34,721 bases of DNA from Nemertoderma westbladi (taxonomy: Eukaryota > Animalia > Xenacoelomorpha): assembly GCA_032718475.1 (NCBI GenBank), contig JAUCBJ010007780.1, positions 1 to 34,721 of the forward strand, given 5' to 3'. A program made the translations under genes and the position numbers. Positions 1-34,721 of this stretch are shown piece by piece; position 1 is the first letter of the stretch, and the number at the start of each line of letters is the position of its first letter. Below the pieces are notes generated by a model, which did no database searches, had not been told where the DNA came from, and saw only the letters and a program-made list of their open reading frames with translations.

Positions 1-840
1 ACATCCAATTATACTGATACAAAATTACAAACAGTAAAAGCAGTATGACGGTAGGTTAAGATATAATTAGATTGCATTGAATTAAGATCGATATAAAGTG
101 ACATGAATCGAGTTGATTTGATAATAGCTATGCTTTCTATAATTTAGCCTACTAATGTTCTTATAAAAAGGCAGAAAACATTTCGCTATATCAAAACGGT
201 CTTAAAACACTGATAATAAAGTCTAAAAATCATAACAAAATCATAACTAAAAGTCCCGTGACTTTAGCTCTCTTATTTTCCAAGAATCCCGTTCAACACA
301 TGTAATCAGCAGTGAGACAGGATAATTTCAGTTCAGTAGCTCGGGATTGGTCGAAATCAGAACTAACTCAACGCAGGGCTATGGGTAACTGGGGCAACCT
401 TCCCAAGCCGGCTGTCCAATCGAACAGCTCAGATCCCTCCTAAAGGATTCCAACGCCTTGGAGGGGGGGAACTGGTTAGCAAAGAAAACAAATCAGTCAT
501 ATCCCAGAAAAACCTTTACAGTAGGTTTCAGAGTATTTTAGCGTATGGGGGAAAAACTGGGTTGCGGGGCGAAGGGCCAGTTACATCCCACAGAAGCTTT
601 TACAATTATCAATACGAAGTATATTTTTTAGACATGCCGAAGGTTAATTTTATCGGTAGCCATTAATTTACTTTATGTTGTCTTACAATTATTGAACCAT
701 GTTATTTTAAATTTATTGAAAATACTCAGTCAAATTTCTATTATTGTAATTAATTTTGTAATTTAAACTCATGTCAAATTACTTTATCTTGACTAATAAC
801 TTATTATCAATAATGTTATTGCTTATAACATCTACAACAG

Positions 841-939
841 GATGAGCTCAGCGTCATTTGTGTGGGCCGCAAGGATGGGAAACATATGTGGGAATGTATG
901 GAAATTAAGAAAGATGTTCTCTTCCTCAATCGGGATTAG
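841..939 (+). CDS. Candidate 3'-terminal coding exon of a gene lying upstream of the window (DELSVICVGRKDGKHMWECMEIKKDVLFLNRD*)
   Basis: Acceptor ...tctacaacAG at 839-840, branch-point-like tgactaat at ~790, open phase-0 frame to TAG 937-939, higher GC than flanks, AATAAA signals at ~1109-1150. Product not recognised. Confidence 0.45.
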   Translation, partial: DELSVICVGRKDGKHMWECMEIKKDVLFLNRD

Positions 940-1366
940 TTGCAGAATGAGACTGGTCGTGTGACGCAGGATAATTGTTAGGTGATGCAAGATAGTTTTT
1001 AGAATAATTATACCTAGTCATATATAAATGGATTTCCTTTGTTATTTTTTTTGTGTTAATATGGGGGCGAAATAACAGTTACGACTAACGAGTAATATAA
1101 TATATAGAATAAATAGTAAGTAAATTGTAAATAAATATTTAATAATAAATAATAACAAATTTTCATTTAATTAAAATTGACACCTTCGAAAATAAAAAAA
1201 AAACAATCTAGTAAAGTGTATAAAGTAAAATGTATACATGTAAAGTGGAAATAATGTATGTAAAGTCGTGTACAGTACATACAGTATCATAGGGTTCAAT
1301 CAAAACAAATGAAATATATTTGTAATCAATCGCAAATAATAATATCCAACCAACAAAAGTAAATTC

Positions 1367-1546
1367 AGCAGTTAGTGTAGCTTTTAGGGATATCTAGAGG
1401 TCCCTAAGCAAATCGCACTAACGTGTTAGTGGCACTTACAGTTAGTGAGCTTGGTGGAACAGGCTAAGTGATAAGGGTGGCTCAGGTTAGTGGCACTAAG
1501 CAGTTAGCACTAACACTAAGCGGTTAGTGAGAGTTGGTGGAACCGG
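1367..1546. repeat. Degenerate short tandem repeats (GCAGTTAGTG / TTAGTGGCACT / TTGGTGGAAC units)
   Basis: Repeated gttagtg, ggcactaag and ttggtggaac motifs visible directly. Confidence 0.5.
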
Positions 1547-1549
1547 CTG

Positions 1550-2401
1550 CTGGTACATGCCCCCCCCCCCCCCCAAATTTTTCTACAAATCGTAATGAGA
1601 TTGTATGAAATTTGAAACAGAGATAGTTTCACCTCCCTCCTCCTCCGTGGGTGAGCTATAATTTTTATTTAACTTTCATTCTTTAGCTACAAGCGTTTGA
1701 AAATAGTGTCTCCGGCGAAATTGCACCAGTTACACCGCAGTTATTCTTCAACCTTATTATGATTTGTTACTGTAGTACTAATTTAAAGCTAGTCGTGCAA
1801 GGATTCCAAAAATGTAAAAACATTTGAATTTGGTAGAGAAATAGCCGAGATATGGGCATTCGAAAGTTGCATGTATTTGCTTCCCCTGCACGCCATTTAT
1901 TCTATTTAATAAATACATCATATTCTGGAACATTTTGTTTATCCCATACGTAGCTGGGCAACAATGCAATGCTTCTTTAAACATACTATTATGTAGCTAT
2001 TCATACATAAACAAAATGCTCTAGAATATAGTGTTTTTATTTAATAGAATAAAACAGCCTCGCGCAGGTGCAAAACCATGAAACTTTTGAACGCTCATAT
2101 CTCAGCTATTTCACAACCAAATTCAAATATTTTTACATTTTTGGAATCCTTGCATGGTTAGCTTTCTATTTCTACCAACAAATCGCGATAAGGTTCATGA
2201 ATAACTGCAGTGTAACTGGTGAAATATTACTGGAGACACCTTTTTCAAACGCTTGTAGTTAAAGATTGAAAGCAAAAATAAAAATTCAGGCTCACCCAGT
2301 AAGGAGGAGGGAGGTGAAACTAACTCTGTTTCAAATTTCATGCAATCTCATTAAGATTTGTAGAAAATTTTTTTTGGGGGGGGGGGGCGTCCACGTACCA
2401 G
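1550..2401. mobile_element. Foldback-type MITE, almost entirely palindromic (~400-bp arms)
   Basis: Ends CTGGTAC...poly-C / poly-G...GTACCAG. Arm 1550-1955 is the imperfect reverse complement of 1994-2401 (e.g. tttcacctccctcctcct vs aggaggagggaggtgaaa; aggattccaaaaatgtaaaaa vs tttttacatttttggaatcct). No TSD resolved. Confidence 0.85.
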
Positions 2402-4973
2402 AATAACGACAATATATTCCAGGACATGGTGTACAGTACATACCCACTAAAATTAGAATTTAAATGTGTATTTGAAAGATGACTTATGCGGGAACTCAAT
2501 TTTGCGAACGAATACACAGGACCCCCTTGGAAATTCAGATAGTGGCGCACATTGACCGCAAGTGAAAATTGTGAAAATACAGATATTGGCGCAAATTTTC
2601 CGAAAGGAAAATAAAGCATCGTTTATTGTTTTGGTTAGAAAACACCGCCACTGTAACCTACTTCATTCCCTTTAAGTTTTTAATTAAATTAATTTTTCAA
2701 ACCCTCTAAACAGAGATTTGGACCATTTATTCTGGAAATAAGCTACCCTAAGATACTCCTATGTTATGTTGGACAATCAATACACCTACTTACATTGTTT
2801 GGTGTATTTGTTATTGTTTTACATAATGTATAAATTTATCACCTACAGTATCTATCTATCTACTGTATCTATTATACATACATAGGCTACATGAACGACC
2901 GCATTATGGCAGAATGCTGCGCGGCAAACAGACACAACAGCCGACCAAAAAAACCCGGTTAGCCATAGCCATATACTTTCCAGTCTGGCGATCTTCTAAG
3001 GCCCACATAAGCCCAGCAGCTAGCTGAAGTCAGCAATGATGAAAAATATTGGGATGTGTGGACACTTTACCACTCGTAATGTTAGTTAATATGGAAGATC
3101 GTCTGTACTCCAACTAACTACAGTAATACAGGGCCCGCCACACAAACTAAGTGTGAACCTGATCACTCAATCACTTCTGTATCCAACCCTCTATTTACTT
3201 CCCCCTCAGAAAGTATCTTGCATAGGGTCACAACAATGCGAAATTTCTACGGGCTTTAGTAAAGGCCATTAAAGCTAAGAGCAGCAGAGGTTCCAATGCA
3301 GCAGGGAATCACGTTTAAGGATCTACAAAATGTCAAGATCCCGGGAGAGCTAGTTGATTGTAGTTGTAGTGGTCTTCCTGTAAGTTTGTGTTGCTGTTTA
3401 AAAGTGGTCAGTTGTCTCATGCGTCGCTCTTCGTTATATTACATTTTTCTTGTCGATTTCGGGCTGCTGAATTCGTTTTTCTTCGAGATCTTTGCTGTTT
3501 GTTATTCGTGTCTGCTAATCTTAAGGTAGTTTAGGCGCCACGCTAACTCCCAAGGGTAAAACTCCGTAACTACCCAACCCCTTTCCTTCAGCTGGCTTCT
3601 TTACATGAGAGAGGGGGTACCCATGGATGGGATGGGGCACTACTTACGAAATTTCAACTGGCTCGGTAAGTCGAACCCGCTACCACCGCTACAGGGGGTT
3701 CATACGGGGGCCTAACTGACATACATGTAAACATCCTATAAAGTTAAATAGAGTTAGTTTGTAGATTTAAATAGGTTGTTGATCAATGATTGGTTATTAA
3801 ATTTTATTTATGTATTTATATTTATAAAACATAGTTTACTTAAAAATAACGCAGAGTTGTGAATACTACATTCACTACATAAAGACTACTATATAAACCT
3901 ACATAAAAAGAACTATAAGATTAATTAACTAATATCACACAAGTGATTGGCTGTAGGTATTAACCTAAAAGATCAGAGATTAATAAACCTACTTAATATG
4001 TACTTGGCAACCGTATCTAATGGAATGGATAATTAGCAAATTTCTGTAGGTATGGGACATTGTTAGTCAATACAAATGTAATTAACGGTAACCATATAAA
4101 CGAATTCGGGTTAAGAACTACCACAAACAAGCATTGTTCCAACGTGTATAGTTAGCGTGCGCTACGCAGCAGGTACAATAGGGGCAATTATACCTGGACA
4201 GCGAGATTAATATGAGTCAAAATGCCCAAGCTAATTGGTTGTAATGACAATTATTACGCTATAGTGCACCCCTCCCTAGTTACCGTTACATAAGTAGTAA
4301 ACAAATAAACAAGGAGTTCACGTAAATAAAAAAAATATTATAGGATAGGATTCCTCCATTATTGTTCACGTAAATAACAAAAATATTATAAGGAACCGCT
4401 AGGTTACTTTCCGTAAGGAATCCCTAGAAATAAAACCGTGTTGACAATCAATGACTGAATGAGTGAGTGAGTGATGTTCAATTGTGCCTTATTGCAGTTT
4501 AATTTTAGTGCATTATTTAAGTTTCAAATTGAACTACCGTATTAGGTGTTTTATGATTTATGTAACAATAAATGCAACAGGAAACTGCTATTTTACAAAA
4601 TCTTTACGTTTTAGGAAAGCGGCCTCTTTCACTTTCCTGCAATGGGCACAGGCGCGGTACCTCCACCGTGTATTTTCTTAAGTCCCCATCTGTACACAAT
4701 ATTTACATCACCCTCTTTAATCGTACGAACCTGCCCAGAAAGCCTCTTAATTAGGACTTTCCGGGCCTCACCAAAATTCATGATTAACAGGACGACGTAC
4801 AGTATACCTAAACAACACTATTCCATTAAACTTTTATTACCATTACAACTAACGAACGAAAGTGCTATTGTGTTGTAAATTTCTAATGTCCTGCTTGTTT
4901 CACTTTTCATTTTACTTGTATTTGTTGATAGTATAGTGTAGGGCCTATTCTCCTGTAATAAAGAAATAATTTA

Positions 4974-5117
4974 GCCGAAACGCAACTTTTTTGCCGAATC
5001 TCACATTTTTGCCGCAATGCGACTTTTTATGCCGAAACGCATTTTTTTTGCCGAAACGCAACTTTTTTTTGCCGAAACGCGACTGTTGCCGAAACGCGAC
5101 AGTTGCCGAAACGCGAC
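4974..5117. repeat. Minisatellite, core GCCGAAACGC(A/G) with variable T-runs, ~8 copies
   Basis: Directly visible repeated gccgaaacgc units of ~15-21 bp. Confidence 0.85.
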
Positions 5118-5123
5118 GACACC

Positions 5124-5479
5124 GCTGAGGATACCAAATCTGTGGATGGCACATTCACAAGAATTCTACGTCGGGTTCACTGAGTCAAGAACAAATGCAC
5201 ACATCTCCAACCAGACACTATAGTTACATCATTTGAGGTGTCTTATTGCCACCCCCCCCCCCCCCCCCCCCCACGCCAAGCATGATACTTGGGCGGGGCC
5301 GCCTCTGCATCGCATGACATTGCTTTTGCCACTAGGACCAGCAAGGGCACGCACAATCTTGTATTTTAGCAGCCTCATTGAGAGAATATGCATGGTGGAC
5401 AGCCCATGATTTTATTGAGACGCATCTTAAAGGACACTGGCCTTGATGATGCGTATAATCTGGCGAAAGTCATGAGGGG
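5124..5479 (+). mobile_element. Degenerate 3' fragment of RTE-clade non-LTR retrotransposon
   Basis: Reverse-complement homolog of 6304-6680 (shared gctgagga..ccaaatct.tggatggcacattcacaagaat and gagacgcatcttaaaggacactggcctt), with stops, frameshifts and a poly-C insertion. Confidence 0.8.
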
Positions 5480-6303
5480 TACATAATTGTTGTGGCTCTA
5501 TTTTCTCGGTAACACGAAATAGCTGCAAACTGCAATTCCGGCCTGCCGTTTGAAGAATTGCATGGTGGCAGCGCAATTTTATTATTAAGCCGGCATAGCT
5601 ATGCCATATGCCAATGCTGCGACAATGCAGCACGCCGATAAAAGATAGAAGATATTTTCAATACACTATAATTTCATTGTAGCCGAGTAGACAGTCAACA
5701 CATTCTACTACTGTAGTGCGGAGTGATATAGAAATATTAGGTAATGCAACTATTGGGGTTGCATGCCTAGGCGGTTATTACTACGGTAGTACCTGGTGCC
5801 TATTGCCAAGGCATATTCTACTATGGTTGTACTGTGTGTCAAGGCGCCAGATACTTCGGTGGTATACTGTACCTGTAGTATTCACTCCGTTGTTGTTATG
5901 TTGGTGTTGTTGTTGTTGTTAATTTCTTGTTAGGTATTGGTATTAGGGCTTTGTACGTCTCCAGTAGCTCTTTTAATTACTATAGTAGTTACCCTGGTTA
6001 CCCTGGTTGAGGTGCTAATTTAAAACAACAAAATTTTTAATTTTAATTTTTTTAATTTTAATTTTAATTTTTAATTTAATCTTTAATTAATTATTGAGTA
6101 CTGGCAAGGAAGGAATTTTTAATTTCATTAAAGGTTTACGTTTAATTAAACGAGTATCATTTAATCGTGTTATATTTATAAATAAATTATATAGTTGTCT
6201 ATACTTATGAGTAAAATAATAAACTTTCAATAATGTGTCATGACTTCAAATGCATATCCATTAGTACAACTACTGGGATCGGCATGCTGCTGCAGCTGCA
6301 TTT

Positions 6304-6735
6304 TTAAGAATGATGTGCCGGCTTGACGACAAAATTGCGCCGCCACAACTCCCTATCACCCATGACATTTGCTAGATCATCCGCATCTTTAAGGCCAGTG
6401 TCCTTTAAGATGCGTCTCAAGAAAGTCATGGGCTGTCCACCATGCTTATTCTCTCCATGAGGCTGCCAAAGTACAAGATTATGCACTGGCTGGTCCTCAC
6501 GGCGAAAGCAATGTCCTGCAAAATGGAGGCAATTTTGATCTAGTGTCAAGCTTGGGGGAACCAATGAGATACCTCCAATGTTATACAGTGTCTGGTCGGA
6601 GATGTGTGCATTGTACTTGACACAATAAACCCGGCGTAGCATTCTTGTGAATGTGCCATCCAGAGATTTGGTGTCCTCAGCAGTTAGAGCCCAGCATGGA
6701 CTCCCATAGAGGAGTACCGGAACTACTGCTACTCT
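6304..6735 (-). mobile_element. 5'-truncated RTE-clade LINE, C-terminus of the RT ORF
   Basis: Translation VPVLLYGSPCWALTAEDTKSLDGTFTRMLRR...LHFAGHCFRREDQPVHNLVLWQPHG...GGQPMTFLRRILKDTGL...MGDRELWR matches the typical RTE post-RT C-terminal motifs (LLYGxExW, F(A)GHxxR, GRP, DRxxWR). Confidence 0.85.
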
Positions 6736-7109
6736 AAATAATCCATTAGTACCGTGTATTTATAAGGGAATTAGCAAACGGAGGCCTACCAATTAGCGGG
6801 GGGAGGGAGGGGAGGGGCGGTTTCCAGCAATCCCGCAGTCAAGAACGCCCATCATTTGCAACGCTTCCAAAACTACGTTGCATTTTTGGAGGTTTTAGTT
6901 CATGATAGTTTCACTGTAGTATGCAGATCCAGGTATTATAAAACTAAAGTAATGAGTCGACTTGAGTTATGAAATACATAAAATATAAATATTGGATTGA
7001 AAAGATTATGGAAAATTGGTAAGATGTATGTTTGATTGATTGTTTAAACTGTACTTTAATATATTTAGAAGGTGACGTTTAAAGTGTTTCGAAAAGGGTA
7101 ATGTATTTG

Positions 7110-7540
7110 GGATTTATGGGTAGATACGTTGATAACTAGACATAAAGGATAATTGTTTACTAAAGATATTTGAGTAAAATAGATCCAATCGTTGAGGTTG
7201 GTGGTAATTAATATATTATTAGATACAATAGGCTGCTCCAAAATGACTACACCTTTATGGCCTCGAGGTATAGATGAGAGCCAATAAAATGAGAACTATA
7301 AATACATAGCAAACGGTTCGCTGACGGCTTCGTTCATAAATATATTTTGAGGGGACACGACCCATCTGCGATCTGCCTTATGGTGGGTGTCCTTACAATG
7401 ATAATAAATCAATTTTGGAACAATATAACGACACTAAAAGGAACTGAATGAATTTTACTAATACTGTACGTACAAGATGATTTCGCAAGGCCTATATATT
7501 ATTTCTTGAATAAGTTAAATTTGTTTAAATTACTCTATAA
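7110..7540 (+). mobile_element. Highly decayed 3' end of an I-group-like LINE
   Basis: Around 7335-7400 reads HKYILRGHDPSAICLMVGVLTM, resembling the THxYLLxGxxPPxCxxCxxxLTVxHIL C-terminal knuckle region of I/Nimb LINEs; many stops elsewhere. Confidence 0.4.
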
Positions 7541-7730
7541 TGTACAATGCTCTATATTATGTATACTACATGTTCTCATATAATATTAATATTGATGTTT
7601 CAATATTTGCAAATGTATAAAAATTTAATAAAAATAGGTAGGGTACAATAATACATAATGCGTTTTTCCTCCCTCTCTGGTCATTTTTCCCCGTAATTGT
7701 TTTCCCCCCTTGTTTACAGTCTGTTTTACC

Positions 7731-7766
7731 CCAGCCCTAGCTCAGTTGGTAGAGCGTGGGACTTGG
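7731..7766 (+). pseudogene. Truncated tRNA-derived SINE head / tRNA pseudogene fragment
   Basis: A-box and D-arm TAGCTCAGTTGGTAGAGCG followed by TGGGACT; no intact T-arm or B-box, so not a functional tRNA. Confidence 0.6.
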
Positions 7767-7975
7767 ACAGTTCATGCGTTAGTAGACGCGGACTTTCACT
7801 TTCAATTTCACGCTTGTTAAGGTAGTATTATCTGTCTGAAACTCCGGCATTCGAGTTATCTCAACTGTTTATTGGACTGTAGTGGATTGATTATCAGTGG
7901 TTCAGTGTTACGAAAACTTCGGAAATGCAAAATATTATTAATATTATTACATGTTACTGTTATTTTTATTTTCAG

Positions 7976-8035
7976 AAGTCCAAGAATCATGTGACGACTG
8001 TCTAGATGGAATACGTTTCAATCCTATTAAGAAAA
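7976..8035 (+). CDS. Internal 60-nt exon (phase 1-1) of an LDLa-module gene: xVQESCDDCLDGIRFNPIKK
   Basis: Strong acceptor ttttattttcAG (7974-7975), donor GTAAGT at 8036; splices in frame to the 8466 exon. Confidence 0.7.
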
Positions 8036-8067
8036 GTAAGTTTATAAAGCAGATACATTTACTACCG

Positions 8068-8404
8068 GTAACTAATATAACTGATACAATTACTAATATA
8101 ACAGATACAATTACTAATTATAACAGATACAATTAATTACTAACTAATATAACAGATACAATAACTAACTAATATAACAGATACAATAACTAACTAATAT
8201 AACAGATACAATAACTAACTAATATAACAGATACAATTACTAACTAATATAACAGATACAATAACTAACTAATATAACAGATACAATTAATAACTAATAT
8301 AACAGATACAATTACTAACTAATATAACAGATACAATTACTAACTAATATAACAGATACAATAACTAACTAATATAACAGATACAATTAATAACTAATAT
8401 AACA
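8068..8404. repeat. Intronic 25-bp minisatellite (TAACTAATATAACAGATACAAT(A/T)AC), with 21-bp variants at the left end
   Basis: Directly visible tandem units, roughly 14 copies. Confidence 0.95.
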
Positions 8405-8465
8405 TATACTATTATGATATAATGTATAATAGATATTTCAAGTAGATAATCAACAATTTCCCAAG

Positions 8466-8606
8466 GTAATTGTCCTGGCGATTTATCTGACACCGGTACG
8501 GTACAATATTTCTGCGACTACAGATGTCTCCCGGTTGTAGCGAAGCAACGATGCGACGATTACGTTCATTGCGGAAATGGTTACGATGAAATGTGCTGCG
8601 ACTGCG
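8466..8606 (+). CDS. LDL-receptor class A (LDLa) module exon, 141 nt, phase 1-1
   Basis: Translation (S)NCPGDLSDTGTVQYFCDYRCLPVVAKQRCDDYVHCGNGYDEMCCDC has the LDLa pattern C..F-C..C-LP..RCD...C.NGYDE..C. Acceptor tttcccaAG (8464-8465), donor GTGAGC at 8607. Symmetric phase-1 exons are typical of LDLa modules. Confidence 0.8.
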
Positions 8607-8612
8607 GTGAGC

Positions 8613-10440
8613 AATTAAATTTAAGGATTATTAGTCATAATTATTAATTAATTATTAATATCCATTAATATATTATTTACTACATTGTATTTGCCATAAT
8701 TAACAAACAAATTAGCAATACGTGCATACATTTATACGCACAAATTTACTGAGGACCATCCTTGCCAAAAAATTCATAAACTAAATAGGAAATATCACTG
8801 TAGCATTAATCCTACCGGGATAGTTATTTTTACAGATCACAAGCGAACACACAGAACACACCCGAACTCACTCCAAAAACTGCCGAACACAATCGAACAC
8901 AGTTAACAATAGAAATAGCACAAAAAAATAACACCGGGTACCCACTTTTAGATAAAATTCGCCACGCATTTCTTTTCCAGAAGAAAATTCCCTAAATTAT
9001 TGAATAAAATTGTCGCGAAATTAAATATTCATTTCTTATCAGGTAGGCCTATCAATTGTTTGTGTACTGCTGTACTGTATAACAAACTATGTACGGAAGC
9101 CTACCGGGTACCGTACCTGTCACATATATATAGTAATAGCGGGTTAGCTAATAGGCCTGTTTGCCTCTGTACTGGAATAGCTTGGTCTGGGACTGATTGC
9201 TGAGGATATGAATTAGGAAGATATCCCGTTACCGTACGTAATGTACATGACGTACGCTACAACATGTCGGTACAACATAGGTACCGGTATCTACCTGCCT
9301 ACTGCTGCACTGGAATATAAAGAGCTGTGTCCCGGTTAGGTACCTACCCTGGCAGGTACCGGTAGTGATCTCTGTCCCGGTGCTACCACACTTAACTGCC
9401 TACTACTATGTTTAAATGCACTTTTGGTGCTCTTAGTATATTATATTGATAAAAAAAATGAAAATGTTGCTTCTAATCTTGCTTTCGATTACTAATAATG
9501 AATTCAACAAACCAAAAAAGCATAGTATGGTTTCATGGTTATACCCAAGATGTTGTGTTATACCCAAGGTGTTGATATGGTATGGGTGCCAGGAACTCCT
9601 CATATCTCGAAAACTATTGGAGCTATTGAATTATTTTTGTTTTGTTTAAATTTTTTTAAATTTTTTTTATTTGTCTCATCTGAAAGAGGACATAATTTTA
9701 GATAGGGACAAGTACTTCCGAACGCCTGACATTGTTTCAGGGGTTTTATCTATGACAAAATAACTGGCCCACTAAATTTAGGGGCTTTGCAGCAGCGTGG
9801 CGGGTCGTCTCTATAGTAGGTCATGTTCAGACATTTCTGAAATGTTTTCATTTCAACCAACTAGCGGTAAACTGGAGAAATGCAGATGGATTAGCGTCCT
9901 CACAATGACGCAACCACTGTGCAAGTACATGCCATGATTCAGCTTAAACGAATTAAAATCTAGGAAACGGTGGAAGGTTTTCACTTTCATAATTTCGTAC
10001 ATTGGAGACCCATTACCGTCCCCACCAATACGTAGATTGTGTTCTAGAACATATCGGACAAGTTTCAGATTGAACGGATCATAAATAATGAATTGAGAGT
10101 TGGATCTATCGGCGGCAGAATGCAGAACTGCAGACAGTCCTTTGAACGACCTAGCCGGTTGTCTAGCACTGACATGTAGCCCTCTAGCGGGAGAACATTT
10201 AACTGATAGTGTCTAAAATCTCAATAGATTCAGTAAATAATTTTTGTATAATTTATACCAACTCAATAAAAAACCAGGAAAACCTAACCTACGTCGATTT
10301 TTAATCAATTATATTTTAAATAACTGTTTTTTCCTATGTATTGTTTATAAATAAAACATATTATATATAATAATAATTAAATTTAAGGATTATTAGTCAT
10401 AATTATTAATTAATTATTAATATCCATTAATATATTATTT
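8613..10440. repeat. Perfect 66-bp direct repeat (8613-8678 and 10375-10440) bracketing a 1.7-kb segment
   Basis: aattaaatttaaggattattagtcataattattaattaattattaatatccattaatatattattt is identical in both positions. Confidence 0.85.
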
Positions 10441-10669
10441 TTTAATTTTTAATTTTTTAGAGTTGCACATTAACTTTAGTACTTTATTTCATAGGTGTAA
10501 GAAAACATTACAGTACGTACGATAAATTTGTTGGTTTATTATAGGTTTGTATACTTTATTGGTTACTTATTGATTGGTGTCTCAGTGTCATATTGATTTT
10601 TTGATAAATTTTAGGACATTCATTACATTAATATCATATAATAATTATAATTATTTATACTACATTCAG

Positions 10670-10737
10670 GTTTTCCAGAACCAACCACTACCACTACGGA
10701 GTCATCCGGCGGATTCGATTACTACAATTGGTATTAG
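10670..10737 (+). CDS. Probable last coding exon of the LDLa gene: (G)FPEPTTTTTESSGGFDYYNWY*
   Basis: Acceptor tacattcAG (10668-10669), phase 1 compatible with the 8606 donor, Pro/Thr/Ser-rich linker-like peptide, TAG at 10735-10737; GC-richer island in AT-rich DNA. Confidence 0.65.
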
Positions 10738-10852
10738 AAAGCAGACTACATTGTATTATATAAACTTATCTGTACTCTACAGACACTAGGCCTACATTGA
10801 GAGAGCTGTGTTCTTACAGTAGCCCTACAGTATTTTAAATTAATTTAATTAT

Positions 10853-11373
10853 GGGAGTGGCGGGTTAGGTGGATGTGGGTTGAAACCCTGTCAAATTTTT
10901 ATACGAATTATATTTTTGCGCATTTAACAATGTACAAATAACAAATCCAAAGGCATAAATTAAACGTGAGATTTGGTGTAGATCTGGCAGTTAATTCAAA
11001 AGAAACTTGTAAGTTTGTATCAAAAATTGCTTAAATCACACTTTTTCTATCTGTTTCTTTAAAAAACGATCACATCAATTTTAATCGGTTAGCAGCGAAA
11101 CAGTCCGTCAAAAATGTGTTGTTAGATTTTGAAAACTTATGTAAGAAAATGTTCCAGCAGAAAATTCGTGATTATTTTTGAAAAATGTATTACGTTGCAT
11201 CGGTAAAAGTAGGTGTTCCCCCCTACTTTTAAAACTACTGTATGATACCGCTATCATTGATTTCTAAATTATTGTTTAATTCTGGTAAATTTCATGAACG
11301 GAATCTTTGTTAAAGTAAATCAGTATAAAATTTGACAGGGCGCAAACCACAAGCCAACACTATATCCCCTTAA
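10853..11373. mobile_element. MITE with imperfect TIRs, right end at CCCC-TTAA
   Basis: ccctgtcaaatttttatac (~10886) vs gtataaaatttgacaggg (~11323); the right end abuts a TTAA site. Confidence 0.55.
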
Positions 11374-13350
11374 GGGGACCATTACCCCAAACGGAAGTGA
11401 AATTTTCGAAAATTTACAAACTGTTCAAAAAAAAATGTTTTTATCTGTTTTTGTAGTTTGATAGTTCTACTGTAGAAGGGCTTTCATGTGGTGACATCAG
11501 CCTTTCACCATTAAATTAATTTTGACCACAAAACAGAAAGTTGTTCAACAACAAAGCTGATATTTAATACCTAATATTCATGACTCTGTATAAAACATTA
11601 TTTTTCTCAGCTTGTCGATTTTGACATTTTTCCTCACTATAATTCCCTACTACTTCTTTATTTTTTACTCAATTCTCATCAAACATATACCAAAATGTTC
11701 AGCAGCTTTATGGCTACAATCGTGAGTCGTAATCAATCGTGTACAATCGAGGTATTGTTAAACATGGTCATTTGGATCTTAGAGAAACGATTTTGTAACT
11801 GCTACACTTTTTCTATCACAAAATATTTGATTCCTAAAATCTGGTTCGAACATACTATAACGTAAATTTTTCAAAAACAATAAATATGTGCAGAACTTTT
11901 TATAGAAGATAGTATATCGAGGTCCATTTTGCCAAGGTTTTGGACCGAGAATTTCAAACCAGGTGGGATTACTGATACTTACACATGAGATATTTTACAT
12001 ATATAAAGCCACAAAATTAATATAATTTTTGAAAAAACCGACCTGCACAAAAAGTGCCATTTTTTTGGAACAAATGGGTTTACAAAGTTATCCATATTCA
12101 GTTTTCATACTGACTTTAAGGGGATGATGAATGAAAATTTTTATGAGGATTTCAAAACTTTTAACCGTTTGTTATTAGCTAATGTAGTTCAAAGTTATCA
12201 TTAATAATGTTAACCTTACTCTGTTTGACTGTCGGTCCTTGTGCCTTGTATATCGGTCCTTGTGCCTTGTGTAACGGTATGTCGGTCCTTGTATATCAGA
12301 TGGTACTGTATGTCTGTCAAAATATAAGGACAGCATGCCACCTAGACAAATATTTTGTTATGGGGTGTTCCTGGATGCTGATTTCATTTTTGATGTCAGT
12401 TTTCACTTTTATCGAAAACTATTATATCTTTCTGTCGTTCCGACAACCTGTCTGCCAAGACAGACGAACAGACCGACAGACAAACGTGCAGACAGAATAC
12501 ATTTCATTAAAAGTAAAAATAGGCATCGGAAATGAAATCAGCGATCAGGAAAACCCCCGTAGGAAATATTTTAGCTACTTTGGGAAGCTTTGTATTATTA
12601 TTATTGTATGTTCTTATATATTAACAGACAAACCCTTGGACAGACAACACGACCCAGAGACAGACTGACTGACATACGGACAGATTAGGCTCAGTCATAC
12701 ATTTAAAATGACCTCAGAAATGATATCAGCGACTTTGAAACCCCCTTTGCGAAAATTTTATCTAGTCGGTGAGCCTTTAAATAATTTGACTGACGAGAGA
12801 AAAATGCGTTAGTGTTAGAAATATGTTTATAAACTTTAAACCTATTTTTCTCAAAACAACAATTTTCAAATGAAAAACGCTATAACTTCATAAAAAATGT
12901 GGCCACTGATCTGATTTTTTGCACAATCAATCCATATCATATACTTAACAATTCGTACAGACAGAATTTTGAAACCTAAGTTTGCCATATTATTACCTAT
13001 TTTTGAACATTTTCTATATTTTGGTGCTAAAATAGTGCGTTTTGGTGCTTTTTGTACTTCCCGAACAGATATCAAAATTCTGTCTGTACAACTTGTTTAG
13101 AGCATTACACTGACTGTTTCTGTGAATGTTTTACAAATTCTGGTAATTTTTAAAAAGTTTTAGCACTTTTTTTACTTTTTGTAATTAAAAAAAAAAATTT
13201 AATTTTGAAATTAAAAAAAAATTTTTTTTGAAAATTATCACCCTTTCTACTCATCCTGTTAAAATTTGTTGATAATTAAACTTTTAATTGATATCGACTT
13301 TCAAAAATGTATGGTCAATTACATACCCCCCCCCCCCCCCCTCCCCTTAA
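11370..13350. mobile_element. Cluster of non-autonomous DNA-transposon relics with TTAA-GGGGA / TCCCC-TTAA ends (Kolobok-like) plus a GACA-microsatellite element (~12430-12690)
   Basis: TTAAGGGGA at 11370 and 12116, TCCCCTTAA ending 13350; internal inverted segment gtacagacagaattttg / caaaattctgtctgtac; (GACA)n-like runs. Boundaries approximate. Confidence 0.45.
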
Positions 13351-13455
13351 CTTCATATGAAAGGAATAACATATTAAATAGTTGGGTAAATGACAGTAAG
13401 TAATACAGTCTCGATAATGATAAAAATACAAGTAATTCAATTTCGTGTCAAATAT

Positions 13456-15141
13456 CTAATTATTAGTTTGGTTGAAAAATACTTTTTTGGTTAACGTTGT
13501 TTCCGGAAGAGAAACCTGTTTGGATAGGTCTTCGAAAGTTATGTTAGTTAACCTTCGGTTGACTTCGGTCAAAATCGAAATCAGGTCGTGTTTATTCGCA
13601 TACTCGTTGATACAATTACACAACTCCTTTATGTAATATCCTCTGTAGGACAAGTGACCAGGCGTGGTCGAATGGGCGATTAGGAAGTCCTGCTCCGAGG
13701 CGACGTAATGCGATGGGGCCCCGACGCTGTCAGTCGGAGGCAATTTCGCGCTCTCCATAGACTTCAGCCCCATGCAAGCCTGGAAAAAGAACATTTTTGG
13801 TTTCCACGCCAATTTAGGACAAACTGTGGCCTGGAAGTGGGTGGTTAGTTGAGAGTATTCAATGGGTATACTGTCAGATCCAAATAGGAAGCCATCCTTT
13901 CCGTGTGTCATTATGAAACAAATAAACGAGTCGCAATCTTTGTGGTATGGTTCCCGGGAGGTATAACATAGAACGCTGTAGAGATCCTCCGCTGTCAAGT
14001 CGAGTCTAATTGCCACCTTGTAACCAAGATTTCTGAACGTATTCTCCAGGCTTTTGACATCTTCCTCGCTTCCCGTTCTATCCTCCAGATTTTCGTCATC
14101 GTGATTTGTTTTCGTAAAGTGGTAATTGTTTATAATAAGACACAATCCATGAGGCCTTTTGGACATATCATATTGAAAATCTGGTCCTTCGCTGAAGGAT
14201 GTCACAATATCCTCCTGTACAGATTGCCTATCTGCAACCTGATGGTTGTCTCCAAATATTTCATTTTTGACCAATGATTCACTGGCCCCTAGCGTAGGCG
14301 CAGTGTGATTGTATCTTTCTTGCGTCTCCTCTTGATACGATTGCCCCACTTCACTGACAACAAAACTCTTATGAAGTTTTGCGAACCATACACTTCCGGT
14401 ATATTTGTCCACTTTAATTTGTGTCTGTCTTAGATGAGCGTTTGCGCCAACAAAATCAGCCAAGACAGAGACATCCTTCTCGCTAATGATTCTAGACTTT
14501 TCTAGAATGCGTATGAGTCCTATAGTATCGGAAACCTGATCCCAATCACAGCGAGGTGTTACGGAATTCCACGTCAGACACTTGAAATCATTAAAATCCT
14601 TTTTGGTAAAATCTTTAATAACCTCGTAAAGCAGCGCCCGATATGGCGAGATGTGGGTGAAGGGATTCTGATGGATTTTGTATTGTATTTTTAGACGATC
14701 CGTATTGAATATTTGAAGTAGGTCCATTCGTACCACCATGTACAGGAGAATCTCCAAAAATTCCGTGTTATTCTCATCAATGAGCCCTATTCGACAGAGT
14801 TCTTGGAGCAGTTTCTTTCCCGAGTCAATTTCTTCCAGTCTGCTTTCATAGATTTTATCGGAACACAAGAACTTCATGCGTCGAATGTCGCGTCGATTTA
14901 GATTGTTGGCCACTCGTTCTAGTTGATTTTGGAAAGTTCCATGGTGGATTCGTACCGCATCCACCGGTGGATTGTTGACATAGCCTCTCTCGGGATTCAT
15001 TGGAGGAGGAGAGTCATCAGTTGGAACACTTCTCATAGTTGCCATGACAATACGATGACGTAGATGTTGTTTAAACAACGTCTTATTTTGACCAAAATAC
15101 GAAAAATGTTTATTAATTTTAGTTTTTTCATGTACACTCAT
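13456..15141 (-). CDS. CASP8: Caspase-8/10-like initiator caspase (two death effector domains + peptidase C14), single exon; probable start at Met33 (15045)
   Basis: DED1 (MKFLC...RMDLL, RxDL motif), DED2 (ISPYRALLYEV...), p20 (PHGLCLIINN, DRTGS, catalytic His in IMTHG, KPKMFFFQACMG), p10 (QDFLIAHST...SYR...DLISILTEVN...TLTKK). Orthology among CASP8/CASP10/CFLAR was not tested. Confidence 0.93.
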   Translation of the reverse strand: MSVHEKTKINKHFSYFGQNKTLFKQHLRHRIVMATMRSVPTDDSPPPMNPERGYVNNPPVDAVRIHHGTFQNQLERVANNLNRRDIRRMKFLCSDKIYESRLEEIDSGKKLLQELCRIGLIDENNTEFLEILLYMVVRMDLLQIFNTDRLKIQYKIHQNPFTHISPYRALLYEVIKDFTKKDFNDFKCLTWNSVTPRCDWDQVSDTIGLIRILEKSRIISEKDVSVLADFVGANAHLRQTQIKVDKYTGSVWFAKLHKSFVVSEVGQSYQEETQERYNHTAPTLGASESLVKNEIFGDNHQVADRQSVQEDIVTSFSEGPDFQYDMSKRPHGLCLIINNYHFTKTNHDDENLEDRTGSEEDVKSLENTFRNLGYKVAIRLDLTAEDLYSVLCYTSREPYHKDCDSFICFIMTHGKDGFLFGSDSIPIEYSQLTTHFQATVCPKLAWKPKMFFFQACMGLKSMESAKLPPTDSVGAPSHYVASEQDFLIAHSTTPGHLSYRGYYIKELCNCINEYANKHDLISILTEVNRRLTNITFEDLSKQVSLPETTLTKKVFFNQTNN

Positions 15142-15410
15142 ATCGACATATTTATGTGAATAATTTATTAATTAATTTAATTATTTCATGCTAATCTACA
15201 GTCTTATCAGAATAAACTTATTATTATCTGGAATTATTCAGTAATAGTGTTATCTAAGCAAATATCCCCTTTATAATATTCAATTTCCGCCGCAGGAATA
15301 AATATCGCATATATATATATTCCTTGCCAATATAAAATTCCCACATGAATAAAGACTGTCTTGAGGGTCGGGTGGGGTAATTACAGTACAACATGCTAGC
15401 CATTATTTAT

Positions 15411-15420
15411 GGAGTTTCCC
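15411..15420 (-). promoter_or_regulatory. NF-kB consensus site upstream of the caspase
   Basis: Minus strand GGGAAACTCC fits GGGRNWYYCC, ~370 bp upstream of the probable ATG; a weaker GGGAATTTTA lies at ~15333-15342. Confidence 0.4.
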
Positions 15421-15510
15421 TTGTCATATTCCGGTGAGTTTATGAATAAGCGCAGAATTTAATACAGACAAGTACAAACATAAACTGGCACTACATTGAA
15501 ATCGAATAGG

Positions 15511-15670
15511 ACACGTTCGTGGGGCCTTCGCGCAGCGCGAGGCTCACCTATGAGACACAAATTATAATTGAGCGATTTTATCATGAAATATGTAGGGTAT
15601 TTGATAAATTTAACCAAACCGCCAATCAATAAAATAAAGGGGTACAGTACGTGTTACTCCCCTTTTAATC
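15511..15670 (+). mobile_element. Diverged terminal fragment of the Helentron/DINE-like family arrayed at 18602-24251
   Basis: acacgttcgtggggccttcgcgcagcgcgaggc...acagtacgtgtt aligns by eye to 20156-20310. Confidence 0.8.
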
Positions 15671-16315
15671 TGCACACAAACCCAAATTGCTACGAAGTTA
15701 GTATGAATTGGTCTAAACTTGCCGTTATCTAGTAAGAGTTAACTAAGATTTTCCCAAAATCGTATTAAAATAACTTAGGAAGCACTTTACTGCTTTACAC
15801 TTACTTTACTGGAGGTACAGTATATAACAGTAGGCCTAACAATATTTAACAAATAGGTTGAATAAGATGTTTCAGTATTTCATATTTTCCATTACGCTAG
15901 TTCCGCTTGTTTACAATTCAACTAGTTTATTTATATAAATCCTTAAACTAAGTTTGAGAAGTATTTAGTATACTTAAAGAAATGCTACCGGTACACGAAG
16001 AAGCGATGCTCCCTATGTTTGGGTCCGGTCTGGGAATCAGGCCAATCGCAAGTTGGCTGAGGAGGACATATTATGTATTTATACCTTCCACGTTTTTCTT
16101 TACTTGAGTTTTTTTAATGATGACTAATAATAATAATTTGCTTTTAAACTTTTATTTTGTGTTTATAATAGACTGTTTGGGGCTAGCCACGTGAAATAAA
16201 TTCACGGTTTAACAGCTGAGTAAATATTAGTAAAAGTCGCGCAGTATCAATATTCTAGAATAGATTGAAAGAGCAAGCCAAACAAAAGTAATTCAAATTC
16301 TAGAAAATGTTAATG

Positions 16316-17040
16316 TCCAGGTGAACCTTAGCGTAGGGGTATCATTAGTGGACCCGTCCGTCGCTGTCGTTGTCGGAAATGTTTTAATGCTAATAAGTAG
16401 GTCAATCATGGATGGAATAGAACCAAACTTGGTACACATGTAGTCTATCATACTTCTGTAGTTCATCCAATTGACAGAAACTTAAAAGTAGCTGTAATTA
16501 TAGAACCAACCATCAGATTCATCTGACATTCGGTAGGAGTGACCTACTGAATAAATAAATGCTGCTCAAAGACAGACTTTTACAGTTCCTCTGTCTGCCG
16601 CTAGGGGGCGAATAACTAAGTCCACAAATTGCACCTCTACGCAAAGGCTCATCTGTACTTACTCATCTGTCAGCTGGAGGATCAGTATATTAACTAAGCT
16701 AAAACTATTTAATATTAATACAATAATAAATTATCCCTATAAATACACGGCGTCTTATCGTTTTGTTATCTTTCACCTTACTATTAAAAATGTGACGAAA
16801 AATGCAAAACTTCTCGAAAAACTTATCTACCATCATCGGGACACGTTTGTAAACTCATGGTGTTTTATTTAATTTATGATATTTTGCTGCGACGAATATA
16901 AATTACTTTACTATTAATGGAAACTTATTCGTAAACTAACATACAGTATTATCAAGCAATGCCCATATATTTAGGTCCGCGTAACGAGACCTCTAGTATT
17001 CACTCCGTTATTGTTGTTGTTGTTGGTGCTGTTCATTTCG
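16316..17040. mobile_element. Two DINE-1/Helentron-like (HINE) remnants (~16316-16680 and ~16971-17040)
   Basis: GTCC/GTCG microsatellite followed by ccaaacttggtacacatg; hairpin aggtc...gacct followed by tagtattcactccgtt(gtt)n, the latter also present at ~5876-5920. Confidence 0.45.
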
Positions 17041-18601
17041 CGTACCGAGTTCAATCGACCCATTCCAATGAATGTTTTTTGTTGTAATATTGGTAGTAAG
17101 TCATTCAAGGAGACACAGTTCATACCTTAGTAGTCGCGGACATTTGCGCGATATCGCGATTGTTATGTTCGTTGTTGTTAAGAAAACCTTTATTGTTTTG
17201 AGGTTTAACCTCGTTTCTACCTCATAACATACAGTGGACAGTATAAATTTATCAATGTTCTTTCATTTGTATCGTTTATACGCTGCCCAACAAATATAAT
17301 ATTTTGTCTTGGAATACATGTACTACAACATAGTTTGGTGCTATATATTATGCAATGCAACACACAACGTCATACATACTTATGCAATTTTTACATAGAA
17401 TATTGAAATGTGCTATCAACTTAGAGAAACATTAATTATACTTATACAAATTTTACAGTACAGAAGATAATTGTGTTAATCTAATTTTATAAATCATTGC
17501 ATATACTGTAAGTATGTTGTACTCGTGAGGGTTTGTTTGTTTTAGGAATAGAGAATAATATGATATCAATAAATTACTGAAACTAGCTATTGTTTTGGAT
17601 ATAAAATTACACCACTGTTAACTGACCATTTCTATTAAAATATTTTAAATTAAATTAAAACACCCCACATTTAAACACACTAGACACATACTGTAACTGG
17701 GGCTTGCGATCATTTTGCGCCATGAATTTCAGATGTTACTATGCATGTTCCTTTAAATATGTGTAATAGTGTTACATTGATGCTATTTGAGATGAAATAC
17801 AGTCGATATTTTGTAACTAAAACTATTTTTAATTTGTAAAGAAGACATGGACCAGATATAATTATTACTAAACAGGAACACGAAAGATAAAGGACCCAGC
17901 CATAACGAAACAGGAACACGAATAAGATAGGGCCATACTTAATAAGTGTTTGCAAGTTACTTGCTATAAATGGTTTAATGAATTATGAAGGACTTTGCCA
18001 TACTTAATAAGTGCTTTAACAAATGCTTGCTTGATATACAGGAAAAGAAAGTTACAATGACTGGCCATTATTAATGAGTACTTGACTATGGTGGCCCATG
18101 AGTATCACACAGAAATACATATTAAATTAAATTTTTTTAAAATAAATACATCAAAATTAAAAAAAGTAATGAAAAAATTCATAAAAAAAAATTAAAAAAA
18201 TATAATAAAAAATTATAATAAAATAAATTAAAAAAAATAATACAAATGCTTGCTAAACTGAAAAACAATTGGTTTTAAATTTTTCAAGTTTGAATATGTA
18301 CTTGATTGAGTACTTACGATTAAGTACTTGATTTACTGGTTGATCCAACTACTTAACACGAACTTAAAAATTTTAATAAGAATTCTGACCCGGGAAGTAG
18401 GATCTCGGAACCAGTGTCGAAATTACTAGCTAAACCTACCTAAAGCACTAGCTATCATAAAATTTAGTATCTTGCTTAACAAAGGATGCTTCAATATGTC
18501 CATTGACCAAATTGCAGAAAATGAAAATTTATAGAACTCTCCCCATATCAATATCAAATATTGCCATTCTGAAAGTCGGCCTTCAGTTATTTGCAGTACT
18601 A

Positions 18602-21600
18602 ACACGTTCGTGGGCCCTCGCGCAGCACGAGGCCCAGTTATTAGATACAAATTAAAATTGAGCGACTGTATCACAAAATCAGGTTTTGAGAAATTTACCC
18701 ACACCACCAATCAATCAAAGAAAGGGGGACAGTACGTGTTCACCCCCTTTAATCCCCCCCCCCCCCCCCAACCTTCCCAACCACCAATACATAACCGGGA
18801 CATCTACCACCCACGGAAGGGTAGCACGAACTTATTTCCAATCGCACGTTAAATATGCAAAGCCAGGTGGTTTATAGGAATATAATAAACGCAGTACTCG
18901 TTTTCATTATAAGCCTCTTTGCGTTCGTCCTGTTTTGTATTTAAATATATTTCTTAAACGCAGGCTGACGATATTTATAATAATAATAACTAGGGATGCG
19001 ATCAATATGTGAAGCCAGGTGGTTTATATAATAATTTAGTCAACGAGGTACTCGTCTTCATTATATGCCTCGTTGCGCTCGTCGCTTGTCCTGTTTTGTC
19101 ATAAAATATTTTTCCTAAACGCAGACTGACGATCTTTATACAGTTATAACTATGCGAAGTTTCGAAACTGTGCGATACATCTATGTGGAGATGTGTGATA
19201 TGTGGAGATGTGTGATACAACGCCAACGCATCTTATGCCGATGTAGTAATATGGGTATTGAAATAATATTAAATCAATGTACACTCTTAAAGCTGCAGCG
19301 AAAAAATGTAGCTAATTTCCTAGGTTACATATAAAATAATAATATTATTTTTAAGAACATTAATTTTACTACTTTGCAAAAATTCAATTAAAAAATAACC
19401 AGACATATATACATTGTGGAATAAACTATTTCAGATAAGCCTACACAACAGCCATGCCATGGATGGTATTTATGTTATTATATCTGTCATTTACCTGAGA
19501 TAGCAATACAACACTTATAGTAGAGTCAATACAGGAAAGATGTTGGGATGTTGGAATGCTGCCTGGGCTGGAATAGCAATACTGGTTGCCTATTACAGTA
19601 CAATTCCTCTCTGGTTAGTCTACAGCCACAACTCCAAGCTAGCTCCACACCAGCAGAGACATGATCAATAATCATTCCCAGCAACTAGCTGCTGCCTTAC
19701 ACACACATCCTTCCATCTTACCAGCATGTTAGCCAATAAATGAGCAGTATTTAATGAGAATCAATTTTTTATGACGTTTTAATTACTTTAGATCAATTAA
19801 AGACACAATTAATAAAGCAAATCACTTGAACTAATTAAAAACTATAATAGAATGGGGTATGTGGATTACATCTGTATAATTTTTAATTATAATTATTTAA
19901 ATCTTATACTGTAAAACAATTAATTTCCTTTAAAAGGCAGGTTGAAAATGGTGTTTTTACCGTAATAACTTAATTAACTAATTAACTGCTATTATCTTAG
20001 CTTCTCGAAGGCCACAAGGAAATTCTACTTGGAAAATTTCTAAACTTTTGCCAAACAACATGTGTACCAAGTTTGGATAGATTTCATCAAAGATTGGCCG
20101 AGTTATTAACGTTTAAAATTGAACACTGCAAAAAAAGCGACAGAACGACAGAACGACACGTTCGTGGGGCCTTCGCGCAGCACGAGGCCCAGTTATGAGA
20201 TACAAATTAAAATTGAGCGACTGTATCACAAAATCAGGTTTTGAGAAATTTACCCACACCACCAATCAATCCAAGAAAGGGGGACAGTACGTGTTCACCC
20301 CTTTTAATCTCTCCACCCCCCCCCCCCCCCACCCTTCCCAACCACCAATACATAACGGCGACATCTACCACCCACGGAAGGGTAGAACGAACTTATTTCC
20401 AATCGCACGTTCAATATGCAAAGCCAGGTGGTGTATAGGAATATAATCACCGCCGTACTCGTCTTAATTATTATAAGCGTCGTTGCGCTCGTCCTGTTTT
20501 GTATTTAAATATATTTCCTAAACGCAGACTGGCAATCTTTATAACTATGGATACGTGCAATATGCGAAACCAGGAATGGTTTATACGAATATAATCAATG
20601 CAGAACGCAGTACTAAATTCAGTCGATGCAGTAATGATATTCAAATAATTAATTTATTAATACCAGTACCCTCTGTTAATGCCTCAGTGTAAAAACTTAG
20701 ACAATTCAACTACAAAGAAATCCCATCAAAAAATAATAAGCCCAATATTTATGAGGAAAAAACAAGTATGGATATAAATAAGCCTCCTGCAGTGGTAAAA
20801 TGTTATAACGAACCTGTCTTTAGACTGGGTAGTTTTTGTCTAAAGCTGAGGCCGGCAAAAACACGATGGATATATTTACCTATGTATATCACTATATATG
20901 TCACTATATCACTCACTATGTATGTTCACCAAATGGCTTGAAACCACTTGCATGCATTGTAAAATTGTAAACGCAAGTATTTATCAATTGTTGTCTAGTT
21001 GTTGAATAAAAAAGTTGGGAACGATTCGAAGTGCGATATTCGAAATATTTGCATATTTTCAACATTATTGAACGCGAAATTAAATACCCACAACTCCCTT
21101 GCTTGAAATGTTTTTCAGGTGATTGATATTTAGCAATTATTATGAGGTTACTTACTACTGAAATCTGACAGAATGCCAAACGTATTATTATAGTTCTATC
21201 TCTATTCAGCCAGTTAGTGTAATGTCAAGCAGTACATCATTTATATATCGTATGTATCTATAGGGCCTAATTGTCATCGTTATAATACTGTCATCAACTT
21301 AGGCTAAGCTCAATTGTAATGCAAAGGCTTAGTAGGTTTTGTATATCTGGGACGTTTACAACAGCTGTCGATTAAACTAACAAAACCATAAAACTGAACC
21401 AGGGTGGCTGCCAGCCGGGTACCAACGGCTGTTGGGTAGACTTAAGGGAACATTTCACAAACTTTCATAGGATGCTTGTACATGTACATTATATTGGTTG
21501 CTCCGATGTTTTTATTAGGCTAACTGAGAATGTATCAGGTATAAATACTGTAATTAGTGTTCTTTATTTTATTTATCTAATACAGAAAAGACCCCTCCGC

Positions 21601-24251
21601 AGAATAAACTGCTCTTTTGGGCCGTTTCTCAGGTTGCGGATATGGATACCATTTCACACATCATCGTAGTAATTGTGATTATGATTTGTTTGCCTAGGCG
21701 AATGTGTATTACATTAGATGGGAGGCAGTTTTTTGGTTGATGCAAGTCATTCTTGGTTTGCATCTTCCAATCCCATCTGTTTCTTGGAGTCTGTGTAAGA
21801 CAGGTTCGTTTAAAGCCATCTTGATGGCGTTCTAGTTGACTGACATTTATTAAATGAGATCTGTCTAACACACAATAACACAATAATAGACTGAATAGTA
21901 GGGAATTGCTAGCTATGGCCAATCTGTCTACCGGCCTGTACACATGTGGTTACTTACATTCGCATTCCCATTGAAGAGCAACTGGCTGTTCTACACACAC
22001 CAAACATCCTTCCTATCTATCCTATTTACCAGCACCGAGCCAACTTGGATGTTAACCAATAAATGAGCAGTATTTAATGAGAATCAATTTTTTTGCCGTT
22101 TTAATTACTTTAGATCAATTAAAGACACTAATTATTAAAGCAAATCACTTGAACTAATTAAAAACTATAATAGAATGACGTATGTGGATTACATCTGTAT
22201 AATTTTTAATTATAATTATTTAAATCTTATACTGTAAAACAATTAATTTCCTTTAAAAGGCAGGTTGAAAATGGTGTTTTTACCGTAATCAACTTAATTA
22301 ACTAATTAACTGCTATTATCTTAGCTTCTCGAAGGCCACACGGAAATTCTACTTGGAAAATTTCTAAACTTTTGCCAAACAACATGTGTACCAAGTTTGG
22401 ATAGATTTCATCAAAGATTGGCCGAGTTATTAACGTTTAAAATTGAACGCGACAGAACGACAGAACGACAGAACGACAGAACGACAGAACGACAGAACGA
22501 CAGAACGACAGGTTGATTAATGGTACCACTACGCTAAGGCTCACTCACTTCGTGGCTCGCCCCACAGAACGACACGTTCGTGGGGCCTTCGCGCAGCACG
22601 AGGCCCAGTTATTAGATACAAATTAAAATTGAGCGACTGTATCACAAAATCAGGTTTTGAGAAATTTACCCACACCACCAATCAATCAAAGAAAGGGGGA
22701 CAGTACGTGTTCACCCCCTTTAATCCCCCCCCCCCCCCCCCCCCAACCTTCCCAACCACCAATACATAACCGGGACATCTACCACCCACGGAAGGGTAGC
22801 ACGAACTTATTTCCAATCGCACGTTAAATATGCAAAGCCAGGTGGTTTATAGGAATATAATAAACGCAGTACTCGTTTTCATTATAAGCCTCTTTGCGTT
22901 CGTCCTGTTTTGTATTTAAATATATTTCTTAAACGCAGGCTGACGATATTTATAATAATAATAACTAGGGATGCGATCAATATGTGAAGCCAGGTGGTTT
23001 ATATAATAATTTAGTCAACGAGGTACTCGTCTTCATTATATGCCTCGTTGCGCTCGTCGCTTGTCCTGTTTTGTCATAAAATATTTTTCCTAAACGCAGA
23101 CTGACGATCTTTATACAGTTATAACTATGCGAAGTTTCGAAACTGTGCGATACATCTATGTGGAGATGTGTGATATGTGGAGATGTGTGATACAACGCCA
23201 ACGCATCTTATGCCGATGTAGTAATATGGTTATTGAAATAATATTAAATCAATGTACACTCTTAAAGCTGCAGCGAAAAAATGTAGCTAATTTCCTAGGT
23301 TACATATAAAATAATAATATTATTTTTAAGAACATTAATTTTACTACTTTGCAAAAATTCAATTAAAAAATAACCAGACATATACATTGTGGAATAAACT
23401 ATTTCAGATAAGCCTACACAACAGCCATGCCATGGATGGTATTTATGTTATTATATCTGTCATTTACCTGAGATAGCAATACAACACTTATAGTAGAGTC
23501 AATACAGGAAGGATGTTGGGATGTTGGAATGCTGCCTGGGCTGGAATAGCAATACTGGTTGCCTATTACAATTTCTCTCTGGTTAGTCTACAGCCACAAC
23601 TCCAAGCTAGCTCCACACCAGCAGAGACATGACCAATAATCATTCCCAGCAACTACAGTAGCTGCTGCCTTACACACACATCCTTCCATCTTACCAGCAT
23701 GTTAGCCAATAAATGAGCAGTATTTAATGAGAATCAATTTTTTATGACGTTTTAATTACTTTAGATCAATTAAAGACACAATTAATAAAGCAAATCACTT
23801 GAACTAATTAAAAACTATAATAGAATGGGGTATGTGGATTACATCTGTATAATTTTTAATTATAATTATTTAAATCTTATACTGTAAAACAATTAATTTC
23901 CTTTAAAAGGCAGGTTGAAAATGGTGTTTTTACCGTAATAACTTAATTAACTAATTAACTGATATTATCTTAGCTTCTCGAAGGCCACAAGGAAATTCTA
24001 CTTGGAAAATTTCTAAACTTTTGCCAAACAACATGTGTACCAAGTTTGGATAGATTTCATCAAAGATTGGCCGAGTTATTAACGTTTAAAATTGAACACT
24101 GCAAAAAAAGCGACATAACGACAGAACGACAGAACGACAGGTTGATTAATGGTACCACTACGCTAAGGCTCACTCACTTCGTGGCTCGCCCCACAGGTTG
24201 ATTAATGGTACCACTACGCTAAGGCTCACTCACTTCGTGGCTCGCCCCACA
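18602..24251 (+). mobile_element. Head-to-tail array of three non-autonomous Helentron/DINE-1-like elements (18602-20155, 20156-22565, 22572-24251)
   Basis: Each unit starts ACACGTTCGTGGG plus a GC hairpin, has ~150-bp internal repeats, and ends with tgtaccaagtttgg...(GACAGAAC)n; units 2 and 3 add the tail ...ctcacttcgtggctcGCCCCACA. Short subterminal IR GTGGGGC/GCCCCAC. Units 1 and 3 are near-identical. No transposase ORF. Confidence 0.75.
22449..22511. repeat. (CGACAGAA)n octamer microsatellite
   Basis: About 8 perfect copies; shorter versions at ~20138 and ~24111. Confidence 0.95.
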
Positions 24252-24945
24252 GACGTTTACAGTACACGTTACCATAGAAATTTTCGGGAGTTGGCAGGTA
24301 GACTATATCATGATAATTACTGTACTTTATATATTCCTGTATATTTCTTTATATCACTATCTTTATTAGTTGATGTTAAGATTGCAGAATTTTTAAAAAA
24401 TTAAGTAGAAAATAAAAATATATATAGTTGAAAATTTTAGAAAAATATGATGTATTTCTTAAAAAGGAAATCTATGTTTTTTGGTATAACTTGCTCTACA
24501 TATTGAAGGTGTGATATATTAATTGTTAAATTATCTTCCTTCTAGTTGCACTTGTGTTGACAAAAATGGAGATTACATCGTGGATTTCTTAAGTGAAACC
24601 CTTACTAGAGAAGATTGTGAGTATCATAGAACGCTGATTAAAAAATAACTTTCAGTTTGTTGTGATACTGTTTCGATATTTATATTTTGGGGTTGAGGTA
24701 TAGTGTTTAATGGTTGTGGTGTTATGTTTTTTCTTTTGTTTCAATAAAATAAATTCAGCTCAGCATGATATATTCATTTTCTTTAGATAATTGTAAATTT
24801 GCGCCATTAATGCTGCTCTCCCAGCTATATCATTACAGCTTGTCGAGATTTGCTTCACTAAAGGACGATTTCATTGAACAGCTTGAAAAGTGTAAGTGTA
24901 ACTAATATGATATTTCTGTGTTTTGCAACAAAGAACTGTGGTACT

Positions 24946-25096
24946 TTAACCCTTTGCGTAAAAACACTGAAAAAAGGCGGCACACTGCCGCCTTTTTCAT
25001 TCTAAACAGCCCTAATTCAACACCATGCTCATAAAGGCGGCATTGTGCCGCCTTTCTATAATTCTAACTTAACCCCCAGGGCGGCAGAGTGCCGCC
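24946..25096. mobile_element. piggyBac-like terminus with three GGCGGCA-N3-TGCCGCC-type palindromes
   Basis: TTAA-CCC at 24946 and 25069; palindromes at 24971-24997, 25033-25055 and 25080-25096. Confidence 0.45.
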
Positions 25097-25394
25097 AGTG
25101 TATTCGTGTTGGGCAGTAAAAACTTGTCTGGAAAAGATAATATAATATTGCTTGAAGGGATTCCTATTGGTTTCAGGGTATTTTAAATGACATAATTACG
25201 GTGGCTGAAAACGGCCAATATAATTTTTTTTTAATAGCCTTTTTTAATTTTTATTTTGATCAACATTTTTTTCTTGAAAAAAGAAGAGTTCTCTCTTCTA
25301 GAAAAAAAGCTCAAAAAAATCTTGAAAAAAAAGCTAGAAATACAGTAAAAAAAAAGCTGCGCGGAAACGGGCCTATAACAATATCTATATTGTG

Positions 25395-25800
25395 TAGCTA
25401 ATCATACATAAACAAATGTTCCAGAACATTGTGTATTTGTTAAATATAGTAAAATGGCCTCCATCGAACAGTACTTCTTGCAATCTTTAAACACATATAC
25501 ATTATCTCAGCTGTTTCTCAATGAAATTCAGATATTCTTACATATTTCGAATCCTTGTGACGCAATAAGGTTTCTCTTAATTTGAAGACGACTAATGTGA
25601 AGAATGGCAATGATACGGATGGTGCAATTTCCCAAAAGACACTTTTTTAAAACGCTTATAAAAAATTTAAAAGCAAAATCCAAAATTCCGGCTTCATGGT
25701 AAAACCGACGGTGAGTTGAACTACAGTAGTTGTGTTTCTAATTTCAAGCAAAATGATAAAGATTTGTAGAAATTTTTCTACGGGTCATGGTGTATTGTAC
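25395..25800. mobile_element. Single diverged arm of the foldback MITE family seen at 1550-2401
   Basis: tagcta.tcatacataaacaaa, atctcagct, aaacgctt and aagatttgtagaaa shared in order with 1994-2370. Confidence 0.7.
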
Positions 25801-26141
25801 GAAGAAAGTTGCAAAAATTTGTGGAACTAGAAAAGAAACTGAAACGATTTTTTCGGGTGGGGGGACTGGAACTGAAACTAATTTTCTGTCAGTTCGAAGC
25901 GCTACTTCCAACCTATCATAGCATCCCTCATAATGTGATGTGCAGCGGGAAATTTGAATTCACCAAGAGCCAACGTTTGTAACAGTCTTAATCATCCTGT
26001 ATCCTCATTGATCCTGCAGGCTGCAGCAAACAGGCAACTGCTACCGGTAACACAATCAACTGATCAACGACTGAACGAATCAAAGTACAATCGGACAGTA
26101 ACAACCTACTGACACCGCTTTACCAGTTTTAATCAACTGCA

Positions 26142-26891
26142 ATGACTTCGTTTATTCGACTGCCGGTACCTTTACTAACGCCTCGTCGTTCCCACCAATC
26201 CTTACCGACATCGACGTTCGGCCCGGTAGCGACGGGGTTCGGTGTCTACAAGAACCCGTCATGGCGGGACCCGGACCCGCTGGCAGGCAGACTGGACACC
26301 CAGACCAACCGGAACTGGCGCCCTTCACCGGCGCCCCACGGCTACTACAAGGCGCAGACCGCGGATTTCGTACCGTTGTACATGCGCGACCCAACCGTCG
26401 CTAAGTTCACCCGAGTGCTAATGATCGAGGGTAAACGCCGCGAATGCGAGGAGATTATGGCGGCGACATTCGAGCGGATTAAGCGACACCAACTTGACCG
26501 GCACCACAAAGACAGAGACAAACCCGTGGAATTGGACCCCTTGAAGGTGTTCAAATCGGCATTGAGTAACTGCCGCCCATTATTGGGACTCAAAAAGGTT
26601 GTGGGAGGTGGGGGCATTGTGTACCAGGTCCCGGTGCCCATGTCTGATAAACGTAGTGTCTGGTTGGCTATGCGGTGGCATATCACGGAGGGGCGGGAAC
26701 TTGCGCGCCCGTTGTACGGCGGAATGACTCGACACCACATGGACGAGAGGTTGGCAATTCTGCTTCTAGACTCTTATAATAATAACGGGAAAGTTGTACA
26801 GCGTAAAATTAATTTGCACAAAAGGTGCGAACAGAACAAAGCTTACGCTCATTTTAGGTGGTTCCCAACGCGAAAGAGAATGAAAAAATAG
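26142..26891 (+). CDS. MRPS7: Mitochondrial small ribosomal subunit protein uS7m, single exon
   Basis: Basic, acid-free N-terminus like a mitochondrial presequence; S7 motifs DPTVAKF..LMIEGKR, DPLKVF..AL.NCRP, GG.VYQVPVP..DKRS..LAMRW, LHKRCEQNKAYAHFRW; AATAAA at ~27235. Confidence 0.93.
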   Translation: MTSFIRLPVPLLTPRRSHQSLPTSTFGPVATGFGVYKNPSWRDPDPLAGRLDTQTNRNWRPSPAPHGYYKAQTADFVPLYMRDPTVAKFTRVLMIEGKRRECEEIMAATFERIKRHQLDRHHKDRDKPVELDPLKVFKSALSNCRPLLGLKKVVGGGGIVYQVPVPMSDKRSVWLAMRWHITEGRELARPLYGGMTRHHMDERLAILLLDSYNNNGKVVQRKINLHKRCEQNKAYAHFRWFPTRKRMKK

Positions 26892-27555
26892 ATAGCGTAC
26901 GCCATAATGTACATTATTATAATTTTATGATTACATATAAGTCTGGAGGTAAGAGGTATAATAGATGTGGCGGTAACCCTAAGAATTAACTTCCTTCCTA
27001 CACACTAAATTGATTCTTTATTGATGTTACATAAAAAAAATTGAAATTTATTTTCCTTTTCACCAGTAGGACACACATTATAAGTATAAAGAATCAAGTT
27101 AGGTATAGCAAGCTAACTCTGAGATGTTCACCAAAAGAATGGCCAGTATCTCCTACCTCCAGGCTCCAGTATAACAGCAACAATATGTTTATTTAACTAT
27201 TAGTACCATACAGCCATAATTGTTTGGCTTTTACAATAAATAAAACATACTGTATACATGAAATATACATAAAGTATACATGTATTTTATACTGTACATT
27301 AAATATAATAGTTTTTACTGTAAGACTACAGTTTGCTGATCTGAGAGGTTAGGGGAAAGGAATCAAATAAGTAAAGGGTAGTTTCAAGTAATTTTAAAAA
27401 AGGCATCAGTACGCTAAAAAGTCATTACTTTGTTTCTGCTGCGTATAAAAAAACACAATATAATATTATGTTGTTTTTTTGTACTTAAATTTCTTTTACA
27501 TACGCAGTAAAATCTTTGATCTATCATTGTAATAATTATCTTACATTGTGTAAAA

Positions 27556-27890
27556 GGCGAGTAGCTCAGTCGGTTGAGCGCTGTGTCTGAAATCTATTGG
27601 TTGTAGGTTCAGCCCCGCCAGGGTTCACTCAGCCTTTCATCCACTGCGGTCAATAAAATTAGTACCAGTTCATTTACTGGGAGTAAAACAAGGGATAGGA
27701 GTAGCGCCCACCCCTACCCACGGGTGGCAGATAGGAGTAGCGCCCAGCCCTACTCTCGGGTAGCAGATAGGAGTAGCGCCCACCCCTACCCGCGGGTAGC
27801 AGATATGAGTAGCGCCCACCCCTACCCTCGGGTGGCAGCTATCGAAGGAGGAGCTTTTGCGTCGCCTCCGGCCTCGACCGACTGTCTCCC
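27556..27890 (+). mobile_element. tRNA-derived SINE with a conserved central domain (Meta-SINE-like)
   Basis: A-box TAGCTCAGTCGG and degenerate B-box GGTTCAGCCC, then actcagcctttcatcc...gtcaataaaattagtaccag, which from memory resembles the central domain shared by many invertebrate SINEs. Superfamily assignment unverified. Confidence 0.75.
27694..27837. repeat. Four tandem copies of a 36-bp GC-rich unit inside the SINE
   Basis: GATAGGAGTAGCGCCCACCCCTACCCNCGGGTRGCA starting at 27694, 27730, 27766 and 27802. Confidence 0.95.
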
Positions 27891-28157
27891 CACCCCCTCC
27901 TCCCATCTATTTAATTTACTTGTTAATCCTTGATTGAGTACGAATGTTTTTTTCGCTTTCAAACTTTTTCCACAATCGGTTGAAAAAGTATTTAGATGTT
28001 ATATATATATTTATTTTTTTATTTTTCGATGTAGTTGTTTCCGGAACATGACTCTTTCCGGGATGGTGCAATGGCGCATTGGATGCTCTGTATCTATAAC
28101 AGGGAGCAGGTTCGGTTGACTTTCGGCTGACAGACAACTCGCCAATGGCACCCGTAT

Positions 28158-28192
28158 GCTAAGGCTTCGCTCACTTCGTGGCTCGCCCCACA
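28158..28192 (+). mobile_element. Terminal motif of the Helentron/DINE-like family (another variant at ~32810-32856)
   Basis: gctaaggcttcgctcacttcgtggctcgccccaca, nearly identical to the tails ending at 22565, 24195 and 24251. Confidence 0.75.
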
Positions 28193-28718
28193 TTGCGCAA
28201 TTAAAGTCTGGTGGAAGTTTTAGTGTATGAAGAAACGCCCGAAACTTATTGCTTCAACATTTTTATAAAGTATTATTTCCAGCAACATTTTAAAAAAAGT
28301 ATAATTTTTTCACTATTCTCGAGGTATTTTATTTACCGAGCGCCAGCGACGCATCGAGAAAACATTGAAAAAAAGTTCCATGGACTACGTTTTTTTCCTT
28401 GTAATACTTAATTTCCTTTATTATTAAATTACCCTACTCGGTTACTTCACCCGGTCTAATCTGTTTGCTATTTATACACCACCTACGATTTGATTATTGA
28501 TAGTAACAATGTGTTGGCAAGCTGTATTTTTCGAGGTGTTTGCTAGGGATCTAGGGGTCTTAACCTCGAATGATAAGTTTATTTTACCGAAAATAACTTA
28601 TCTTTTATTGGCGCAATTGTAGGACTAATCCCATCACATGCGTACTTTTTAACCGGGTAGTGTACAAATTTAGGAACCGCGTAATTTTTCTTGAAATTAA
28701 TATCTCATATCTCTCCAA

Positions 28719-28761
28719 ACCACGTACGCGTTTCGACCTTACTGGGTCTCATCAGCGTGGT
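28719..28761 (-). ncRNA. Type I hammerhead ribozyme (minimal stem III)
   Basis: Minus strand: ACCACG CUGAUGA GACC-CAGUAA-GGUC GAAA CGCG UA CGUGGU. All core nucleotides present, 6-bp stem I, 4-bp stem II, GUA triplet; predicted cleavage between 28725 and 28724. Confidence 0.92.
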
Positions 28762-28824
28762 GTCGGATTCGAACCTGGGACCTCGAGGTGGAAGCCGAGA
28801 CTACAACCACTAGGCCACAGGTTC
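28762..28824 (-). promoter_or_regulatory. tRNA-derived (Gly-TCC-like) internal RNA polymerase III promoter
   Basis: A-box TGGCCTAGTGG (28817-28807), B-box GGTTCGAATCC (28775-28765), anticodon-arm-like CTCGG-CTTCCAC-C(T)CGAG; no acceptor stem, so not a functional tRNA. Confidence 0.8.
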
Positions 28825-30478
28825 TTGAGATATGGAGTATTAATTTCAAAGCCAGCTGCCATTTTATTAGCCCCTGATTTTTGATTATTGATAGTAACAA
28901 TGTGTTTGGCAAGCTGTATTATTCGAGGTGTTTGTTATTATACATTTATTATAGGAAGGGATCTAGGGGTCTTAACCTCGAATGATAAGTTTATTTTACC
29001 GAAAATAACTTATCTTTTATTGGCGCAATTGTAGGACTAATCCCATCACATGCGTACTTTTTAACCGGGTAGTGTACAAATTTAGGAACCGCGTAATTTT
29101 TCTTGAAATTAATATCCTACGATTTGTTATACAAATCTTGACAGTTTAATTCAAATGTGAAAATTTTTTGGCCCGTGTGAAATTTATACACCACGTGAAA
29201 AATCCCCCAATGTGAAGAATACCAGGTGTCTCTAAAACCACAGGTTTCAGAAGGGCTGATTCTAACCAAAACAATAAACGAATAAGTATCTATACAGGTT
29301 ATAAAACACTTAATAAGGGGAAATTTGGAAAAATACAAATTCTTCATAATAATATATAAAATTCCAATATAATATCCCACATGGGCGGATTTTTTGGTGT
29401 AATTTCCTAAATGTTATTATATGAGTTAAAGAGAATCGACGTAATAGGTTTCTATGCAATCAAAATCCGTTCAAACACTCAAAAGTTATTGCAACTTTAG
29501 TATCTACAAGGGGTACACCAAAACGGAACTCAATATCCAATATTGGTTTATGTTGTTAAACGGCTCTCTAGTTACGTAATAAATATTCGAGAACAATCAA
29601 TTATTTTAACATTGAGTAAGGCAACATCAGGAGTTGAAGAGTAGAGTGATTGGAATCGCTGTAACTATGGAAGCAATATAGTAAAATACCAGTTCAATTT
29701 ATTTTGCAACAAAAAAAGTACCAATTTAAGAATAATAATTATTTATTACATGGGAAAAAAACTAGAACATTTTTTGTTCAATATTCTCTCGACCCCGTGA
29801 TAATAATTTTCAAAAAGTTCTACTTTTTTCCTTGTCATAAATAATAATTATTTCTTTCCATTTCTGCATCCATTTTTATACTAGCTGCTAATATTATAAT
29901 AATATAATTCTATTGACAATAATTATTATTTTCTTGAGCAACAAGTGTCCCGTCGTGTGAGGAGTCCAGCAAGGTTATTTAATAACTCTTATTTATAAAA
30001 AATACTAAGTGGCATGACAATGGTTCACACGGTCAGCCTCGCGTAGTGATATCGTAAACAAATCACTGCAAATGCAGCTAATAATTGCCAATCGTATTCA
30101 TAACAAATATTATCTTATTGAAATTCGATAAAAAAACCTTTCAATTGAATCAGTAATTTAATTATAATGTAAGTTTTAAGTAAGTAAAAATAATATAAAT
30201 AACACAATAAACAATAAATTAGTACACTCGAATAAACATCGTGGATACAATATACAATATACACCAGCGATAATATATATATTCGAAATTGTCAGATAAT
30301 AATTAATATGCAGCGATTATTATCTATTAGAGTCAATTTGGTGAATTGAATTGTGTTTTAGAGGTAAAACATTAACATTATTTCACATGTATGATGAATC
30401 TTTTAAATAAATAACAAATAGAAATAAACAAAGAAAAATATTGCAATTAAATTAACGTGTACCGGGGCATTGTTAGTA

Positions 30479-31381
30479 TCAATCACTCTTACTGGGTGTT
30501 GGAACGTCTGTATTCCTAATGACACTGAGGTCGATGAGTCCGTTAAGCATCTTGTAACATTTATCGATATCCTCAGGCGAAACCGATTCATTGTTCCTCG
30601 TGAGAATATCGTTAAAGTAAATAGTCACCTCAGTTTTGAGTCTCTCCAATCGCTGCTGCAGTTTATAATTATCCATCTGGTAAGCGATATTCTCTCTCTC
30701 GACGTAGCGCACTTGGTTCTCGAGATCTACGATTCGGATTTTCGCGTTCCTACAGGTTTTCTCCATCTCCGCATTGCCGTTCTGGAGTTCCTGGATCTCT
30801 TTATCTAAGAGTTTTAGATCTTCGGTCTCGATGTTCCCGCTCCCCGTTTCGTTTTTGGACTGGAGGAGTAGCAACTCGTCGATGGTGACCTTGGCTCGTT
30901 TCATAGCGGTAGAGGCTCGCGGACATCCCGACAGCGAGCGGTGGGTTAGGAAACTACCGTTGTTGTGTCCGGATCCGTCGCAACCGGGCGTCGGACAGCA
31001 TTGCGATTCGCCCTTCTGTAACTTAAGAAACTTTCCGTCCGGGAAGGCGACGTTGCCTCCTTTAGCTGCTATCGGACAGCCGGACGCGCTGCGGTGGCTG
31101 CTGAACTTCCCGGTCGCGTGGCCGCTCCCGCTGCAGCCGATTACCGGGCATCGTTGCGTCTCGTGCTCGAAGTTTGCGGGAGCGGTGAGTACGAAGGTGC
31201 GTTTAGCGGTATCGGAGGCGGCCGTGGACGGGGCTAGGTTCATTGGGAGACCGCCGCGTGTTACGTTGTGATTCAGTGACGAGACTCCCGGACTGGTTTG
31301 CTGGGATGAAACCGTAGGTGATTGGTTTCCGACTATAACAATTGGATTGACAACTTCTTTACCATTTAAACTAGTCATCAT
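30479..31381 (-). CDS. MYT1: Myt1/ST18-family (ZTF-11-like) C2HC zinc-finger transcription factor, two fingers plus C-terminal coiled coil
   Basis: [26 protein letters not shown] and [28 protein letters not shown] are canonical Myt1 CCHHC fingers; [12 protein letters not shown]...[15 protein letters not shown] is the family coiled coil. First ATG at 31381 (the track starts at a TTG); upstream exons cannot be excluded. Confidence 0.9.
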
Positions 31382-31467
31382 CAAGTCATACGTACTTACT
31401 ACAGTACTACCTGACTACTGGACTACTGTCTGACTGTGAAATACTACAGCTCTACGTACACTGGTGC

Positions 31468-33177
31468 TTAGATGGGTGTTTGGAAAAGGTGGACTGGACA
31501 CAGAAAACATGGACAACGGACAGACCAATCAGAAACGTATTATACAAAGCAGCTTGTAGCAATTGGTCTGTCCACCTTTTTCAAGTTTTCGCCTTCTCAC
31601 TTACATAATTGGGAATACTGGAATAAGATGTGTGTTTGAAAAAGGTGGACTGGACACATGCACAAAAAACATAGATAATAGTCTGACCAATCAGAAACGT
31701 ATTAAAGCAATGCTATTTATTAGTGATTGGACTGTCCACCTTTTTCAGGTTTCAATTATCTATCTATAATGGGCATGCTGGAAGCAGTTGCCTTAAGAAT
31801 GCTGTCGGTGTCCTAGCCGTATCTACCCCCCCCCCCCCCAGCGCGGATTGCCCCCCTATAATAATAGTAGACTAGTATAATAATAAGAGGTCTAGCGTAC
31901 CGTACAGCACTTTAGCTTAGATTTATTGGTTTATTTTTGTGGTTGGGTTAGTTGGTCAGGCCCAACCCCTAATTAAAACTGTCATTAGTAACCCTATAAC
32001 CTTAAAGTCCCGATGCTCTAATCTAAGAAATTTTGTGGAATTTAGGATCAAAAATATTTAAGGTTGGGGTTACATGACAGTTTTAATTAACGTTTAGTTA
32101 AGTAGTGATAATAGTCAAGTAATGTACCCGTACCCAGGTACCGCAGGTACAGTATAATAATTTACTACTGTAGGCCCTACATTAACTATCGGTATGTTTA
32201 CTACTGTACTGTGTCTGTGTGTACAGTAGGCCTATATGCGAAACATTTTTAACATGTCAGAGACCCTTATTTTTTAAAATTTCAATAATCAAATGCTACG
32301 AAATTTGTTATAAAGATAGTTCGACAACTTTTCGTACTGCTGGCAGGGCCAGATATTTCGGTAACAGTGCCGTTTAGAACTGCATTTTTAAAACTTATGT
32401 CATTGTTACTATGGCAACATTGAAGAGTTCTAGAACAATTTAAATGTATTGTATACTATTCCAGAACATAAATAAAATATAATGTTATAGAACATATAGC
32501 TCAATAGCTTGTTATTTCTTAAATTTAAAATAGCTACTGTAGTAATAAAAAAAAATTTATTTATTTATATGATATATTAAAAAGTTTATCTACCGGTACC
32601 AAATTAACCTTTAGGGCCTCCATTTCCACTTTGAATTAGGGTTTCGGACCGCCACTCCCAAAATATGGGACTTATTTACCTCCGTCGCTGCGCTCGGTCG
32701 TTTAATAACAGATCTCGGGATGATTATATTTCCCTCACAGTACAATAGGTAGTTATTATAATTAACTTTATACTGTAATGAGTTAGAATATTGACGTTCA
32801 AATATTGATGCTAAGGCTGTAAGGCTCAGCTCACAGACTTCGCGTGGCTCGCCCCATATTATTGAACTACTGTAGGCCTATTTCGACAACTTCGGTTGGT
32901 CACAGTAAGTATGGGATAATAATACCAATAATAATCCATAAACACCTGAAATTTTTTGAAAAACGTGGACAGAGCTGCTATAATGTGCTAATCAATCTGA
33001 TTGGTCAATTAATTGCCTGTTCTTTCTCAACCCAGTCCACCTTATTCAAATTTGAAAAAGGTGGACAACAAAGCTGAAAAAGGTGGACATGCTGTGTGAC
33101 GCAAATCGCCCCTGATTGGTCTGTCCATTGTCCATGTTTTCTGTGTACAGTCCACCCTTTTCAAACACCCGTGCTTA
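31468..33177. mobile_element. TIR element (or inverted pair of MITEs) with CCAAT-containing repeats, directly upstream of the Myt1-like ORF
   Basis: gggtgtttggaaaaggtggactggacacagaaaacatggacaacggacagaccaatcag (~31474-31532) is reverse-complemented at ~33113-33170; second tandem copy at ~31624-31750 and related sequence at 32945-33090. Confidence 0.7.
32405..32418. promoter_or_regulatory. RFX X-box motif
   Basis: GTTACTATGGCAAC, close to the X-box palindrome GTTGCCATGGCAAC, ~1 kb upstream of the Myt1-like ATG. Confidence 0.35.
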
Positions 33178-33399
33178 CAGTCCCAATCCCAATAAACATT
33201 AACTTGGTCGTTTTGGCGGCCAAAATGACCAAAATCACCAAAAAAATGTAGTGTATTCCTATGGGCTACTTGGTCGTTTTGGCGAAGCGATTTAACTCGA
33301 AACAGCTCAATCCAGACAGTCTGTCTCCTTGGCCATTTGGTGGATCTGACTAAATGTCGGCTCGCTTTCATTTTTATTATTGACAGATTGTTAACTTAC

Positions 33400-33459
33400 C
33401 CGGCGTTGAGCCTTGCAGTACTGGAGTCCGCCCACTGAGGCATTGATAGAGTACACAGT
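33400..33459 (-). CDS. Orphan 60-nt candidate exon, frame unknown
   Basis: Acceptor ctccttttatAAG, donor GG|GTAAGT at 33399, GC-rich, no stop in any of the three frames. Confidence 0.5.
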
Positions 33460-33495
33460 CTTATAAAAGGAGTTGAATGGGGCTTCGTTTGAATG

Positions 33496-33802
33496 GGACG
33501 TCCCGAAATTAATGTATGGACGTCCCGAAATTAATTTATGGACGTCCCGAAATTAATTTATGGACGTCCCGAAATTAACTATATGGACGTCCCGAAATTA
33601 ATTTATGGACGTCCCGAAATTAACTATATGGACGTCCCGAAATTAATGTATGGACGTCCCGAAATTAATTTATGGACGTCCCGAAATTAATTTATGGACG
33701 TCCCGAAATTAATTTATGGACGTCCCGAAATTAACTATATGGACGTCCCGAAATTAACTTATGGACGTCCCGAAATTAACTTATGGACGTCCCGAAATTA
33801 AT
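33496..33802. repeat. 22-23-bp minisatellite (GGACGTCCCGAAATTAA + 5-6 nt), 14 copies, with an inverted copy at 33844-33870
   Basis: Counted directly. Confidence 0.95.
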
Positions 33803-33960
33803 CTATCAACCAATCAGAATCGTAATGAAATAACTAATTAATAGACGTCCATAAATTAATTTCGGGATGTTAATTTCGGAAATTAATTTCAATAATTTTT
33901 TTTTTTATTATAAAGATTTTTTTAAATATTTTTTTACAATGTATAATTCGCGAACACTGC

Positions 33961-34364
33961 GGGGTGACTACAAAACAAAGACCCAATTAAAAGACCTGCA
34001 TAATCTTGTTACATGTGTTAACTTTCGTTAATTGTTTTGAATCCCCCGTCACGCCTCTGTAACTTGCTCCTTTACTAACCTGCTCCTTTAAATAGCAATG
34101 GTGCGTAACGCTCATTGTGACCTGTACTAAACAAAGAGGTAAAGTCGCGTTACGTCCCAAAGAGCGTTAGGTTCCAAAGAGCTTTAGGTCCCATTGCCAG
34201 AGAGCGTGAGGTCACATTGCCATTTAAAGGAGCAGGTTAGTAAAGAAGCAGGTTACAGAGGCGTGTTGGGGTACCAAAACAATAAACGAAAGTTAACACA
34301 TGTGTTTTGTATTTGTACAGGTCTTTATTATTTGGGTCGTTGGTCTTTGTTTTGTAGTCACCCG
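33961..34364. mobile_element. MITE with ~150-bp TIRs and target-site duplication (Mutator-like)
   Basis: Arms 33961-34113 and 34202-34364 are imperfect reverse complements (ggtgactacaaaacaaagacc / ggtctttgttttgtagtcacc); ACACTGC(GG) duplicated at 33954 and 34365. Confidence 0.8.
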
Positions 34365-34556
34365 ACACTGCGGTGTTGCGTGGGGGCCACCAATCCACCC
34401 ACCCACACTCAACTCCCAACTTCCTGGACACTAGGATACTGAGTGAAAGCGTCTGAAACTACTACAGACTATGACAGACTATGGGCTAGCGACTAGGGAC
34501 TGGCGCCCTTGAACATGTAAACGGATCTAGGACACTTCCCCCCCGGACAACAATTA

Positions 34557-34712
34557 TTATTGCTCATTGTTGCTCATTGTTGCTCGTTGTTGGTCATTGT
34601 TGCTCATTGTTGGTCATTGTTGTTCATTGTTGCTCGTTGTTAGTCATTGTTGCTCATTGTTGTTCATTGTTGCTCGTTGTTAGTCATTGTTGGTCATTGT
34701 TGCTCATTGTTG
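34557..34712. repeat. 10-bp tandem repeat (TTGTTGCTCA)n
   Basis: About 15 copies with single-base variants. Confidence 0.95.
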
Positions 34713-34721
34713 TACTTTATT

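Follow-up and report, generated by a model that had tools for sequence, protein, structure and literature searches.

Organization of the locus

The window, by which we mean the whole stretch of DNA analysed (34,721 bases), carries three host genes, each in a long uninterrupted frame:

13456-15171, minus strand: two-DED caspase (caspase-8-like)
26133-26891, plus strand: mitochondrial uS7m
30479-31414, minus strand: C2HC zinc-finger protein, presumably MyT1-like

A protein search with uS7m returned six matches at E 1e-20 or better (40-41% identity), which came from frogs and a hemichordate and included no schistosome; a schistosome is accordingly an unlikely host. The three uninterrupted frames suggest an intron-poor animal genome. 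A further frame of 151 codons on the minus strand (6304-6759) has no Pfam match and a 75% inverted relative at 5121-5508; we take it to resemble the C-terminus of an RTE-type LINE.

The uS7m and zinc-finger genes converge, and between their 3' ends lies a non-coding insert of 624 bp that comprises about 1.5 copies of a 412-nt unit and is flanked by a target-site duplication (TSD) of 10-11 bp. The element and the zinc-finger gene share one strand, and the element lies about 1.4 kb beyond the stop codon of the gene. Its boundaries and repeats are as follows:

28483-28492, no strand: left TSD, 10 bp (11 bp with 28482)
28493-28704, minus strand: left repeat, the RNA-sense 3' part of the full unit; 28493 corresponds to unit position 28884
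28884-29116, minus strand: right repeat, 233 nt, a 5'-truncated upstream copy of the unit that forms the pseudo-LTR of the partial tandem
29117-29126, no strand: right TSD, a 10-mer match to the left TSD

The original prediction of a 624-bp insert bounded by a TSD was borne out by a scan of the window, in which the 10-mer CTACGATTTG has two exact occurrences, at 28483 and 29117. The chance expectation for an exact 10-mer match is about 1e-6, or about 1e-4 if 100 offsets are allowed, and the TSD becomes 11 bp if the C at 28482/29116 is counted. The last four bases of the left TSD, TTTG, are also the unit letters just before 28884, and this microhomology leaves the left insert boundary ambiguous by 4 nt. 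The predicted direct repeats are likewise present. They are identical across 160 nt (28545-28704 and 28957-29116), show spacings of 391 and 412, and enclose a core of 179 nt. Within its first ~73 nt, the left repeat lacks 1 nt and 20 nt (21 nt in total) relative to the right repeat and has two base differences. The right repeat ends 20 nt before the next hammerhead cut site. The roughly 1.5 copies proposed earlier resolve into one full 412-nt unit and a truncated copy.

Promoter-like head, hammerhead and predicted RNA fold

The minus strand, taken as the RNA strand, contains the following elements:

28853-28916, minus strand: predicted stem-loop, whose A/C/U-rich unpaired loop holds 28884
28827-28849, minus strand: 5' arm of a 23-nt enclosing stem, upstream of the predicted Pol III start
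28807-28817, minus strand: A box; the tRNA-like head spans about 28765-28826
28765-28775, minus strand: B box, sharing 3 nt with the outer part of hammerhead helix I
28714-28767, minus strand: type I hammerhead by descriptor match, with the predicted cut between 28725 and 28724
28691-28713, minus strand: 3' arm of the 23-nt stem, which encloses the tRNA-like head and the hammerhead
28590-28593 (also 29002-29005), minus strand: the sole four-T run of the unit on its RNA strand, located in a hairpin

The layout described in the original prediction stands: on the minus strand, the A and B boxes are joined directly to a type I hammerhead. A scan with what we take to be the A/B-box consensus gave a single match in the window (A box 28817-28807, B box 28775-28765) and none in 200 shuffles; the type I hammerhead descriptor also matched once in the window, with one of 200 shuffles giving any match. 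The earlier description of the hammerhead as intact has to be qualified, as helix III consists only of the self-complementary hexamer ACGCGU, a weak, dimer-favouring form. Helix I has 6+5 bp with one bulge and helix II has 4 bp with a 6-nt loop. Such helix I and II lengths belong to the canonical metazoan hammerhead type, in which a short palindromic helix III favours cleavage as a dimer (PMC4209133). In Rfam, Hammerhead_HH9 matched the insert (26.6 bits, E 2.8e-4), which is under the gathering score of 52, and no match in the Rfam scan reached gathering level.

ARAGORN found no tRNA gene at the tRNA-like head, where the anticodon position reads TCC. The run of four T is a possible weak Pol III stop. 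Scarcity of T runs on the RNA strand was considered as a sign of Pol III transcription and rejected (P 0.56 against composition).

Three contigs in a sediment metagenome run (X7) belong to a diverged relative with the same order of parts, which matches the window at 28706-28847 and 28923-28959. This relative is identical over 28706-28781, the stretch that holds the hammerhead and the B box; it shows 12-13 changes within 28752-28847, and its body differs at 167 letters. The nine changes listed are all in 28785-28814 and spare both the B box and the A-box bases that we assume to be invariant; the clustering has P ~6e-5 if all 12 changes lie beyond 28781. By this sequence comparison, the ribozyme and the promoter boxes look constrained and the cloverleaf does not. 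At the anticodon position the relative reads TTC, and its changes, placed by hand, restore the anticodon stem inconsistently. A conserved cloverleaf was therefore rejected, and the head is treated here as a promoter only. With its unchanged hammerhead and B box, the X7 relative also indicates that the family is not confined to this species. A pattern scan of metagenome contigs for the B box with the hammerhead core gave three matches that were rejected as chance (60-69% GC, unlike the unit), one of them a bacterial-type tRNA-Ser followed by a hairpin; the same pattern had no match in viral contigs.

The circular minimum free energy is -105.6 kcal/mol (z -4.8), a value as low as which was reached by none of 60 shuffles. 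The plus strand likewise folds better than shuffles (z -3.4). Helices I and II of the hammerhead have predicted probabilities of 0.76-1.0, the stem pairs of 28853-28916 are predicted at 0.98-1.0, and position 28884 is predicted to be unpaired at 0.96-0.98. The predicted Pol III start falls downstream of the 5' arm of the enclosing stem, so this stem would exist only in read-through, multimeric or circular RNA.

Abundance, copy ends and template of the family

Seven of 12 public runs, from five studies, hold part of the stretch; six of these were analysed and X4 was left out. None of the 12 is recorded as an RNA data set containing the stretch, which says nothing about expression either way. 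Runs X1 and X2 both come from the species that supplied the window, so their loci are not independent. Contigs matching the 412-nt unit numbered 3046 in X1, 1090 in X2, 75 in X5 and five in X6, in agreement with the multi-copy mobile family that had been proposed. In X1, 1345 contigs have at least 99% identity to the unit and 1269 have 95-99%. Summed depth over the unit is about 1e5-8e5 in X1/X2, whereas the unique flank bin next to it has 26 and 16; summed depth is no copy number and supports "highly repeated" at most. The insert belongs to a highly repeated, young and homogeneous family.

This copy departs from the family majority at four positions only (28677, 28883, 28905 and 28921). The C at 28677 and 29089 is private to this copy and occurs in both repeats, at positions where T accounts for 460514 of 460609 depth units of the family in X1 and 244457 of 244509 in X2. 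The 28905 indel is a common family polymorphism and one of the four differences between the repeats. The table of joints (28545-28956) contains many single-contig internal deletions of 50-175 nt, as well as an opposite-strand joint, 28594/28784, that is present in both X1 and X2 and could be a Penelope-type inverted copy. An X5 contig of 1831 nt (depth 401) matches 28692-28800 as a decayed copy with the core changed at three invariant hammerhead positions, and is probably an old copy inside another multi-copy repeat.

The family has a preferred end at 28884, the inferred cDNA start, and scattered ends on the far side. Long unrelated flanks join the unit at 28884 in six of 226 partly matching contigs in X1 and nine of 220 in X2, a small share of the partly matching contigs, with end positions known for the contigs listed. 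These loose ends have a median length of 255 and an agreement of 0.50 and 0.44. Additional groups of 15 and 10 contigs are broken at the 28905 indel, with a consensus consisting of unit 28885-28904 preceded by non-unit letters (median loose length 14 in X1 and 116 in X2). Position 28884 is exactly the left end of this copy (28493). On the opposite side, the loose ends among the contigs listed occur at 28582, 28649, 28667, 28771, 28838, 28944 and 28945, in one or two contigs each. Two other candidate ends were rejected. The loose-end groups at 28550 (16 and 15 contigs) come from older copies whose sequence runs on into the unit, and so reflect an edge effect. A second start at 28922, of the kind that would leave a PLE-type tail, was suggested by three diverged contigs that begin there; an alignment break explains these equally well, since the base at 28921 is private to this copy and, in the X7 contig interrupted at this point, homologous sequence follows the break.

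The freely permuted junctions expected by the original prediction are not supported, as unrelated flanks pile up at the same end in both runs. Had a circle been reverse-transcribed in rolling fashion from random starts, this would account for the closed consensus and for the private variant present in both repeats, and the contigs listed are a minority of the loose ends, the others of which may be scattered. Nevertheless, the recurrence of unrelated flanks exactly at 28884 in two studies, and at the end of this copy too, makes random starts very improbable. Since the family prefers an end at 28884, a partial tandem of the Penelope type describes the 1.5-mer better than a random permutation does.

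The absence of a fixed end at the tRNA head, which had been predicted to distinguish the element from an ordinary SINE, was upheld: depth upstream of the head is about that of the head itself, and among the contigs listed there is no pile of loose ends at the head or at 28704/29116. The 22 and nine loose ends seen at 29116 are the unit's own continuation. These data also bear on a tRNA-carrying miniature LTR element (a Helenus-type TRIM with LTRs of 212/233 bp) or an ordinary SINE with a local duplication. Two direct repeats around a short core resemble such elements, and in our reading the repeat bins are 1.2-1.5 times deeper than the core bins. Helenus and Cassandra TRIMs also share with the insert a small-RNA-derived internal promoter that needs a repeated copy for its regeneration; as described, they have a TSD of 4-5 bp (4 bp in animal Helenus), a PBS and PPT, and the tRNA part inside the LTRs (PMC10886601), none of which applies here. 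The TSD is 10-11 bp, the tRNA-like part is in the core outside the repeats, the insert has no TG...CA termini, no unrelated flanks pile up at 28704/29116 among the contigs listed, and the same junction is seen again in other contigs and in the order of the X7 relative. We find this explanation scarcely credible.

Target priming by a LINE normally gives a fixed 3' end, a variable 5' end, a TSD of 10-11 bp and microhomology at an A-run. The insert fits this pattern in each of these respects. It could accordingly be imagined as a tandem SINE similar to Sm-alpha, mobilized by a LINE such as RTE, L2 or CR1 whose machinery treats the 28884 end as a 3' tail. The promoter-then-hammerhead order is that of Sm-alpha, and the frame at 6304-6759, which lacks a Pfam match, presumably resembles a LINE C-terminus. 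However, there is no poly(A) or simple-repeat tail at 28493, the unit is unlike the DNA that follows the 6304 frame (by eye and by self-BLAST), and the start is internal to a longer unit, as described for Penelope-like elements (PLEs). Mobilization by a LINE is therefore judged to be quite unlikely.

The cDNA appears to have crossed the hammerhead cut site once, so that the template would have been either a ligated circle or an uncleaved multimer. The unit is self-closing, as had been anticipated: the joint from 29116 to 28705 was found in eight contigs in X1 and two in X2, and run X3 contains a 441-nt contig that equals 411 nt plus a 30-nt overlap (depth 13.8, no branches). X3, which is only guessed to be RNA and carries another organism label, shows the consensus closing on itself and gives a weak hint of circular RNA. 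In the low-coverage DNA run X6, the consensus contig is 253 nt long (depth 11.9), has flank branches and is not closed. The private C in both repeats fits one template molecule read twice, or later gene conversion. All four differences between the repeats are within the first 73 of 233 nt (P ~0.01, post hoc), and this clustering fits two template units with later conversion as well as it fits one circle.

Copying of the same element from linear read-through multimers would dispense with the circle; the hammerhead would then be weak or serve turnover only, and the partial tandem would reflect ordinary 5' truncation. Consistent with this, the purified PLE protein PAc uses uncleaved RNA in vitro and no reads end at the PAc cut site (PMC11167929), helix III is weak, and the repeats differ at the common polymorphism 28905. 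We nonetheless consider it unlikely that the template was linear, in view of the private C common to both repeats, the branch-free closed contig in X3, the enclosing stem that would clasp the cut ends, the circles shown for coral, mussel and axolotl retrozymes (PMC7229834), and the hammerhead that is unchanged in the X7 relative.

Proposed mechanism and relation to known systems

We consider it fairly probable that the element is a retrozyme with a tRNA-like promoter, whose hammerhead-cut RNA is likely circularised and then copied by a helper, likely of the Penelope type, from a preferred internal site. Pol III would start near 28824 in a source copy with two hammerheads and read through one weak T4. 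The two hammerheads would cut as a dimer via the palindromic helix III and excise the unit; cleavage would remove the promoter-bearing 5' piece, yet the excised unit would carry a regenerated promoter at its 3' end. The cut ends may then be clasped by helix I and the 23-nt stem for a host ligase to join. A nick in AT-rich DNA would prime cDNA synthesis in the open loop at 28884, presumably helped at this locus by the 4-nt microhomology. The enzyme would pass one unit, cross the cut site and drop off at a variable place, and repair would leave the 10-11-bp TSD. The T4 could stop Pol III before the second hammerhead, and the model requires read-through. No RT or GIY-YIG Pfam match was found in 85 reading frames scanned in the window (78 plus seven long ones).

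If copying always starts at 28884, about 1.86 units are needed to include a promoter and two hammerheads, and this copy has about 1.57; it ends ~60 nt before a second complete hammerhead and ~115 nt before a second promoter. Having one hammerhead with a weak helix III, it is likely unable to release a circle itself, and it is likely a dead end for circle production.

Sm-alpha and the retrozymes, named as comparators in the original prediction, proved apt. In Sm-alpha of Schistosoma, which has a high copy number, a type I hammerhead follows a Pol III promoter of the tRNA type (PMC6765202, PMC2770079). After cleavage the promoter is found at the 3' end of the unit, so that tandem copies are needed for propagation (PMC6765202), and publication of this design dates back to 1998 (as cited in PMC6765202). 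The present element resembles Sm-alpha/Sj-alpha in having A and B boxes directly upstream of the hammerhead, in needing more than one unit and in its high copy number; the likeness is one of described design. The Sm-alpha-related SINEs are derived from tRNA-Gln (PMC2770079), whereas TCC occupies the anticodon position here, and the preferred internal end with a partial tandem is absent from the Sm-alpha descriptions as available (PMC6765202, PMC2770079).

Metazoan non-LTR retrozymes have units of 150-450 bp, form circles and have been hypothesised to depend on PLEs (PMC7229834, PMC7761336; Li, Clavereau and Pollet 2026, 10.64898/2026.07.22.740005). The insert shares with them a non-coding 412-nt unit with GC below 50%, a type I hammerhead with a short palindromic helix III, multiple copies, a TSD longer than 4 bp, a stable fold and the lack of a PBS/PPT-type LTR structure. 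In contrast to the A and B boxes seen here, the available portions of the retrozyme descriptions name no internal promoter (PMC7229834) and propose read-through (PMC7761336). The 2026 preprint counts as active those elements that have two units with complete hammerheads, and this copy has one hammerhead. In the same preprint, eight of the nine frog retrozyme dimers tested did not cleave (10.64898/2026.07.22.740005), which by analogy would weigh against a cleavage-based model. A link between retrozymes and Penelope was in print in 2020 (PMC7229834) and again in 2026 (10.64898/2026.07.22.740005).

The PLE footprint consists of a full copy preceded by a truncated copy (PMC8557442), and rotifer PLEs have TSDs of 8-10 bp (PMC3846280). 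Purified PAc starts cDNA inside an AC-rich stem-loop at AT-rich nicks; its start site lacks homology to the cut DNA, and hammerhead cleavage is dispensable in vitro (PMC11167929). The partial tandem, the preferred internal start in a predicted open stem-loop, the AT-rich target, the hammerhead and a TSD of about 8-10 bp all resemble PLE insertions. Unlike PLEs, the insert has no ORF, its helix II has 4 bp compared with 7-8 bp in PLE minimal motifs (PMC4209133), and at this locus there is neither an inverted 5' copy nor a 30-40-bp tail. The 4-nt microhomology counts against a simple match to PAc, whose start site is without homology to the cut DNA.

The element is real and represents a new family that is a variant of a known design. 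It is not a new kind of system, as each part has a precedent: by analogy, its promoter logic would be that of Sm-alpha and its insertion footprint that of a Penelope parasite. A tRNA-promoter hammerhead repeat outside schistosomes was not found in the literature covered, which was mainly open-access and did not extend to Repbase; the supplements of PMC7229834 list further invertebrate repeats, possibly including a similar one.

A stronger claim, which we regard as possible and on balance doubtful, is that of a self-promoting circular retro-RNA: a circle of 411-412 nt that combines a Pol III promoter of its own with a ribozyme and a fixed loop at which a Penelope RT starts, and that would have arisen independently of Sm-alpha from another tRNA, occur in at least two related aquatic animals and be spreading now. 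If so, tRNA-headed parasites would be movable by Penelope elements, as SINEs of PLEs, and insertions with private variants common to both repeats would, for the first time, prove directly from genomic sequence that reverse transcription had gone round an animal circular RNA more than once. Returning to the more modest reading of a retrozyme with a tRNA-like promoter, both the transcription of animal retrozymes and their copying enzyme are still open in PMC7229834, PMC7761336 and the 2026 preprint. Because this family is very young and homogeneous, has an evident promoter and a cDNA start that can be mapped, and carries private variants in both repeats, the questions of promoter, helper and circular template become testable in one genome.

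Other repeats are present in the window. A 1.56-kb repeat occurs twice (18602-20585 and 22049-24253) with 98.5% identity, each time with an extra partial copy of ~430 nt; CGACAGAA microsatellites are located at its junctions, and it has no hammerhead core match. This repeat is another partial-tandem mobile element. Large imperfect palindromes, MITE-like in character, together with 22-bp and 25-bp minisatellites, are found at 1550-2401, 33496-33890, 33962-34363 and 8069-8414.

What the first reader, a model, noticed from the sequence alone, without database searches (positions are those of the whole stretch)
28714..28767. Intact hammerhead with palindromic minimal stem III, and stem I extending into the tRNA T-arm/B-box
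Core CUGAUGA/GAAA/UA is perfect. Stem III is only A-CGCG-U, a self-complementary ACGCGU. This resembles the minimal hammerheads of Penelope-like elements and newt satellite 2, which cleave efficiently as dimers. Stem I can extend past a bulged C (UCCGA with UUGGA), using the 3' half of the B-box, so promoter and ribozyme overlap and tRNA-like versus ribozyme folds may compete.
Basis: partly seen in the sequence, partly recalled or inferred. Interest (0 to 1): 0.8.

Follow-up and report, generated by a model that had tools for sequence, protein, structure and literature searches.

The report
tRNA-headed hammerhead retrozyme, 1.5-unit insertion
This is an intact hammerhead self-cutting RNA motif inside one copy of an abundant 412-base non-coding repeat of an animal, placed right behind a decayed tRNA-like promoter motif, a design already known from blood flukes; it is predicted to cut well only in pairs, and this copy was likely pasted in from a small RNA circle read one and a half times round.

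Summary
The hammerhead is real: minus strand 28767-28714, perfect core, predicted cut after 28725; no equally good match in 300 shuffled windows. It is the canonical animal type I form with a newt/axolotl-like one-pair helix III, not the minimal Penelope form. A double-hammerhead fold is favoured in silico. It lies in a 412-bp non-coding unit that is very abundant in three DNA runs. Here the unit is inserted as a 1.5-mer (28493-29115) between 11-bp target duplications. Both terminal repeats share a base almost absent from the rest of the family, which points to one circular template. The B-box does overlap helix I, but fold competition is not supported: the T-stem keeps 2 of 5 pairs, and a cloverleaf-like fold costs about 18 kcal/mol. 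A tRNA-like promoter followed by a hammerhead with a short palindromic helix III is the known Schistosoma Sm-alpha design. The scan noted this family twice before elsewhere in this genome. Verdict: new member of a known kind (non-LTR retrozyme). Cleavage, Pol III transcription and circles are untested.

The parts
28482..28492 (.). target-site duplication, left copy (11 bp)
   Evidence: identical to 29116-29126; the 11-mer occurs only at these two places in the window
28493..29115 (-). whole insertion, about 1.5 units of the repeat, circularly permuted, holding one hammerhead
   Evidence: read depth rises at 28489-28493
28493..28703 (-). terminal direct repeat, RNA-3' copy; lacks 20 nt that most copies carry
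   Evidence: 209 of 211 aligned bases identical to 28884-29115, plus a 1-nt and a 20-nt gap; loose ends at 28542-28550
28884..29115 (-). terminal direct repeat, RNA-5' copy
28705..29116 (-). one full 412-nt unit (the predicted circle): non-coding, 39.6% GC
   Evidence: circular MFE -105.6 vs shuffles -82.1 +/- 4.9, z -4.8; longest ATG frame 44 aa; one 441-nt contig in X5 runs once round the unit
28714..28767 (-). canonical type I hammerhead with one-pair palindromic helix III; predicted cut between 28725 and 28724
28760..28824 (-). decayed tRNA-like head (Gly-like TCC loop remnant), folding as a hairpin rather than a cloverleaf
   Evidence: relaxed ARAGORN call; tRNA profile E 7e-4; fold; not called at default ARAGORN or by Rfam
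28807..28817 (-). A-box-like motif (TGGCCTAGTGG)
   Evidence: only A+B box pair in the window
28765..28775 (-). B-box motif (GGTTCGAATCC); in the RNA its 5' half pairs with the head's 5' end and its last three bases start lower helix I
28691..28713 (.). inverted-repeat arm closing head plus ribozyme (partner 28827-28849)
   Evidence: 20 of 23 bases match; paired in the fold, z -4.55 for 28696-28850
28827..28849 (.). inverted-repeat arm upstream of the head
28590..28593 (-). first T4 run downstream of the head, possible weak Pol III stop (one per unit; also 29002-29005)
29116..29126 (.). target-site duplication, right copy (11 bp)

Best explanation
The hammerhead is the predicted processing ribozyme of an abundant, young, 412-bp non-coding repeat (a non-LTR retrozyme of the Sm-alpha design), whose tRNA-derived A/B boxes likely drive Pol III transcription and whose RNA is likely cut into unit circles that another element's reverse transcriptase copies back into the genome. 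Shown: the motif, the unit, its abundance, the permuted 1.5-unit layout and the 11-bp target duplication. Predicted by folding: the one-pair helix III is unstable in a monomer and becomes a 6-bp helix when two hammerheads pair. Cutting would then be efficient only in tandem transcripts, while a unit circle would resist being re-cut. Inferred from known retrozymes: ligation by an RtcB-type ligase, then target-primed reverse transcription by a Penelope-like or LINE enzyme, here about 1.5 times round one template. This locus has one hammerhead, so it cannot itself release a unit-length monomer. The head no longer folds as a tRNA: its old 5' acceptor strand pairs with the 5' half of the B-box, and the B-box end starts lower helix I, so promoter and ribozyme share bases without competing.
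For: Motif and controls. Abundance: summed contig depth over 28492-28890 is about 1e5-8e5, against 16-82 on the covered left flank in X1 and X2 (the tool warns this is no copy number). Head-to-tail joint 28879/28880 to 28489 in 4 of 4 runs, depth 4557 in X2. TSD and junctions: (4-nt microhomology at the RNA-3' junction). One template: both terminal repeats carry C at 28677/29089, whereas 460631 of 460726 depth units in X1, 244631 of 244684 in X2 and all in X4 and X5 read T. Dimer: closing helix III costs 5.2 kcal/mol in the monomer; two strands fold to the double hammerhead at -42.7 against 2 x -17.2. Core, A box and B box show no variant at 1% or more in X1-X3. Literature: retrozyme features (PMC7229834 Results parts 1-2 of 3); Sm-alpha as promoter followed by hammerhead, apparently Pol III transcribed (PMC6765202 passages); B-box-like motif and short palindromic helix III seen by eye in the Sm-alpha t-2 sequence (PMC8490949 supplement part 7).
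Against: No cleavage, transcription or circle was observed; X5 is only guessed to be RNA and is coded as another organism. The two terminal repeats also differ by 2 substitutions, a 1-nt and a 20-nt gap, which must then have arisen during or after insertion. The family is so uniform that core conservation shows youth, not selection, and covariation cannot be measured. The head is below default tRNA detection, has one T4 run per unit, and T-runs are not depleted beyond base composition. The opposite strand folds as well as the hammerhead strand (-109.0 vs -105.6). In a survey of Xenopus retrozyme dimers 8 of 9 did not cleave (bioRxiv 10.64898/2026.07.22.740005).
Confidence: 0.7

Rival explanations
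1. Same element, but the hammerhead cuts well as a monomer, because loop 1-loop 2 contacts rescue the weak helix III; the palindrome is incidental.
For: Loop 2 (CAGUAA) and the bases flanking helix I (AC on the 5' side, U on the 3' side) match the HH9 consensus. Newt monomers can cleave with a looped helix I extension (PMC6155905 passage). Folding energies omit tertiary contacts.
Against: Axolotl HHR_Amex1, with the same one-pair helix III and all tertiary contacts, cleaved 6% in 1 h as a monomer and much better as a dimer (PMC7229834). Helix III pair probability is 0.0.
Confidence: 0.2
2. The 1.5-mer was copied from a linear multimer of a small homogeneous tandem array, or arose by DNA-level recombination or conversion; no RNA circle is involved.
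For: The RNA-5' end of the insertion lies about 20 nt 3' of where the upstream unit's cut site would be, which also fits a cleaved linear template. In a purified Penelope protein, uncleaved RNA was the main substrate and initiation was internal (PMC11167929). The repeats are not identical.
Against: The C shared by both repeats is carried by only about 95 depth units in X1 and 53 in X2, against flank depths of about 25 and 16, which leaves little room for a separate source array.
Confidence: 0.25
3. One reading: tRNA-like and ribozyme folds compete through the T-arm and so regulate cutting.
For: The B-box end does form lower helix I. An anticodon-arm remnant of 5 pairs with an 8-nt loop survives.
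Against: T-stem 2 of 5 pairs; T-stem and anticodon-stem probabilities 0.0 in two linear contexts and the circle; constrained fold -24.1 vs -42.4 kcal/mol. The acceptor stem is broken.
Confidence: 0.07
4. An ordinary tRNA-derived SINE, or a small LTR element, that happens to carry a non-functional hammerhead.
For: A and B boxes, an 11-bp TSD, terminal direct repeats, and other tRNA-derived heads and a LINE-like fragment in the window.
Against: The head is internal to the insertion. Depth stays high upstream of the head and the unit closes head to tail. There is no poly(A) or simple tail, and the repeats do not end in TG...CA.
Confidence: 0.05

Closest known systems
Schistosoma Sm-alpha / Sj-alpha SINE-like hammerhead repeats (PMC6765202 passages; PMC2770079 passages; PMC8490949 passages and supplement part 7)
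   Same: tRNA-related promoter followed by a type I hammerhead in a repeat of a few hundred bp, high copy, promoter ending up at the 3' end of the cleaved monomer. In the t-2 sequence a B-box-like motif precedes the core and helix III is a short CG palindrome (read by eye).
   Different: Here the B-box lies 9 nt from the core and overlaps helix I (about 38 nt and no overlap in t-2, counted by eye). Helix III is one pair shorter. The head is Gly-like, not Gln-related. The unit is 412 bp, not 335. No alignment to Sm-alpha was run.
Metazoan non-LTR retrozymes (Cervera and de la Pena 2020, PMC7229834; Li et al. bioRxiv 10.64898/2026.07.22.740005)
   Same: Type I hammerhead in a 150-450 bp non-coding unit, GC under 50%, TSD longer than 4 bp, self-paired predicted circle.
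   Different: Carries an internal tRNA-type promoter motif, whereas a review states that retrozymes seem to lack promoters (PMC7761336 passage). This locus has one hammerhead, so it is not 'active' by the two-hammerhead rule of Li et al.
Newt satellite 2 / axolotl HHR_Amex1 hammerheads
   Same: Single-pair helix III capped by a palindromic tetraloop; dimer-favoured cleavage predicted.
   Different: Invertebrate host. Newt satellite transcripts appear to be Pol II products (PMC6765202), whereas this unit has Pol III-type boxes.
Minimal hammerheads of Penelope-like elements (PMC4209133, part 1 of 4 read)
   Same: Conserved core, negligible helix III, dimer model, partial-tandem layout.
   Different: [quoted passage not shown] None of this holds here.

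Membership tests
Canonical metazoan type I hammerhead | Intact core CUGANGA, GAAA, UH | tested here: met
Canonical metazoan type I hammerhead | Helix I 6 bp, helix II 4 bp, helix III 1-2 bp with a palindromic loop (PMC4209133) | tested here: met
   6 bp, 4 bp, 1 bp plus CGCG
Canonical metazoan type I hammerhead | Loop 1-loop 2 tertiary contact | tested here: inconclusive
   flanking bases match HH9, but loop 1 is shorter than the consensus
Canonical metazoan type I hammerhead | Self-cleavage | not testable with these tools
   needs an in vitro assay
Minimal PLE hammerhead | Long helix II, short helix I, poorly defined loop 1 (S. mansoni families) | tested here: not met
Minimal PLE hammerhead | In repeats flanking an RT + GIY-YIG frame | tested here: not met
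   no such frame at the locus; the genome was not available to search
Non-LTR retrozyme | 150-450 bp unit with a type I hammerhead, closing head to tail | tested here: met
   412 bp; joint in 4 of 4 runs
Non-LTR retrozyme | Non-coding, GC under 50%, TSD longer than 4 bp | tested here: met
   longest ATG frame 44 aa; GC 39.6%, TSD 11 bp
Non-LTR retrozyme | Highly self-paired circular fold | tested here: met
   z -4.8 against 100 shuffles; the opposite strand folds equally well
Non-LTR retrozyme | Two complete hammerheads in tandem at the locus ('active' copy) | tested here: not met
   1 hammerhead in the window. This lowers 'active locus', not family membership; longer arrays elsewhere are reported only in an unchecked note
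Non-LTR retrozyme | Expressed as circular RNA | not testable with these tools
   no RNA holder on record; contigs only
Sm-alpha-like promoter-hammerhead repeat | tRNA-derived A and B boxes directly upstream of the hammerhead | tested here: met
Sm-alpha-like promoter-hammerhead repeat | Transcription by Pol III | not testable with these tools
   motifs only
Sm-alpha family proper | Sequence homology to Sm-alpha | not tested
   sequence seen only in a supplement and compared by eye
Classical tRNA-derived SINE | Copies start at the tRNA head and end in a simple or A-rich tail | tested here: not met
   head internal; depth continues upstream; no tail

The most novel reading that the evidence does not exclude
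tRNA-headed retrozymes repeatedly rewire the captured tRNA. The old acceptor 5' strand becomes complementary to the B-box 5' half, which hides the tRNA shape from tRNA-processing enzymes, and the B-box end becomes the scaffold of the ribozyme's helix I. One stretch of bases then serves as Pol III promoter in DNA and as part of the catalytic fold in RNA. The same head hairpin and abutting hammerhead appear in an unrelated metagenomic unit (L064; head z -5.2, here z -2.9; 1 of 45 real tRNAs shows such pairing). With a dimer-only ribozyme, only tandem loci would make circles, and each 1.x-unit insertion would record rolling reverse transcription of one circle.
Probability: 0.25. Interest if true: 0.55.

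Novelty: new member of a known kind. Interest (0 to 1): 0.27.

Why it matters
As a class it is known. Its value is as a clean, young test case for two open points about animal retrozymes. First, whether some carry their own Pol III promoter; a review says they seem to have none, and Sm-alpha is the main counter-example I found. Second, whether insertions are copied from circles; here both terminal repeats share a near-private base. The overlap of B-box and helix I makes a neat double-duty mutagenesis experiment.

Tried and rejected
No whole genome is held, so copies could not be aligned and no partner RT could be sought. Rfam at gathering: 0 hits; Rfam on the head alone: 0 hits at E up to 10; default ARAGORN: 0. 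Covariation across copies could not be measured: 7 variant rows in all at 1% or more in any run, 5 of them from one decayed X4 contig, and only 28802 reaches 1% in X1-X3. No RNA holder was listed; X5's RNA label is a guess and is not used as evidence of expression. Terminator depletion on the transcribed strand is not significant (P about 0.55 against shuffles; 36 of 168 window tiles are as low). Pattern scans for B-box plus hammerhead core gave 4 viral and 75 metagenome loci; 7 of 79 had helices II and I, and none resembled the window's unit by blastn. No convincing likeness of the unit's 3' part to other window DNA (best E 0.011), so LINE versus Penelope partner is undecided. The D-stem pair probabilities used a wrong register and are not used. 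The tRNA profile failed to build and was run. Ferbeyre 1998 (PMC108972) and Lunse 2017 (PMC5785218) are not held, so what they say on promoter-ribozyme overlap is unseen; supplements of the bioRxiv preprint are closed. Searches (listings) showed no paper on B-box/helix I overlap. The empty target allele was not tested. The host could be placed only as an animal (single homologue, 37% identical, Owenia; Pfam).

Full report
Observation. The window is animal DNA (caspase with death-effector domains, ribosomal protein S7, C2HC zinc fingers; nearest named homologue 37% identical). On the minus strand, 28767-28714 holds a complete type I hammerhead: helix I of 6 bp, core CUGAUGA, helix II of 4 bp with loop CAGUAA, GAAA, CGCG, UA, and a predicted cut between 28725 and 28724. 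A descriptor that checks the helices finds this one site in the window, 0.01 per shuffled window, and no equally strong site in 300 shuffles. Rfam HH9 matches at E 1.7e-4 but below gathering.

Kind of hammerhead. Cervera and de la Pena (PMC4209133, part 1 of 4 read) describe canonical metazoan hammerheads as 6-bp helix I, 4-bp helix II and a 1-2 bp helix III with a palindromic loop. The minimal Penelope forms they describe in S. mansoni have a long helix II and a poorly defined loop 1. This motif is canonical. Its one-pair helix III with a palindromic tetraloop is that of amphibian satellite hammerheads; axolotl HHR_Amex1 cleaved 6% in an hour as a monomer and much better as a dimer (PMC7229834). 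Here, closing helix III costs 5.2 kcal/mol, the ACGCGU duplex gives -7.5, and two copies fold to the double hammerhead at -42.7 against twice -17.2. Dimer dependence is therefore predicted, not shown. Tertiary contacts are outside these energies, and newt monomers can cleave with a looped helix I (PMC6155905 passage).

The element. 28493-28703 and 28884-29115 are direct repeats (209 of 211 aligned bases, plus gaps of 1 and 20 nt). The stretch 28493-29115 is flanked by an 11-bp duplication found nowhere else in the window. One full unit is 412 bp, 39.6% GC and non-coding, and folds as a circle at z -4.8; the other strand folds as well. Laid on public contigs, summed depth over 28492-28890 is about 1e5-8e5, against 16-82 on the covered flank in X1 and X2. 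The joint from 28879/28880 back to 28489 stands in 4 of 4 runs, at depth 4557 in X2. The tool warns that depth is no copy number; hundreds of copies or more is my inference. One 441-nt contig in X5 goes once round the unit, as a circle or a tandem array would assemble; its RNA label is a guess. Depth does not fall upstream of the tRNA-like head, so copies do not start there as SINEs do. Twenty-two X2 and four X4 contigs have unlike sequence before 28493, a weak hint that this RNA-3' end recurs.

One template. Both terminal repeats have C at 28677/29089. In the family, 460631 of 460726 depth units in X1, 244631 of 244684 in X2 and all in X4 and X5 read T there. The simplest reading is that one unit carrying this variant was copied about 1.5 times, as reverse transcription round a circle would do, and that the few differences between the repeats arose during or after insertion. 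A small uniform source array or gene conversion is not excluded. The RNA-5' end also lies about 20 nt past the position of an upstream cut site, which fits a linear template too. The RNA-3' junction has 4 nt of microhomology and no poly(A) or inverted tail, in line with target-primed reverse transcription. The enzyme is not identified. A preprint (10.64898/2026.07.22.740005, parts 1-3 of 5 read) argues that animal retrozymes derive from Penelope-like elements; a purified Penelope protein initiates internally and prefers AT-rich targets (PMC11167929).

Conservation. Over 28696-28836 only 7 places vary at 1% or more in any of 4 runs (3 samples). Five come from one X4 contig with core changes (a decayed copy) and stay at or below 0.5% in X1-X3; only 28802, outside both boxes, reaches 2.7-4.6% there. 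The whole stretch is equally uniform, though, so this shows youth rather than selection, and covariation cannot be scored.

The head and the competition idea. The head has the window's only A+B box pair, a relaxed ARAGORN call as Gly/Trp-like and a tRNA-profile match at E 7e-4 (52 microbial tRNAs). Default ARAGORN and Rfam miss it. Its T-stem keeps 2 of 5 pairs; T-stem and anticodon-stem pairs have probability 0.0; forcing them gives -24.1 against -42.4 kcal/mol. Instead, positions 1-7 pair with CAGGUUC and the head forms a hairpin (z -2.9, 3 of 300 shuffles as good). A 23-nt inverted repeat closes head and ribozyme into one branched fold (z -4.55). So the overlap is real but the switch is not supported. 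A Pol III transcript would start near 28824 and meet its first T4 at 28593; T-runs are not specially depleted.

Known systems. A review describes the Schistosoma elements as a promoter followed by a hammerhead, apparently Pol III transcribed, with the promoter left at the 3' end of cleaved multimers (PMC6765202 passages). tRNA-Gln-like SINE copies resemble Sm-alpha (PMC2770079 passages). In the Sm-alpha t-2 sequence printed in the supplement of PMC8490949 (part 7) I read by eye a B-box-like motif about 38 nt before the core and a two-pair palindromic helix III; here the distance is 9 nt. The retrozyme criteria of PMC7229834 (Results parts 1-2 of 3) are met where testable, except that this locus has a single hammerhead. 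The primary Sm-alpha and minimal-hammerhead papers were not held. The scan's own unchecked notes describe this family at two other places in this genome and similar elements in two other genomes; a look-up by sequence and one by place returned nothing.

Elsewhere. A B-box-plus-core pattern gave 79 loci in viral and metagenome contigs; 7 had helices I and II and none was similar to this unit. One, L064, has the same design in unrelated sequence, with a head hairpin and lower helix I starting at the last B-box base. Three, plus one more found, are intact tRNA-His genes whose -1 base coincides with a hammerhead cut site (see noticed in passing).

Verdict. Real, well explained, a new member of a known kind; interest 0.27. 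Shown: motif, unit, abundance, layout, TSD. Predicted: fold and dimer preference. Inferred: Pol III transcription, cleavage, circles, reverse transcription.

Noticed in passing
L002:528-594 (same contig as L090, L214), L013, L016, L127 (same contig as L254): In 4 distinct contigs (2 viral, 2 metagenomic with tRNA clusters) a type I hammerhead's predicted cut falls exactly one base before ARAGORN's tRNA-His start, i.e. at the -1 position (G in 3, U in 1). In 3 of them the CCA end of the upstream tRNA (Gln or Thr) lies in helix I. Every tRNA found near a cut site was His at this offset: 5 loci among 57 with a hammerhead of 124 scanned, and 2 among 49 of 121, with repeats of contigs. L002, L013 and L016 came from a scan that did not select for the downstream tRNA. 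This suggests a ribozyme making the tRNA-His 5' end in place of RNase P. Not seen in search listings or in PMC3088659 (term search). Untested; may deserve its own follow-up.
   Followed up: partly
L064 (minus strand 550-670 of the locus): Unrelated tRNA-like head plus type I hammerhead with a short palindromic helix III, in a contig with identical ends and telomere-like repeats (likely a eukaryotic tandem unit). The head folds as a hairpin whose 5' end pairs with the B-box.
   Followed up: partly
L049: A hammerhead directly follows an intact tRNA-Gln, with the CCA end in helix I, but no tRNA lies after the cut.
   Followed up: partly
window 27558-27611 (+) and 7738-7769 (+): Two other tRNA-derived heads (profile E 3e-5 and 6e-4), probably ordinary SINEs; no hammerhead follows them.
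   Followed up: partly
window 6304-6759 (-) and 5121-5508: Fragment whose translation resembles the C-terminal part of an RTE-type LINE protein (my recall; no Pfam hit), with an inverted related piece at 5121-5508.
   Followed up: no
window 13456-15171 (-), 26133-26891 (+), 30479-31414 (-): Long single open frames for a DED caspase, a ribosomal protein S7 (probably mitochondrial) and a C2HC zinc-finger protein; the first two look intronless.
   Followed up: partly
window 18602-20158 and 22572-24131: A 1.57-kb duplication, 98.5% identical, built from smaller repeats that recur at 15510, 20155 and 22049.
   Followed up: no
window 1550-2401, 33496-33890, 33962-34363: Long self-inverted (foldback or MITE-like) stretches; the one at 33496 is built on a 22-bp tandem unit.
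   Followed up: no
runs X1-X3, pieces on window 28707-28813: Diverged contigs (18 differences in 107 bases) match only the head-plus-hammerhead module and have unlike flanks: possibly an older family sharing the module. Their letters were not visible.
   Followed up: no
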